A DNA stretch of 64,000 nt from an uncultured Bacillota bacterium (GTDB lineage: Bacteria > Bacillota > Clostridia > Christensenellales > Pumilibacteraceae): the NCBI GenBank assembly GCA_949294845.1, contig CASFJH010000047.1:8712-72711 (forward strand), written 5' to 3'. The first letter of the stretch is position 1. Each line of letters opens with the position of its first letter. The notes beneath the pieces are model-generated. The model searched no databases. It saw nothing but the letters and a program-made list of their open reading frames with translations, and was not told the DNA's origin. The position numbers and the translations under genes are program-made. This document shows, piece after piece, positions 1 through 64,000 of this stretch.

Positions 1-3000
1 CGTTACCGATACGGCGCTTCCTCCGGCATTGTAAATCCAGAACGGCAGACTGGTTAACGCTCCTCCGAGATACATATCCGGCTTGAAGATAAACTCTACC
101 TTGCCTTCTCCGTAAGCGTGTATGGCCTTTCCGCTCATTCCGCCGCTTATCTCGGCTTTTCCGTTGTTAATCTCTATATATTCGGCGGTATATAGCTCTT
201 CATACAGAGTGTCCAAATGGTTTCCGCCTTCGCCTACGACATACTGATTGACCTTTGTCGTTCCGTCTTCGTTGGTCGCGGAATATTCTATCCTGTAGGA
301 TACCGCTGAAATTACATCGAAGTTGACGGGGCTGTTATCTTTAATGAGCGTTTCGGCTCCGTCTGCAAAACGAATGTCGCAGGCCACCTGATACACCTTC
401 CATGTAACGCTTTCCCCGTCTTTGGTCGTGGGCGCTGTTATCGTGTAATTGGCCGCTCCTGCCGAACCCGTATTTACAAACACAAATTTTTCGTATTCGT
501 TAAATACCGGTACGTTCGCTATGCTCGTTACTTCAAGCTCGTATGTCGACGTTCCGTAAGGGTTGGTCGCCGAGTATTCTATGGTATATACGCCGCCCGA
601 CGTCGGAGTAAACGTCTCGGGACTGCCGTCGGCAAACACCGTACCTTCGGGCGAGAGCACCTTCCAGCTCACCGCGCTGCCGTCAACCGCTGTTACCGCG
701 GGTACGATATATTCGGTATTCACGTCCGTCTCGGCAGTTATATCCGACGGAACGTTGAACGCCACGGCGTCGTCCGTATGCACGGTCAACAGATCGGCGT
801 AAATATCAATCGTCGCTCCGTCAAACGACAGCGAGAGAGTATCGAACATATTGTCGCTTGTCACGACTCCCCATACCTTGAGATACTCAGTTACGGGCAG
901 ATCGACGCGATACCAGATACCCGGTTCTATTACATAAGGAGTGCTCCAAGCCTTTGAACCGGCAACGGTCATATTAACCGCTCCGTCTCCGGCATTGTAA
1001 ATCCAGAACGGCATACTGGAAAGACCTGCGCTCAGATAAATATCGGGCGCGAAAATTACGTCAGCTTTCTGCGTACCGGTGACGTGAATTGCTTTACCGG
1101 TTATTCCTCCGCCTATATCAGCCTGTCCGCCGCTTGCGGTTATGCTGTCCGAAACGAAACCGTCGGGCTGGGCCTGTTCCAGACGTGTGCCGCTTTCAAC
1201 GGCCAACCTCTGCGATTTAACTACTGTCGCGACCGAATTGGCCGAGGTGTAAACTATTTCGTAAGTATATCCGGCGTCGGCGGTAAACGATTCGGGGCTG
1301 TTTTCGGCAACGACCATGCGCAATTTATCGCCGTATAAAAGATTGCTGAAAATGCGGTAGACCGTCCATGATACTTCCGTAGCGTTATTGAGCGAAGGGG
1401 TTTCAATATAATATACTCCTGCGTCTATGCGCAAATCGTCGGCGCCGTCAAGTATTATTTCGGGTACTGCGCCGAACAGTACGCTGATCTCTCTCGTCGT
1501 CTCGCCGTAAACGTTTGAAGCGTAATAGACGATTTTGTATTCGCCGGGTTCGTCGGGAGTAAACGACGCTACGTTATCGGCGTATTTGGTCCAACCGTCT
1601 CCGGCTTTTTTGTAAACCTCATGCGAAACGGCCGCTCCGCCGGAAGCCTGTGCGTCGGGTACGGTAAATTCAGTCAGTTCAACGCTGTGTTCCTCGTATT
1701 GTCCGACGGTGATCGACGGGCCGCTCTGTTTGGGCGACAGCGTAAAGAAGCCGATGTACGCCTCGATCTGTCCGCTTCCCGATACCGAAAAGCTGACCTT
1801 TTCAAGAACATTCGTCTCATTATTAACGCAGCCCCAATCGCCATACCAGCTTACCGGCAAGTCGAAACGCAGCCAGCTGTTCGCCTTAAGCGAGTAAGTA
1901 GTGGCTTTTCCGAACGTAAATGTGAGATCGGTATCGCCGGGGTTGAATATTGCAAAGCCAAAATTCTGCGCCGTACCGATATCCGTGTTGAAAGTGATTT
2001 CCGACGCAGCCGTGCCGTCGCCGTAAAGCCGATACGCCTTGCTGTCGCCCAGCAGATACGCCTTGCGGTTACTTACCGAAGCGGAGCCGAGCGTCGCTTT
2101 GATATTGTCAGCCGAATACAGCTCGGGATACGCCGCTTCAAGCCGCGTATAAGAATCCGCGCCTATGACAAGTATGTTAAGACAGGCAGTGCGGGAAGAA
2201 TCTGAATTGACCGCCGTATATTCTATCTGGAAGAATCCGCCGTCGGCATTAAACTGCGCGTCGTTATCGGAACCGACCTGCGAGCGCACGCCGTCTGTCA
2301 TACGGTAAATCTTCCAGCTCAGAACGCCTTCATTGGCTACCTGAGGCTCGGGCACGGTAAACGTTCCGGCGCTGACGATAACGTTGTAATCGTCAAGCGT
2401 GATGGTCGGAGGAGTTCCGGAATAAATCTCCAGCCTCAGCTCAGACGCGCCGTTGCTGTTTGAGGCAGTATATACGATTGTATACGTTCCTTTTACCTCT
2501 GCGGTAAATCCGGCGGCATTATCGGCGCCTACCTGATTGCCCGAAGGATCGAATATCTGCCATTTGTCCAGCTCGCCCTTTTCAACTGTCGGCTGCGGAA
2601 CGGTATATGTATCGCCGAGATTGACTTCAGAGGAATATTCGTCTTCAATGCTTATGAGCGGTTTGGACTGATCCGATTTGTTTGCAAAGAAATTATCGAA
2701 ATAGAACGTTATGGGCTCGTCCTTACTGTTGTTGGTGGTAATAAGATTGAAGTTTTTAAAGTCGTAAATATCGTATTTGTAATGATCCGTTTCCTCGTTG
2801 AAGCCAGGCAGATTCATCATATCTTCGTCTTTGAAATCTTTAAGCTGCTCGATGGTGAACTCAAAACGCGTCCACGCATTGGCTTTCGCCACGCCTATCG
2901 GTTTGAAAGCGAAAGTTATGAACTGGTAATCTTCGTCGTTGTCGTTGTAAATATCGAAACTGATCGAATAATATGACGATATGTCGCTGATCGGCGTAGA

Positions 3001-3834
3001 ACGCATTATAAAGCCGGGAGTAGTGCTGCCGCCGCCAGTAGCCGGAGCGGTGAACTTGAAAGAGCCTGTGCCCTGCGAAACATACTGCGGATCGGTGTTG
3101 TGAGTAAGCTCGGAAGGAGAATAAATATAATTTATTATGCCCCACGCGCTGAGGTATTCGGCGCGGTCGGCGGATTCGAGCTCATCCTGTTCGCGTATCT
3201 TTACGTCCGTAGGGATAGCTTCGGCAGTTGTATGAGCTACGAAATTATCCATATACAAGACGCGGTCCGGTTGATTTTTTTCAGTTGCGTTATCGAACGC
3301 GAACAGCAGTCTGGTAATATTTTTGATGTCGATGAGCTGGTTCAGAAAACCGCGGTCAAACGCGATTTCCACCGCGTTTGCGCCTGGCTGCAGAACGATC
3401 TTCTGTTCGCTGGAATACTGCAAGGTATTCTGATCGTTGAGTATGGCGAACTGAAAATACATATTTAACGCTGTCGACTGTGCGTTATATACGTCAACCG
3501 ACATTCCCGTCGTATCTGTGTAATCCTGCTTGTTGAGCCACGCCGTATCGGTATAAATAGTCATAGTGGGTCTTGCCGCGGCTCCTGCGGTATAATCTCC
3601 GCTGACAGTCAGCTTGGCCGCATAATTCCCCTCCGTGACATATTCGTCATCCGTCACAAGATCAGCTTTGCCGAACATATTCTGCCAGTTCATCGACAAA
3701 AGCTCGTCGTAGGATTCAAATCCCGAAAGCAGAACCGTCGATTGAGAACCGCCCTTCTTGCCGCACCCGACCGCGCAAACGGCGGTCAGGCACAGTATAA
3801 GAACAGAAACAAAACATAATAGCTTCTTTTTCAT
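1..3834 (-). CDS. Giant modular cell-surface lipoprotein, incomplete (its C-terminus lies beyond the left window edge). Beta-sandwich/CBM-like modules alternate with Ig-like domains.
   Basis: Absent from the supplied ORF track because the frame has no stop inside the window. I read the reverse frame as open for all 1278 codons, from ATG 3834..3832 (AAGGGGGG SD upstream) to position 1. The N-terminus MKKKLLCFVSVLILCLTAVCAVGCGKKGG is a signal peptide plus lipobox Cys. The motif (L/M)PFWIYNAG recurs, as do Ig-like segments ending Y-x-I-x-Y-x-A-x-N-x-x-G. It starts 14 nt after the stop of the upstream DUF4091 gene. Confidence 0.8.
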   Translation of the reverse strand, partial: MKKKLLCFVSVLILCLTAVCAVGCGKKGGSQSTVLLSGFESYDELLSMNWQNMFGKADLVTDDEYVTEGNYAAKLTVSGDYTAGAAARPTMTIYTDTAWLNKQDYTDTTGMSVDVYNAQSTALNMYFQFAILNDQNTLQYSSEQKIVLQPGANAVEIAFDRGFLNQLIDIKNITRLLFAFDNATEKNQPDRVLYMDNFVAHTTAEAIPTDVKIREQDELESADRAEYLSAWGIINYIYSPSELTHNTDPQYVSQGTGSFKFTAPATGGGSTTPGFIMRSTPISDISSYYSISFDIYNDNDEDYQFITFAFKPIGVAKANAWTRFEFTIEQLKDFKDEDMMNLPGFNEETDHYKYDIYDFKNFNLITTNNSKDEPITFYFDNFFANKSDQSKPLISIEDEYSSEVNLGDTYTVPQPTVEKGELDKWQIFDPSGNQVGADNAAGFTAEVKGTYTIVYTASNSNGASELRLEIYSGTPPTITLDDYNVIVSAGTFTVPEPQVANEGVLSWKIYRMTDGVRSQVGSDNDAQFNADGGFFQIEYTAVNSDSSRTACLNILVIGADSYTRLEAAYPELYSADNIKATLGSASVSNRKAYLLGDSKAYRLYGDGTAASEITFNTDIGTAQNFGFAIFNPGDTDLTFTFGKATTYSLKANSWLRFDLPVSWYGDWGCVNNETNVLEKVSFSVSGSGQIEAYIGFFTLSPKQSGPSITVGQYEEHSVELTEFTVPDAQASGGAAVSHEVYKKAGDGWTKYADNVASFTPDEPGEYKIVYYASNVYGETTREISVLFGAVPEIILDGADDLRIDAGVYYIETPSLNNATEVSWTVYRIFSNLLYGDKLRMVVAENSPESFTADAGYTYEIVYTSANSVATVVKSQRLAVESGTRLEQAQPDGFVSDSITASGGQADIGGGITGKAIHVTGTQKADVIFAPDIYLSAGLSSMPFWIYNAGDGAVNMTVAGSKAWSTPYVIEPGIWYRVDLPVTEYLKVWGVVTSDNMFDTLSLSFDGATIDIYADLLTVHTDDAVAFNVPSDITAETDVNTEYIVPAVTAVDGSAVSWKVLSPEGTVFADGSPETFTPTSGGVYTIEYSATNPYGTSTYELEVTSIANVPVFNEYEKFVFVNTGSAGAANYTITAPTTKDGESVTWKVYQVACDIRFADGAETLIKDNSPVNFDVISAVSYRIEYSATNEDGTTKVNQYVVGEGGNHLDTLYEELYTAEYIEINNGKAEISGGMSGKAIHAYGEGKVEFIFKPDMYLGGALTSLPFWIYNAGGSAVSVT

Positions 3835-3847
3835 ATTCCCCCCTTTG

Positions 3848-6391
3848 TCAGCCTTTATAGCTGCAGATGAAGTTATCGAGATAGACCGTCAGAGTCGTTT
3901 CGTCTTCGCGCGGGAAGCGCAGTGACAACGCGTCTGCCGAATCGAGCATATCGGTGCTGCCCACCTTCCAGTCGATTTCGTAAACTTTCGACAGCGTTAT
4001 ATGATTCCACCCGGGTTTGACTTCTGCCGACATAACGCGTTTCGAACGTGTACCAGACTGCAGATATACAAGAAGAGTTATCGTCTCGTCTGAATCGCTG
4101 TAAATGTCGAACTCTATCGTATCAAGATTGCTCAGTTTTTCATCCTTCCACAATGCTGACGCCGCGGCGGTAAGCGACGGCTGATAATTCGCGTTTTCGT
4201 AATCGTCGCCGCGATAAGGAGCGATAACCGCCTTAAGCGAATAATCGCCGTCGGTGACCTGTTCGCTGCTTCTGGTGACTGTGATATGCTCTTTGTCATA
4301 TCCGTCCTCAACTGCGTCGCTGCCCACAGAAGGTACCCAGGCGGATACCTCGCCGTCCGTCTCCATGCTGGTCAGACTGCTGACGCGGTTGGTAATGAAT
4401 TTTTCAACGGTAACGGTTTCTCCGCCGTTAGTGAAGGAAGCGCTGAAATAGTTCGCCGCCTCGTCGAGCGCAAGCTCGTAGCTGAATTTAAGTCCCGAAC
4501 CTGACTGAGCGCCGTTAATCGCGGTTCCCTCCACTTCAAGCGTCGTCCCCGCCGCGGCATATACGGTAATATAAGCTTTCTCGGTTGCGGGATCGATGCG
4601 GTCGAGCAGAATGATCGCATGGCTGCTGCTGTTAAGAAGCTCTATAAGCGCAGCAACCTCACGGCGGGCGTCGCGCAGCTTGCTTACGTCGGTATCGGCA
4701 ATTGTGCCGTAGTATATGGAGTCATAAAGCTCGCTGAGAATCTGATCTATATCGAAGCCTTCTGCCCTGAATTCTTCGGCGTACTGTCCGGCAAGAGTTT
4801 CGAGCATAAGCAGATATTCGTAGTCTTCCATGCCGTCGCGTATAGCCTCGAGACGTATGCTGGGAACAGGTCCGTCTATACCGTAACGCTTACCGGGATA
4901 TACGAGGAATCCGTCGCCCATTGCGCTGATAAACGCTTCGGGATCGTTATAAGGATCGCGCGGGTAGCGGTTCTGCGCGTCGTTTACGTTGACGTAAACC
5001 GCAGTACCCCAATAAAGAACGCCGTTTACGCCGTAATCGCGCTGCATCCAGCTTAGCGCCCGAGCGGTGATCAGATTTGCGTCAAGGTGATAATTGGGAT
5101 AAGGCGAGTAAGGATAGCAGGCGGTGTACCACCACGTCGTGCCGCCCCCGCCGTAGGCTTCGTACGCCTTTTGCCTGTAAAGCTCGCGCCGTCCTTCGGT
5201 ATCGAGCTCGTTTACGAGCGGACAGAACGTGCGTACGCCTTCCATTTCGGAATAATAAGGAGCGGTGACAACGTGCTCGACGTAACGGATCTGATCGGCT
5301 GTGACGCCGTATGCCGCCAGCTGATCCTCGCTGTACGAGTCGGCAATCTCAGCCAGCTTATCGACCATTTTTTCGTTATTGTATTTGGTTTCGGCCATAC
5401 GGTTAGAGCCTTCCGTATGCGGCTCGTCCAGAGCGTGCCAATATATATAAAGCTTCTCGATAAGATTGACCTCCGGCGTGGAATTTTCGACTAACGCGCG
5501 GATATAATCTTCAAAACGGTCAATATCCACCTTCGGTCCGCTCTTATTTATTTCGGGAATGTACTCTGAAGTGCCGGTTATGTACAGATTATACGCAGAG
5601 CAGCGCGGATCGGCCGCATATTTTTTAGCCGCTTCCACATAAGCGTCAATATCGTCCTCGAATACCGGAAGCTGATCGGTGCTTACTCTGTAATCGAGCA
5701 GAAAATCGGTGTATTTCTCGTACATTTCCATGCTGTTGTCAAGCTCGCCGTTTATCAGGTATTCGCGGAAATTATAGAAAGAGCTCTTTACATGGTTTTC
5801 TTCGGGTACTGCAAAATTCCATACCGTTACCGATGCGGAAACGGGATAAGTCTTGCCGTCCACCGTCAGCGTGAACGTACCTGTATAAAGTCCGGCGGGA
5901 GTTTCGGCCGAAGTTTTTATCTTAACCCATACGCTCTGATTCTCTCCGGCGGATACCGTCGTTTCTCCGTATTCTGCGGCCGTTTCCATCGGAAGCAATG
6001 CGTCCGGATACCAGCCGGTAGGCATTCCTGCCGAAGACGAAGACGACTTGGTCACTTCGATATATTTCTGATGATATACCGTCATCATGCCGGTATCGAT
6101 CCTGTTGCCTTCCGCCGAAGTAAGGTCGGCTACGGTGAAATCATACGAAGAAACGTCCTTGTCGGGTACAAAAACCAATTGCGCGCTTTCATACTCGTTT
6201 TTCGCCATTTCAAACGTCATCGTGCTCGATTCGGTCATCGGATCGGCTTCACGCATGACTTTAACAGTGTTCGGCGCTTCGTATATCAGCACCGAATTGC
6301 TTCCGCCGTTGCTCTTTTCGCCGCAGGCAGTCACGCCGAAAGCCATTACGAACGCGAGCGCGGCGACGACAATCCTTCTGAATTTTTTCAT
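3848..6391 (-). CDS. DUF4091-domain lipoprotein, putative glycoside hydrolase (the domain type found in GH123 beta-N-acetylgalactosaminidases)
   Basis: ORF 3848..6445. I prefer the start at MKKFRRIVVAALAFVMAFGVTACGE (ATG 6391, GGAGG upstream), which gives a lipoprotein signal. DUF4091-like motifs: WWYTACYPYSPYPNYHLD, ALSWMQRDYGVNGVLYWG, GDGFLVYPG, PSIRLEAIRDGMEDYEYL. Confidence 0.7.
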   Translation of the reverse strand: MKKFRRIVVAALAFVMAFGVTACGEKSNGGSNSVLIYEAPNTVKVMREADPMTESSTMTFEMAKNEYESAQLVFVPDKDVSSYDFTVADLTSAEGNRIDTGMMTVYHQKYIEVTKSSSSSAGMPTGWYPDALLPMETAAEYGETTVSAGENQSVWVKIKTSAETPAGLYTGTFTLTVDGKTYPVSASVTVWNFAVPEENHVKSSFYNFREYLINGELDNSMEMYEKYTDFLLDYRVSTDQLPVFEDDIDAYVEAAKKYAADPRCSAYNLYITGTSEYIPEINKSGPKVDIDRFEDYIRALVENSTPEVNLIEKLYIYWHALDEPHTEGSNRMAETKYNNEKMVDKLAEIADSYSEDQLAAYGVTADQIRYVEHVVTAPYYSEMEGVRTFCPLVNELDTEGRRELYRQKAYEAYGGGGTTWWYTACYPYSPYPNYHLDANLITARALSWMQRDYGVNGVLYWGTAVYVNVNDAQNRYPRDPYNDPEAFISAMGDGFLVYPGKRYGIDGPVPSIRLEAIRDGMEDYEYLLMLETLAGQYAEEFRAEGFDIDQILSELYDSIYYGTIADTDVSKLRDARREVAALIELLNSSSHAIILLDRIDPATEKAYITVYAAAGTTLEVEGTAINGAQSGSGLKFSYELALDEAANYFSASFTNGGETVTVEKFITNRVSSLTSMETDGEVSAWVPSVGSDAVEDGYDKEHITVTRSSEQVTDGDYSLKAVIAPYRGDDYENANYQPSLTAAASALWKDEKLSNLDTIEFDIYSDSDETITLLVYLQSGTRSKRVMSAEVKPGWNHITLSKVYEIDWKVGSTDMLDSADALSLRFPREDETTLTVYLDNFICSYKG

Positions 6392-6405
6392 TCTGTTTTC
6401 CTCCG

Positions 6406-7959
6406 TTAAGCGCTTACGCCTGCCAGATCGCACAGCGTGCTCCATCTTGCAAATACGCTCTCGTATTCGTTTTTCCAGAAAGTTTCCGCGTCCATCTTAT
6501 CCGGAGAGCCGGTTGCCGCGCCTAACGCAAGCTGCGGAGTGTTGATGTTGAATTCGAGATCGGTCTTGTAGAAGATGGGGTTTTTGGAATCGGCTATGGA
6601 AAGATACGTTACGTTTTTGATAATTTCGGCCTTGTCTTTCTGGAAGGTCGTCTGCTCGTCTTTGAGCACAACGTTGCTGTTGTCGTACATAAGGAAGGAC
6701 GCCGTATTGTCGTAATATATCTGCGCCGCCTCATTAGTGCTCATAAATTTCAGAAATTCCTTCGCGCCTTCCTTTGCGTTGGCGTATACCGGAATCGTAG
6801 CGACGTGCTCAAACCCGGAATTGTAGGAATAGCTGCGTATCTTCGTCAGCTCGGCAAAGTCCTCGGCGTCTATTCCTTCCGGACAGCCGGTTCCGTCGTC
6901 AATTGCAGTTATGACGTTGCGAAGAGTCTGTTCGTCGCGTATCGTTTTGAAGCGCCAGCCAAGCGAATTTCCGGCTGGCTCCTTGAGTATGGAGCTGAGT
7001 ACCGGCGGACGCATAAGTCCGACGTCGACTTCGCCCGGCTCGTAGGACGATTTCTTCATTTCCACTTCAAGCCAACCGCCGGTAGGCATCATAACGACCT
7101 TCTCTTTGTCGTTGTACAGCGTCATCTGCGCGTCGGTGTGAATGTACGACAAGCTTTTGGTATGACTGTTAGACGTGTCGTATATCATATCCTCGAGAGC
7201 GTTGAACGCTTCGAGCCGGCCGTACTGCCTGAACGCTTCGGCCGAGAATTCGCCGTCGGAATCTATGCAGTTCCAGAACTCCTCCATCCCGAGCTCGCCG
7301 ACATACTGCGCCCACCAGGGCAATACCGCATAATCCCAGTATCCGATGCGTCCGGGCCATACGAAGGGCGTATACCCTGCCGTCTTGATCTTGCCGATCA
7401 GCCCGACCATTTCGTCCGTAGTGCGCGGTACGGTCCATCCGTTCTGCTCGAAATAATCGGCGCGGTAAGCAATGCCGTTAGGATCGGACGTCCACGGAAA
7501 AGCGTAATACTTACCGTTGAACTCGAAACGTTTCAAATAACTGTCGTTCATTTTGTCGCGTATTTTAACGCCGTCGGTTTCCTCGTCCAGAAGATCGGAA
7601 AGATCTTCCAGAGCGCAGTCGTAACCTTTGATATAGCGGTCGCCGCGATCGACAATATTCATATAGTTAAGCTCGGCGCTTAAAAACAGATCGGTCGGGT
7701 TCACGCTCGGACCGGATTGAAGCTTGGCTTCGGTCTGCTGAGCAAGAAGCTGCGAATTCGCTATGATATGCACCGTATAATTATCGTATTTCGCCTCGAA
7801 AGCGTCGGCTATCTTGCGAAAAACATCGGTACCGTAACCGCCGTCGAATATTTCGATAATAATATCGGTTTCGGTATCGGGCAACGCCTCGCTTCCGCAT
7901 CCTGTCAACGGAACGACGGCAAAAACAAACGCCAGAATAAATGTTACAATCTTTTTCAT
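6406..7959 (-). CDS. ABC transporter extracellular solute-binding lipoprotein (large sugar/oligosaccharide SBP)
   Basis: 517 aa. MKKIVTFILAFVFAVVPLTGCGSE has a lipobox. Its size and position directly downstream of two sugar permease genes fit an SBP. Confidence 0.8.
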   Translation of the reverse strand: MKKIVTFILAFVFAVVPLTGCGSEALPDTETDIIIEIFDGGYGTDVFRKIADAFEAKYDNYTVHIIANSQLLAQQTEAKLQSGPSVNPTDLFLSAELNYMNIVDRGDRYIKGYDCALEDLSDLLDEETDGVKIRDKMNDSYLKRFEFNGKYYAFPWTSDPNGIAYRADYFEQNGWTVPRTTDEMVGLIGKIKTAGYTPFVWPGRIGYWDYAVLPWWAQYVGELGMEEFWNCIDSDGEFSAEAFRQYGRLEAFNALEDMIYDTSNSHTKSLSYIHTDAQMTLYNDKEKVVMMPTGGWLEVEMKKSSYEPGEVDVGLMRPPVLSSILKEPAGNSLGWRFKTIRDEQTLRNVITAIDDGTGCPEGIDAEDFAELTKIRSYSYNSGFEHVATIPVYANAKEGAKEFLKFMSTNEAAQIYYDNTASFLMYDNSNVVLKDEQTTFQKDKAEIIKNVTYLSIADSKNPIFYKTDLEFNINTPQLALGAATGSPDKMDAETFWKNEYESVFARWSTLCDLAGVSA

Positions 7960-7988
7960 CGCATCCTCCTGCTACTTGAATTTTTAAT

Positions 7989-8903
7989 TTAACCTTTCAG
8001 TCCGCCGGCAACGGTGTTTGACATTATTACGTCCTGAAAAGCGATAAAAAGCGCAAGCACCGGCAGCATCGAGATAAGCACGCCGGCAAAATACAACGGC
8101 TCGTTGTTGGACTGAGTAGACACCTGTTTGAACAGAAACAGCCCCGTAGGAACGGTCGGATAATCGGGCAGATACAGAAGCGGAGTCATATAATCGTTCC
8201 ACACTCCCACGCAGGCGATTATGAACAGCGAGAAAAACGCCGGACGCGCCTGCGGCATCATTATTTTCAGGAAAACCTGCCAGTTGGACGCGCCGTCGAT
8301 AAATCCCGCTTCCGCATAACTCCACGCAACGTTTTTGAAGAATCCGTACATGACGATAAAGTTAAAGCCTATGCCGCCGGTAGCCGTTACCAGATATAAC
8401 GGCGAGTTGTATATATGGAGATTATGTATAAGTCTGTAGTAAGCAGGCATAGAGCCTACAATGGGGATTATCATGACGAAAATGCTTACGCCGTATATTA
8501 CCTGTCTGCCGGGAAAGCGGTACTTTGCGAGCGCGTATGCCACCATTGTGGACGACGATATTCCGAGAAAGGACGTTCCGACGGTAAACCATACGCTGTT
8601 GAAGAACATCGCTCCGAGATTCGTATAATATAGCGGATTTGATTTCGGAACTTTAAGAAACGAGAAAACCGTTATGTAATTTGAAAACAGCCAGTCCTTA
8701 GGCAGAGAAAACGAATTGTCGAAATACTCCTTATTCGTTTTGAGCGAATTGAGAAAAGCCCATACAAACGGGTAAATCAACGATACTGCGTAAATAAAGA
8801 AGAACACGCAGACTATCGCGAGAATTAATTTTTCGAAACGGCTCTTTGCGAAGTTACGGTGGCGTTTAGCTTTGATTACAGGTACGACTGAAGGATTGTT
8901 CAT
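7989..8903 (-). CDS. Carbohydrate ABC transporter permease (MalG/LplC-like)
   Basis: Six-TM permease ORF. Preferred start MNNPSVVPVIKAKRH at 8903, preceded by GAGGAGG. The track ORF extends to 8960, which would overlap the upstream permease. Confidence 0.8.
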   Translation of the reverse strand: MNNPSVVPVIKAKRHRNFAKSRFEKLILAIVCVFFFIYAVSLIYPFVWAFLNSLKTNKEYFDNSFSLPKDWLFSNYITVFSFLKVPKSNPLYYTNLGAMFFNSVWFTVGTSFLGISSSTMVAYALAKYRFPGRQVIYGVSIFVMIIPIVGSMPAYYRLIHNLHIYNSPLYLVTATGGIGFNFIVMYGFFKNVAWSYAEAGFIDGASNWQVFLKIMMPQARPAFFSLFIIACVGVWNDYMTPLLYLPDYPTVPTGLFLFKQVSTQSNNEPLYFAGVLISMLPVLALFIAFQDVIMSNTVAGGLKG

Positions 8904-8913
8904 CTTTGCCTCC

Positions 8914-9810
8914 TCAATATTCGACGTCCGTTCCGATATGGTCGAGCAGCCAACGCACAAACAGCACTATAGGCAGCCCGAACAGCGTGAACACCAGACC
9001 GACGGCCGACGCATATTCGTATGACGCCGTAACGGTCTGCTCGTAAATCCAGTATGAAATCGTGTAGGTATTGAATTCGCCTTCGGTAAACAGCAGTATC
9101 GGCCCGCTGGCGGTAAAGATGCTCACGCACGCCAGCAGTAACACAGTGGAAAGAGTCGGCCATATCAGAGGTATGACTATCTGGAACAGCTCCCTGAAAA
9201 AGCCTACGCCTTCGAGATGTCCGTATTCGACTATTTCCTGAGGAATACGCGCCATTGCGCCGTTAAAGAGTATCATATTGACGCCGAAACCTGTCCATAA
9301 TCCGTAAAAAACTATCGACCACAAAGCGTAGCGGCTGTCAGCCAGAAGCGCGGGCGGTTCCTCCATGCCGCACATCTGAAGAAATTCTACAACCGGTCCC
9401 ATGAGCAGGTATCTGTAAAGACTGGTCAGCACGACCGCGGATATTATTGAAGGTAAAAAGAAGATCACTCTGTAAAACTTGTACAGGAAAACTTTTTTAT
9501 ACAGAAAATAGGAAAAAAGCAACGAAAGAGGAAACTGTATGAGTATGCTGGATCCGAAAAAGATCAGAGTGTTTTTGGTCGCCTGCGCCATTACGGAGCC
9601 GGCAGTCCCGAGCTCGCGGAAAAACAGACTGAAATTATTAAGCGACCAGTTGCCGTTTGCGTCTTTGAACGCCAGCATTATAGACGAAATATTAACGACT
9701 ATCCAGAATATGACGAAATTTACAACGGCTACCACAAGAAGACTTGCGACAAAACCGTAACTGTTTAATTTTCTTCTGTTTAATCCGCTTTTAGCGACGG
9801 CATGCAACAT
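8914..9810 (-). CDS. Sugar ABC transporter permease (MalF/LplB-like)
   Basis: 298-aa polytopic membrane ORF with typical binding-protein-dependent permease organisation. It is the first gene of the transporter block. Confidence 0.8.
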   Translation of the reverse strand: MLHAVAKSGLNRRKLNSYGFVASLLVVAVVNFVIFWIVVNISSIMLAFKDANGNWSLNNFSLFFRELGTAGSVMAQATKNTLIFFGSSILIQFPLSLLFSYFLYKKVFLYKFYRVIFFLPSIISAVVLTSLYRYLLMGPVVEFLQMCGMEEPPALLADSRYALWSIVFYGLWTGFGVNMILFNGAMARIPQEIVEYGHLEGVGFFRELFQIVIPLIWPTLSTVLLLACVSIFTASGPILLFTEGEFNTYTISYWIYEQTVTASYEYASAVGLVFTLFGLPIVLFVRWLLDHIGTDVEY

Positions 9811-9831
9811 ATTATCTCCTTCGGGTTAAAT

Positions 9832-11055
9832 TCATTTCACAGCACTTGAAAGACCGGCGTCGATAGCGCAGTACAGCGCGCCTTTGATCTCGGCCTCCCC
9901 TGCGTCCATACTGGCGTTAAATACTTTGGTAGTAACGTGCGAATATGTATCGTCGAGCATTGACTGCACCACGCTGCGGTATTTTTCGCCGAAAGCCATA
10001 TTCATTCCCGCCAAAACTACCGAATTGAGATCGAGGAATTCCGCAAGATTGCGTATAACGCAAGCCATTATCTTGGCGTGCATCGTAATGGTCGCAGCGC
10101 ACAGCGGATCCCCCGCCCTGAACGCCGAAATTATATCGCCGATCGCCACTTTTCCTTTTTGAGAATATATCTCCGAAAGCGACGATTCGGCTCCGTCGGC
10201 CAGCTCGGATTCTATGATTTTGATCAGCCGTTCGGTAGAACATGAGCTGGTGAGCGTATTATGTTTATAGCGATTGAAATAATCGTTTATTTCGTTGTTT
10301 ACGTCAATAGTCATAAGTCCCAGCTCTCCGGCGAAACCGTTATGTCCGTCGTATATCTGGCCGTTAAGACAAAGCGCGCTCCCCAGACTGGATACGTAAA
10401 GAGTGTCCTGAATTTTATCGCCTAAAGTCCCGTATCTTTTTTCCCCTATAAAAGCAAAATGCAGCATATTGCGGATGACTACGGGCACCCCGAATTCGCG
10501 TTCAAAAACCTCTTTAAGATTGATGTTCTCATAGTCGCGTACAAACGGCGCATACACAAAAGCGCCGCTGTGCTTATTGATTTTGCCCGGAGCGGCTATG
10601 CTTACGGCAAGCAGCCTTCTGCCCTTGCATGCAGGCGCCGAAAGCAGCTCGCGCAATTTCCCTTTTATAAATTCAACGTCTTCTATGCCGAGCTCGGCGT
10701 AAGGCGCCTGCTCGTAAGAAGCAATTATTTTTCCCGAAAGATCGGCTACGTTAATCAAAGAAGAGGAAGTCAGCATGACCGAAACGACCAGCCCGCCTTC
10801 CGGATTTATTCCGACAACTACAGGTCTGCGGCCTTTGAATGTCTGCTCCGAATCGCGGCGGACAACCAGTCCTTCTCCTTCCAGCTCTTCGACAATACCG
10901 GTAACGCCCGAGTTGCTCAGCTCCAGATGTTTGGACAGCTCGCTGCACGACAGCTCGTTGTCTACAAGCAACTTAAGTATAGTAAGCTTCTTAAGCGTTC
11001 GCGTATTCCCGATGCCGCCGTCCTGCTTCCATGCGTGTATGGCAGATTCAGTCAT
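9832..11055 (-). CDS. ROK-family transcriptional regulator (N-terminal wHTH plus sugar-kinase-like fold)
   Basis: N-terminal HTH region LKLLVDNELSCSELSKHLELSNSGVTGIVEELEGEGLV followed by a ROK-like body. Preferred start MTESAIH at 11055 (GGAGG 8 nt upstream); the track ORF starts at 11094. Confidence 0.75.
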   Translation of the reverse strand: MTESAIHAWKQDGGIGNTRTLKKLTILKLLVDNELSCSELSKHLELSNSGVTGIVEELEGEGLVVRRDSEQTFKGRRPVVVGINPEGGLVVSVMLTSSSLINVADLSGKIIASYEQAPYAELGIEDVEFIKGKLRELLSAPACKGRRLLAVSIAAPGKINKHSGAFVYAPFVRDYENINLKEVFEREFGVPVVIRNMLHFAFIGEKRYGTLGDKIQDTLYVSSLGSALCLNGQIYDGHNGFAGELGLMTIDVNNEINDYFNRYKHNTLTSSCSTERLIKIIESELADGAESSLSEIYSQKGKVAIGDIISAFRAGDPLCAATITMHAKIMACVIRNLAEFLDLNSVVLAGMNMAFGEKYRSVVQSMLDDTYSHVTTKVFNASMDAGEAEIKGALYCAIDAGLSSAVK

Positions 11056-11226
11056 CAATATTTCCTCCATGTTTTCAAAGACAGTATAAACCATAAAATC
11101 GCGTTTGTCAATACTTTTTTTATTTTTTTTGAAAAAAATATGCCAATATTTGGTGCATGTATAACATTTTTGCCATAATATTCTATGTTGTTTTTTCTTT
11201 TTTTGAAATAATTTTTGATTTTTCTC

Positions 11227-11255
11227 TTGACAACGTAACTTTTAAATGCTATATT
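11227..11255 (+). promoter_or_regulatory. SigA-type promoter for the GH20-like gene
   Basis: TTGACA (11227..11232), 17-nt spacer, TATATT (11250..11255). It lies about 50 nt upstream of ATG 11307. Confidence 0.55.
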
Positions 11256-11306
11256 TATGTTAACTTATTATCATACAACCGAATTCCGGCTGATTGAGAG
11301 GGAAAC

Positions 11307-13424
11307 ATGAAAAACACTTATCGCATTTATCCATACCCAATGAAAATTACGGAAACCGACGGATTTTTTTGCGGTACACCTTATTGTGACGAAAGCGATC
11401 CGTCATACGACGGCATAAGAGATTACTTCGGAGCCGGCGATACTGCGATAAAATTCTCTTCTTCGCGCCCGATGCCGGAAGAAGCTTACATACTTACCGT
11501 TTCACAAGACGGCATTTCAATTGAGGCGGGCGGATTTGCCGGACATTTTTACGGCGCCATGACCTTGTGGCAGCTTAAAAAGCAATTCGGTACGCATATT
11601 CCCTGCCTGACCGTATGCGACTCTCCTGTAGTAAGCCACCGCGGAGTTCAGATATGCTACGGACAGGTAAACGTGGAATATCGCCGGGATTGGATCTTCC
11701 GTTTTATACGCCAGATGGCCGAAATAAAGATTAACGCCGTATATCTCTATCTCGAGTGGGACTTCAATTACGCCTGTCTCCCCCACGTTAACGGCTCACG
11801 GTTTATAGGCGGCGCACAGGCGCGGGAAATAACCGATTACGCAAAACGTTATAATATAAAAATCATACCCTCCGTAAACCTTATGGGACACAGTTCCGGC
11901 CTGCTTTCGCTTCAGAAATATCATAATCTTATGGAATACGATTGCGCAACGCAGACCGAACGTACTGCGCTTACCGACGCGCTGTGCCCTTCCAATCCTC
12001 GCCTGAAAGAACTAATTAAACTGTTCGTAGACGAGCTGTGCGAGTGCTTTGACAGCGATATAATCCATGTCGGCGGAGATGAAGTCGCTCTTATCGGCAC
12101 CTGTCCGGAGTGCAAAAAGCTCTTTTCGGAAGTCGGCCGCATGGGAATATACCTCGAGTATTTTATTTATATAAACGGGTTGCTGAAATCGCACGGCAGA
12201 AAAATGGGCGTATGGGGCGACCAGATACTTATCTTCCAACCGGGGAGCAAATTCTGGGTGGACAAGGAAATCGAGACGAAATTCTTCGAGCAGAATAAAA
12301 AGCTGTTCGATCACATACGGGACAATACAATTATATACGATTGGTGGTACGAAGGCGGCAGTCCCGAATCCATAGCGTTTTTAAAAGAAAACCGTCTGCA
12401 ATTCGTCTCCTGCTCTTCAACAAACGGCTGTTATACAGCCGGAATTACTCTTTCGCAGCAGAAGAGCCAGAGGAGTCTGTACAAAGACGCCCTTTCTTCA
12501 GGCGCTTACGGTATTCTTACATGCGACTGGATGAACTACATCGGTTACCATGCGGAGCTCGGCGGACTGAATCTGGCAAGCGGCGCTTTGTTCTCATGGA
12601 GCGGTACGGACAGATTCGATACGGACGAATCGTTCGAGCGTTTCAGAAGAATATACGCATTATACAGATACGGCACGGAAGCCATTGTGGATTATCTGCA
12701 CATGACAAGCGATTATAATTCCGAATTGCTTGCGCTGTTTCCGCAGAAATTCAGGGGCAACGCCCTTCGCAAATCGGTGTTTTTCAGCGATAATCCGCTG
12801 GATATATTCATGCGTTTCGACGTGTTTTTCTCCGACGGCAAGCTGGCGGCATATAAACGCGCAATAGATAAGCTGGAAAAGCTTTGGGATAAAGCGTCCT
12901 CCGAAACGGACGATCCTTGGTTTTATCTGCAGAAAATGCCTCTGTTGGTTCATCAGCAGATTTACAGGCGTTACGTCGCGTTCGACGCCTTTTACCGCGA
13001 ATACGACAAGTCAGCGAATATGCAGTTTGACGACACGGCCGGTTTCCGACGCGCCATCGGCCGCTGCAAAAGGATATTAAAAGCTCATCGCGACAACGAT
13101 TACGCCGAAATTATTGACTATGCGGAGGAAATCTGCAATAAGCTCGGCATGGACTACGCTTCGGTGCTTCGGCTTAAAAAAACGCGCGATAATCTGAACA
13201 AATTGATCCGCTTCCTTACCCGCATGACTCAGTCCGATCGCAGTCTGCCCTACGTCGGTATGCTTTCGTCGTATCTTTTTACGCGCATCGAGTCCCCTTT
13301 CTGGTATCCGCGATCATACGAATGGGCTAAAGAACAGCCGCCGTTCGTTTCATACGAAGTCGACGACAGGTCGCTCGCCATGTGCTACGATTTTGACTAC
13401 GATAAACTCAATCCGCTTAAATAA
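11307..13424 (+). CDS. GH20-like beta-N-acetylhexosaminidase family protein
   Basis: 705 aa. Motifs: SHRGVQI..., NLMGHSSG, and the catalytic-pair-like IHVGGDEV (GH20 H-x-G-G-D-E). It is divergent from the ROK regulator. Confidence 0.6.
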   Translation: MKNTYRIYPYPMKITETDGFFCGTPYCDESDPSYDGIRDYFGAGDTAIKFSSSRPMPEEAYILTVSQDGISIEAGGFAGHFYGAMTLWQLKKQFGTHIPCLTVCDSPVVSHRGVQICYGQVNVEYRRDWIFRFIRQMAEIKINAVYLYLEWDFNYACLPHVNGSRFIGGAQAREITDYAKRYNIKIIPSVNLMGHSSGLLSLQKYHNLMEYDCATQTERTALTDALCPSNPRLKELIKLFVDELCECFDSDIIHVGGDEVALIGTCPECKKLFSEVGRMGIYLEYFIYINGLLKSHGRKMGVWGDQILIFQPGSKFWVDKEIETKFFEQNKKLFDHIRDNTIIYDWWYEGGSPESIAFLKENRLQFVSCSSTNGCYTAGITLSQQKSQRSLYKDALSSGAYGILTCDWMNYIGYHAELGGLNLASGALFSWSGTDRFDTDESFERFRRIYALYRYGTEAIVDYLHMTSDYNSELLALFPQKFRGNALRKSVFFSDNPLDIFMRFDVFFSDGKLAAYKRAIDKLEKLWDKASSETDDPWFYLQKMPLLVHQQIYRRYVAFDAFYREYDKSANMQFDDTAGFRRAIGRCKRILKAHRDNDYAEIIDYAEEICNKLGMDYASVLRLKKTRDNLNKLIRFLTRMTQSDRSLPYVGMLSSYLFTRIESPFWYPRSYEWAKEQPPFVSYEVDDRSLAMCYDFDYDKLNPLK

Positions 13425-13508
13425 ACGCCGGCACAAGCCTGCCCGGCTTCAGCCTTGCGCTCGCGCACTACGAAAGTTGATTGGAGTTCATATTAAAAAC
13501 CGCAATAT

Positions 13509-13543
13509 AAAAAACCGCGAGGCGGCTGCCGCGCGGTTTTTTC
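13509..13543 (+). terminator. Rho-independent, bidirectional-looking terminator
   Basis: AAAAAACCGCG-aggcggctgc-CGCGGTTTTTT, lying between convergent genes. Confidence 0.7.
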
Positions 13544-13564
13544 TGATAGATAACTGAAACGTGT

Positions 13565-14593
13565 TTACAATTCGTAATGCATGGGATTGGTCAGATAATG
13601 TATTTCGTCCAGCTCGTCAGAGGTTACATACCCGGCAGGAGCGTTAAGCAGCGACGGAATACGGTTGACGATAGTTGCGCAGGTATGCTCAACGGTGGCA
13701 GGCTTGACAACGTGGAACTCCGTATCGGGTTCGCCGGTGATCCACCAATCGCACATATCTCCGTCGTCCGGTCCGTAAACCTTTCCTATCGTTTCCTCCT
13801 CGATCACTATGCCCTGATAGGTCTCGATAGTGACTACGGCGGACATACCTATGCAGCGACCGGCTTTGATGTCCTTGCCGAGAGTGGCGCTGTAAAGATC
13901 CTTATCCCCGACATAAGGAACATTTTCCTGTTTGATCGACTTGATCGTCAGCCCGAGCTTATTGCAGATAGCTTCGGCAGCGTTCCACGCATACGACGGC
14001 ACGACTTCCTCGGGATGGGCGATTTCCTTCTCAAACTGCGCTTTGGTAAGATCGCAGCCGTGAGCTTTGGCAAGAGCAAGTCCGTAGTCGTCCACATTGT
14101 AGCTGTACGCGCCCTTGATTTTTTTGATATTATGGCAGCCGCCGGCGACCATTGCAACCATATTGATCCAGAATATGTCCTGCATACCGCTGCCCGTTAC
14201 GGTGCAATTATTGGCTTTTGCCAAAGCGTCGAGTTTATTGGTGAGCGCAGCCGCCGTAGTCCACGGATAAATTGCTTCTTCGCAGGTCGTGATAACATTG
14301 ATACCGCGACTGACGCATTTTTCGACGTGCGGATAGATATCACCGAGAAAACTGAACAGAGTGACTACCGCGACATCGGCGTCGCACTCGTCGAGAACTT
14401 TATCGGCGTCTTTAGAAATGAGCACTCCCGTTTTGACTCCGAGCTCCGCATAATCGCCCACGTCCATACCCACTATTTCGGGATTAACGTCGATCGCACC
14501 TACTATTTCAGCACCTTTCTCATGCAGATACCGCAGGATGTATTTCGACATCTTGCCGCATCCGTACTGTACTACACGGATTCTTTTCATCAT
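13565..14593 (-). CDS. DapB-like NAD(P)-binding oxidoreductase (2,4-diaminopentanoate dehydrogenase / native amine dehydrogenase family)
   Basis: 342 aa. The N-terminus [22 protein letters not shown]... is a Rossmann motif. Length and overall pattern are typical of this family. The family assignment is from memory only. Confidence 0.55.
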
Positions 14594-14728
14594 TTTGCTC
14601 CTTTAATAGATAAATTTGTATCGATTGATACTGCTTACAGTATAACACAAAATATTCCGTATGTCAATGGCGGAGCGATAAAAGCGATGTGATATATTAT
14701 GTCGATTTAATGAAAAATCGCACGGAAT

Positions 14729-15754
14729 TCATCTTCCGGCAAAGCTTTTCCACGGCATTTCGGCCTTTTTGTTTTCGGTGAGTATGCCGTAAACCAGATC
14801 CATCATGGGATAGTCTTCCATATTTATGCGACCGTCCGCAGCCTGTTTTCTGAGCGCGCGCCCCACCCGCTCCGAAACCACGTTCGATTCGAGAGTAATG
14901 CCTTCAAGCTGCTTCAGCGCGTCGGGCAGCGAAACTCCGCGGCCGAGCAAAGTGCCTATAAGACGAGTACGACCGCTGAATACGGTGACAAACAAATCGC
15001 CGATGCCGACGTCTATGCTGTCGTCGTTTCCGCCCAGATAGCGGACAAGGCTGCGCATTTCTTTCGAACCCTGAGCGAAAGCCGCCGCCTGAGAATTATA
15101 ATGCTGCTTTGCTCCCTCGCCGCGCATTTTTTCGTTTATGCCTATCGTGAGCGTAACTCCGAACGCATAAGCGTTTTTCAGCGCGACGGAGGCTTCTACT
15201 CCCCGTATATCTTCGGTGAGCGTGATATAATAGTAGTCTGTCTCCATACATTTACGCATCATTTGCAAAGTGTCGCGGTTTTTACCGCAGTACGCAACTA
15301 CAGTCGGATCCTCTGCGACGAGCTCGTAACTGGTGCAGGCGCCGCCGATTGCGCAGATTTCCGCTTCGGGACAAACGGAATTCCAATATTCGGGATAAGT
15401 AAGCAGAGTCCCGTCAGGCAAATCAAGCATACCTTTGGTAACCGATAAAACCGGTATTTTTCCCAGTTTGGGCAAAACCGCCTGCGCGAACCAATCGACA
15501 CCGAAGCTGCTCACGCCGCAGATAACGAAATCCGATCCGTGCAAAGCCTTATCGAATTCCGAAAAATGGTAATATTCCACGCCGTCGGGAAAGTCTACCG
15601 TAAATTTAGGATGCCGCCCCGTTTTCACCGAAGCGTCTATTATCTCGTCGTCAAGCACCGTACCGACAAGCCTTACCGTATTTTTGTTGTGCCGCGCCGG
15701 AAAAACCAGCGCCGAACCCATCATGCCTGCTCCCACAATAGTAACGATTGCCAT
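14729..15754 (-). CDS. GpsA-like NAD(P)H-dependent glycerol-3-phosphate dehydrogenase family oxidoreductase
   Basis: 341 aa. MAIVTIVGAGMMGSAL is a Rossmann motif. The C-terminal helical domain pattern resembles GpsA. Confidence 0.55.
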   Translation of the reverse strand: MAIVTIVGAGMMGSALVFPARHNKNTVRLVGTVLDDEIIDASVKTGRHPKFTVDFPDGVEYYHFSEFDKALHGSDFVICGVSSFGVDWFAQAVLPKLGKIPVLSVTKGMLDLPDGTLLTYPEYWNSVCPEAEICAIGGACTSYELVAEDPTVVAYCGKNRDTLQMMRKCMETDYYYITLTEDIRGVEASVALKNAYAFGVTLTIGINEKMRGEGAKQHYNSQAAAFAQGSKEMRSLVRYLGGNDDSIDVGIGDLFVTVFSGRTRLIGTLLGRGVSLPDALKQLEGITLESNVVSERVGRALRKQAADGRINMEDYPMMDLVYGILTENKKAEMPWKSFAGR

Positions 15755-15814
15755 TTTATTTCTCCTTATAAATTTATTTGCGTATTTCGATCATGAATGC
15801 TATAATAATAATAT

Positions 15815-15828
15815 GTTTTGCGCAAAAC
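15815..15828. promoter_or_regulatory. Perfect 14-bp palindrome GTTTTGCGCAAAAC, a candidate DeoR operator
   Basis: It sits in the divergent intergenic region between the GpsA-like and DeoR genes. The 13-mer TTGCGCAAAACGC recurs at 16651..16663. Confidence 0.4.
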
Positions 15829-15848
15829 GCGCAACCGCGGAGGTCAGT

Positions 15849-16613
15849 ATGTCATTATCCGACAGAGAAACCGAACTTCTCAAACTTCTTTCAGTCGACA
15901 GCTCTGTATCGGTCGAATCGCTTGCACGGCAGCTGTATGTAAGCGTGCCGACGATAAGGCGCGACCTTGCCGTTTTGGCGGAAAGAGGTCTGGTCGTGCG
16001 TACCCACGGCGGCGCGATACTGAAAAACGATTCTGCCGAAACCCGTATGCCCGTCTACCTCAGGCGGCACAGAAACGACCGTGAAAAACGCCTGATTGCT
16101 TCGCTTGCCGTATCTTTGGTTAAGAACGGCGACGTTATAATGATCGACGCGTCGACGACCGCCATGCACCTTGTCCCTTATCTTGCCGATTTCAGCGACA
16201 TAATCGTTATTACAAGCGGCGTCGCAACAGCCATGGCGTTAAGCGAAACGGGGATAAAATCTTACTGTACCGGCGGTTTCATAATAAACAATTCATTTTC
16301 TTACATCGGGCGAGACGCGATAGACATGATACGGCACTATAACGCGGACATATTCTTTTTCTCCTGTCACGGGCTGTCCGACGAAGGCGAAATGACCGAC
16401 TCTTCCCGTGAAGAAAACGAAATAAGGGCGGAAATGCTTCGCCGGAGCCGCAAAAACGTGTTGCTTGCCGACAGCAGTAAATTAGGCGTCCGTTGCTGGC
16501 ACAGCATCGGAAATATAGCCGACATCGATTATGTAGTGAGCGACAGTCCCCTGCCCGAAAGCTTCGGCTCGCCCGTATCGGGCGTAATATGTCCGTCTGC
16601 GACAATACTATAA
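15849..16613 (+). CDS. DeoR-family transcriptional regulator
   Basis: Start at MSLSDRETELLKLL (ATG 15849, GGAGG upstream). The HTH SVESLARQLYVSVPTIRRDLAVLAERGLVVRTHGGA is followed by a DeoR C-terminal sensor domain. The track ORF begins earlier, at 15684. Confidence 0.85.
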   Translation: MSLSDRETELLKLLSVDSSVSVESLARQLYVSVPTIRRDLAVLAERGLVVRTHGGAILKNDSAETRMPVYLRRHRNDREKRLIASLAVSLVKNGDVIMIDASTTAMHLVPYLADFSDIIVITSGVATAMALSETGIKSYCTGGFIINNSFSYIGRDAIDMIRHYNADIFFFSCHGLSDEGEMTDSSREENEIRAEMLRRSRKNVLLADSSKLGVRCWHSIGNIADIDYVVSDSPLPESFGSPVSGVICPSATIL

Positions 16614-16716
16614 CTCACTTTTGCGTAGGAAACAACCCCTGTAAACCTTGTTGCGCAAAACGCTCAAAATTTGATTACTGACAACTGTCCTTTTGCTCAA
16701 CCGCTCAACGTAAAAC

Positions 16717-16745
16717 AAACCGGACGCATATCCCGTCCGGTTTTT
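16717..16745 (+). terminator. Rho-independent terminator after the DeoR gene
   Basis: AAACCGGACG-catatcc-CGTCCGGTTTTT. Confidence 0.7.
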
Positions 16746-16910
16746 ATAATGCATTTAACGCGTATCAGTCTTTAAGCGTTTTATCGTGCGTTAAGACGCT
16801 TGCGGCGCGTTATGAGCCGATAAAACGCCGGATATCAAATAACCGTCAACGCGCCAGCGGGTTCAGTCTGGCGCTCAACGGAACCACAAGTATCGGATAA
16901 AGGCAGCGCC

Positions 16911-18677
16911 CTATTCGAACTGCGCTCTGTAAATTTCCGAATAGAATCCGCCGCGCTCAAGCAATTCTTCGTGTCTGCCCCTTTCGACTATATCGCCGTC
17001 GCGCACTACCAGTATGAGGTCGGCGTTACGGATAGTTGAAAGTCTGTGAGCTATAACGAAGCAGGTCTTTCCGCTCATAAGCCTGAGCATCGCGTCGCGT
17101 ATGACAAGCTCGGTGCGCGTATCGACGTTGCTCGTCGCTTCGTCCAGTATCAGCATTTTAGCGGGAGAAAGCATAGCTCGGGCAATCGTCATAAGCTGTT
17201 TTTGCCCCTTCGAAAGGTTGACGCCTCCGTCGGTTATACGGGTATCGTATCCGTCCGGCAGAGATTCGATATAATCGGAAATATGTGCCTTTTCTGCGGC
17301 AGAACGCACTTCGTCGATCGAAGCGTCCTCTTTGCCGTAAGCGATATTTTCAAATACCGTTCCTTCAAAAAGCCATGTATCCTGAAGCACCATCGAAAAT
17401 GCGGCGCGCAGACTTTTTCGCGTCACTGTCCTTATCTCTTTGCCGTCAATAGTTATTTCGCCCGACTGCGGATCGTAAAAACGCATCAGCAGGTTGACAA
17501 GAGTCGTCTTGCCTGCGCCTGTAGGTCCGACTATGGCAATGGTTTTACCGCTGTCCGCCGTAAACGACAGATCGTGTATTACGGGAGCGTCCGGATCGTA
17601 TCCGAAAGTAACGTGATCGAAAGCGACGTTCCCTTTTACGTCGGTAAGCTCCGAAGCTTCCGGCGCGTCCAGAGCCTCCGGCGCGGCGTCAAGCACGCCG
17701 AACACGCGCTCCGCCGCCGCAAGCGCCGACTGAATCTCGCCCATTATATTCGCAAATTCGTTTATAGGTCCGGAAAACCGTCTCGAGTACAGGAGAAAAG
17801 ACGAAACGTCGCCTATCCTTATCCGCCCGAAAAGATACAGAAGCGATCCTACAGTGCTTATCAGCACCATACCGAGGTTATTGACAAAATTGACCGCCGG
17901 CCCGATCAGGCTGCCGTAATAATCGGCGGCATAATAGGCGTCGACGGCCTGACGGTTCTTTTCCCCGAATTTGTCCCTGATCTGAGGTTCGCGGCCATAT
18001 GCGCGTATGGTTTTCAGTCCGGACAGCATTTCTTCAGAAAATCCGTTGAGCGCGGCGAGTCCTGCGGATCGCTTGCGGAAAAGCGGCCGAACCGATCTGC
18101 TTCTCGTTATCGTTATCCATATTGAAACCGGAACTGTTATTACAAAAACGGCAAGAAGCGTCGGCGATATGAGTAACATTCCTATAAACGAGCCGACGAC
18201 CGTAATTATTCCGGTGGCCGCCTGCAAAATATCGTTGGACAGCGAAGCGTTTACAGTATCGATGTCGTAAGAAATCCTGTTGATAATGTCGCCGGCCTGC
18301 AGTCTGTCAAAGTACCCTACGGGAAGAGTCATAAGCTTGTCGAAAACGTCCTGACGCATACGCCTGATTATTTTCTGGCTCAATCGTATCATCATTACCG
18401 ATAAAATATACGAAAGCAAGGAGGATCCGGCATAGAATATCGCCATAAGTATGCAGTACTTAATGACCGTCTCGAAATCGACTCCCGTTTCGAGATCTAT
18501 CGCGTTTATGGCCGCGCCTGAAAGCATGGGTCCCAAAAGCGCGAGAAGATTGCTCGCCAGCATGAGAATCACTATAATAAGCGACGTGAACTTATACCTG
18601 AAAAAGTATTTGCCCAGCCGCAGCAGTACCGCGCGTCTGTTTCTGATTTTTGCGGGGCGTCTGACGTTATTTTTCAT
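16911..18677 (-). CDS. ABC exporter fused permease/ATPase, the consensus-NBD half of a heterodimer
   Basis: 588 aa. Walker A GPTGAGKTT, Walker B MLILDE, H-loop IAHR. The signature motif is degenerate (LSKGQ). Confidence 0.85.
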   Translation of the reverse strand: MKNNVRRPAKIRNRRAVLLRLGKYFFRYKFTSLIIVILMLASNLLALLGPMLSGAAINAIDLETGVDFETVIKYCILMAIFYAGSSLLSYILSVMMIRLSQKIIRRMRQDVFDKLMTLPVGYFDRLQAGDIINRISYDIDTVNASLSNDILQAATGIITVVGSFIGMLLISPTLLAVFVITVPVSIWITITRSRSVRPLFRKRSAGLAALNGFSEEMLSGLKTIRAYGREPQIRDKFGEKNRQAVDAYYAADYYGSLIGPAVNFVNNLGMVLISTVGSLLYLFGRIRIGDVSSFLLYSRRFSGPINEFANIMGEIQSALAAAERVFGVLDAAPEALDAPEASELTDVKGNVAFDHVTFGYDPDAPVIHDLSFTADSGKTIAIVGPTGAGKTTLVNLLMRFYDPQSGEITIDGKEIRTVTRKSLRAAFSMVLQDTWLFEGTVFENIAYGKEDASIDEVRSAAEKAHISDYIESLPDGYDTRITDGGVNLSKGQKQLMTIARAMLSPAKMLILDEATSNVDTRTELVIRDAMLRLMSGKTCFVIAHRLSTIRNADLILVVRDGDIVERGRHEELLERGGFYSEIYRAQFE

Positions 18678-20388
18678 ATGCAGCGTCCTCCCCGTGCTGC
18701 GATTCGTATATATTTCTGTACGTTTCGCAATTACGCATAAGCTCTTCGTCCGATCCGAAACCGGCGACGCTTCCGCGATCGAGCACCAGAATTTTATCTG
18801 CGAACTTCACCGAGCTGATACGCTGTGCTATCATAACGATAGCGGTATCCTTATAGTTTTCTAATATCGCCTTTCTGAGCCGGGCGTCGGTACGGTAATC
18901 CAACGCGCTCGAAGAATCGTCAAGTATCAGAATTTCGGGGCGCGAAGCAAGCGCCCGGGCGATCAGCAGCCGTTGCTTCTGCCCACCGCTGAAATTGGAG
19001 CCTCTGGCGGTAAGCTTGCTGTCGTATCCGTTTTCAGACGCTTCGATAAAACCTTCCGCCATAGCGTATTCGGCTCCGCGCTTGATTGCGTCGTCTTCTA
19101 ACCCCCGTTCAAAATCGATGTTTTCCCTGACGCTGGCGGCCATGAGAAAATCATTCTGCAGAACGACTCCGAACTTCTCTCGCAAACATGCGGGATCGTA
19201 TGAACGCACGTCGCGGCCGTCTACATACACGGCGCCCTTATCCGCGTCGTAAAATCTCAGTAAGAGCGCGAGTATAGTGGACTTTCCGCTGCCGGTAGCG
19301 CCGATGATACCGAGAGATTCGCCTTTGCGTACGCAAAACGAAACGTTTTTAAGCACGGGAGCTTTTCTGTAACCGAACGTAACGTTATCGAATCGGATTA
19401 CCGCCGACTCCGGATCCGATGGCAAACCGTCGACCGTTGTAAGATCATACGGCGAATTCAGAACAACGCCAATACGCTTGGATGACGCGCTGCCCTTTGA
19501 AAGATTGACGAATATACGGCTTATCGAAATGACCGCGTTAAGAATAATAGTGAAATACGAGGTAAAAGCGATTATTTCGCCCACCTTTGCGTTACCGGCG
19601 CTGACGCGGTAAGCGCCGACCAGTATGACGGCTGTCATTCCGAGATTAAGCAGAAGGTTCATTACCGGATTGGTTATGCCCATGGTTATTCCGGCGCGAG
19701 TCTCGCATTTTACGACTTTTTCGTTTATTTCTTTAAACGAAGCGCTTTCATACTCTGTTTTCGACAATGCTTTTATAACCCGAATGCCTGTATAGTCGTC
19801 GCGCACTTTTCTGACCATGCCGTCAACCGCACGCTGCAGATCGGTATACAATACAATTCCCTTTTTCGAAACCCATATAACCACAAACGCAAGAAACGGA
19901 ACGACGGCAAGCAGAACGAGCGACAGCACCGGCTCTACCGTAAACGTCATGATGATTCCGCCTATGAGCAATATAGGCGCTCTTACTCCGAGCCTCTGCA
20001 TCATTCCTATCATGTTATGCACATTATATGTATCCGACGAAAGTCGTGAAACGAGCGACGGTATTGTAAAATCGTCTGTCTGACCGGCAGAGAGCGCCAA
20101 TGTACGGGAAAACAGGTCGTTTCTTATCCGTTCGGTCGTATCGCGCGCCACCTTTGAGGCCATACGGTTGGCGATAACGTTGCCGAACAAAGCGACGAAT
20201 GCGAACCCAAGCATTATAACGCCCCAGATAATCAGGCGCACCACATCCTTCTGCGGCGCAAGATCGTCAATCATGTATGCCATTATGAGCGGCAGAAAAA
20301 GCTCTGCTACAGTACCGATAAATTTAATTGAAAGTCCCAAAGACATCCGGCGCTTATATGAAGATAAATACTTAAATACGGTTTTCAT
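18667..20388 (-). CDS. ABC exporter fused permease/ATPase, the degenerate-NBD half of a heterodimer
   Basis: Walker A GATGSGKST, signature FSGGQ, Walker B ILILDD (Asp instead of the catalytic Glu), H-loop IAQR (Gln instead of His). Preferred start MKTVFKYL at 20388 gives an ATGA overlap with the MarR stop, with GGAGA upstream. Confidence 0.85.
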   Translation of the reverse strand: MKTVFKYLSSYKRRMSLGLSIKFIGTVAELFLPLIMAYMIDDLAPQKDVVRLIIWGVIMLGFAFVALFGNVIANRMASKVARDTTERIRNDLFSRTLALSAGQTDDFTIPSLVSRLSSDTYNVHNMIGMMQRLGVRAPILLIGGIIMTFTVEPVLSLVLLAVVPFLAFVVIWVSKKGIVLYTDLQRAVDGMVRKVRDDYTGIRVIKALSKTEYESASFKEINEKVVKCETRAGITMGITNPVMNLLLNLGMTAVILVGAYRVSAGNAKVGEIIAFTSYFTIILNAVISISRIFVNLSKGSASSKRIGVVLNSPYDLTTVDGLPSDPESAVIRFDNVTFGYRKAPVLKNVSFCVRKGESLGIIGATGSGKSTILALLLRFYDADKGAVYVDGRDVRSYDPACLREKFGVVLQNDFLMAASVRENIDFERGLEDDAIKRGAEYAMAEGFIEASENGYDSKLTARGSNFSGGQKQRLLIARALASRPEILILDDSSSALDYRTDARLRKAILENYKDTAIVMIAQRISSVKFADKILVLDRGSVAGFGSDEELMRNCETYRNIYESQHGEDAAYEK

Positions 20389-20846
20389 TCGCGCCTGTCT
20401 CCGCAATCACGTTCGGTACATTCGAGTTGCTCGGCAATTTTTCTGGATTTATCGGCAAGCAGCTGCATTGTCGATTCCAGTAAGGCAATTTCTTCTTCCG
20501 GCAGTCCTTCCAGCAGCAAAGAGTTATAATCCGAAAGCACTTCCTTTATAATCGGCACAGCGTCGAAGGCCTTCTCTGTCGGATAAACTCTTAGTATTCT
20601 CTTGTCATCCGGATCCGGAGCGCGCGTAACAAAGCCCTTTTCTTCAAGCGCGGCGAGCTGTCTGGCCGCATTGCTCTTATGCACATAAATGGTTTTTGCA
20701 AGTTTATCCTGTGCAATGCCCGGATTATCGCATACACTGAGAATATATGTGTATTGATAACAACTGAATCCATACTTTTCAAAGCGCGACGCTCTGTAAA
20801 GATTCGCGCATCTCCAGCATATTGCTATATCCCGCATAAAAGACAT
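20385..20846 (-). CDS. MarR-family transcriptional regulator
   Basis: wHTH pattern IAQDKLAKTIYVHKSNAARQLAALEEKGFVTRAPDPDDKRILRVYPTEK. Preferred start MSFMRD at 20846 (GGGAGA upstream); the track ORF extends to 20918. Confidence 0.8.
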   Translation of the reverse strand: MSFMRDIAICWRCANLYRASRFEKYGFSCYQYTYILSVCDNPGIAQDKLAKTIYVHKSNAARQLAALEEKGFVTRAPDPDDKRILRVYPTEKAFDAVPIIKEVLSDYNSLLLEGLPEEEIALLESTMQLLADKSRKIAEQLECTERDCGDRRE

Positions 20847-20938
20847 TTTATAAATATCTCCCATAATAATACTAAAAACAACCCGTATACCGCTATCTCC
20901 CTGCATTACAGCAAGCAAGTACGGCTATCGGCTTAAAC

Positions 20939-20967
20939 GTTGCGCACGCAATCGTTGCGTATGCAAC
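20939..20967. promoter_or_regulatory. Two tandem pseudo-palindromes TTGCGyAyGCAA, a candidate MarR operator
   Basis: GTTGCGCACGCAATCGTTGCGTATGCAAC lies immediately upstream of the MarR/ABC operon. The two half-site pairs have centres 15 bp apart. Confidence 0.4.
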
Positions 20968-21232
20968 TATTGTACATTACAAAAAAAGAAAAGTCAACAA
21001 ATTTCATCCGCTTATAACTCTTTTGTCAAATTTATCGGTTCCCTCTTAATGTCATCAGCCATGAGTTCTATATTATGCGTGGCATACTATGTAAATTATT
21101 ATTTTTTTTATATATTTTCCGCACGATTCAATGTAAAGTCTATATTAATTATCAGCTTATAAAAGTATTATATATTTAATACATTGATTATTAAATTTTG
21201 GGATTTAACCGGCTTTCATCTTGCTTCCCCGA

Positions 21233-21263
21233 CAAAAAAAACAGCCGCGGATTTAAGCGGCTG
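21233..21263 (-). terminator. Rho-independent terminator after the GH78-like gene
   Basis: On the minus strand: CAGCCGC-ttaaatcc-GCGGCTG followed by TTTTTTTT. Confidence 0.7.
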
Positions 21264-21316
21264 AAAAATTATGTTTTTATAACTATAAATAATTCCATCG
21301 AAACACTGACGCGTTT

Positions 21317-23239
21317 TTAACGGCGAGATCCGTTATTAAAAATATGATAATAATATACGGGCATCGCGCTCCAACCGTGGCAAAGGCTGCCGGCTCCGTC
21401 AAAATCCTCTTCTCCCCGTTCGGTTTCCCACACGGAGGTTGCGCCGGACGCAAGCATTTTTCCGTAAACGTCGTCGATATCCGACATAATGTATTTTTTG
21501 TAAGCTCCGCATTTCAGCAATGCGTCATAAATAAAGCATTTCATGGAAAGAGTAATTTTCGTCCAATCGTTTTCACCGGTAAGACGCTCCGCAATAAGTT
21601 TTTTGCTACGCTCGTCTGCTGCGCCGCACAATATCGCGAGGCTGTTCCCCAACTCGGAATACGACTTCGAATCTGGATACATGGCATAATACCCTTCTTC
21701 CGTTTTAAAAACGCGGTTGATTGAATCGCGCGTCTCTTCCGCAGCGCGCAAATAGCGCGTTTCAGGCTTTCCCAGCCTGCGGCATATCGAAGACATATGT
21801 GAAAGCGCCATTACAAACAATGCGTTAAGAAGGAGATCTTTTACGCCGTCAGGATCGGCGTTACCGAGATTTCCAGCTAAACCGTCGGCCCACTCATAAA
21901 AATTCCAGTACCCTTGTCCGGAAAAATCGGCAACCAGTCCGTCGTTGTCCATTCTCGCAAAGAATGCGTCTAAAATTCCTTCCAATACGGAAAAAACATC
22001 TTCAGCAAGCGTAGTATCTTTTGAATATTCGGTATATTCGTCCACCTCTGTAAAATAGTGAAGCGAAAACGAAGGAATCGTCAGATCGACTCCGGCAGGG
22101 CTGCATATCGACAAAAGCCCGTCCTCTCTTGCGTTAAGCGCCATTAGTTTAAGACTGGCTTTTGCCATGCCGAATTCACCGAAAGCATAATATCCGCAAA
22201 GCATCTGATTGCGACTGTCTAACGCATACAGCGCCTGCTCTCTCCACGGGCAGTCCTCATAATGGTCATGAATACATAATTTTAAAGTATCTATGCAAAC
22301 TCTGTAAATTCGCTCCCGAAGCCCTTTACCCGCACAAAACGGAATTTCGGATAAAGGGTAAACCACCGGCCTTAATGTTGCGCGCTTGATATCAATCGGC
22401 TGCTCTGACTCTATCTCCAGATATCTGCATCCGAGCCGTCTGAAAGTATCGTGCCATTTATTAATACCGGCTGATGCTATAAACGTTACGCTGAAATCCC
22501 TGTCATCTATTATTCGGCGCACCCGACCGTCCGTCATATGCTCTCCGTAAGAAACAATCAATTTTTGTCTGCAAGACGAATATATTTCCAGATCGAGAAA
22601 ACCGACAGTCTCTCGCCCTAGATCAACGCGATAATATGTATCGGAAAGCTTGCTCAGCGCGCAGTCCGCGCAATCGAGCATTACGGTTTTTCTTACCGGT
22701 CTCGGATAAAATTCGTAAGATTTGTCTACAACCGAGCTTTCGGAGAAACCGCCGACCTCTTCAGACTCGCCTGTCTGCCAACCGTCGCGCCCTGAAAAAT
22801 CGTAATAATAAGAAAATCCGAGCTGTTTTGTAATACGCTTTCTTCTGTGACTTAAGTAAGTACGGCTCAGCCGGGACAGTGTTTTTTCGCTGCTTGCAGC
22901 CACAGTGCGACCGTCCGACGCCACCTCGTATATAAGTCCTGCCGAAGCTTTTTTATACGTCTGAAAATTCTCGCCGTAATACCATGCTTTTATTGCGAGG
23001 ATATTGACTCCCTGTCCGATATTATCCGATATGTCTACAACGTCGTAAACCTTGTGAGTCTCGAAGTCCGGATACTGTCCGAAAGCACACATTTTGCCGT
23101 TAACAAAAACGGTATAATCGGAATCGCATGAAATATAAAGCAGCGTTTTTCCCGAAGCAAAAAATTTATCTTTAAAATCGCAGAACTCATCAGGTTGAGC
23201 ATTCGTGTCATTCCATATCCAGCGCGCACTGGTAAACAT
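21317..23239 (-). CDS. GH78-like (alpha-L-rhamnosidase family) six-hairpin glycosidase
   Basis: Start MFTSARWIWNDTN (ATG 23239, GAGGTG upstream). The N-terminus resembles rhamnosidase N-domains. DCPWREQALYALDSRN resembles the GH78 catalytic-domain motif. Confidence 0.6.
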   Translation of the reverse strand: MFTSARWIWNDTNAQPDEFCDFKDKFFASGKTLLYISCDSDYTVFVNGKMCAFGQYPDFETHKVYDVVDISDNIGQGVNILAIKAWYYGENFQTYKKASAGLIYEVASDGRTVAASSEKTLSRLSRTYLSHRRKRITKQLGFSYYYDFSGRDGWQTGESEEVGGFSESSVVDKSYEFYPRPVRKTVMLDCADCALSKLSDTYYRVDLGRETVGFLDLEIYSSCRQKLIVSYGEHMTDGRVRRIIDDRDFSVTFIASAGINKWHDTFRRLGCRYLEIESEQPIDIKRATLRPVVYPLSEIPFCAGKGLRERIYRVCIDTLKLCIHDHYEDCPWREQALYALDSRNQMLCGYYAFGEFGMAKASLKLMALNAREDGLLSICSPAGVDLTIPSFSLHYFTEVDEYTEYSKDTTLAEDVFSVLEGILDAFFARMDNDGLVADFSGQGYWNFYEWADGLAGNLGNADPDGVKDLLLNALFVMALSHMSSICRRLGKPETRYLRAAEETRDSINRVFKTEEGYYAMYPDSKSYSELGNSLAILCGAADERSKKLIAERLTGENDWTKITLSMKCFIYDALLKCGAYKKYIMSDIDDVYGKMLASGATSVWETERGEEDFDGAGSLCHGWSAMPVYYYHIFNNGSRR

Positions 23240-23305
23240 AAAAGAACACCTCGATAATGATGCTAAAATTATACCAGCAACAGCTAAATATGTCAATTTA
23301 ATTTG

Positions 23306-23896
23306 TCATATGCCGCTGTAGATAAAATCTTCAGCGCTTTCAGCCGTCTCAGCGCACAACCCGATTATGCGCTCGTATCCCCCGACAATTTCGGTTTCCA
23401 TACGGTATTGCGCCGAAATCTTATGTACTTCCGCAATCGCCGAGCGTGCTTCAATGCACGCTTGCGCAATCGGCCGAATGGCGTCATTCGCCTTTTTATA
23501 TAAGCGCAGTCCGTCTGTCGCGCAAACCAACCTTGAGCATAACGCTTCTGCTGTTCCAGCGCACAATATATCGCCGTATGAAACGGAGCGCAAGGCTTTC
23601 AGATAATATCTGTCTGCCGTCATTATAATACCGAAAGCAAGGCGACGAAAGCTTCTCATAAGCCGAATTATATATATCGGCTCAGCAGGCGCAACCAAAG
23701 AACCCGAAATTTTCTTACAAATTACATCGTATTGTTTCTGCATGTTCTTTTCTTCCGATAGCATAAATTTTACGTTGTTTGCTGCCTTGATCAGCGAATA
23801 ATTCTTAACTATGTCTGACATAGTTCTTGCACATGCTTCGATTCCGCGAGCGCATGAGGAAAATATGTCAAAATATTCGGCGTCTTTTTTATTCAT
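23306..23896 (-). CDS. DUF47 / PhoU-like protein associated with the Pit transporter
   Basis: 196-aa helical protein starting 2 nt after the PiT stop. DUF47 and PiT are a known gene pair. Confidence 0.55.
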   Translation of the reverse strand: MNKKDAEYFDIFSSCARGIEACARTMSDIVKNYSLIKAANNVKFMLSEEKNMQKQYDVICKKISGSLVAPAEPIYIIRLMRSFRRLAFGIIMTADRYYLKALRSVSYGDILCAGTAEALCSRLVCATDGLRLYKKANDAIRPIAQACIEARSAIAEVHKISAQYRMETEIVGGYERIIGLCAETAESAEDFIYSGI

Positions 23897-23897
23897 A

Positions 23898-24932
23898 TCA
23901 TATCGCTGCCGTAAACGCTTTTGCGGCAGCGTACCCGATAATGCCGCATCCCGGAAAAGTAAGAAGCCATGCCGAAAACATATCTGAAAACACTTTGAAA
24001 TTCACCGATGAGCGTCTTTTCGCCAAGCCGACCCCTATTAACGCGGTCGTTTTCGTATGCGTGGTGCTGACAGGCATACCGGCAAGAGACGCGGTCAGCA
24101 GACACAAAGCCGAAGCGGTATCTGCTGCAAATCCCTGATATTTTTCTACTCTGACCATATCTCGCCCCACCGTCCGTATTATTCTTTTACCTCCGACGCA
24201 GGTGCCTGCGCACATCACAACGGAGCAGCTTATCAATAAAAACGGCTGCACTATCTGCGTTTGTCCGCTGCCTATCCCCGCAAGCGCAGCCGCAAGCTGA
24301 AGTATTCCCATAAATTTCTGACCGTCCTGAGCTCCGTGCATAAAACCGTTAGCGGCCGCGCCGAAAATCTGAGCTGCGGAAAACGCTCTGTTGCCCTGTC
24401 GCCTGGATATTCGTCTTCCGGCAAGAATTACTGCTTTACAAAGCGTGAATCCGGCAATTATGCCGCCGACAACCGAAAACAGCAGTCCGTAAATTACTTT
24501 AAGCCACTGCGACCATACAATAGCGCTTACCCCTCTGAGCCCGATTGCCGCGCCGCAAAGTCCGGCAATCAGCGCATGGCTTTCGCTTGTGGGGATGCCG
24601 AAAACCCATGCGGCGACAGCCCAGACTACTATAGCGACTAACGCGGCGCAAAGCGCAGTTATAGCCAGACGGTTATCCGAACCGAAATCGGCCATAGTAC
24701 CGATCGTCACCGCTACCCGAGGAAAAAACAAGCCGGCGGCAAGCGCGCCCGACAGATTGCAGACGGCCGCCATGATAATCGCAGCTGTGGGACTCAGACA
24801 TCGGGTAGTCACGCAAGTAGCTATCGCGTTTGGTGCGTCAGTCCAGCCGTTTACAAACACTACGGCAAAAGTAAGCGCGACAGAAAGAGCGAGCAATCCC
24901 GGAAATTCGCTATATATCGTCAAAGCGGACAA
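23898..24932 (-). CDS. Inorganic phosphate transporter, PiT family
   Basis: 344-aa polytopic protein with the PHO4 signature NGWTDAPNAIAT. Confidence 0.85.
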   Translation of the reverse strand: MSALTIYSEFPGLLALSVALTFAVVFVNGWTDAPNAIATCVTTRCLSPTAAIIMAAVCNLSGALAAGLFFPRVAVTIGTMADFGSDNRLAITALCAALVAIVVWAVAAWVFGIPTSESHALIAGLCGAAIGLRGVSAIVWSQWLKVIYGLLFSVVGGIIAGFTLCKAVILAGRRISRRQGNRAFSAAQIFGAAANGFMHGAQDGQKFMGILQLAAALAGIGSGQTQIVQPFLLISCSVVMCAGTCVGGKRIIRTVGRDMVRVEKYQGFAADTASALCLLTASLAGMPVSTTHTKTTALIGVGLAKRRSSVNFKVFSDMFSAWLLTFPGCGIIGYAAAKAFTAAI

Positions 24933-25009
24933 TATAATAAAATCCCCTCCCGCTATTTAATATGCGGCAAAGGAGCCGATTATGTCAAATAGCACATCCG
25001 CTGTCAGAA

Positions 25010-26062
25010 TCAGATCAGTCGGCTCAATACTCCGTAAACTTTTTCGGCCATACGCGAAAAGCCGAGGTCGTCAGGGTGACAGCCGTCTACGGTACAGCAG
25101 TCCCTGTTGCGGCGGCCGAACAGCGCCGCGCCGTCGATAAAGTAAACGTTGCAGTCGTTTGACGACAGCGCTTTGCTGTATGTATCGCGCACTATCAACC
25201 GGTTACGCACGTCCATAGGCCGCGTCTTATTATAATCGGGTCTGCTCATAAACACTACAGGCGTTAACGGCTGCGCGGCTCTGAACGTTCTGTAAAGGTT
25301 GTAATGGGTAGCTTCCAGCATTTCAGACGTATCGGCGTTATGATCGTAATCGCATATAAAGACAGAACAGTCTATTCCGGAAATATACTCGGCCATTGCC
25401 TGCTCACCCTTACAGTTTCCGCTGAATCCCAGATTGATAAAATCGGAATCGAGCATTCTCGCCACCACCGCGTCATAAGAGTTGCCCGGCCGCGAAGCGC
25501 AGCCGCCCTGAGTTATGGAAGAACCGTAAAAAAGCAACGGACGAGTATGACTGTAAGGCGCAGGAGCGGCCACCTCGGCTGAAGCCGATAAGCCGATATA
25601 CAGCATATCCAACGAATTATACAGCGGCATATAAAGGGTGATTTCTCTCAACCTGCGGTCGGCAAATTTAATAATGCCGGAATATCCGCCGTTAGCGCGT
25701 ATAACAGCAGTTTCGTCAGTGTTAAAAACACCGTAAAACACATTATCGACATACAGAGAAAACCCGTGGACTCCGCATCTCGGCATATGATACATATCGT
25801 TCACTTCGGACATAAGGCATTTGATTGCAACATACGGAGAGTCGGTCGCAAATCTCACGCGGCCGCCCGAAGTATTACGAGACAAAACGCCCACATTAAC
25901 GCTTACGCTTTCCGCCACGTCCTCAGGCATACGCCGATAACACGTTCCGTCATGAAATACGCCGTAAATTTTAAAGGGCGCCTCAAGCGCAGAATAGAAA
26001 ATCAAGTCCGGTTCATCATATCTTTCGCGCGCGAAATTTGAATCCAGTTCCTCTATTTTCAT
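25010..26062 (-). CDS. SGNH/GDSL-type hydrolase
   Basis: Start MKIEELDSNF at 26062 (ATGA overlap with the upstream stop). Block I motif FYGSSITQG. C-terminal DGCHPDD block (SGNH block V, D-x-x-H). Confidence 0.65.
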   Translation of the reverse strand: MKIEELDSNFARERYDEPDLIFYSALEAPFKIYGVFHDGTCYRRMPEDVAESVSVNVGVLSRNTSGGRVRFATDSPYVAIKCLMSEVNDMYHMPRCGVHGFSLYVDNVFYGVFNTDETAVIRANGGYSGIIKFADRRLREITLYMPLYNSLDMLYIGLSASAEVAAPAPYSHTRPLLFYGSSITQGGCASRPGNSYDAVVARMLDSDFINLGFSGNCKGEQAMAEYISGIDCSVFICDYDHNADTSEMLEATHYNLYRTFRAAQPLTPVVFMSRPDYNKTRPMDVRNRLIVRDTYSKALSSNDCNVYFIDGAALFGRRNRDCCTVDGCHPDDLGFSRMAEKVYGVLSRLI

Positions 26063-26748
26063 AAGCGATCTCCCGTACTTTCCTTTGGCGCTTGGGCAAA
26101 TTTTTTTGCGTACCGTCTGGAAATAAACAGCGCGTACAAGCACATAGCTACTGCCGCGCACAACAAAATGATCAGAGAAACGTAACCTCGCACAAATGAA
26201 ATTGCCGTGCCGATTACGGCAAAGCCTATAATAATCACATAGCTGCAGTTCTTATGCGTTGCGTCCCATACTGCGGCTGACGAATATGTATACGGGTTGC
26301 GGAATCCGAGCGAATCGTTCGGCTTAAGATCGTATACCGGAACTCCAAGAAGAGAAATCAGATACGCAAGACAGACGCTGATAACTCCTACAAAATCGAA
26401 TTGCTTCAATACGTCAGCGTTGTTTACCTGCTCTATAAGCTGATACAGCACGAAACACAGAAAAGCAAGACTTATCACAATCGAACCGATTGTAACCGCA
26501 TAATAGTTGCGCTCTATTATTCTTCTGTTGCGCAGATAGCCGGCTATCAGAACCGCAGTAATCGGCACCAGGCAAAATATTCCTATAATGAGATTGCGGT
26601 TCTTGGAAACCGTCTCGATTTCCTTCCCCAAAATTACCATAATAGGAACTTCGTCCGGTAAAAACTGGAGCGCTATAGCCATGATAGAAAAAGGCAATAC
26701 TCCGATGACAAGACTTATGGCAAAACACCACCTGTCGACTTTAATCAC
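26059..26748 (-). CDS. DUF1648/SdpI-like polytopic membrane protein
   Basis: 229 aa with about 6 TM segments. The N-terminal LQFLPDEVPI resembles the DUF1648 motif. Confidence 0.4.
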   Translation of the reverse strand: MIKVDRWCFAISLVIGVLPFSIMAIALQFLPDEVPIMVILGKEIETVSKNRNLIIGIFCLVPITAVLIAGYLRNRRIIERNYYAVTIGSIVISLAFLCFVLYQLIEQVNNADVLKQFDFVGVISVCLAYLISLLGVPVYDLKPNDSLGFRNPYTYSSAAVWDATHKNCSYVIIIGFAVIGTAISFVRGYVSLIILLCAAVAMCLYALFISRRYAKKFAQAPKESTGDRL

Positions 26749-26823
26749 ATTTCCTCCGTAAAAGCAAGCTATCGTATATCACTAATTATAATCTTTTTAC
26801 GCCGATATGTCAAATTAAACGTA

Positions 26824-28269
26824 TCAAAAGCGCAATTCGTCCAATATGCGCGAAGCTGTGACGGCCTCTTGCCCGTATTTTTCTTCCGCAGTCTCTCCGG
26901 CAAGCCCGAATTTACAACAGCCGAGGGCGGCCGACAACAAAGAATCGTTATAGGCGCCGAGCGCGGCAATAATACCGGCGAGCGCATCGCCGCTTCCCCC
27001 TTTGGCCATGCCGGCGCACCCCGTTACATTGAAATAAGTCTTGTTTCCGTCCGTTATTACCGTTGCGGCTGACTTTGCGGCAACCGTACAACCGTTTTTT
27101 GACGCGAGTCGGACAGCGTCGGAATAAACGTCGCCCGTATTATCGGTAAGCCGATACAGCTCCCCAATGTGCGGCGTTAAAACAATCTTGCATTTTGCGC
27201 CGGAGCAGTATAATTGACGTGCCGCCATCGCATTCAGCCCGTCTGCGTCGACTATAAGCGTACCGGTAAAGTTTTTAAAAAGAAACTCTATCACGTCGGC
27301 GACTGCCGAATTGCGCCCCAACCCGTTGCCGATAAGTATCGAGTCGGCCTTTTCGGCTATCTCTCCCATTGAGCTTTTATCAAAAACGATCGCTCCGTTC
27401 TTGTCAGGCAGAGGCTTAAGCATGACTTCCGGTATTCGAGCGGAAAAAACGTCGCACAACGACTCGGGAACGCACAGAGTAACATACCCGGCGCCCGAAT
27501 ACAGCGCACCTCTAGCGGCAATAATGGCCGCGCCCGGCATTTGCCGGCTGCCGGCTATAATAAACACTCTCCCGTAATCGCCCTTGTGCGTCACTCGCTT
27601 TCTTTTATAAAGCTCCAGGCATCCGGTAAGACAATCGCCGGAAGCCTTAATGCCGATATTTTTAAGCTCTATACTCCCCGCGCAGTTAAGTCCGTCTCCA
27701 AGCACCATCCCGCGCTTTAAGGCCGTAAAAGTTACCGTCGTATCTGCATATACAGCTTCTGACAGTATTCTTCCGGTGTTGCCGTCCAATCCGGACGGTA
27801 TATCCACGGAGACGATATATGCGCCGCTCGAATTGATGCGCCTTATAGTTTCGAGATATTCTCCCGAAGGCGGCCGCGTAAGCCCTATTCCGAACAGCGC
27901 GTCGACTATAATATCAGCGCCCGCGAACCTGTCCGTAACCAATCCTTTCTCTGCCGCAATTTTATATCTTACGAGATTTTCGGAATTTCTCTTACTTCCT
28001 ACGGTAATTACCGAAACGTCGTATTTATGATAATGTAATTTCAATGCCAGACTGAGCCCGTCGCTTCCGTTATTGCCGCAGCCGCATACGATAAGCGTTC
28101 GTTTGCCTGCGCATAATCCTTTTACCGAATCGAACAGCGCGTCGGCGGCACGCTCTATCAGTTCGGATTCCGATATCCCGTCGCGTATTATTTCGGCCTC
28201 GGCGGCGCGGATTTCCCCTACGGACATGACGTATTCGGGCGTGCTCGCGACATAGATCCTGCCGTTCAT
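26824..28269 (-). CDS. nnr: Bifunctional NAD(P)H-hydrate repair enzyme (epimerase/dehydratase)
   Basis: YjeF-N motif CGCGNNGSDG and carbohydrate-kinase part HKGDYGRVFIIAGS. ATGA overlap with acpS. Confidence 0.85.
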   Translation of the reverse strand: MNGRIYVASTPEYVMSVGEIRAAEAEIIRDGISESELIERAADALFDSVKGLCAGKRTLIVCGCGNNGSDGLSLALKLHYHKYDVSVITVGSKRNSENLVRYKIAAEKGLVTDRFAGADIIVDALFGIGLTRPPSGEYLETIRRINSSGAYIVSVDIPSGLDGNTGRILSEAVYADTTVTFTALKRGMVLGDGLNCAGSIELKNIGIKASGDCLTGCLELYKRKRVTHKGDYGRVFIIAGSRQMPGAAIIAARGALYSGAGYVTLCVPESLCDVFSARIPEVMLKPLPDKNGAIVFDKSSMGEIAEKADSILIGNGLGRNSAVADVIEFLFKNFTGTLIVDADGLNAMAARQLYCSGAKCKIVLTPHIGELYRLTDNTGDVYSDAVRLASKNGCTVAAKSAATVITDGNKTYFNVTGCAGMAKGGSGDALAGIIAALGAYNDSLLSAALGCCKFGLAGETAEEKYGQEAVTASRILDELRF

Positions 28270-28613
28270 ACCTTTTCCTCCAAAATCACCACGGCGGCTG
28301 CCGACGAGCGATTATGCGTAATACTGACATGAGCCTTGCGACCTGCGGCAATCTCCGCCGCCTTGCCCGTAAAATTGATATACGGCGCGCCGTTTATGTC
28401 GTGCAATATTTCCACTTCTCTGTGAGAAATACCGTTAAACCCCGTTCCCAAAGCCTTTACGGCCGCTTCCTTGGCGGCAAAAATTCCCGCCAGACTTTCC
28501 GGCCGGCCGGCGGCATACTCGCTTTCACGCTGCGTATAGATTCTCGCAACAAAATGCTCTTTCTGCGCCGCCGCAGCTATCCTGTCAATTTCAATAAGAT
28601 CAATTCCCAGCAT
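28266..28613 (-). CDS. acpS: Holo-[acyl-carrier-protein] synthase
   Basis: 115 aa. MLGIDLIEIDRI..., FAAKEAAVKALG. Confidence 0.9.
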   Translation of the reverse strand: MLGIDLIEIDRIAAAAQKEHFVARIYTQRESEYAAGRPESLAGIFAAKEAAVKALGTGFNGISHREVEILHDINGAPYINFTGKAAEIAAGRKAHVSITHNRSSAAAVVILEEKV

Positions 28614-29508
28614 AACCCACCGCCGCGGCTACTGCGCGCTCGACCGCTTCTACAGCCGCCACGCCGAGTAAATTTATATCCGTTTCGACTTCTCCGGTAG
28701 CCATTGCAAAGATCGTATCACCGTCAAAATCGGTATGCACCGGACTGATCGAACGCGCCAGCCCGTCGTGCGCGACGGAAGCCAGTTTGTTAGCCTCATG
28801 CTTTGCAGCCTTTGCGTTTACGATCACGCAGCCTATCGTCGTATTGCGCCCGGTTGCGGAAACCGGCGCAAACCCATTCAACAGCCTGCTTCGCATATCT
28901 GCAAATTCTCCTGTCGGAGTGCGGGCGCCGGCAATAATTCTGCCGTTACTGTAAATATCTCCGCACGCGTTCACGGCTATTACGGCCGTAACGAAAGCTC
29001 CGCCGCCCAAGCTTACGGTAGCCGCGCCTATTCCGCCCGGTTCGGCATACTCCATCCCCATAAGCTTTCCTACGGTAGCGCCCTTACCGCAACCTACTCT
29101 CCCCCACGCTACATCGTGGCGCGACGCGGCGAGGCAGGCGTCGTAGCCCATTCTGATATCGGGGTAGCTGTACTCTTCGCCGTTAAGGTCGTATATGACG
29201 GCGCCGCATACTATAGGAACCACTTTATCGCCGATCGCAAAACCGCTGCCCCGCTCGCGCAGATAATTCATAACGCCGCAGCATGATTCAAGCCCGTAAG
29301 CGGAGCCGCCCGACAGAACTACAGCGTTTACTGCGCCTACGGTCTTTTCCGACCGCAGCAGATCGGTTTCACGAGTGCCGGGAGCGCCGCCGCGCACGTC
29401 AACGCCGCAAACCGCGCCGCGCGGCGCCAGAATAACGGTAACGCCGGTGTTTTCGTTATCGGCGTGACCGATAAAAATTCCTTTCGGTATAACAATTTCC
29501 ATAATCAT
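28600..29508 (-). CDS. P1/S58 family peptidase (DmpA-like aminopeptidase)
   Basis: 302 aa. NTGVTVILAP, GGAPGTRETDLL, and a GxxNTTIG self-processing-site-like motif (GRNTTIG). Confidence 0.7.
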   Translation of the reverse strand: MIMEIVIPKGIFIGHADNENTGVTVILAPRGAVCGVDVRGGAPGTRETDLLRSEKTVGAVNAVVLSGGSAYGLESCCGVMNYLRERGSGFAIGDKVVPIVCGAVIYDLNGEEYSYPDIRMGYDACLAASRHDVAWGRVGCGKGATVGKLMGMEYAEPGGIGAATVSLGGGAFVTAVIAVNACGDIYSNGRIIAGARTPTGEFADMRSRLLNGFAPVSATGRNTTIGCVIVNAKAAKHEANKLASVAHDGLARSISPVHTDFDGDTIFAMATGEVETDINLLGVAAVEAVERAVAAAVGYAGN

Positions 29509-30110
29509 TTCTCCTTTTCGACCGCTCTTATCGCGCGACCGACTACCCCGTAAGAATATCCTTTAGCCGCAAGATGCCGCGATAGTTTCGGCCTGTCGAA
29601 ATCATGGCTTTGCAAGTATTTTTCCGCAGCCGATAAAGCCGACTGATAAATTTCGTCCTCATCAAGCTCCGACAGAACGTCGTTTACCGTCTTTTCGGCA
29701 ATACCGAGGCGGCGGAGCTCTGCGCGAAGCCTTATCTCGCCGAAACGGCTTTTATACATTGCTACATAATCTTCCGCATACTTTGTATCGTCAATGTAGC
29801 CGTAATCCTTGAGCTTTCCTGTCGCTGCGTCGATAACGCTGTTAAGATACCCCTTTTCGCGCAGCTTGAGTCTCACTTCTTTTTCGGTACGGCGTCTGAG
29901 CGATACATACGAAAGCGCCTTATTGAAAGCGTTTTCCGTCTCGCTTGAAAGCTGCAGCGCCTCAAGCGTTTCGTCGTCCGTTTCCTGCCCGATCTTAAGA
30001 CCGGAGCTTAAAACAGTAATATTTTCCAGTCCGCATTTAAATCTGCCGTCAACGAAAATATTGGCGCGCTTACCGTTACGTTGCATTGTAATATCTGTAA
30101 TTCTAGCCAT
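29505..30110 (-). CDS. recX: RecA regulator RecX
   Basis: 201 aa. ITDITMQRNGKRANIFVDGRF plus three helical repeats (SLRRRTEKEVRLKLREKGY...). Confidence 0.8.
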   Translation of the reverse strand: MARITDITMQRNGKRANIFVDGRFKCGLENITVLSSGLKIGQETDDETLEALQLSSETENAFNKALSYVSLRRRTEKEVRLKLREKGYLNSVIDAATGKLKDYGYIDDTKYAEDYVAMYKSRFGEIRLRAELRRLGIAEKTVNDVLSELDEDEIYQSALSAAEKYLQSHDFDRPKLSRHLAAKGYSYGVVGRAIRAVEKEK

Positions 30111-30173
30111 TATACCTGTACTCCGAATATCAACACCGATTTTTGATAAAAATAAACTCAGGAGGAATTAAAT

Positions 30174-30356
30174 ATGACGCAAAAAAGTCTGACGCAGCTA
30201 TGCGAGCTTATGCGAAGCGAAGAGCTTGCATACAAGAAATGCTGCAATTATGTATCAGAGGCCGCCGACGAACAGCTGAAGGCGGAGCTCGGCCGTTTCG
30301 CAAATAACCATAAACAACGCTTCGAAACTCTTCTCGGGTTTCTCGAAAACGCTTAA
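30174..30356 (+). CDS. Small helical protein paired with the CotF-like gene (coat-associated)
   Basis: 60 aa with AGGAGG upstream. It ends 11 nt before the CotF-like ORF. The helical pattern SEELAYKKCCNYVSEAADEQLK resembles the Coat_F N-terminal half. Confidence 0.5.
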   Translation: MTQKSLTQLCELMRSEELAYKKCCNYVSEAADEQLKAELGRFANNHKQRFETLLGFLENA

Positions 30357-30367
30357 AGGAGGATAAA

Positions 30368-30667
30368 ATGAACAGTACCGAATTTGCTATGAAAGCTTGT
30401 GCGCTGGACGATTACGACATTATTTCGGACGTTCTGGGCAGCCACAAAAATCTTGTAAAGCTTTACGGAACAGCTATATGCGAAATTGCCGACTGCGATC
30501 TGCGCGAAACCGTAAAAAGCCAGATGTTCGAGTGCGCCGACGATCAGTACAAGGCGTTCAGCTATATGCACGAGCGCGGTATGTACGAATGTGAGCCTGC
30601 ACAGAGCGAAAAAATCGATCAGTGCGTGTCGCAGTTCTGCCGCTGCAAACAGGAAATGGAACGCTGA
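30368..30667 (+). CDS. Spore coat protein, Coat_F domain
   Basis: 99 aa. DIISDVLGSHKNLVKLYGTAICEIADCDLRETV is a typical Coat_F pattern. AAGGAGG RBS. Confidence 0.7.
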   Translation: MNSTEFAMKACALDDYDIISDVLGSHKNLVKLYGTAICEIADCDLRETVKSQMFECADDQYKAFSYMHERGMYECEPAQSEKIDQCVSQFCRCKQEMER

Positions 30668-30711
30668 ATAATCAAAAACGTAAAGGGCGCGAGCAAATCT
30701 GCGCCCTTTTT

Positions 30712-31404
30712 TTAATATTCGTCCATGATACGGTTAATATCAATCATATCGCCCGTCGTTACAACGCCGCGTATACGGGCGTCAAACGCGCCGCCCGGCG
30801 TAAACAGCACTATCTGCAGCTTCCTGTCGGCGGTAAACTCATTAAGCACCTCGTCGACCGTGGCGTTGTCGGGCATAATTTTATAATGGCGCGTAGAGCC
30901 TTTCAATATATTGGCAGCGGGAGTATATTCAAGAAACTCGTCCACGTCTTCCGCTTTCGCTATCGCTTCGACTATAAGCTTATTGTTTATGACTCCGGCA
31001 ATTTCGCCGTCCGTTATTACAGGAACGTTTGAATAGCCGCTTTCTGTCATAATTCTTATGACCTCGCCGAGTTTTTTATCGCCTCTGACCGTTAGCGCCG
31101 GCTTTGAAACCGTACCGACCGCGCGGGGCGGACGCAAAAGCAATCTTTCTATATGTTCGATTTTTTGCACAACCGATTCGTGCGGCTCGGCAATGACCAT
31201 ATCCGTATCGGAATTATGCACGATAGCATTGCGCAGGCGCGCATAATCGAGCAGATCGTCTTCGTACTTTCGCACTACTGCCGACTGCGAAGCAGCCCTT
31301 CTTACTGCGTCCGAAAACGAAGAGGAATTTTTAAGATGAAACAGTGTGCGCAGCTTTTTATCTATTCGGTTGTATGAACTGATAAATCTTGCCGATCGCA
31401 TCAT
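30712..31404 (-). CDS. CBS-pair protein with an N-terminal helical domain carrying a HEPN-type RNxxxH motif
   Basis: 230 aa. The N-terminal roughly 90 aa include ...DLLDYARLRNAIVHN (codons at 31216..31233). The C-terminal part shows a tandem CBS pattern (SNVPVITDGEIAGVI..., IRGVVTTGDMI). ATGA overlap with the galK stop. Confidence 0.65.
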   Translation of the reverse strand: MMRSARFISSYNRIDKKLRTLFHLKNSSSFSDAVRRAASQSAVVRKYEDDLLDYARLRNAIVHNSDTDMVIAEPHESVVQKIEHIERLLLRPPRAVGTVSKPALTVRGDKKLGEVIRIMTESGYSNVPVITDGEIAGVINNKLIVEAIAKAEDVDEFLEYTPAANILKGSTRHYKIMPDNATVDEVLNEFTADRKLQIVLFTPGGAFDARIRGVVTTGDMIDINRIMDEY

Positions 31405-32573
31405 ATCTTAAGCTCTTGCGCGCCGTCCTCTATCGAAGTATCGTAGAAAGAGGCTTTATACCCTATCTGCTCTTCGTATTTGCGCCCGACGACGTCGATA
31501 AACTGCGCAACTTTATCTTTTACAACCAGACTGACGGTGCAGCCGCCGAAGCCGGCGCCGGTCATTCTCGAGCCGATGCAACCGTCAAAGTCACGGGCGG
31601 CTCCCGAAAGGGCATCCAGCTCCTTGCCGGTAACTTCGTAAAGATCGCGCAGCGACGCGTGCGACTCGTTAAGCAGCTTGCCGAAGTAAAGCAAATCGCC
31701 GCGGTTAAGTGCTTCAACAGATTTTTTAACCCTGTCGCATTCGTAAACAACGTGCTCGGCACGATCACGTATTTTGCCGGATAAAACATCTTTATTCGCC
31801 TCAAACATATCGGGAGTAACGTCGGCAAGGCAAGTTATTCCGGGCAATACGCTTTTGAGACATACGAGCGCTTCTTCCGTTTCGGCGCGGCGCTCATTGT
31901 ATTTTGATTCGCCTAAAGCGCGCTTTTTATTGCAGTTGGCGATAACCAGACTGTAATTGCCGAGCGCCAGCGGAACGTATTTATAATCGAGCGTTTTGCA
32001 GTCAAGCAGAATAGCGTTATCCTTTTTTCCCATACTCGAAGCAAACTGATCCATAATGCCGCAATTTACTCCGTTGTACTCGTTTTCGGATTTCTGACAT
32101 AAAACTGCCAGCTCCTTGTTGTCGCCCGATTTGCCGCCCGCCTCGCCCGAAAAGACCGAGAGCATATACGCGGTAGCTACCTCTATCGACGCGGAAGAGC
32201 TGAGTCCCGATCCGAACGGAACCGTAGCGTCATAGAGCAGGTCGCATCCGGTTATCGTATAACCTGCCTGCTGCAGAGTATATGCGACGCCGGCCTGATA
32301 ATCTCCCCAGCGAAGCTCGCGGTAGGCGTCGAGATTGTTGATATCAAGCTCGACTTTATCGTCTATCGTCGTCGCGCGCAGTCTTATCGCCGAATCGGAG
32401 CGTTTGCGCGCCGCAACTACGCAGCGCAGATTGAGCGCGGCCGGAAAGACCGGTCCGCCGCAGTAGTCGATATGCTCGCCTATGAGGTTGACTCTTCCGG
32501 CGGCCGAAAACAGCCGCACTTCTCCTTCGCCGTATTCTTCTTTGAATCTTTTTACCAGTTCTTCCAATTGCAT
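31401..32573 (-). CDS. galK: Galactokinase
   Basis: GRVNLIGEHIDYCGG signature and GHMP kinase motif GSGLSSSAS. Confidence 0.9.
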   Translation of the reverse strand: MQLEELVKRFKEEYGEGEVRLFSAAGRVNLIGEHIDYCGGPVFPAALNLRCVVAARKRSDSAIRLRATTIDDKVELDINNLDAYRELRWGDYQAGVAYTLQQAGYTITGCDLLYDATVPFGSGLSSSASIEVATAYMLSVFSGEAGGKSGDNKELAVLCQKSENEYNGVNCGIMDQFASSMGKKDNAILLDCKTLDYKYVPLALGNYSLVIANCNKKRALGESKYNERRAETEEALVCLKSVLPGITCLADVTPDMFEANKDVLSGKIRDRAEHVVYECDRVKKSVEALNRGDLLYFGKLLNESHASLRDLYEVTGKELDALSGAARDFDGCIGSRMTGAGFGGCTVSLVVKDKVAQFIDVVGRKYEEQIGYKASFYDTSIEDGAQELKI

Positions 32574-32592
32574 AAAGCTATCTCCGTTAATG

Positions 32593-33291
32593 TTATTTAA
32601 GTAATTCCTTAAGCTGCGCGAGCCTGTCCGCGGGAAAAGGTTTCATGTCTCCCAGCGGATACGGTTCCTTCCACTTGTTTTTTCCCATAGTGTGATAAGG
32701 GAGCAGTTCTATCTTCTCCGCGCCCTCGGCAAGCGCTTTAAGCGCAAGTATCTGCTCAGGCGAGTCGGTATACCCCTCCACTATTACCTGTCTTATCCAA
32801 AACGGCTTTTTGATCTTTTTAAGGTAACCGAGAGTTTTAAGCGTATTATCGATACTCCCGCCGGTAACGCGTCTGAAGCCGTCCGCCGCGGTATGCTTTA
32901 TATCCAGTATTACAAGGTCGGCTTCCGACAGCGCGGCTTCGCTGTAAACCGTGCCGGCAGTATCTAAAGCGACGTGTCGTCCCAGTTCATGCAATGCCGC
33001 CGATATTGCGCGCGCGAAATCCGTCTGAAACAGCGGCTCGCCGCCCGACAGAGTAACTCCTCCGGTACAGTAAGCTTCATATCTGGCCAGTTCGTCGACT
33101 ACCTGTCTCACTGTCGCTTCATATCCCGAACCGGCGTCAAGCATATCGGCATTATGACAGTATACGCAGCGTATGGGGCAGCCGGCAAGAAAGACTACCG
33201 ATCTCAAACCGGGACCGTCAAGGCACCCCAGATGCTCAAACGAAGCGATACGGCCTTTAACGTCAAGATACGGACTGTCGCCCATGGTCAC
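32593..33291 (-). CDS. pflA: Pyruvate formate-lyase activating enzyme (radical SAM)
   Basis: [10 protein letters not shown] cluster motif. ATGA overlap with pflB. Confidence 0.9.
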
Positions 33292-35510
33292 ATTCTTTCA
33301 AAGAACGTACGGTTAAGCACCTCTTCGCGGTGCTTGTAGCTGAGCACGCCGAATCTTACCGCATAGCCCGAAACCCGTATCGTAAGGTGCGGATATTTTT
33401 CGGGATGCGCATGGGCGTCGAGCAGAATGTCTTTATTGTAAACGTTGACATTGAGGTGATGCCCTTTGCGCCTGCAATATCCGTCGAGTATGGCGGTAAG
33501 GTTACGGTAGCGATCCTCATCGGCTTTGCCGAGAGTAGCCGGAACTATGCCGAAGGTATTGGAAATGCCGTCTCTGCAGCTGGTATATTTGAGTTTGGAA
33601 ACCGAATTGAGCGAAGCGAGCGCGCCTCTCTTTTCTCTGTGGTGCATCGGGTTAGCGCCGGGGGCAAAAGGTTCTCCGGCTTTGCGGCCGCAAGGCGTAG
33701 CGCCCGTCTTTTTCCCGTATACCACGTTTGAAGTTATTGTGAGAAGGCTGAGCGTATGGACGGCGTTGCGGTAAGTCTTGGTACGGCGCAAAGCTTCGAT
33801 GAAATAATCGACTATTTCGCTCGCTATCGAGTCTACGCGGTCGTCGTCGTTGCCGTACTGGGGATACGCGCCTTCGGTGACGTAATCGATAATAAGTCCT
33901 GTCTCGTCCGCAACCGGCGTTACCTTTGCGTATTTGATAGCCGATAACGAGTCGGCCGCAACGGAAATTCCCGCAGCTCCGAAAGCCATAAGCCGTTCGG
34001 GATAAGTATCGTGCAATGCCATTTCGAGTTTTTCGTAAGCATACTTGTCGTGCATATAATGGATTATATTCATTGTCGAAACATATGCATGGGCCAGCCA
34101 GTCTATGTATCTCTTATACCGCTCCATGACCTTGTCGTAGTCGAGCACTCCGGTCATCGGAACGTCCTCAGGACCGATCTGTACGCCGCTCATCTCGTCT
34201 CTGCCGCCGTTAATAGCCATCAGCAACAGTTTTGCAAGATTGCAGCGCGCGCCGAAATATTGCATCTGATGTCCTATTTTCATAGCCGAAACGCAGCACG
34301 CGATACCGTAATCGTCGCCGTAAAGCGGCCTCATAACGTCGTCGTTTTCATACTGTATCGAGCTTGTGTCGACTGACACCTTTGCGCAGTACAGTTTCCA
34401 GTTTTCGGGCAGATGTTCGCTCCACAGAACGGTAAGATTGGGCTCCGGCGCCGTCTTTAGGTTATACAAGGTATGAAGGAACCTGAAGCTGGCTTTGGTC
34501 ACCAGCGGACGGCCGTCCAGTCCTATGCCGCCGAGAGATTCGGTAACCCATGTGGGATCGCCGGCGAAAAGCTCGTTGTATTCGGGCGTGCGCAGCTGAC
34601 GGGACATACGAAGCTTAAGCACCAGCTGATCGACAAGCTCCTGTATCTCGCTTTCGTTAAACAGTCCGCTCTTTAAATCGCGTTCGAAATAAATATCCAG
34701 AAAAGTGGAAACGCGTCCGAACGACATAGCGGCGCCGTTCTGCTCCTTTATGGCGCCGAGGTACGCATAATACGTCCACTGCACCGCCTCGCGTGAATTC
34801 TGCGCAGGATGTGAAATATCGTCTCCGTACATTGCGGCCATTTGCTTTAGCTTTTCAAGAAAGTCTATTTGCCTGTAAAGCTCTTCGCGCAAACGGATAT
34901 TTTCCTCGTCCATATCCTTGAAGCCGGTGTCGGCAAAATCCTTACGTTTCCACTCGATCAGTTTATCGATACCGTAAAGAGCCACGCGGCGGTAATCGCC
35001 TATAATGCGTCCGCGTCCGTATGCGTCGGGCAGACCGGTAAGAATTCCGTACTTTCTGAGCGCGCGCATTTCGGGAGTATATACTCTGAATACTCCGTCG
35101 TTATGCGTTGTCTTGTATTTGAAATTTTCAACAACTTCCTCGCTTAAACGGTATCCGTAAGCTTCGCACGCCTGCTTTGCCATGCGTATCCCGCCGAACG
35201 GGTTAACGCCGCGCTTAAGAGGAGAATCGGTCTGACTACCGACTATTATCTCGTTATCTTTATCCAGATAGCCGGCCGGATAAGTAAGGAGGCTGGAAAC
35301 TCTGTCCGTATCAATATCGAGCACACCGCCTTTTTCCCGTTCCTTTGTAAGCAATTCCTCATATTTTTCGGTAAGACCTACCGTCCTTGCCGTGGGAGCG
35401 GCGAGAAAATCCGCAGTACCGGTATACGGCGTATAATTGAGTTGTATAAAGTCCCTTACGTCGGGACGCGTTTCCCATATTCCCTTTTTAAACCCTGTCC
35501 AAGCTTCCAT
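33288..35510 (-). CDS. pflB: Formate C-acetyltransferase (pyruvate formate-lyase)
   Basis: 740 aa. Glycyl-radical motif [11 protein letters not shown] and active-site CCVS. Confidence 0.92.
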
Positions 35511-35544
35511 GTATATGCCTCCGTTATGAAGAAAAATTAATTAA

Positions 35545-38208
35545 CTAGTGAAAAATTTTAATCGTGCCCACAATCTTTATCACTACCGAAACGACGAAGT
35601 ACGACGACAGCACGACGATTATTAAGAAGAACAAATTAATACGTTCAGGCTTGACTATGCCGAACGTCCCCGGCATAACGGCAATAGCAATCGCGCATAT
35701 CAGCAGAGTAACTATCAGCAGAACGCTCCTGAACGCGTCGAGCGGTTCGCATATCTTTATAAGCACCATCATTCCGGTAAATGTCATTGCGAGCACGCTC
35801 AAGCTGACGTATTCCGCATAATAAGGCGTAGTTGCAAGAGGCAGTTCGCCCTTCGTAAGCAGAAAGTATACGAATATCGCCATAACGCTGAGCACCAAAG
35901 TCATGCCGCCCGGTATACATCGCGAAATAACGTTTGAAAGGAATTTGCCGCGGATAATGTTTTTGTTGGGCTGCAAAGCCAAGGCAAAGGACGGTATAGC
36001 TATTACGAACCATTCCAGCAGCAAAAGGTTCGACGTGTCGAAAGGATAAAGCGGCGTGCTGGCTTTGGTAGTAACGGTGAGAATGAAAAATATGATGGTC
36101 AGGACAATGGACATAAAAGTTTTCATCAGAAAGAGCGACGACGACTTCTGTATATTGTTTACCACTCTCCGCCCCTCGCGCACTACGTCCGGCATGGAAG
36201 TAAAATTCGAATCCAGCAGCACGAGGTGACTTACGTTGCGCGCCGCTTCGGCGCCTGACGCTATAGCAACCGAACAATCGGCTTCGCGCATGGCGAGGAT
36301 ATCGTTTACTCCGTCGCCAGTCATGGCGACGGTATGCCCCTTTGCCTTAAGCGCTTTTACGAGTATACATTTCTGTTCAGGCGTCACTCTGCCGAAAACC
36401 GTATACATCGTAGCGGCTTCAATAACCTCCTGATTGGATAACCCTTCAAGACTTATATAAAGCTCGGCGTTTTCCACGCCTACGCGCCTTGCCACTTCCG
36501 AAACGGTAACAGGATTGTCGCCGCTTATGACTTTAACCGCAACGTTGTTCTCTTTAAACCACGCGATAGTCTCGATTGCATCGTCGCGGATATGATCTTC
36601 TATTACGATGAGACAGAGCGGTCTGCGCACGGCGGGAAGCTTATCCGACGTCAATTCCGCCGGAGAATGAGCAAGCACCATAACGCGGAATCCGTTAGCT
36701 GCATTTTCATTTATCAGCTTTTCTATCCGTATGCCGAGATCCTTAAGCACGAATTCGGGAGCGCCGAGCATATAGGTTCCCGCTCCTTCAAACGTAACCG
36801 CCGAATATTTACGCTGCGACGAAAACGGCATTATTCTGACAGGTTTAAGCGCGTTGCTGTACCCGAATCTGTTGGCAAGCGCCATTGCCGTCTGGTTGTT
36901 GTCCTCAGTCGCGGTAAGCATTGAGCCTATTATGTCTTTAAGCGGGTAATCGGTACCTCCGCCTTTCAGCTCGATAATCTTATTAACCTGCATTGTGCCG
37001 TCCGTGATAGTCCCCGTTTTGTCAAGACAAAGCACGTCTACGCGCGCAAGCATTTCTATGCAGTATATGTCCTGAACCAACGTCTTTTTCTTGGCAAGCC
37101 GTATTACCGAAACCGCAAGAGCGACGGTGGTAAGCAGAAACATTCCGGCCGGTATCATTCCTATTACAGAGCCGGAAATGCTTGAAATAATAGTTCTCCA
37201 CTTGTCCTCGCCGCCGGTGAGTCTGCCGTATACGACTATCATTGCGATGGCAAGCGGAACTATAATGACGGAAATAATTTTAATTATAAGTCTGACCGAC
37301 GCGTTCAGCTCGCTTTTGGGCTTGCGGTATTTCTTGGCGTAGGACGCAAGAGTCTCCACATAATTGGCCACGCCAAGCTTTTCAACCTTAGCAAAAACCG
37401 AACCGCTTGAGACGAACGAGCCGGAGTACAAAACGTCGCCAACGGTCTTTTTAACCGGAACGCTCTCGCCTGTAAGCATTGACTCGTTTACTTCGCACTC
37501 GCCTTTTACGACAATCGAGTCGGCGCATATCTGTTTTCCTGTCTCGAAATACGTTATGTCGTCGAGAACCACGTCTCCGACAGGTATCGCGCGTTTTACC
37601 CCGTCGCGTATCACCAGTGCGGTAGGAGCAGTTATGAGGCTGAGCTTTTCAACGGTACGTTTGGACTTTATCTCCTGTATGATACCTATCCCTATATTGG
37701 CGATAATGATTATCATAAAGAAGAGCTGCGACGGATTGGCCCTGACAGAGATAAGCGCCGCCGCTATCGCAAACGTCATAAGGTTAAAAAACGTAAAAAT
37801 ATTGCCGAAGAATATACTCTTGTACGTTTTCCCGCCCTTTTTGGGTATATAGTTAAAATATCCGTCGTTCATGCGCTGTTCGACCTGAACCGACGAAAGC
37901 CCTTTATTGACGTCTGGAGAAAACCGCTCTGCCTTGGAGAGATCGACGGCTACCGGTTTACGCCTTTTGGCGGAAGCTATCCGCGCCTCCTTCGAAAGCA
38001 TTGTGCCGTCTATCGTCGAAGAACGCGAAACTTCGGGCTCTGTCGAATCGGCGCCGGAAAAAACAGACTTATCTATGGTAAGCTCGTAGTTTTCAAGCTG
38101 CGGAACCGTAGGCTCTATAGTATTGGTCGCTTTGGTAACCACATGGCCGCGCGGCTTATTCTTATTAGACTGTAAATTTTTTTCTCGCGGATCGTTTTTT
38201 TTATCCAT
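35545..38208 (-). CDS. Cation-translocating P-type ATPase (HAD-IC)
   Basis: DKTGTITDG phosphorylation motif, TGES, MTGDGVNDILAM. Preferred start MDKKNDPREK at 38208 (GGAG upstream). The N-terminal extension is about 100 aa and hydrophilic. Confidence 0.85.
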   Translation of the reverse strand: MDKKNDPREKNLQSNKNKPRGHVVTKATNTIEPTVPQLENYELTIDKSVFSGADSTEPEVSRSSTIDGTMLSKEARIASAKRRKPVAVDLSKAERFSPDVNKGLSSVQVEQRMNDGYFNYIPKKGGKTYKSIFFGNIFTFFNLMTFAIAAALISVRANPSQLFFMIIIIANIGIGIIQEIKSKRTVEKLSLITAPTALVIRDGVKRAIPVGDVVLDDITYFETGKQICADSIVVKGECEVNESMLTGESVPVKKTVGDVLYSGSFVSSGSVFAKVEKLGVANYVETLASYAKKYRKPKSELNASVRLIIKIISVIIVPLAIAMIVVYGRLTGGEDKWRTIISSISGSVIGMIPAGMFLLTTVALAVSVIRLAKKKTLVQDIYCIEMLARVDVLCLDKTGTITDGTMQVNKIIELKGGGTDYPLKDIIGSMLTATEDNNQTAMALANRFGYSNALKPVRIMPFSSQRKYSAVTFEGAGTYMLGAPEFVLKDLGIRIEKLINENAANGFRVMVLAHSPAELTSDKLPAVRRPLCLIVIEDHIRDDAIETIAWFKENNVAVKVISGDNPVTVSEVARRVGVENAELYISLEGLSNQEVIEAATMYTVFGRVTPEQKCILVKALKAKGHTVAMTGDGVNDILAMREADCSVAIASGAEAARNVSHLVLLDSNFTSMPDVVREGRRVVNNIQKSSSLFLMKTFMSIVLTIIFFILTVTTKASTPLYPFDTSNLLLLEWFVIAIPSFALALQPNKNIIRGKFLSNVISRCIPGGMTLVLSVMAIFVYFLLTKGELPLATTPYYAEYVSLSVLAMTFTGMMVLIKICEPLDAFRSVLLIVTLLICAIAIAVMPGTFGIVKPERINLFFLIIVVLSSYFVVSVVIKIVGTIKIFH

Positions 38209-38245
38209 GATTGCTCCGTTAAAGTGTTTACAATTATCCCGCTTA

Positions 38246-38275
38246 AGTATAGCATACAAACTCTTGAAGTGTCAA
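38246..38275 (-). promoter_or_regulatory. SigA-type promoter for the P-type ATPase
   Basis: On the minus strand: TTGACA (38275..38270), 18-nt spacer, TATACT (38251..38246). Confidence 0.5.
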
Positions 38276-38364
38276 TGATTATTTGTCGCACCCCACAAAT
38301 AAATAAAATTACGCCGTGACAGCGACGGCGCAATTACTTCAATTATTAAGATAATATATCCCGG

Positions 38365-40032
38365 TTAAACGTCGACGACTTTCCAGACAGCGCTTTCATA
38401 CGGCCGCAAAAGCGCTTTCCCGTTACCGGTAAGCGGCGGTTCGGCGTAATTAAACATTTCGGGCCTAAGGCAATGCCCGATTTCGGTTTCAATCGTTCGG
38501 GCGGTAAGATTTGCCGTAACGCACATCGTTTCGTCCCGACCGGTTCGGGTATAAACAAACGTACCCGCAGGAGATCCGAGACGGCTGAAAACCCCGTCAA
38601 TAAAAACTTCTTCATGGCTTCGACGGAAGGCGATAAGCTCCCTGTAAAAATTCCACACGGAACTCTTGTCTTTTATCATAGCTTCGGCATTGATATCGCT
38701 GTAATCGGGATTAATTTTAAGCCACGGCTTTCCGACAGTGAACCCCGCGCCCGTTCCGCCGTTCCATTGCATGGGCGTGCGCGCGTTGTCGCGGCCCTTG
38801 AGGTTAACAATGGCAACCGCTTCTTCCGGCGGATAATACCCGCAGACGTCGTTTTCGGCAAGGAAATTTTCGGCTTCGCAATCATTCATTTCGTCGCGTT
38901 TCAGAGAAATATTGCGCATGGAAAGCTCCGTCCCCTGATATATAAACGGAGTCCCCTGCAAAGTCATGAGTATGACGGCAAGCATTTTTGCACTTTCTGC
39001 GCGATATTTACCGTCGTCGCCGAAACGCGAGACCATACGCGGCTGATCGTGATTGTCAAAGTACAGACTGTTCCAGCCTCGTCCCGCCATGCTGGTCTGC
39101 CATTTGACGAGCGATTCGATAAGGCGCTCGGGCGGCGCAGACGCTCTGTTCCATTTCCCGTGCTCTCCTTCTTCCAGAGACATATGCTCAAACTGAAATA
39201 TCAAGTCAAGCTCTCTGCGGTCGGGGGAAACGAACATTGCGGCTTCATTCGGATCGGTGCGTGAACATTCGCCTATAGTGGCGAGACCGTATTCGGAAAA
39301 AAGCTGCTCGTTGAGATATCTGAAATACTCGTGTATGGGGCCGTAATTTATGAATTTCTTTCTCAGGTTCTCGTCGAAATTTTCGGTAATATCCTCAAAA
39401 TCGCAGTTTTTGGCAAGAAAATTGGCACAGTCTATGCGTAATCCGTCAACGCCTTTTTCCGCCCAGAATTTACCGACTTCGACAATCGCCTTGCGTACAT
39501 CGGGATTTTCCCAGTTAAGATCTGGCTGCGCCTCCGTAAAAAGATGGAAGTAATATTCGCCGGTAATCTCATCCTTGGTCCATGCGGAGCCGCCGAAAAC
39601 CGAGGTCCAGTTGCAGGGCGCGCCGCCGTTTTTGCCCTTACGCCATATATAGTAATCGCGATAAGGATTGTCGGTGCTACGACGGCTCTTTCTGAACCAT
39701 TCGTGCTCGACTGAAGTATGGTTTATTACAAAATCCATGATCAGTTTAATGCCGTTATTATGGAACGCCGAAACAAGCTCGTCAAAATCGGCCATCGTAC
39801 CGAATACCGGATCGATCGCGCAATAATCGGAAATGTCGTAGCCGTTATCTACTCCGGGAGAAAGATATATCGGCGACAGCCATACGGCGTCAACGCCCAG
39901 CGATCTCAGATATCCGACTTTGCCTGTAATGCCGCGCAAATCGCCGATGCCGTCGCCGTTGCCGTCACAGAAACTGCGCGGATAAATCTGGTATATAACG
40001 GCGCGCTGCCACCATTTATCATTTTTTAACAT
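38365..40032 (-). CDS. GH13 alpha-glucosidase / oligo-1,6-glucosidase family
   Basis: WWQRAVIYQIYPRSF, DFVINHTS, GLRIDCANF, and the FDNHDQPR region. Confidence 0.88.
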   Translation of the reverse strand: MLKNDKWWQRAVIYQIYPRSFCDGNGDGIGDLRGITGKVGYLRSLGVDAVWLSPIYLSPGVDNGYDISDYCAIDPVFGTMADFDELVSAFHNNGIKLIMDFVINHTSVEHEWFRKSRRSTDNPYRDYYIWRKGKNGGAPCNWTSVFGGSAWTKDEITGEYYFHLFTEAQPDLNWENPDVRKAIVEVGKFWAEKGVDGLRIDCANFLAKNCDFEDITENFDENLRKKFINYGPIHEYFRYLNEQLFSEYGLATIGECSRTDPNEAAMFVSPDRRELDLIFQFEHMSLEEGEHGKWNRASAPPERLIESLVKWQTSMAGRGWNSLYFDNHDQPRMVSRFGDDGKYRAESAKMLAVILMTLQGTPFIYQGTELSMRNISLKRDEMNDCEAENFLAENDVCGYYPPEEAVAIVNLKGRDNARTPMQWNGGTGAGFTVGKPWLKINPDYSDINAEAMIKDKSSVWNFYRELIAFRRSHEEVFIDGVFSRLGSPAGTFVYTRTGRDETMCVTANLTARTIETEIGHCLRPEMFNYAEPPLTGNGKALLRPYESAVWKVVDV

Positions 40033-40047
40033 ACTTACACCTTGCAG

Positions 40048-41829
40048 TCAGTAATCGATTTCTGTAATATCCAGCGATAATATCCCCGCTTTATCACCGT
40101 CCCAAACGGACAGCGGCACTACGCGTATTCCGTCCGCCATGCGGTTAAGCGGCACGGTCAGCAGCCTCTTTGAATTATCCTCGATCTCGGCCGCGGTTTT
40201 CCATTCTCCGCCGGAGAGATATTCTATTTTTCCGCGCTTCATAAGCCGTGGCGGCATTATCATTTCTTTTTCGTCAAGGTGCAAATGATTGCGCATCGGA
40301 TACAGCCTCGTGTCGAAACAATAATCGTCTTCGCTCAAAAATGTGCGCGCAAGATCGCTGTCAAGAACTATTCTTATACGCTTTACGAATTCGGTATGCG
40401 CAAATTTGAGTTCGAGCGCATTGCCGCAATCTATTGCCACTCCTGCCTTTTGTCCTTCCACGGTGCGCTCAATGCCGGAAGTGATAAGCGCCGTCTGTTC
40501 TGCGCTTAAGTTATATTGCCCGTTTAGCGCAGCCTTGCTGAGCCGTCTGGGCGTATTGATCAGAAAGCAATCGACGTCGCGCAACAGCTGCTTCAGCTCG
40601 GCAATATGACCAAGCACGCCGCGAGGAGTCAGCTTGCGCGTAACGGCTATAAATGCGGCCGCGCCGACCGCCTGCCCTACCAAAGCGCACGTTCCCATAA
40701 CTCTGCTTGACGAACATGCCAGATGCGAACAGCTTATGTTGCGTCCGGCAAAAAACAGATTTTCGATATTGACCGAATAAAGAGTACGGTAAGGAATGGG
40801 ATACGGATGCGGTTTAGAGTGAACCCAGTTGGGCGGCCCGTCGAAATCAAACCCGCGAGGATCGTGATCGTCGACCGGCCAACCGCCGTAAGCGATCTCG
40901 TCATCGAAGGCGCGGCACAAGTCTATGTCGTTCTGCGTCAGCACATAGTCGCCGACATAACGGTTGCTTTCCCTCTTTCCGGGCAAAAATCCTATAAATG
41001 CAAGCTCCCAGTTGTCAGCGTCGTACTTACCGCTGTTCTTTATATAATCCCATACGCCGTACGCTATAGGCACAAGCCGGTCTCTTACCCTTTCGGTGTC
41101 TCCGACCGAATCTCCGTCTCCGCCCAGCTCGAGCCACCAGAAGTTACCGCAATGCCAGCCGTATTTCTCGTCTATGCGCGAGCGGAATTGTTCTTCGGTA
41201 AGCTTGGCGGCAAACGGCGGGGGCGTATAACGCACGGGGCGATCGCATTCCCTTGCCTGTATCATGCAGCTCATTCCCATGGTTTTCGAATCGGCTTTTT
41301 CCTGCGCGAAACGTTCGCCGTACTCCGATTTGGCCTCCCTGCCTTTGACGAACCTGGCGCCGCTGAGAGGCGCAAGCACGCTGTCGCCCGAGCAGTCCGA
41401 AAAATATTCTGCCTTTATTTCGTGATAGGTATAGGTGGTAAGCTGCCAGCCTTTTACCGAAACTATGCGCCCTTTCTCGACTTTTGCATCGTAACAGGCA
41501 CAGTTGAGGATCAGGTCAATATTCTTTTCCGCCTGCACCATACCGAGCAGAATACCGTCCCAGTTCTGATACGTCATGGAGGGATTATAGCGGCTCTGAA
41601 GCAGCGTGAGTTCTTCAAGAAGCCCCGATTCGCGATATTCCGGATAGGAATATCCCGCTCCCCGTATCCACATACGAATCTCGCTGGAAGCGTTGCCGCC
41701 GACCATCGGCCGGTCCTGCATGAGACAGACCTTAATGCCGAGTCTTGCGGCCGTGATTGCGGCGAACATTCCGGAAAGGCCGCCGCCGACTATGCCAAGT
41801 TGCGCTTTATGTTCGATAGTTTCAAGCAT
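40048..41829 (-). CDS. FAD-dependent oxidoreductase (FAD_oxidored type) with a C-terminal beta-rich extension
   Basis: 593 aa. GGGLSGMFAAITAARLG dinucleotide motif and C-terminal FAD motif GRNISCSHLACSSSRVMGTCALVGQAVG. Confidence 0.7.
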   Translation of the reverse strand: MLETIEHKAQLGIVGGGLSGMFAAITAARLGIKVCLMQDRPMVGGNASSEIRMWIRGAGYSYPEYRESGLLEELTLLQSRYNPSMTYQNWDGILLGMVQAEKNIDLILNCACYDAKVEKGRIVSVKGWQLTTYTYHEIKAEYFSDCSGDSVLAPLSGARFVKGREAKSEYGERFAQEKADSKTMGMSCMIQARECDRPVRYTPPPFAAKLTEEQFRSRIDEKYGWHCGNFWWLELGGDGDSVGDTERVRDRLVPIAYGVWDYIKNSGKYDADNWELAFIGFLPGKRESNRYVGDYVLTQNDIDLCRAFDDEIAYGGWPVDDHDPRGFDFDGPPNWVHSKPHPYPIPYRTLYSVNIENLFFAGRNISCSHLACSSSRVMGTCALVGQAVGAAAFIAVTRKLTPRGVLGHIAELKQLLRDVDCFLINTPRRLSKAALNGQYNLSAEQTALITSGIERTVEGQKAGVAIDCGNALELKFAHTEFVKRIRIVLDSDLARTFLSEDDYCFDTRLYPMRNHLHLDEKEMIMPPRLMKRGKIEYLSGGEWKTAAEIEDNSKRLLTVPLNRMADGIRVVPLSVWDGDKAGILSLDITEIDY

Positions 41830-41845
41830 AACGACTCTCCTTATA

Positions 41846-43588
41846 TCAGTGCATAAATTCGTCCAGACGTCTTGCTATCCTGACTGATGAAGCCTTCTGT
41901 ATGAGCACCCGGTGCCTCCCCTCGCCTTCAATAAACTCCGAACCGCCTCTTTCGTCGAATTTCATGCGACCGTATGGCGAAAGTTCGAACAAATCGTCGG
42001 TGCCGTAGATCGCGTAATAGACTGCGCAAGGATCCCAGCTTGCTCTTACCCCGTTGCTTCCGCGCAAATCGTAAACGAATCGCGCCACGGTTCCCTGAGG
42101 GATAGCCGCCCCCGTAAGTATGTCGTAACCGACTTCAAACGGAACGTAAGTAATGTCGACAAGACATTTATCCGCAAACCGCGCTGCCGATGAAACGTCC
42201 TGCTCTATGTTCCACTCTATATCGATCAGCTTGTTTTCAAATTTTATGCGCGGATCAGCTACGGTACCGCCCATAATAACGACCTCGTCAACTGCCTTTT
42301 CCAGCAGACCGGTACCCACCAGCCCGACGATATTACGCTGAGGACCTATTGCGGCAACGGTATATCTGCCTCCGGAAGCGAGCGTGCGTTTAAGCAGATC
42401 GATACTTTCGGAAGTTTGGGCCGATATTGTGAAATGCCGCTTTACCGCGGCGGCGTAACGGTTGTAATCTCCGTCGCACATAAACGGCTCGCCGGTATTA
42501 ATCCCTATCGGCACAGTAACTCCGTAATCGGCAAATATTCCGGCGATACATTCCCCGGCGCCGTCCATAGTGGTGCAGGAAGTAACCGCGCACAGCCGTG
42601 CGTCGCCGTTAAGGCGCGCCGTCTTTGCCAACAGAAGAGCGCCGGCGTCGTCAAACCGCGCGCGCCGCACATAATCGTCAATAGTCAGGTTATAAACGGC
42701 GTTTATCCTTACGCTTTCTCTTATCCCCAGAAGAGGCGCGGTCGCTATAAGCGAGCAATTGCGGAATGCCTCGGTATATTCCGCTAGCGCCGCCGCATAC
42801 TGAGCGGCCGCCTCGCGGCCTGTTCTCATAAGTCTGAACATTGCGCCCGGATCGCTGATATCTACGCCGTACAGATAACCGGCATTTATTGCCGCTACGT
42901 TTCCGTACAGTATTTTTATGCAGAAATGCGGACTTGTTATAAGCGGATACCGCGGATCGGCGGCAATTTTATGTAACGGACTGTCCGGGTTGGACGAATG
43001 AAGCTCGGGCTCCCTTTTAAACGCCTGTATGTCCAGTCCGCCGAGATAAAAGCACAGCGACGCAGGCTGAACCATCTCCGGCCGCACAACCGACGCCCCC
43101 GATAACCGGCACAGGTCCGCGTTTCCGGTACAATCGATAAAACATTTTGCGCTTATTTCGACACGGCCTGCAGGAGTAATAACCGTAACCGACCGTATCA
43201 GACCGCCGTTTAAAGAAACACAAACGGGACAGCTCTCAAACCATACGTCAGTACCGCACTCATAAACAAGCTTATCGTAGACGCGTTTTAAAGCCTCGGC
43301 TTCGATAGGCACCCATTCTTCCCTGTCGTCCGGCAAATCACTCATGCCCCCGAGCGCGCTGTCAAAAATCTCCCGCGCGCTGCCGGACAAAGTCCATCGG
43401 TGTACCGGACACCAGCTGGGTACAAGTCCGCAGGTGCCCATACCGCCTAACGAAGAAGTCTTTTCGATAAGCAGCGTTTTGCAACCGCGACGGGCACACG
43501 ACAAAGCGGCGGAACACCCTGACGGCCCTCCGCCGATAATTACCGCGTCGTAGCTTACCGATTCAACTGTCGCCGCGTTTCTCATCAA
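41846..43588 (-). CDS. Chimeric ORF: the N-terminal half of a FAD-dependent oxidoreductase fused to a nucleoside-hydrolase-like (IUNH-fold) C-terminal half
   Basis: The N-terminus is DAVIIGGGPSGCSAALSCARRG...GIRESVRI. From about aa 312 the patterns are IUNH-like: FDDAGALLLA, AIGPQRNIVGL, VVIMGG...EWNIEQDVSSAARF, SWDPCAVYYAI. The closing FAD motif seen in the neighbouring paralogue is absent. Confidence 0.6.
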   Translation of the reverse strand: MMRNAATVESVSYDAVIIGGGPSGCSAALSCARRGCKTLLIEKTSSLGGMGTCGLVPSWCPVHRWTLSGSAREIFDSALGGMSDLPDDREEWVPIEAEALKRVYDKLVYECGTDVWFESCPVCVSLNGGLIRSVTVITPAGRVEISAKCFIDCTGNADLCRLSGASVVRPEMVQPASLCFYLGGLDIQAFKREPELHSSNPDSPLHKIAADPRYPLITSPHFCIKILYGNVAAINAGYLYGVDISDPGAMFRLMRTGREAAAQYAAALAEYTEAFRNCSLIATAPLLGIRESVRINAVYNLTIDDYVRRARFDDAGALLLAKTARLNGDARLCAVTSCTTMDGAGECIAGIFADYGVTVPIGINTGEPFMCDGDYNRYAAAVKRHFTISAQTSESIDLLKRTLASGGRYTVAAIGPQRNIVGLVGTGLLEKAVDEVVIMGGTVADPRIKFENKLIDIEWNIEQDVSSAARFADKCLVDITYVPFEVGYDILTGAAIPQGTVARFVYDLRGSNGVRASWDPCAVYYAIYGTDDLFELSPYGRMKFDERGGSEFIEGEGRHRVLIQKASSVRIARRLDEFMH

Positions 43589-43623
43589 AACATTTCGCTC
43601 CCTGCCGGAAAGTTTTCTGAAAA

Positions 43624-43641
43624 AATGTAATCGATTACATT
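43624..43641. promoter_or_regulatory. Perfect 18-bp palindrome containing a cre-type (CcpA / LacI-family) operator
   Basis: AATGTAATCGATTACATT. The core TGTAATCGATTACA fits the cre consensus TGWAANCGNTNWCA. It lies 36 nt upstream of the FAD/FAD/GH13 operon start. Confidence 0.6.
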
Positions 43642-43651
43642 AGTAAACTTA

Positions 43652-43697
43652 TAATAACATACAAAACCGGGCTTTAATAACATACAAAACCGGGCTT
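43652..43697. repeat. Perfect 23-bp tandem duplication
   Basis: TAATAACATACAAAACCGGGCTT at 43652..43674 is repeated exactly at 43675..43697. Confidence 0.9.
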
Positions 43698-43826
43698 GTC
43701 AATACTTTTTAAAAAATTTTTTTGAAAATTTTTTCGTGTAACCGCGATATGCTGAGTATGTTTTAAGTTGTTAATACGACGAATTTGAGGCAATTGGCTT
43801 AAAAAGGTTGATTTAATAAATTTATA

Positions 43827-44549
43827 GTGATATACTATAAGGGTATGGAGTCTGTAATTACGCAAAAAGAACCCGTGCCCGTCTGCCGGCGCGTCACAGT
43901 CCTGTTTGCAGCAGCCGCCGTTACTCTTGCGGTCGTTTTCGGCGTCAATATTTTGCATTTGCTTGACGGCGCCATAACCGAAGCCGTACATATATCGTCA
44001 TACACCATGATGATATATAACGCCGCGGTCGTCGTCATATTTGCCGCGTTTATTCCCTGCCTTAACGTATTTCTAAAGCGTCACGCGGATTTTGCTCCGT
44101 TCGCAAAATCGGAAAAGCCTCTTTTATATAAGCGCACGCTTATTATATTTGCCGTCACCGCAGTTTGCGTTTTTGTCACTTCCGCCTGCATAGGCTTCAA
44201 GTTCAAAGTTTTTTACGAACTCGGTCAGGACGTTGCCGTAATACACATGAGCGCCGTGCTTATCGAATATTTGCGCCGGCTGCTGCAGCTTATGATAGCG
44301 ATTGCGTTTCTGCGCATTACCGACGAGGCCTTTTCCGCGCTTTTGCCGGCATGCAAAATTCCCGTTGCCGGCATCGTATTCGTATTGCTGTACGGTGTGA
44401 TCGATTTTTTCCTTTACAGAGCGTTGGGGCGCGGACTGTTTTCATACGTCTATCTTGCGTACAACGTCGTTTACGCATTGTTTTACTATATCGGCGACCG
44501 TAAACTTTATACGGCGTTTATTCCCGCGGCAGTTCTTCTGGTGTTGTAA
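43827..44549 (+). CDS. Hypothetical polytopic membrane protein
   Basis: 240 aa with about 6-7 hydrophobic helices. The start is uncertain (GTG 43827 or ATG 43845). The stop lies 2 nt before the LtaS-like start. Confidence 0.5.
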   Translation: MIYYKGMESVITQKEPVPVCRRVTVLFAAAAVTLAVVFGVNILHLLDGAITEAVHISSYTMMIYNAAVVVIFAAFIPCLNVFLKRHADFAPFAKSEKPLLYKRTLIIFAVTAVCVFVTSACIGFKFKVFYELGQDVAVIHMSAVLIEYLRRLLQLMIAIAFLRITDEAFSALLPACKIPVAGIVFVLLYGVIDFFLYRALGRGLFSYVYLAYNVVYALFYYIGDRKLYTAFIPAAVLLVL

Positions 44550-44551
44550 CG

Positions 44552-46543
44552 ATGAAAGATAAGATCATATATACAATCAAAAAGCAAAGCCTTATAATTC
44601 TGTTTATCGTGCTTGCGCTTCTTATCGATCTGACCGGCGTATGCGTTACGAGCGGTAAGTTTTATATCCGCTATCCCGCTATGTACATTTCCGTCATCGG
44701 GCTTATTGCTGCCGTTGCGCTGTTTATCAGCAGCCAGAAGGCGCGCTTTGTTTCTCTTTCGGTGGCGCTTTCGGTCATTTACCTTCTTGACGCGGTATTT
44801 ATCGTAATATACGATATGACCGGCACCATGTTCGAGTTTTCAATGCTGTCGCTTAAACACGACGCAATGAACATCGTCGAATCGGTTCCGATCAATTTTG
44901 CATTCTCGTTCGTTTCATTATTTCTTCTTACTTCGTACTTTATTTTCGGCTCGTACGTTCACGCGAAGCTTCCGGTTCCCGAAAAAGGCCGCAAACGTCT
45001 CGTAATACAATCCTCGGTGCTGGCAGCCATTCTGCTGGCGCATGCTTTAACAATAGGCTTTACCGACTTTTCAAAAGCGCGGGCTCTGGTCGATAAAATT
45101 TACGAGTCGTCAGAGAACGCTTACGTCGACTACGGAATAATCGGCAACTTCACTACCGAAATGTACGGCGGGCTTTTTGCAACCCGCAACGTTCCGCTCG
45201 ACGAAGAAGAAGCGCAGGACCTGAACGATTTCGTTTACGGGCAAACGTCCGTTACGACCGATTATACCGGCGCAGCCGAAGGCTACAACGTCGTTACCGT
45301 GCTGTGCGAAAGTTTCGAATGGTTTTCGTTTATGGCGGACATTTCAAAATATCCCAACGCTTTCAACTGCAGCGAAGAAATTCTGCGGGAGCTTTACCCC
45401 AATCTTTACGAGTTTTACGACAACTCCATTGTGGCTAACAATTTCCACGCGCTGGAAAAGACAGACATTTCCGAAAATCTTTCAATTATCGGCAATTATC
45501 CGCTTGAAGCATTTATTAACTATGCTTATCCGGAAAATACGCTGTCCTACAGCCTGCCCAATATATTAAAAAACCTTTACGGCGTGAGCTCGAACTCTTT
45601 CCATGACGGCACAAATACCTTTTATAATCGCAACGTCCACCATGTAAACGCTCTGGGCTTCGACAGCTTCACTTCGGCCGAAGCTATGGGCTTCGATAAC
45701 GAGCTCAAACGCCTGGGAGAAACTAACCGCGACGGAGAGATGATCCGCAATTGCGCAGACGCAATGTTCCCCACCGACCGGAGATTCAATACCTATATAA
45801 CCACCATATCCATGCACGGTCAGTACACCTACCGCGAGAATTTTGCACAGTATTACGACAAACTGGACGAATACGGTCTGCTTCCTGTTCAGGAAGGGCT
45901 CAATTCCGATTCACAGGCGGCTACGGCTCTCAGATATTACTGCGCCGCCGCAATGGAGCTCGACGACGCCGTAGGCGAAATTATGTCGCAGCTACGCACG
46001 CGTAAATCCACAGACGGCACGCCCTTGATCGAAAACACTCTGGTAGTGCTGTTCGGCGATCATTACTCGTATTACCAGCAGGTTACCAATTACGCCAAGA
46101 ACATTTACAACTCCAAAACCGAAAATTATACCGAGCTGTACCGCATCCCGCTCATGATAAAAGTCGGCGATATGAGCGGTCAGACTGTAGTCGATAAATT
46201 TTGCTGTACCGCCGACATTCTGCCCACAATCCTTGATTTGCTCGGCATAAAGTATTACTCCAATCTCTATTACGGACACAGTATATTCGACAGCGAAGAA
46301 AGCATCCTGTATTCGCGCGCTTACGATAAATTCATTACGGATAAAGTTGTGTTCGTTTCGATAAACAAAACTATTTACTCCGATCCCGACGTCGACGAAG
46401 TCTATATGGCGGAAATCGAACAGCGAGCCAGAGAGATCATGTTTAAAACCGAAAACGTTATGAAAATTTTCAAGCATGACTTCTTTGCCGGCACGGAAGG
46501 AGACGAGTTTAATTTAAAGATGCGCGAGCTTAATCACCTTTAA
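44552..46543 (+). CDS. LTA synthase / sulfatase-family phosphoglycerol transferase-like membrane protein
   Basis: 663 aa. N-terminal TM bundle followed by an extracytoplasmic sulfatase-fold domain (NVVTVLCESFEW, VVLFGDH). Confidence 0.7.
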   Translation: MKDKIIYTIKKQSLIILFIVLALLIDLTGVCVTSGKFYIRYPAMYISVIGLIAAVALFISSQKARFVSLSVALSVIYLLDAVFIVIYDMTGTMFEFSMLSLKHDAMNIVESVPINFAFSFVSLFLLTSYFIFGSYVHAKLPVPEKGRKRLVIQSSVLAAILLAHALTIGFTDFSKARALVDKIYESSENAYVDYGIIGNFTTEMYGGLFATRNVPLDEEEAQDLNDFVYGQTSVTTDYTGAAEGYNVVTVLCESFEWFSFMADISKYPNAFNCSEEILRELYPNLYEFYDNSIVANNFHALEKTDISENLSIIGNYPLEAFINYAYPENTLSYSLPNILKNLYGVSSNSFHDGTNTFYNRNVHHVNALGFDSFTSAEAMGFDNELKRLGETNRDGEMIRNCADAMFPTDRRFNTYITTISMHGQYTYRENFAQYYDKLDEYGLLPVQEGLNSDSQAATALRYYCAAAMELDDAVGEIMSQLRTRKSTDGTPLIENTLVVLFGDHYSYYQQVTNYAKNIYNSKTENYTELYRIPLMIKVGDMSGQTVVDKFCCTADILPTILDLLGIKYYSNLYYGHSIFDSEESILYSRAYDKFITDKVVFVSINKTIYSDPDVDEVYMAEIEQRAREIMFKTENVMKIFKHDFFAGTEGDEFNLKMRELNHL

Positions 46544-46596
46544 AAAATCCGGTAAAATATTATGCGCTGACCGGCCGGTCATTTGTATATGCCACT

Positions 46597-46625
46597 TAAA
46601 AACGCCTCTATAAGAGGCGTTTTTA
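46597..46625. terminator. Bidirectional rho-independent terminator
   Basis: AAAAACGCCTCT-ata-AGAGGCGTTTTT, lying between convergent genes. Confidence 0.75.
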
Positions 46626-46703
46626 AATATATTGCAAACCGCACAACGTTAAATTCAAATCTTTTTCACTCAGATGGCGACTGAAAAAATTTATAAAATC
46701 GGC

Positions 46704-47303
46704 TTAAATATCAATTTCTCTGTTTTTATAATAATATAACCTGTCGCGCTCGCCTATTTCGCGCAAAATGCGGCATGGGTTACCGGCAGCAACTACTCCC
46801 GAAGGAATATCCTTTGTAACGACGCTTCCTGCGCCGATGACCGAATCGTCACCGATAGTAATACCGGGCAGTATTACCGCGCCGGCGCCTATCCACACGT
46901 TATTCCCTATCTTTACAGGTATGTTGAATTGCGCGACTTTGCGCCTTAAGGACGGCTCCACGGGATGCCCGGCGGTAGCTACCGTAACGTTAGGTCCGAA
47001 CATAACGCTGTCCCCCACATATATGTCGGCGTCGTCTACCAGCGTAAGATTAAAATTGGCGTAAACGTTATTGCCGAAATGCGTGTGCTTTCCCCAATTG
47101 GCGTGCAAAGGCGGCTCTATATAGCAGTTTTCGCCCACTTCGGCAAACAGCCGCTTAAGTATCGCGGCACGCTTATCGCTTTCCGTAGGGCGAGTCGCAT
47201 TGAAATCATATAAAATTTCCAAACAGGCTGTCTGCTCCTTCATAAGCTCTTCATCTGTGCAAAAATAAATTTTGCCCGAAGCCATTCTCTCTTTTACGTT
47301 CAT
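46704..47303 (-). CDS. maa: Maltose/galactoside O-acetyltransferase (hexapeptide repeat)
   Basis: 199 aa. The N-terminus MASGKIYFCTDEELMKEQTACLEILYDFN is a Mac domain, followed by left-handed beta-helix repeats. Confidence 0.8.
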   Translation of the reverse strand: MNVKERMASGKIYFCTDEELMKEQTACLEILYDFNATRPTESDKRAAILKRLFAEVGENCYIEPPLHANWGKHTHFGNNVYANFNLTLVDDADIYVGDSVMFGPNVTVATAGHPVEPSLRRKVAQFNIPVKIGNNVWIGAGAVILPGITIGDDSVIGAGSVVTKDIPSGVVAAGNPCRILREIGERDRLYYYKNREIDI

Positions 47304-47353
47304 AAATAGTTCCTCTTGTAAAATTCAATGCTCGCTTTCGATGTATCGCTTGA

Positions 47354-47599
47354 TTATCGCGAAAAGGTATTCGGACGCTCTATTATGCAGACGTTTTCTT
47401 CAGCAAGCTTAACGTAAGCGCCCATTCTCTTCAGCGCTTCGGTAAGAATACGATGACGCTCGTAAAAATTTCCTGCCTTTTTCAATCCCGATTCGGTAAA
47501 AGCGATTTTCCCACTGTTACGGTCAATTGTTAAATATCCCCTTTTCTCAAGAAGATTTATCGCTCGCGAAACACTTGATTTCGCATAATCCGGTACTTT
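47354..47599 (-). pseudogene. Remnant of a DtxR/MntR-family metalloregulator (no start codon; truncated at both ends)
   Basis: The minus-strand open frame, bounded by stops, reads KVPDYAKSSVSRAINLLEKRGYLTIDRNSGKIAFTESGLKKAGNFYERHRILTEALKRMGAYVKLAEENVCIIERPNTFSR*. This is the wHTH plus the start of the dimerisation helix of the DtxR family. The first roughly 25 aa, any start codon and the metal-site C-terminal part are missing. Confidence 0.6.
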
Positions 47600-47687
47600 T
47601 TAACCAATTATTCTTTTAATGTTCAACAAAATACAGAACTACACATATTACAGAAATAAAAATAGCAAAAATGCAAATGAAGCAATT

Positions 47688-47725
47688 CAGGACGTTGTCT
47701 TTAAATCAGGACGTCGTCTTTAAAA
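47688..47725. repeat. Tandem 19-bp direct repeat (2 copies, 2 mismatches)
   Basis: CAGGACGTTGTCTTTAAAT / CAGGACGTCGTCTTTAAAA. Confidence 0.85.
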
Positions 47726-47761
47726 AACGTTCTATTCTTTCTCCTTCACAATAATCGCTAA

Positions 47762-47812
47762 TAAAAAATCTTAAACCCACTCAATTTTATCATTGAATGG
47801 GTTTAAGATTTT
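47762..47812 (-). terminator. Long hairpin terminator immediately after tRNA-Leu
   Basis: 18-bp stem with one mismatch: ATCTTAAACCCACTCAAT/ATTGAATGGGTTTAAGAT. It has a T-run on the minus strand and an A-run on the other side. Confidence 0.75.
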
Positions 47813-47895
47813 TGGTGCGGAGGATGGGACTTGAACCCACACGGGATTACCACTAGCTCCTGAAACTAGCGCGTCTGCCATTCCGCCACCTCCGC
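47813..47895 (-). tRNA. tRNA-Leu (anticodon CAG), class II with a long variable arm and encoded CCA
   Basis: The reverse complement is GCGGAGGTGGCGGAATGGCAGACGCGCTAGTTTCAGGAGCTAGTGGTAATCCCGTGTGGGTTCAAGTCCCATCCTCCGCACCA. Acceptor stem GCGGAGG/CCTCCGC; anticodon stem CTAGT/GCTAG with loop TTCAGGA; T-loop GGTTCAAGTCC. Confidence 0.9.
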
Positions 47896-48037
47896 ATTCA
47901 AGACAGCTTAATCATTATACAATATAGGCGGATTTATGTCAACCGTTTAACGGATATTTCAGGCGGATTAACTGTAAATAAATTTAATTTTTACCGATTT
48001 CAGCAAGGTATAAACCATTAAATTAAAGCTTATAAAA

Positions 48038-48100
48038 ATTGTGTTATCACAATATTTTCACAATAATTTTATTGTCATTTTACGGCGTATGTGTTATAAT
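48038..48100 (+). promoter_or_regulatory. Promoter with an extended -10, overlapped by two ACAAT/ATTGT inverted repeats
   Basis: ATTGTG-ttat-CACAAT (48038..48053) and ACAAT-n6-ATTGT (48060..48075). -35 TTGTCA (48072..48077), 17-nt spacer ending TGT, -10 TATAAT (48095..48100). Followed by GAGG and ATG 48125. Confidence 0.5.
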
Positions 48101-48124
48101 GTTTAAGTAAATTGAGGTAGTATC

Positions 48125-51100
48125 ATGAAGCAATACGCAATTGGCTTGGACGTCGGATCCACAACAATTAAAACCGCTGTACTGGATAACGAAAACGCGG
48201 TTATATACTCCAGTTACGAAAGACATTATTCGGATATAAAGGCAACCCTCACTTCCGTATTGCGTCGGCTGCTGAAAAAATACGATAATTTTTCTCTTAT
48301 GGTTACCGGAAGCGGCGGCATTTCCGTTTCGGGGTGGCTCGGTATTCCGTTTATACAGGAAGTAATCGCAGGCGTGGAAGCCATCAAGCGCATTATTCCC
48401 GAAACGGACGTCGCCATAGAGTTGGGAGGCGAAGACGCTAAAATCACATACTTGACCGGAGGCATCGATCAGCGCATGAACGGAACTTGCGCAGGCGGAA
48501 CCGGCGCGTTTATCGATCAGATGGCAAGTCTGCTGGGAACAGACGCTAAAGGACTCGACGAGCTTGCGCGTGACGCAACGATCATTTACCCCATAGCTTC
48601 GAGGTGCGGCGTATTTGCCAAATCGGACATACAGCCGCTTATAAACGACGGTGCGAAGCCTGCCGATATAGCCGCGTCCGTTTTTCAGTCTGTAGTAAAC
48701 CAGACCATTTCCGGCCTCGCCTGCGGCAAACCGATCAAAGGCAACGTGGCGTTTCTCGGCGGACCGCTCCACTTTCTCCCCGAACTGGGAAAGCGTTTTA
48801 CCGAAACTCTCAAGCCTCAAAAAGCTATTTTTCCCGAAAATGCCGAGGTTTTCAATGCTATAGGCGCCGCGCTTACGGGAGAAAAAGTCTTTACTGCGGC
48901 GGAACTCGGCGCCAAGCTGGATGAGTTGTCGAAACTTACCGTCACCGAAGTCACACGCCTTCCGGCGCTGTTTTCCTCTGCGGAAGAGCTCGAACAATTC
49001 AGAGCGCGCCATGCAAAAACCAAGATACCGTTTGCGGACATTGCAACTCATAAGGGGCCTTGCTTTCTCGGCGTAGACGCAGGCTCGACGACTACAAAAG
49101 CCGCTCTGATAGATTCCGACGGCGGATTGCTGTACTCATGGTACGGTTCAAACAGCGGAGATCCGCTTGCGACGGTTACCGATATACTCAAAGAGATATA
49201 CTCGCTGTTGCCCGAAGGCGCTTACATAGGAAACAGCACGGTAACCGGTTACGGCGAAAACCTGATAAAGACGGCGCTAAATATCGACGCGGGCGAAATC
49301 GAGACAATGGCGCATCAGACCGCTTCAAACGAAATCCTGCCGGGCGTGGAGTTCGTTTTGGACAGAGGCGGACAGGACATGAAATGTCTGCGCATAAGAA
49401 ACGGCGTTATATACGATATATTGCTGAACGAAGCCTGTTCGTCGGGCTGCGGAAGCTTTATAGAGACTTTTGCCAAGGCGCTGGGGCTTACGGCAGAAGA
49501 ATTTGCGGAAAAAGGATTGGCCTCTTCTGCGCCGGTTGATCTCGGTTCGAGATGCACCGTATTTATGAACTCGCGTGTTAAACAGGCGCAGAAAGAAGGC
49601 GCGACCGTTGCGGATATTTCCGCCGGACTTGCATATTCTGTAGTCAAAAACGCGCTGTTTAAAGTAATCAAGTTGCGCGACAGCAGCGATATGGGCAATA
49701 AAATCATCGTTCAGGGCGGAACATTTCTCAACGAATCGGTTTTGCGCGCGTTCGAGTTGGTCTCCGGCCGCGAGGTAGTGCGCCCCGACAAAGCCGGCCT
49801 TATGGGAGCTTACGGATGCGCCATTCTCAGCCGCAACAGATATTCGGGCGGCAAAAGCGGCATAAAAACGCTAGACGAACTCAAAGGATTCTCAGTAAAG
49901 AAATACACGCGCCGATGCGAAAAATGCGGCAACCATTGTCTGCTTACCATTTCGGAGTTTTCGGACGGAAGAACATTTATAAGCAACAACCGCTGCGAGC
50001 GCGGAGGCAACAGCAGCGAAACCGCGGTTTCCAAAGCGCCGAATCTCTTTAAAGAGAAATATAACCGTTTATTCTCGTATTACAAACCGCTGCCTGCCGA
50101 GACCGCGCCGCGAGGCGTCGTAGGTATTCCGCGTGCGCTGAATATTTACGAGAACTATCCGTTCTGGTTTACTTTCTTTACCAAACTGGGTTACAGCGTC
50201 AAGCTTTCTCCGCGCTCGTCCCGTGCAATATATGATATGGGTATTTCCACAATGCCCTCCGAATCGGTTTGCTATCCGGCAAAACTGGTACACGGACATA
50301 TTACGGCGCTGGTTAATTCCGGAGTCAGCTTTATCTTCTATCCCTGTATCCCTTATGAGATGATTGAAGACGAGACTGCCAACAATCACTACAACTGCCC
50401 TATCGTTTCCACATATCCCGAAGTGATACGGCTGAATATGACCGAAGTTTTCGGCGACAAAGTTGTTTTCAAAGCGCCGTTTTTGCCTTATGCTAACCCG
50501 AGCCGTATGTACGAGCGGTTGTGCGAAGAGTTTCCCTCTATTCCGGCTAAAGAGATCAAAAGCGCCGTTGACGCTGCATACAAGGAGATCGACAAGTTTA
50601 AAAGCGACATAAGAAAACGCGGCGAGGAGGTCTGCGCCGAGCTCCGGAAATCGGGCGGACACGGCATTGTGCTGGCCGGACGGCCTTACCATATCGATCC
50701 CGAAATAAACCACGGTATTCCCGAGATGCTCTGTTCCTACGGCTTTGCGGTGCTTACCGAGGACAGCGTAGCGCACATGGCCCGTATACCTCACCCTATC
50801 CGCGTCGTAGACCAGTGGATGTATCATTCGAGGCTGTATTCAGCGGCAAATTTCGTAAGACGTACCGATTATCTCGACCTTATACAGCTCAATTCCTTCG
50901 GCTGCGGACTGGACGCAGTAACGACTGATCAGGTTCAGGAGCTGCTCGAAGAAGCGAATAAGCTTTACACCGTTCTTAAAATAGACGAAGTCAACAATCT
51001 AGGCGCAGCGCGAATAAGAGTGCGTTCGCTTATGGCCGTACTGGAAGAGCGCAAATCGAAGCAGATAAAAGCCGCTCCGGTTCCTCCGCCCAAATATCGC

Positions 51101-52330
51101 GTAGTGTTTACCAAAGCCATGAAAAAAGCGGATTATACCATAATCGCGCCGCAGATTTCTCCCATTCACCTTAAACTGCTCGAGGAATCCATAAACGCTC
51201 ACGGGTACAAGCTCGTTGTGCTGCCCGAAAGTCCGCGAGCTACCGAAGTGGGGCTTAAATACGTCAATAACGACGCCTGCTACCCTACGATACTTACCGT
51301 AGGACAGCTGATAGACGCGTTGCAGACAGGCAATTACGACCTCGACCATACCGCGGTAATAATGACTCAGACGGGCGGCGGCTGCAGAGCGACCAATTAT
51401 ATAGCTCTTATACGAAAAGCGCTTAAGCAGGCAAATATGCCGCAGGTGCCCGTTATTTCCTTGAGCTTTGCGGGAATCGAGAAAAACCCCGGGTTCAAGG
51501 TAACGCTCGGAATGTTAGTGGATATGCTGCGCGCGCTGATGTACGGAGATCTGCTGATGCGCTGTCTTTACCGCACGCGGCCATACGAAAAAGTAAAAGG
51601 CACGGCATGGGCTTTATATGAGAAATGGGACGAGAAACTGAGAGGCGAATTCAGAAAAGGCAAGCATAACATAAGGAAAAACGCGTTTGACATTGTCCGT
51701 GAATTCGACGCGATCGATGTTGAAGATACCGTAAAACCGCGCGTCGGAGTTGTCGGAGAGATACTTGTGAAATTTCATCCGGTAGCCAATAACAGGATCG
51801 TCAGCGTCATCGAGAGCGAAGGCGGCGAGGCGGTTGTACCCGACTTTCTTGATTTCTTTCTGTACGGTATGTATAATAACAATACCAAATACGAGCTGCT
51901 TGACGGATCGAAATTGAGTAAATTTGTCGGAAATCTTTCCATCGCGTTTGTGGAACATTACAGAAAGCCTTTCGCCGACGCGCTGAAAGGTACGAAATTC
52001 GGCGAACCGGCCGATATTTACGCTTTGGCCGACGCCGCGAAAAACGTTGTTTCTCCTGCCAATATGAGCGGAGAAGGCTGGTTCCTCACCGCAGAAATGC
52101 TCGAGCTTATGCATAACGGAGTTAATAATATCGTATGTGTTCAGCCGTTTGCCTGTCTTCCCAATCACGTTACCGGCAAGGGCGTTATGAAAGAGCTTAA
52201 ACGGCAGAACCCCCAAGCCAATATAGTAGCAGTCGATTACGATCCCGGCGCAAGCGAAGTCAATCAGATAAACCGTATCAAGCTTATGATGAGCGTCGCT
52301 TTTTCGAATCTTAATCACTCCGGACGATAA
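48125..52330 (+). CDS. Fused 2-hydroxyacyl-CoA dehydratase activase-like protein (two BcrAD/BadFG ATPase domains, a Cys-rich linker and a dehydratase-component-like C-terminal region)
   Basis: 1401 aa. It has two acetate/sugar-kinase-type ATPase starts, [16 protein letters not shown] and [16 protein letters not shown]. The linker reads [12 protein letters not shown]...NNRCERGG. The long C-terminal part has GGGCRATNY and [10 protein letters not shown] motifs typical of the DUF2229/HgdB-like region. Confidence 0.8.
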
Positions 52331-52331
52331 T

Positions 52332-52441
52332 GGCATAGCGCTTGCATATATTGAAGCGCGCCTGACGGTAATCGGCACAGCACTTGCAAATCTTGAGCGC
52401 GCCTCCGATAATCTGCATAGCGCTTACACAATATCAAAAGG
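52332..52441 (+). repeat. Tandem repeat of about 41 nt, 2.6 copies, in the 3' UTR of the activase-like gene
   Basis: GGCATAGCGCTTGCATATATTGAAGCGCGCCTGACGGTAATC / GGCACAGCACTTGCAAATCTTGAGCGCGCCTCCGATAATCT / GCATAGCGCTTACACAATATCAAAAGG. Unit 1 can fold as GCGCTT-n10-AAGCGC. Confidence 0.8.
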
Positions 52442-52471
52442 TCTGCAGTATCCGTGCAGACCTTTTTTTTT
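52440..52471 (+). terminator. Rho-independent terminator
   Basis: GGTCTGCA-gtatccg-TGCAGACC followed by TTTTTTTTT. Confidence 0.85.
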
Positions 52472-52490
52472 AAATTGCAAGCTTTGGGGA

Positions 52491-53210
52491 TTATACGGCG
52501 GGTACGGGCGGCTCATTAAGAAGCACCTCACTGTTCGTCCCGTAAAAAATGTCTTCGTGCCGCGAAATCATGCGGCAGAATTCTTCCATGCGATCCCAAT
52601 ATTCGGGCCTGTAGTCGAACTCGTAACTGTGCCCCCATATGTAAAATATCTTGGGCGTATCGGGTTTGAGCGATATAAATTCGTCTCCGAGGCTGAACAG
52701 TCTGTCAAATTCCATGTGGTGTACCGTAGGATTAAACCTTAGAAGATTACTCTGAAGATCGAAACTGTAAGACGAAACAATAGTTCGGGCATACCGTATG
52801 GGAGTACACCGACCTATTATTCCGGCAACGCGATCGTCGTTATTCTGCCCGCCGCACGGGTACGCCATTCCGCAAACGGGATATCCTGCCAGTTCTTCCA
52901 GATTGCGCCTGTCGCAATCCACCTGCCTTATTATTTCCTCTTCCTCCAACTCCGGCAATAACGGATGCGTAAGCGTGTGCGCGGCTACTTCGTGACCGCG
53001 GTATACCTCTCGTATCTCGTCTGCAGAAAACCGCGTATGGTCGAGATCGATGCTGTTCCGATGAATTTTTGATGTCTGTCCGAAAAGTCCGGAGTTGAGA
53101 TTGAACGTCGCCTTAAGTCCGTATTTGTCAAACATGGCTATCAGGCGTCTGTCCTGCACCACCCCGTCGTCGTAACTGAACGTTACCGCTTTTTTCAGAC
53201 CGTTGAACAT
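52491..53210 (-). CDS. Polysaccharide deacetylase (CE4 family)
   Basis: VTFSYDDGVVQD (TFDDG-type motif), AAHTLTHP (H-x-x-x-H), and an IWGHSYEF block. GGAGG RBS. Confidence 0.75.
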   Translation of the reverse strand: MFNGLKKAVTFSYDDGVVQDRRLIAMFDKYGLKATFNLNSGLFGQTSKIHRNSIDLDHTRFSADEIREVYRGHEVAAHTLTHPLLPELEEEEIIRQVDCDRRNLEELAGYPVCGMAYPCGGQNNDDRVAGIIGRCTPIRYARTIVSSYSFDLQSNLLRFNPTVHHMEFDRLFSLGDEFISLKPDTPKIFYIWGHSYEFDYRPEYWDRMEEFCRMISRHEDIFYGTNSEVLLNEPPVPAV

Positions 53211-53228
53211 TTTCCGCCTCCGTTTAAT

Positions 53229-54032
53229 TTACAGCGCGAGCCCGAGCAGGCGCGCGGCATTTTTATAAAAGATCTTATCCAGCACTTTACCGTCTTTGAC
53301 ACATTCGCGCATGAACTCCACGTCCTTTTTCTGACATTGCCACGGAGCGTCGGTCGCAAAAAGCAGCTTATCCGTATCGTGCTCGGCCAGAACGCGCTCG
53401 ATTTCGTACTTCGACAAAAAATCAAAGCCGAACGACGTGTCGAGATAGCAGTCCTTGCCTATAAGCAGTCTGAACATATCGTCCCACAGCCCCTGCGAGC
53501 CCATGTGCGCGCCGACAATCGGCGCACCGGGAAAAGCTTGTGCAACGTGCGCAAAACGCTCCGGATCGCAGTGCAGCGGCTCACCGAGCACGAGATCCTT
53601 GCCGCAATGAAAAAGTATTACCATGTCTGATCGGAGAATTTTTTCATAAAGCGGAAACATTCTTTCGTCGTCGGCAAAAAATTTCTGATAGTCAGGATGA
53701 AATTTGACGCCCTTTATGCCCGCCGCGGCAAGTCTGTCCACTTCGGCAAAGCTGTCCTCCAACTCAGGGTGTATCGAACCGAAAGGGACGACAAACGGGA
53801 CGTCCAAACACGATATTGCCCAGTCGTTGACTTTACGGTTCTGATGCGCGTTTGTGGCGATGTTCTGCATGACGGAAATATCTATTCCCGCCTCGTCCAT
53901 TGACGCTTTCAGGCCGGAAAGCGTCCCGTCATAATAAGGCGGGTAGTCTGGATTTTTAGACAGATTCGCCATGGCTTTAGGCGCGATCGCGTCGGAAAAA
54001 CAGTGCGTGTGGAAATCAATTATCATATACAT
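53229..54032 (-). CDS. Amidohydrolase-2 type metal-dependent TIM-barrel hydrolase
   Basis: MIIDFHTHCF (H-x-H metal motif), VKFHPDYQ, ILFHCG, and FATDAPW near the C-terminus. Confidence 0.65.
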   Translation of the reverse strand: MYMIIDFHTHCFSDAIAPKAMANLSKNPDYPPYYDGTLSGLKASMDEAGIDISVMQNIATNAHQNRKVNDWAISCLDVPFVVPFGSIHPELEDSFAEVDRLAAAGIKGVKFHPDYQKFFADDERMFPLYEKILRSDMVILFHCGKDLVLGEPLHCDPERFAHVAQAFPGAPIVGAHMGSQGLWDDMFRLLIGKDCYLDTSFGFDFLSKYEIERVLAEHDTDKLLFATDAPWQCQKKDVEFMRECVKDGKVLDKIFYKNAARLLGLAL

Positions 54033-54088
54033 ATTTTACAACTTTACATATACAGTGTCAAGAAAATCAGTTATTCAGTTCAATTTAT

Positions 54089-54118
54089 TTGACTAAAGCG
54101 CCGTATATATAGTATAAT
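54089..54118 (+). promoter_or_regulatory. SigA-type promoter for purA
   Basis: TTGACT (54089..54094), 18-nt spacer, TATAAT (54113..54118). Confidence 0.5.
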
Positions 54119-54150
54119 AAAAAGGTATTTCATTTTTTCGGAGGTTCGCT

Positions 54151-55422
54151 ATGAACACTTTGGCTCTTGTCGGCGCGCAATGGGGTGACGAAGGTAAAGG
54201 CAAGATTATAGATATTCTTTCCGAAAAAGCCGATATGGTAGTACGCGCTCAAGGCGGCAATAATGCCGGCCATACCGTCGTTACTGGCGGCGTGACCTAT
54301 AAGCTGCATTTAGTGCCCAGCGGCATTCTTTATCCCGAGACCGTATGCGTTATCGGCAACGGTACCGTGGTCGATCCGGCCGTTCTGCTGTCCGAGCTCG
54401 ACGACCTGTCGGGCAAAGGCGTAGACTGCTCGCATCTTAAGATAGACGCCAGAGCGCACGTCATACTGCCCTATCACATCGTACTTGACGAATTGAGCGA
54501 GGACGCAAGAGGCAAGTCCGACATCGGCACTACAAAAAAGGGTATCGGTCCCTGTTACATGGATAAGGCTGAGCGTATAGGAATCCGTATGTGCGATCTT
54601 ATTCAGCCGGATACCTTTGCCGAAAAGCTCAAAAGAAACGTTTCGATAAAAAACAATCTCATAACGAAGATGTACGGCGGTTCGCCGCTCAGTTACGAAG
54701 ATATACTGGAAAAATATTCGGGCTACGCCGAAAAGCTCAAGCCCTATGTCTGCGATACGTCGGTTCTCATTTACGACGCCATTAAAGCGGATAAAAACGT
54801 GCTGTTTGAAGGAGCGCAGGGTGCGTTGCTCGATCTTGACGTGGGAACTTATCCCTATGTGACCAGCTCGCACCCTATAAGCGGCGGCTTCTGCGTGGGC
54901 GCCGGTATCGGACCTACGCTCATAAAGGATTGCCTCGGCATAGCGAAAGCCTATACTACGCGGGTAGGCAAAGGGCCTTTCCCTACCGAGCTTGACGACG
55001 AAACAGGCGAACGTATACGCACAATGGGCGCGGAATACGGGACCACTACCGGCCGCCCTCGCCGTTGCGGCTGGCTTGACGCGGTGATACTGCGCTTTTC
55101 CGTAAGAGTAAACGGTCTGACGGGTATAGCAATGAATAAGCTCGATACGTTATGCGGGCTCGAAACGGTTAAAATATGCGTTGCTTACAGAAAGAACGGA
55201 TTGCTGCTCCGTAATTTTCCTTCGGATATCTCCGAACTGGCAGAATGCGAACCGGTATATACAGAGCTCCCCGGCTGGAAAGGCGATATCTCGGGCGCCA
55301 GAAAATTCTCCGATCTGCCCGAAGCCGCGCGTCAATACATCAGGACGGTCGAGAAAGAGATCGACTGCAAAATCTCAATGGTAGGCGTCGGCCCCGACAG
55401 AGATCAGAACTTCAATATTTGA
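54151..55422 (+). CDS. purA: Adenylosuccinate synthase
   Basis: GAQWGDEGKGK P-loop, GTTKKGIGP, and the TTGRPRRCGW region. Confidence 0.95.
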   Translation: MNTLALVGAQWGDEGKGKIIDILSEKADMVVRAQGGNNAGHTVVTGGVTYKLHLVPSGILYPETVCVIGNGTVVDPAVLLSELDDLSGKGVDCSHLKIDARAHVILPYHIVLDELSEDARGKSDIGTTKKGIGPCYMDKAERIGIRMCDLIQPDTFAEKLKRNVSIKNNLITKMYGGSPLSYEDILEKYSGYAEKLKPYVCDTSVLIYDAIKADKNVLFEGAQGALLDLDVGTYPYVTSSHPISGGFCVGAGIGPTLIKDCLGIAKAYTTRVGKGPFPTELDDETGERIRTMGAEYGTTTGRPRRCGWLDAVILRFSVRVNGLTGIAMNKLDTLCGLETVKICVAYRKNGLLLRNFPSDISELAECEPVYTELPGWKGDISGARKFSDLPEAARQYIRTVEKEIDCKISMVGVGPDRDQNFNI

Positions 55423-55456
55423 AGCGCGCAAAAGCTTAAATTTGATTTTTAAACTT

Positions 55457-55490
55457 AAACCCCCGTTCAGAAGTGTATGAACGGGGGTTT
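55457..55490. terminator. Bidirectional hairpin between purA and the RnlA-like gene
   Basis: AAACCCCCGTTCA-gaagtgta-TGAACGGGGGTTT, a 13-bp perfect stem. Confidence 0.75.
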
Positions 55491-55539
55491 AATATACCCG
55501 GAATATTGAGCCGGCCGACTCTGAGCGCGACAATCGGAC

Positions 55540-57090
55540 TTATTTAATGCCGAACCCGATCTCCTTGAGCTTTTTGCAATTGTAATTTATCGTATCGAGC
55601 AAGTGATCGAATATCGCAACGGCTTCCTTTTTATCGGAGATCATTCTGGGCGCAGACTCGTCCGAGTTGTCCGAATGAGTGTAAAAATTCCGTCTTGAAA
55701 AATACTCGGTATACAGAGCCGACATCACTTCGGCGTAAATTACGCTTTTAATCCGCTTCTTATACCCGCTTTTAAGCTCGTACCTGCCTTCGGGCTTATC
55801 GAAAGCCTGGCCGATCATCTTTACCTCAATCCCCTGCGCCTTCTGAAGATCGCTTATAAACTTTTCGAGCCCCCTGTAAGGCGGAGTGAGCAGCGACGAG
55901 TAATCGGTAAGCTTCGTCTCATTATTATAAATATCTATAAGGCCGATAGTAATATCGATTTTAGACTGCTCGGACAAAAATTCGTAAGCGTCGGGCAGGC
56001 GCTTGCGCAGCATCTTCTGCAAGCTTCCGGCGCTTTTGTCCTCGCCGGCAATCGCTATATAATTCTTTACGGCTGAATTATAATCGTCGCCGCGGCTCAA
56101 CTGAACCTGTATGTCGCCGAAAAGACTGCTGCGCTTACCCTGAAGCTGAATGACGCCGCTTGACGGCATATACCTGAGGTTGGCTTTGTTGCCTTTATTG
56201 TCCAGAATAGTATACGCGACCACGCTGTCTTTACCGCTTCCGGCAGTCTTTTTCTGCCGAAGCTTCATACCGCGGATCTTTCTCAGCCCTGATAAAACTG
56301 ATTCAAAGCGCTGAGACGTTACGTTCTTGACGGTAAAATCGGCTGCTCCCGAAAGCGCGTCTGCTTTACCTGCCGCGTCGCTGCTCTTTTCGGCGCCTGC
56401 CACCGGCGGCTGTTTCGTAGCTTTGCCGGCAGCGCCTTTTTTGACCGCACTCTTTTCAGCCGCGTTCTTTTCGGCAAAAGCTGACTTTACGCTCTTATTC
56501 GCCGCGTCATTATCATGCCGCTTTTCTGCTGAATGTTTACCGTCAGCTTTATCGGCGCTTGTTACGTCGGCAGCTGCGCTCTTGTTTACGCTATCCGTTT
56601 TGCTTCGGCTGCGAGCGGACTGTCCAGTCTTAGCTTTATTGCTTTTTTGTTCGGCAGGCTTTGTGTTCAGCATAGCGACCGATTCGCCATGCGGCTTTAA
56701 AGCTTTAATGTCGGTTTTGTCGGGAACGGCATTACGCGCGTCTTTATTTAAAGATATTGCACGCCCCTTTTCGGCGCCGCTCTTATCCGATACGGAATCT
56801 TTGTCCGGCTGCCTCTTAGCCGCCTGCGCCGAGGCGCCGACAGTCTTCAGCAGCTTATCAAGGCACTCGAAAATTCTTTCGGACGCGGTAAGCGTAAGAA
56901 TTCCGGCTTTTGTATCGAACACTACGCTGAGCTTTTCGCCGGACAGCAAATATTTGTATACAACCTGATGGCATCTGTCGTTTGCCGGCCTGAAATCTTT
57001 CAGTTCGCAACCTGCCATTTTACCCAGATCGGATACGAATCTCTCAGCCGAAGTATGTTCACAACGGATATCTTTGCGTAAATTCTCCAA
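55540..57090 (-). CDS. RnlA/LsoA-like HEPN ribonuclease toxin homologue with a long Lys/Ala/Ser-rich insertion
   Basis: 516 aa. There are two copies of an RnlA-N/RNase-HIII-N-like fold: LSVVFDTKAGILTLTAS and ANLRYMPSSGVIQLQGKRS. The C-terminal helical domain carries LLTPPYRGLEKF, AFDKP, the R-x4-H motif RNFYTH (55675..55695) and PRMISD. A low-complexity linker spans aa 86-255. Confidence 0.65.
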   Translation of the reverse strand: MENLRKDIRCEHTSAERFVSDLGKMAGCELKDFRPANDRCHQVVYKYLLSGEKLSVVFDTKAGILTLTASERIFECLDKLLKTVGASAQAAKRQPDKDSVSDKSGAEKGRAISLNKDARNAVPDKTDIKALKPHGESVAMLNTKPAEQKSNKAKTGQSARSRSKTDSVNKSAAADVTSADKADGKHSAEKRHDNDAANKSVKSAFAEKNAAEKSAVKKGAAGKATKQPPVAGAEKSSDAAGKADALSGAADFTVKNVTSQRFESVLSGLRKIRGMKLRQKKTAGSGKDSVVAYTILDNKGNKANLRYMPSSGVIQLQGKRSSLFGDIQVQLSRGDDYNSAVKNYIAIAGEDKSAGSLQKMLRKRLPDAYEFLSEQSKIDITIGLIDIYNNETKLTDYSSLLTPPYRGLEKFISDLQKAQGIEVKMIGQAFDKPEGRYELKSGYKKRIKSVIYAEVMSALYTEYFSRRNFYTHSDNSDESAPRMISDKKEAVAIFDHLLDTINYNCKKLKEIGFGIK

Positions 57091-57120
57091 AATATAAAAC
57101 CACCTGCGTTTTTAAGCCTT

Positions 57121-57157
57121 TAAAAGCAAAAGGCGACTCAAAACCAGAGCCGCCTTT
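57121..57157 (-). terminator. Rho-independent terminator after the surface-protein gene
   Basis: On the minus strand: AAAGGCGGCTC-tggtttt-GAGTCGCCTTT followed by TGCTTTT. Confidence 0.65.
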
Positions 57158-57171
57158 GTACTTTATCTGAA

Positions 57172-60100
57172 TTATTTCTTTTCGTCCTTCGGCTTAATCT
57201 TTCTGTATCTTACCAGATAGACTATGACGCCGACGATCAGAACAATACCGACTATAATCAGCACGGTGCTGATGGCGGTAAGCGAAACGCTGCTGCCGCT
57301 AGCCTGAGCCGTTACAGTTATGGAATACTTCTGCGTGGAAGTATTGCCGTTTTCATCGGTAACCTCGTAGGTTACGGTATACGTTCCGCTCTTAGACAGG
57401 GTGATCGTAGAGCCGCTGTTCTCACGGTTGGCATACGTCGTACCTGTTCCGCTTACAGTGGCTACTTCCTCTCCGCTGGGATCGACAAGCGTCTTGGTGT
57501 AAGTGAAATCGCCAACGTTCTCGCCCTCGGAGGCAACAGCGGTAATCTTATTGAATTTGAACTCGCTGTTGATCTTGTATTTGGTCTGCTGAGTCTCGGT
57601 AAGACTGAAGTCGGGAGCAACTACGTCGCCTACGTTGATCGTAAAGCTGAGCGCGTCGGCGCTTACTCCGCGGTACGAAGCGGTAACCGTCACAGTGTAC
57701 TGCCCGTCAGATTCGGGAACAAAGGTATAACCGGCAAGCTGTCCGCCGCTGACAAGGATATCGTCGCCGTTTTCGTCGACTTCGGTCAACTCGATATTGT
57801 TTCCGTCCTTGTCGCTGACAGCTACGTCAGGCGTGACGTTTCCGTGCTCGGCAACGCCGATGAACAGAGGCAGATTTACGGTGTCATTGACTTTGGAATA
57901 AGTCGGAACGAGACCGAGCGCCTCGATAACCGGCTTATCTTCTCCCGTAACGGAAATATTGTAAGTCTCGGCTTTTTCGGAATATACTTCGTCGAGAGCG
58001 GCATTTATAATATAGTCTCTGAAATGATAGGTGCCTGCGGTGAGAGCGGTAAACTCATTGTTCATAACCGACATACGACCGCCAGTGACTCTGTGTACTA
58101 CATAATATCCGTCAACAGGTTCTCCGGTAACTTTATCGGTTACCTCGGTTTTTCTGAAAGCATAGGTTTCGTAAACGCTGCCGGTTGTAGGAATCTTTGA
58201 AGCGGAGAAGTCGATATCGCCGGAATCGTCGGATACTACGGTAATATTGAATACGGTAGCGCTGGATACGTCTGCCAGATTGAAAGCGCGGACAACCAGT
58301 TTATAAGTGCCGGCCTTTTCAGGCGTGAAAGAAATGTTGCGGATGACTATTTTGCCGTCATCGGAGTTATTATAGAAAGTCTCGATCTGTACGCCGCCGG
58401 AAAGCTCGTCGCCGTCGGGATTAACGACGTACACTTCAAATCCGGTATACTTATAATTTGCTTTGGTCGCCGAAATCTCTACGGTACCGCTCAGCACGAC
58501 GGCATTTTTCGCCACATACTCGTCAGCCGGAGCGGCAAGAGTATTGGTTACGTCAAGCGTCTGTCCGCTGAGAGAGTCGGGCGTAACAACCGCGACGGTA
58601 TATGTCTCGGATTCCTTAGCCTGTCCCACGCTGTCGGTCGTCTTGACTTTAAGCTCGAGCTCGGTGTTGAGCAACAGCTTGTCGCCGTTGTCAAATTCAA
58701 GATAATGCTTGCCGTTGTCGCTCTTGATATCGGCTACCTCACCTCCGTCAACCGATACCGAGGTAACGTATCCCTCGCTCTCGGCGGCGTCGGAAACGAT
58801 TGTATATTCAGTGTGGAGACGCGAAGTTTCGCTGTCGGCAACCGTTACGGAAGGAACGGTGAAAGTCTCCTGCGATCCGCCGACGACAATATACTCGGGA
58901 GCGTCGTTAACCTTAGCGGACGAAGGATAGTTAACGTCGGTATAAGTGTTGGATACCTCTATCGTATATTTCTTGGTAACACGGTTGCCGCTTGCGTCGC
59001 GGGCGACATATTCTACGTTATAGGAGCCGGTTTTGGTCGCGGTATTGCTGCCAACCTTATTGAAGTCGAACTTAAGATCCTTAAAAGCTACGGCTTCGGT
59101 ATCGTATGTGGACTCCGAACCGGTAAAGGTTTCTTCTTCGTCAAGGATATTGTCGTATTCTACAACGGTGTTGCCCTTGCTGTCGCTGATCTCGAAGCTG
59201 ACGGTCAACCCTTCCGTACCGGCATTGTCAACGACCTCGGGTATGGGGAAGCTGATCGTAGCGTCGTCTGCCTTAACGGCGGTATCGTCGTCGGCAGATT
59301 CGGCTTTCTTTACCGTAAGGCCCCACTTTTCGGGAATTTGCCAATCGTCTATATCATTGATGACGGGCGCCGAAGTATCGGAAACATCGATTTCGTACTC
59401 GTGACGCGCCGACTGATTGCCGGAGTCGTCGGTTGCTATATACGTTACTTTGTACTGTCCTTTCTCGGTAGGATAGAAGCTCATCACCTTGTCGTTATCG
59501 AATGCCACGGCGGTATCTTTGACCGAAACGGCAAAACCGTTATCGTCGAGCTCAACTTCCTTTACCGGCTCGCCGGCGAAAGTAACCGTAATATCTACTT
59601 TAACATTCTGATCGAAATCATCGGTAGTAGTTGCGACCGGCAGGCTTACGGACTTATTGATATTGCCGGTTCTGGGAACGTTTGAAACGCTAAGCGTAGG
59701 AGCCGAGGTGTCTTCGAAGGTGTCCTGAACTCTGACGGTGAAATCTTTTGTGTAAAGTTTGCTGCCGCCGCCGAGATAAGCGTAATACTGTATCGTAAGA
59801 ACGCCCGACTGGCTAGCGGTGTACTTTGCGGCCGTATCGCCCGACACTACCACGTCGGCGCTTCCGCCTGCGCTGAAGCGCGCCTTCACTTCCGCGCTGT
59901 CGTCAACCACGTTTCCGTCCTCGTCGTAATAAACGAGCTTAGCGCCGGGGAGCGTGATTTCGCTGCCTTTTTTGATGTAGGTAGGAATATCCGCGCCGTT
60001 TCCGTCGACTTTTATGGAATAATCGTTTTCGGTATAAGAATATACGCTGAAATCGTAACTCTCATCGCCCTGCGTATATGTGACCGTATAAGTGCCGACT

Positions 60101-60372
60101 TCCGAAGCGGTAACCGTGCCGGGAACCGCCGAAGGCGTTACGTCCTTGCCGCTGGGCGCTTTAACCGTCACCGTAGCGGGCGACGAAGCGGAAATATCGA
60201 AAGTGCCGCCGTATTTTACTCTGCGCGCTATCTTAACGTTTTCGAACACGTCCGAAGCGGCGGGAGCAGTGCCTAATGCAAATGCCGAAAACGACAGACT
60301 GCCTATTACCATAGCCGCCGACAGCGCGACAGCCAATAACGTCAGCCAAATGCTTTTGAGTTTCTTCATCAA
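57172..60372 (-). CDS. Large surface protein with multiple Ig-like domains, a signal peptide and a C-terminal TM anchor
   Basis: 1066 aa. Signal peptide MMKKLKSIWLTLLAVALSAAMVIGSLSFSAFALG. The domain-end signature Y-x-V-x-Y-x-A-x-D-x-S-G-N is repeated (YKVTYIATDDSGNQ, YNVEYVARDASGNR, YTVTYEVTDENGNT). The C-terminus AISTVLIIVGIVLIVGVIVYLVRYRKIKPKDEKK is a TM anchor. No LPXTG motif. AGGAG RBS. Confidence 0.8.
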   Translation of the reverse strand: MMKKLKSIWLTLLAVALSAAMVIGSLSFSAFALGTAPAASDVFENVKIARRVKYGGTFDISASSPATVTVKAPSGKDVTPSAVPGTVTASEVGTYTVTYTQGDESYDFSVYSYTENDYSIKVDGNGADIPTYIKKGSEITLPGAKLVYYDEDGNVVDDSAEVKARFSAGGSADVVVSGDTAAKYTASQSGVLTIQYYAYLGGGSKLYTKDFTVRVQDTFEDTSAPTLSVSNVPRTGNINKSVSLPVATTTDDFDQNVKVDITVTFAGEPVKEVELDDNGFAVSVKDTAVAFDNDKVMSFYPTEKGQYKVTYIATDDSGNQSARHEYEIDVSDTSAPVINDIDDWQIPEKWGLTVKKAESADDDTAVKADDATISFPIPEVVDNAGTEGLTVSFEISDSKGNTVVEYDNILDEEETFTGSESTYDTEAVAFKDLKFDFNKVGSNTATKTGSYNVEYVARDASGNRVTKKYTIEVSNTYTDVNYPSSAKVNDAPEYIVVGGSQETFTVPSVTVADSETSRLHTEYTIVSDAAESEGYVTSVSVDGGEVADIKSDNGKHYLEFDNGDKLLLNTELELKVKTTDSVGQAKESETYTVAVVTPDSLSGQTLDVTNTLAAPADEYVAKNAVVLSGTVEISATKANYKYTGFEVYVVNPDGDELSGGVQIETFYNNSDDGKIVIRNISFTPEKAGTYKLVVRAFNLADVSSATVFNITVVSDDSGDIDFSASKIPTTGSVYETYAFRKTEVTDKVTGEPVDGYYVVHRVTGGRMSVMNNEFTALTAGTYHFRDYIINAALDEVYSEKAETYNISVTGEDKPVIEALGLVPTYSKVNDTVNLPLFIGVAEHGNVTPDVAVSDKDGNNIELTEVDENGDDILVSGGQLAGYTFVPESDGQYTVTVTASYRGVSADALSFTINVGDVVAPDFSLTETQQTKYKINSEFKFNKITAVASEGENVGDFTYTKTLVDPSGEEVATVSGTGTTYANRENSGSTITLSKSGTYTVTYEVTDENGNTSTQKYSITVTAQASGSSVSLTAISTVLIIVGIVLIVGVIVYLVRYRKIKPKDEKK

Positions 60373-60529
60373 CCGTATACTCCTGTTGGGAAAAATTTAT
60401 ACTGTAACAGTGCAATTATACAATTTAACCGTAACTTTGTCAAACGAAAAAGGCTTCAATTTAAGGATTTTTTGCCAATCGCGTTTCAAAGTTATTATTT
60501 TACGCTTTGCTGGAAAATATTCCCTGTTT

Positions 60530-61813
60530 TTAAAGCACCCTGATAAGCGAATCGAGCGACTTTACGGCGTCCGAGCGGGATATGATGTCAAGCGACTTGC
60601 GCACGGCGTCCTCCGTTGTAAGATGCGTAAAGAATACTACCGGCGCATAACCGTCCGCGTCGTCCCCGTGCTGCATTGCCTTATTTATGCTTACGCCGTT
60701 ATCGCCGAGTATGCCGGTTATTTTTCCTAAAACTCCCGGCTTGTCCATCAGCTTGAACGACAGGTAATACCTGGACGAGAAATTGCTCTTGACGACGATG
60801 CCTTCCTCCAGCCGGCCGTTGTTATCAAAGTCGCTGTAAGAGTGCCGAGAAGCCTGCTCAGCACAAACGACGATGTCGGACACTATCGCGCTGCCCGTAG
60901 GACGCGCGCCGGCGCCGCGGCCGTATAGCATGATGTCGTCAACGAAATCGCCCTTTAAAAATACCGCGTTAAAAGCGTCGTTAACGCTCGCAAGCGGATG
61001 GCTGTTCGGAACGAACGTGGGATGAACCCGCGCTTCTATTTCGTTTCCGCTGCGCTTGCCTATCGCCAGTAGCTTAAGCGTATATCCCATTTCTTTGCCG
61101 ACGGCGATATCTTCCGCCGTAATTTTCGTTATGCCTTCACGGTAAATGGACGTATACGGGATACATGTATGGAACGCAAGCGAGCTGAGGATACTGAGCT
61201 TGTACATGGCGTCGTATCCCTCGACGTCGGCGGTAGGATTGAATTCGGCATATCCGAGCTGCTGCGCCTCCTTGAGCGCGGCTTCGTATGTCAGCCCTTC
61301 CTTGCTCATTTTGGTAAGAATGTAATTCGTTGTGCCGTTGATGATGCCGAGAATCTCGGTTATATTGTTGGCCTGCATACTGTCGGTGAGCGTGCGGATA
61401 ATGGGAACGCCGCCCACGCAGCTTGCTTCGTAATAGAGGCCGGCGCCCGTCTTTTTAGCCGCCGCCTCAAGCTCGTAACCGCATTTCGAAATAAGCTCCT
61501 TATTGGCGGTCACAACGCTCTTGCCTGCGGCCAGAACGCGCAGGATAAAACTGCGGGCGGGTTCTACTCCGCCCATGGTTTCCACAACAATCGATATTTC
61601 GGGATCGGTCACGATAGCTTCCAGATCCGTGCAGGCAAGAGAAGCGTCGATTCCTCTGGCAGTCACGTTTTCCACGGCGCGGTCGAGTATCTTTTTGACC
61701 GTAATATCCAGCCCGCGCGTTTTCTTTATAAGCTCGCGGTTTGTTGTCAGGATTTCGTAAGTTCCGCCGCCGACGGTGCCTATCCCCATAATTGCAATTT
61801 TGACTTTTTTCAT
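60530..61813 (-). CDS. hom: Homoserine dehydrogenase with a C-terminal ACT domain
   Basis: 427 aa. MKKVKIAIMGIGTVGGG is a Rossmann motif; the central catalytic domain includes the NGTTNYILT region. Confidence 0.88.
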   Translation of the reverse strand: MKKVKIAIMGIGTVGGGTYEILTTNRELIKKTRGLDITVKKILDRAVENVTARGIDASLACTDLEAIVTDPEISIVVETMGGVEPARSFILRVLAAGKSVVTANKELISKCGYELEAAAKKTGAGLYYEASCVGGVPIIRTLTDSMQANNITEILGIINGTTNYILTKMSKEGLTYEAALKEAQQLGYAEFNPTADVEGYDAMYKLSILSSLAFHTCIPYTSIYREGITKITAEDIAVGKEMGYTLKLLAIGKRSGNEIEARVHPTFVPNSHPLASVNDAFNAVFLKGDFVDDIMLYGRGAGARPTGSAIVSDIVVCAEQASRHSYSDFDNNGRLEEGIVVKSNFSSRYYLSFKLMDKPGVLGKITGILGDNGVSINKAMQHGDDADGYAPVVFFTHLTTEDAVRKSLDIISRSDAVKSLDSLIRVL

Positions 61814-61823
61814 AAGCTCTCCT

Positions 61824-62588
61824 TTATCTGCGGTTAAGATTGTACAGAATATTGAGTCCTCTCAATGTAAGCGTTCTGTCAACAACGTCTATTACCGAAC
61901 TGTTTTTCGTCACGATTTCGCTTAATCCGCCGGTAGCCACCACCTTGGCTGCGCCCTGCTCCTTTTTAAATCTTTCGACCATATATTCGACCATACCTAT
62001 AAAGCCGTAAATGATACCCGACTGCATATTGGTAATCGTCGTTTTGCCAAGCACTTCGGGCGGCGCGACCAGCTCTATCTTGGGAAGTTTTGCAGTCGCA
62101 GACGTGAGCGCGTCCATGCTCGTCTTAAGTCCGAAAGAAATAGCTCCGCCCAGAAATTCGCCTTTTTCGTTGATATAGTTGAACGTCGTCGCCGTGCCGC
62201 AATCTATAACTATTACCGGACCGCCGTAAGTATGATATGCTGCCACCGAATTGACTATCCGGTCCGCTCCCACTTCCTTGGGATTGTCATACCTGATATT
62301 GATGCCGGTCTTAAGCCCTGCGCCTACTACCAACGGTTTTGCATTGAAGTAAAAATTCGATATATGCTCGAAAGTGTAGTTGAGATTAGGATTGACGCTG
62401 GACATTATCACACCGTCGATGCTCTTGCAAGGAATCCCGTTGGATTCTAACAGATCGCGCATGGTAAGCCCGTATTCGTCGCTGGTCTTGCTGGACGACG
62501 AGGCAAGCCTCAAGCTGTACACCAGCTTATCGCCGTCGAATACTCCGCATTTTATATTCGTGTTGCCTATATCGATAGTAAGATTCAT
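61824..62588 (-). CDS. coaX: Type III pantothenate kinase
   Basis: MNLTIDIGNTNIKCGVF and the GADRIVN and IVIDCGTATT motifs. Confidence 0.9.
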   Translation of the reverse strand: MNLTIDIGNTNIKCGVFDGDKLVYSLRLASSSSKTSDEYGLTMRDLLESNGIPCKSIDGVIMSSVNPNLNYTFEHISNFYFNAKPLVVGAGLKTGINIRYDNPKEVGADRIVNSVAAYHTYGGPVIVIDCGTATTFNYINEKGEFLGGAISFGLKTSMDALTSATAKLPKIELVAPPEVLGKTTITNMQSGIIYGFIGMVEYMVERFKKEQGAAKVVATGGLSEIVTKNSSVIDVVDRTLTLRGLNILYNLNRR

Positions 62589-63232
62589 AACGATTCCTCT
62601 TCCGGCTCTTTATTGTTTTCCTCCCGTGCATGGGCGCCGTTTTCAGTCTGCAAATACTGCTTCGGACTGATCCTGAGCGCGCGTCTCACCGGCAGCACCA
62701 CCAACGGCACCAGCACGGTAGTTATAACCGCTTCGGGAAGGGCGTTTGCAAGGATAAGCACTTTAAGAACCTGGCCGGTAAAAATCTGCCCGCCGAACAA
62801 CGTCATGGCCGACAGAGTCGCCACAGTGTTAATGACCGCGCCAGAAAATCCGGCCGCGCTCACCGCCGCGTATTCGCGCGTCTTTACGTTGCGCCGCCGC
62901 AAACAGAACCTTACAAGCCGGTAACTGCCGAGTGCCGCAGCTCCTATAAAGAGCCGCGGAAGTATCGATATCAGCGGGTTGATAAACGCTTCGGACGTGG
63001 CGCTTGGCATAATGACCGCGACCAGAAAGCTCGATATGCCGAACGCGGCTCCGCACGATAACGTAATCCACGGATTGTCCTTTATCATTCCGAAAGAGAC
63101 CGTTACCGTCAAAGTTATTATGGCGAAGCTGACCGGCAGATATGGCGACAGATATCTGTCGAGCACCATGCTGACGAAAACCAACGCCGCCAGCATTGCG
63201 AGCGTAACTGCATTTTTTGATTTACTTGTCAT
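62585..63232 (-). CDS. ECF-transporter S component (possibly the pantothenate-specific PanT, given the coupling to coaX)
   Basis: 215 aa with about 6 TM segments. ATGA-type overlap with coaX. The substrate assignment rests on gene context only. Confidence 0.5.
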   Translation of the reverse strand: MTSKSKNAVTLAMLAALVFVSMVLDRYLSPYLPVSFAIITLTVTVSFGMIKDNPWITLSCGAAFGISSFLVAVIMPSATSEAFINPLISILPRLFIGAAALGSYRLVRFCLRRRNVKTREYAAVSAAGFSGAVINTVATLSAMTLFGGQIFTGQVLKVLILANALPEAVITTVLVPLVVLPVRRALRISPKQYLQTENGAHAREENNKEPEEESL

Positions 63233-63489
63233 ACGAACTCCTACTGGGCGTACCTTAAAGGCTTGCCCGTAAAAACGTTTTTTTATACGCCGGTTCGGTT
63301 CCGGTTGCGGATACCGACCGATTTATAACGTTATACGATATACGGCATTATTATACCATAATTTTGCATAATCCGCAACCGTTTTATTAAGGTATATAAA
63401 AACTTATGCGCCGTATGTACCGTATCTTATACAGTCAGCTCGCCCGTCATTGCTAAGACAAAAAGATTACCGTATTCGCGTCACGCAGC

Positions 63490-63540
63490 TTTTACCCTTA
63501 TTTGCTTAAATAAATTTTTACCCTTATATCCTTAAATAAA
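63490..63540. repeat. Tandem 25-nt direct repeat (2 copies, 3 mismatches, 1-nt gap)
   Basis: TTTTACCCTTATTTGCTTAAATAAA (63490..63514) / TTTTACCCTTATATCCTTAAATAAA (63516..63540). Confidence 0.85.
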
Positions 63541-63576
63541 TATACGGTTAAGCACTGTTTGCCCGCGCCTGTCATA

Positions 63577-63609
63577 TAAAAAATTTCCCGCGCCTTTCGG
63601 CACGGGAAA
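63577..63609 (-). terminator. Rho-independent terminator after the Cys-rich gene
   Basis: On the minus strand: TTTCCCGTGCC-gaaa-GGCGCGGGAAA followed by TTTTTT. Confidence 0.8.
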
Positions 63610-63630
63610 CCGGTTGAAGATTAAGTACGT

Positions 63631-63828
63631 TTACTTGCAGCAAGCGTCTCTTCCGCCACCGCAGCAGCAGCTGAGCAGTAAGTACAGAAGGATAAGATCG
63701 CAGCAGTCGCAACCGCCTTTCCTGTCGTATCCGCAGCCGCAGTTATTGTTGCAGGAATTGCCGCATCCGCAGCAGCAGAGCAGAATAAGAATCAGAAACA
63801 TATCGTTTCCGCATCCGCCGTTAAACAC
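63631..63828 (-). CDS. Small cysteine-rich protein (16 Cys in 65 aa) with two hydrophobic Leu/Ile stretches
   Basis: GTG start 9 nt after AGGAGG. Sequence: MFNGGCGNDMFLILILLCCCGCGNSCNNNCGCGYDRKGGCDCCDLILLYLLLSCCCGGGRDACCK. A terminator follows directly. Confidence 0.6.
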   Translation of the reverse strand: MFNGGCGNDMFLILILLCCCGCGNSCNNNCGCGYDRKGGCDCCDLILLYLLLSCCCGGGRDACCK

Positions 63829-64000
63829 AGTTCGTTTACCTCCTTGATGAATTCAGATACTTCTGTTATTGCGATGGACGGAGAGGCTCGGCCGCAGCCC
63901 GGCTCCTTCCACCGCGTCAGGCGCGGTACCCGCCTTCTTTTGTGACTTTTCTTTTGAAAACGCGTTATAACAGATATATCTAATTCCATAGTATGAGTAA

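Follow-up and report, generated by a model that had tools for sequence, protein, structure and literature searches.

The window, by which is meant the whole 64,000-nucleotide stretch of DNA that was analysed, contains a minus-strand gene encoding a 516-aa protein of the RnlA/LsoA (RNase LS) family (Table 1). The open reading frame proved to be genuine, with a TTG start codon preceded by a Shine-Dalgarno-like sequence, and all of the sequence motifs quoted in the preliminary description of this DNA were found in its translation. TTG is an atypical start for this gene, as 72 of the 75 orthologues use ATG; for this reason the idea of a weak start codon as a family-wide safety device was dropped.

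Table 1. Genes, signals, protein domains and active-site motifs at the RnlA-like locus, in window coordinates
Feature	Position	Strand	Evidence
RnlA/LsoA-family gene, 516 aa	55540..57090	-	ORF reading, Pfam PF19034, Foldseek; 95 homologues
Start codon TTG; stop codon	57090..57088; 55540..55542	-	ORF 55540..57090
Shine-Dalgarno-like AGGTGG	57100..57105	-	9 nt 5' of TTG start, direct reading
Terminator-like hairpin and U-tract closing the upstream surface-protein gene	57120..57157	-	-22.1 kcal/mol, z -4.4 (hairpin 57129..57157)
Perfect hairpin of 13-15 bp separating purA from the convergent RnlA-like gene	55457..55490	.	-24.5 kcal/mol, z -5.6
purA	54151..55422		Pfam
hom (homoserine dehydrogenase)	60530..61813		Pfam
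N-terminal TBP-like domain (TBP1/NTD), aa 1-92	56815..57090	-	AlphaFold2
Disordered basic low-complexity linker, aa 93-249	56344..56814	-	AlphaFold2 pLDDT <50 over aa 94-248
Second TBP-like domain (TBP2/NRD), aa 250-335	56086..56343	-	AlphaFold2, hhalign, LsoA alignment
C-terminal HEPN ribonuclease domain, aa 336-516	55543..56085	-	PF19034 at aa 357-473, Foldseek, LsoA profile match
R406-G-L-E409 (RnlA R255/E258)	55864..55875	-	LsoA R-A-I-E alignment; R406 and E409 invariant, n=39
HEPN Rx4H motif R467-N-F-Y-T-H472 (RnlA R318/H323)	55675..55692	-	Codons read; LsoA RHGLFH alignment

A large surface-anchored Ig-repeat protein, with only about 12 residues (YRKIKPKDEKK) beyond its C-terminal hydrophobic stretch, is encoded immediately upstream of the RnlA-like gene. 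The housekeeping setting described earlier was verified: purA and hom were identified by Pfam, and the genes in the next 30 kb were metabolic, none of them encoding an integrase or a defence function.

Strong hairpins had been proposed on both sides of the gene, and both were confirmed by their folding energies. The one shared with purA is probably a bidirectional terminator, which a simple terminator scan did not list because its U-tracts are interrupted. Of 57 orthologous loci, 54 had an equivalent of the other hairpin after the upstream gene, compared with 0.6 expected from shuffles. A scan of the minus strand from this upstream terminator to the start codon found no sigma-70-like promoter; the RnlA-like gene may be transcribed by read-through or from a promoter within the 3' end of the surface-protein gene.

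Fold, active site and linker of the 516-aa protein

Membership in the RnlA/LsoA family was borne out by both profile and structure comparisons. Pfam family PF19034 (RnlA-toxin_DBD) was matched over 120 of its 125 profile positions with a score of 36.8 bits against a gathering cutoff of 27 (E = 5.7e-9), and all 39 of the aligned homologues matched it as well. When an AlphaFold2 model of the protein was compared with the PDB by Foldseek, the best ten matches were all RnlA or LsoA (E = 3.8e-13 to 1.4e-9, probability 1.00). The closest were structures of E. coli RnlA, the toxin of the anti-T4 type II toxin-antitoxin system RnlA-RnlB (PDB 4I8O, 6Y2P-6Y2S, 7AEX), with which the protein shares only about 11-20% sequence identity. 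A PDB search with the single 516-aa sequence gave no match; LsoA (5hy3_A, E = 1.1e-8; the structure with T4 Dmd) came up only with the family profile and was the sole PDB sequence that this profile reached. The best structural match in BFVD was a phage-encoded RNase LS-like protein. Scans of the protein against NCBIfam, PADLOC and PHROGs gave no significant match, and two of the homologues carry the PGAP name 'type II toxin-antitoxin system RnlA family toxin'.

Three parts of the model were folded (pLDDT mostly 85-97), in agreement with the three-part architecture that had been proposed. Residues 4-92 form a beta-alpha-beta4-alpha fold (pLDDT about 89-97), residues 250-332 have an identical topology, and residues 337-510 are all-helical. 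The profiles of the two TBP-like domains aligned with each other (hhalign E = 1.3e-4, 66 columns in register), and the second of them aligned with LsoA from residue 91 onward. The order TBP-like, TBP-like, HEPN is also that of E. coli RnlA, in which the N-terminal TBP-like domain is required for substrate binding (PMC8266594) and the C-terminal HEPN domain is the Dmd-binding domain. A likeness to the N-terminal domain of RNase HIII, suggested earlier, holds at the level of the beta-alpha-beta4-alpha fold class, with weak Foldseek matches to TBP-like folds. The supposed sharing of a G-x-L-x-L-Q-G signature could not be confirmed: the RNase HIII N-domain family DUF3378 was unmatched in Pfam at E values up to 10, there was no match at the sequence level, and the 516-aa protein lacks the RNase H catalytic domain. 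In RNase LS the HEPN domain is fused to a TBP-like domain, and targeting of RNA-DNA hybrids has been proposed (Anantharaman et al. 2013, PMC3710099).

The active site is that of RnlA. R406, E409, R467 and H472 are identical to R255, E258, R318 and H323 of the E. coli protein, each of which is essential for activity (PMC8266594), and all four were invariant in 39 homologues that share only 30-56% identity, so that the expected conservation of the R-x4-H pair was found and extends to the R..E pair. In the alignment with LsoA, which spans the second TBP-like domain and the HEPN domain, RGLE and RNFYxH are in register with RAIE and RHGLFH. The RNFYTH motif was present as described, with codons at 55692..55675; the earlier range of 55675..55695 had included one Arg codon too many. 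A segment of the 'xRMIxD' type past the catalytic His is common to this protein, E. coli RnlA and Bacillus RnlA. The 516-aa protein is a HEPN member of the RnlA/LsoA family with intact catalytic residues, which predict that it is an endoribonuclease.

The one departure from the solved RnlA and LsoA structures is a disordered linker between the two TBP-like domains. The insertion reported here earlier, about 170 aa at 56326..56835, is real, and its length is now set at about 157 aa because of the low AlphaFold2 confidence over this region. It is moderately basic (A 20%, K 17%, S 12%, D 9%; K+R 20%, D+E 13%; net charge +11, pI 9.8). Tandem Repeats Finder detected no repeat structure in the linker-coding DNA, so the insertion is biased in composition rather than repetitive; the program's lone match was a trivial one (9 nt, 2.4 copies) inside the TBP2-coding part. 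Neither the AT-hook core RGRP nor Lys/Ala/Pro repeats of the H1/AlgP type occur in this linker, and the comparison with histone H1 and AlgP made previously is a loose compositional analogy at most.

A linker was present in all 39 of the aligned homologues. It was 70-319 aa long, basic in 38 of them, and nearly unconserved in sequence. RGRP cores were found in the linkers of 15 of the 39 homologues, one subclade carries such AT-hook cores, and one orthologue matched the Pfam AT_hook model (E = 1.2e-4). The basic disordered linker is a hallmark of the subfamily. Autoinhibition by the insertion, which had been offered as a mode of control, is unlikely because the linker is variable in length, nearly unconserved in sequence, and of the same charge sign as the RNA-binding domains that it would have to mask.

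Distribution, inheritance and the absence of an antitoxin

Relatives of the gene were encoded in at least 104 species genomes from a collection containing one genome per species, and 80 loci from 80 different assemblies were kept. At least 80 species assemblies of Pumilibacteraceae/Christensenellales-like gut Clostridia have the gene in a single copy, and the carriers include a cultured one, Pumilibacter muris CLA-AA-M08 (locus L019). These proteins form a separate subfamily of about 90 clusters at E ≤ 1e-30 among 1.84 billion representatives. Full-length members score at least 176 bits, whereas canonical RnlA proteins of about 350 aa come next at 55-85 bits. The linker, the missing downstream RnlB and the fixed position in a housekeeping block, usually just before pyrG, as opposed to an accessory toxin-antitoxin or defence operon, also distinguish the subfamily from E. 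coli RnlA. LsoA, which is plasmid-borne, paired with LsoB and without a linker insertion, differs likewise from these chromosomal and solitary proteins.

The recurrent gene order was hom, the surface-protein gene, the RnlA-like gene, pyrG, and then purA. In 66-70 of the 80 loci the RnlA-like gene was preceded by the surface-protein gene in the same orientation, and in 47-51 of them it was followed by a co-oriented pyrG, with a median gap of 38 nt. The gap to pyrG was 70 nt or less in 35 loci, nearly all without an intervening terminator, which makes co-transcription with pyrG likely; a hairpin was found in just four pyrG gaps, each of at least 197 nt. The gene had been called monocistronic, which is true for this window and its closest relative only, while in most orthologous loci pyrG lies within a few tens of bases. 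As pyrG linkage is missing in this window, the operon argument depends on the relatives.

Divergence of the gene followed that of its neighbors. Pairwise identity of the TBP2-HEPN part correlated with that of purA (rho 0.78) nearly as hom did (rho 0.80; the pairs are non-independent and no P value is attached), and over the same species pairs the median identity was 0.52 for TBP2-HEPN, 0.60 for hom, and 0.655 for purA. A phage collection of 50,697 records and the IMG/VR viral contigs yielded no match, and the only match in a plasmid collection was one distant canonical RnlA from outside the subfamily. Across the species compared, behavior typical of mobile or accessory genes was not seen, with synteny kept in at least 66 of the 80 species loci and metabolic genes as neighbors. 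The gene is vertically inherited within a conserved syntenic block. Conservation of synteny is evidence of vertical descent, not of function, and defence genes can also become fixed.

The lack of an adjacent antitoxin, a central point of the preliminary description, was confirmed. No antitoxin-sized open reading frame fits into the gap of 81 nt upstream or that of 117 nt downstream, and the survey of homologous neighborhoods found no conserved small open reading frame beside the gene in the 80 related loci. Canonical pairs do occur in the same phylum: in a control locus from a Bacillus sp. BR3 plasmid (L081), RnlB is encoded 25 nt after RnlA, with an RNase HIII gene nearby, and the 367-aa RnlA of this locus detects the 516-aa protein (E = 4.9e-10). 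The counterpart of RnlB is missing at the locus studied here, and a Bacillota RnlB query found no match (best E = 1.4), neither in the 64-kb window nor in the orthologous loci, which amount to about 1 Mb. RnlB-type antitoxins diverge fast, and sequence searches are insensitive for such antitoxins. Rfam identified only one tRNA in the window. A cognate RnlB/LsoB-type antitoxin gene is absent from the operon.

Possible roles of a solitary RnlA-like protein

RnlA and LsoA proteins are classic toxins of phage defence and depend on an antitoxin, and to our knowledge every characterised one is kept in check in this way. Since its gene occupies one and the same chromosomal position in about a hundred species of gut Clostridia, the protein described here resembles an RNase of the toxin type put to ordinary use in the cell more than it resembles a mobile defence module. 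The fixed synteny, the usual placement beside the essential gene pyrG, the divergence tracking that of purA and the lack of matches in mobile collections characterise a cellular gene that has become fixed, as opposed to a mobile cassette for defence or of the toxin-antitoxin type, and on these grounds the earlier proposal of a single-gene anti-phage or stress module fits the evidence poorly. We lean, though not strongly, towards a domesticated, nucleic-acid-tethered endoribonuclease of the RNase LS type that is controlled intrinsically and not by RnlB.

Its RNase activity, its substrates, the role of its linker and its mode of control are inferred as follows. The gene would be fixed in the core chromosome of one gut Clostridia lineage and encode a cellular RNase, not one half of a toxin-antitoxin pair. 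Judging from homology, canonical pairing of two HEPN domains would bring the R467/H472 motifs together with R406/E409 in a metal-independent RNA-cleaving site, and substrate would be bound by the two TBP-like domains. The basic linker may tether or concentrate the enzyme on nucleic acid, be it RNA, the nucleoid or RNA-DNA hybrids. Safety would be intrinsic, provided by the equilibrium of resting and active dimers known for RnlA together with the level of expression, and a co-encoded RnlB would play no part. The weak TTG start, the position just behind a terminator and the lack of a recognisable promoter suggest that expression may be low in this genome.

Disordered regions that serve as scaffold or tether also occur in the housekeeping enzymes RNase E (its C-terminal half) and RNase Y (its N-terminal region). 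In both, a catalytic core is joined to a long, charged and fast-evolving disordered region, and the 516-aa protein may be likened to them in this respect, as a functional analogy only; the folds and the catalytic chemistry are unrelated. A bolder form of the domestication reading would have an order-level lineage of gut Clostridia using a HEPN toxin as its principal cellular endoribonuclease, an antitoxin-free HEPN counterpart of RNase E or RNase Y with the linker as tether or scaffold (to the nucleoid, nascent transcripts or R-loops), often co-expressed with CTP synthase. This is rather improbable.

The main alternative, unlikely though by no means far-fetched, is a solitary RnlA-type defence or abortive-infection effector that is latent by autoinhibition as a resting dimer, is activated by a phage cue, and has become fixed at one site. 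The four intact catalytic residues and the BFVD match to a phage-encoded protein would fit such an effector, and the characterised RnlA and LsoA proteins are all anti-phage toxins (PMC3710099; PMC8266594). An inactive resting state is built into RnlA, and over-expressing this protein in E. coli did no more than increase the lag time (PMC8266594), which makes an antitoxin-free latent form conceivable. A single copy in one syntenic block of at least 80 species, with purA-like divergence and with pyrG tightly downstream in most of them, is not what this reading would predict. Defence and mobile genes are absent nearby, PADLOC was unmatched, and the subfamily is absent from the phage, plasmid and viral collections; furthermore, the conservation of the TBP2-HEPN half falls only modestly short of that of homoserine dehydrogenase, a pattern unlike that of fast-turnover defence genes.

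It is quite improbable that the protein acts as toxin in a toxin-antitoxin system that is split or non-canonical, its neutraliser being encoded elsewhere in the genome or being an unrecognised element such as a small RNA or an unrelated protein. The usual pairing of the family with RnlB or LsoB, seen in the Bacillus control locus, the PGAP names of the two homologues and the insensitivity of sequence searches to fast-evolving antitoxins speak for it. Set against these are the failure to find an RnlB-like sequence in the window or the orthologous loci, the lack of a small conserved open reading frame on both sides, the Rfam result, and the rule that selection, acting on toxin and antitoxin together, keeps their genes side by side in almost every case.

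Two further readings are very improbable. A non-catalytic nucleic-acid-binding or nucleoid-associated protein retaining the RnlA scaffold would accord with the basic linker, the two TBP-like domains, the AT-hook cores of one subclade, and the fact that certain HEPN domains bind without catalysis (PMC3710099), but is hard to sustain when the four RnlA catalytic residues are invariant at 30-56% identity. A functional pair with the upstream surface protein, for example an envelope sensor with a cytoplasmic RNase, would account for the adjacent and co-oriented genes, which may be plain ancestral synteny since hom, pyrG and purA are kept in the same block; the terminator-like hairpin that nearly always separates the two genes and the short tail of the surface protein after its hydrophobic stretch argue against it.

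A targeted literature search turned up no publication on an RnlA family whose members are solitary or carry a linker. HEPN domains have been recruited in eukaryotic Las1, Ire1 and RNase L. What the present data add is RnlA catalytic machinery without an antitoxin at a fixed housekeeping site in about a hundred species, and the cultured Pumilibacter muris strain makes both the domesticated-enzyme and the latent-effector readings testable. If the protein is a toxin that lies latent on its own, it would illustrate how intrinsic means alone can keep an RnlA-type enzyme safe. If it is an RNase that has been domesticated, it would give a clear example from bacteria of a nuclease taken over from a conflict system into the RNA metabolism of the cell, and would supply a missing piece of RNA decay or processing in an abundant and poorly studied gut lineage.

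Family membership and predicted fold

The open reading frame and three-part architecture reported in the preliminary description were real. Modelled with AlphaFold2 on 39 homologues, the protein contained three confidently predicted folded parts (see table). The two N-terminal folds, both TBP-like domains, were weakly related in sequence (hhalign of the two sub-alignments, E 1.3e-4, 66 columns in register). The insertion that separates them was also present, but was about 157 aa rather than about 170 aa long, because it was residues 94-248 that had a pLDDT below 50. The sequence AGGTGG lies 9 nt ahead of the start codon.

By every sequence and structure criterion that could be tested, the protein is a member of the RnlA/LsoA ribonuclease family, as had been proposed. 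The Pfam RnlA-toxin_DBD model (PF19034) matched residues 357-473 at 36.8 bits, above its curated cutoff of 27, and matched 39 of 39 aligned homologues. E. coli RnlA and LsoA accounted for all of the top ten PDB fold matches (probability 1.00, E 3.8e-13 to 1.4e-9), with the following match at E 0.04, and the top match among viral predicted structures was an 'RNaseLS-like protein'. The family profile matched LsoA (5hy3_A, E 1.1e-8) across the second TBP-like domain and the C-terminal helical (HEPN) domain, with R-G-L-E falling opposite LsoA R-A-I-E, and R-N-F-Y-x-H opposite R-H-G-L-F-H. In RnlA, R255, E258, R318 and H323 are each essential to RNA cleavage, and the N-terminal TBP-like domain is required in substrate binding (PMC8266594). 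The equivalent residues, R406, E409, R467 and H472, were invariant among homologues with only 30-56% identity, which bears out the catalytic motif (R467 and H472) recognized earlier. From these sequences we infer that the protein is catalytic.

Features of the window
Feature	Position	Strand	Details
tRNA gene	47816..47895	-	no other Rfam match at gathering threshold in the window
1,401-aa fusion protein	48125..52330	+	two BadF/BadG/BcrA/BcrD-type ATPase modules and a DUF2229 'CoA enzyme activase' domain
Hairpin	55457..55490		-24.5 kcal/mol; as strong in <=1 of 200 shuffles
RnlA-like gene	57090 to 55540	-	516 codons, TTG start
N-terminal folded part	aa 4-92		beta-alpha-beta4-alpha
Linker	56344..56814		disordered
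Second folded part	aa 250-332		element order as in aa 4-92
Third folded part	aa 337-510		all-helical
Antisense ORF	56327..56968	+	213 aa; Ala/Leu/Ser/Phe-rich product
Hairpin	57129..57157		-22.1 kcal/mol; as strong in <=1 of 200 shuffles
Surface protein	57172..60372	-	1,066 aa; signal peptide, Ig-like/HYR/filamin-type repeats, C-terminal membrane anchor

A linker-bearing subfamily

Of the 95 close relatives in a large protein database, which range from 310 to 683 aa, nearly all came from metagenome bins of Clostridia or Bacillota. NCBI had automatically named two of the relatives 'RnlA family toxin' and the others 'hypothetical protein'. When 1.84 billion representatives were searched exhaustively with the profile, about 90 clusters were found at E<=1e-30, with full-length members at 176 bits or more, and RnlA proteins of the canonical type, about 350 aa long, formed a separate population at 55-85 bits. 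A linker between the TBP-like domains was present in every aligned member, ranging from 70 to 319 aa with nearly nil sequence conservation, and it was basic in 38 of 39 members (pI 9.2-10.6). The linker-bearing proteins form a distinct subfamily, with the linker as its hallmark. No description of a solitary, linker-bearing, syntenic RnlA subfamily was found in a literature search.

The window's own linker is Ala/Lys/Ser/Asp-rich, with a net charge of +11 and a pI of 9.8, and its coding DNA contains no DNA-level repeat. The histone H1-like character ascribed to it held only as a loose resemblance, and it has no AT-hook. KRKRGRPPK-type AT-hook cores, one or two each, were found in 15 members that make up one subclade, one of which was reached by the Pfam AT_hook model. 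In the homologue alignment (A1, columns about 100-600), the linkers of P0042, P0052, P0054, P0058, P0063, P0069, P0071, P0076 and P0085, all of one subclade, shared KRKRGRPPK AT-hook cores (often two), STDEIYPPQ, ISFG(S/D)E(D/E)D and VKRSTVPAQG within otherwise variable sequence, and these look like short linear binding motifs. Autoinhibition by the insertion, one of the control mechanisms suggested earlier, is unlikely because the linker is variable in length, lacks conserved sequence and is positively charged. The antisense ORF, which lies wholly inside the linker-coding stretch, is most likely a by-product of biased codon content and no gene.

Conserved neighbourhood and vertical descent

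When 185,579 species were scanned with one genome each, 104 genomes proved to encode a relative of the gene, and 80 loci from 80 different assemblies were kept. The carriers, from the guts of mammals, birds and termites, were bins named as Clostridia, Pumilibacteraceae or Christensenella(ceae), and included the cultured Pumilibacter muris. In 66-70 of the 80 loci, the RnlA-like gene was directly preceded on its own strand by the gene for a fast-evolving surface protein (about 1,100 aa, 25-44% identity; signal peptide, Ig-like repeats and C-terminal membrane anchor), with hom ahead of that in the conserved block. Of 57 loci, 54 had a terminator-like hairpin behind the surface-protein gene (0.6 expected), as the window does. 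Directly downstream, on the same strand, 47-51 loci encoded pyrG (CTP synthase, confirmed by Pfam), among them L001, L003, L004, L006, L019 (P. muris), L020 and about 45 others, and purA was found a few kb beyond. The gap to pyrG had a median of 38 nt and was 70 nt or less in 35 loci, and only four pyrG gaps, each at least 197 nt, contained a terminator-like hairpin. Judging from these short gaps and few hairpins, co-transcription with this essential housekeeping gene is likely in most species.

The preliminary description of the gene as monocistronic and hairpin-flanked was correct for the window, where both hairpins exist, but this layout is a derived local state, because pyrG has disappeared from this site both in the window and in its nearest relative, L002. 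No pyrG was found anywhere in the 64-kb window. The housekeeping setting was upheld, with purA and hom confirmed by Pfam, and the next 30 kb encode only metabolic and transport proteins. Elsewhere in the window are a single tRNA gene and the 1,401-aa fusion, a large radical-enzyme activase-like protein.

Pairwise identities of the half comprising the second TBP-like and HEPN domains tracked those of purA (Spearman 0.78) as tightly as hom did (0.80), with median identities of 0.52 for this half, 0.60 (hom) and 0.655 (purA); the pairs are not independent, so these figures are descriptive. They are consistent with vertical descent under strong purifying selection. No match was found among 50,697 phage records or in IMG/VR viral contigs, no PHROG or PADLOC family was matched by the protein, and the single plasmid match was a canonical 367-aa Bacillus RnlA.

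A proposed domesticated ribonuclease and its alternatives

The gene is single-copy and fixed in position, is linked to pyrG in operon-like fashion, has diverged in pace with purA and is missing from mobile elements. Such features mark a gene absorbed into the core genome, and a domesticated RNase LS-type endoribonuclease is the reading favoured here, with moderate confidence. The same features made the 'single-gene anti-phage or stress module' a weak step in the earlier account; a fixed, latent solo defence toxin is conceivable, if rather doubtful.

A toxin-antitoxin system whose antitoxin is distant or has gone unrecognised is improbable. The gaps flanking the gene in the window are only 81 and 117 nt, in agreement with the reported lack of an adjacent antitoxin, and no small partner conserved across the 80 loci emerged when all their flanking ORFs were clustered. 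The plasmid match served as a positive control (L081), in which annotated RnlB follows RnlA by 25 nt. As a query, this RnlA found the window gene at E 4.9e-10, and no match of its RnlB in the window or the 80 loci fell below E 1.4, a type of search that may miss a divergent or trans-encoded neutraliser. In L081 (Bacillus sp. BR3 plasmid NZ_CP152438.1, 646241..650000), rnhC, for ribonuclease HIII, and a gene for a TPR protein lie directly upstream of RnlA-RnlB, all on one strand, a genomic link that echoes the TBP-like fold common to RNase HIII and RnlA. At one locus only (L075, about 4100..4460, minus strand), a 121-aa ORF starting MQTAKMDQTIKRGDIFYADLSPVVG, presumably similar to MazF/PemK-type toxins, is convergent with the RnlA-like gene and unrelated to it.

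A non-catalytic binder is contradicted by the invariant catalytic tetrad and is very improbable. Equally remote is functional pairing with the surface protein encoded upstream, a reading weakened by the conserved terminator between the two genes.

In the domesticated endoribonuclease, the two TBP-like domains and the basic linker would hold the enzyme on nucleic acid; RNA-DNA hybrids have been proposed as targets of TBP-fused RNase LS proteins by Anantharaman et al. (PMC3710099). The enzyme may be checked intrinsically, by the equilibrium between resting and active dimers that is documented for RnlA, and modest expression would restrain it as well, in the window through the TTG start (ATG in 72 of 75 orthologues) and the lack of a recognisable promoter past the upstream terminator.

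The enzyme family is known, but this member departs from RnlA/LsoA in three respects: its architecture includes a basic, disordered insertion, it lacks an RnlB partner, and in the genome it behaves as a core gene that is passed on vertically. The RnlA-like gene, its function inferred, makes a credible example of a domesticated toxin for which a cultured host exists.
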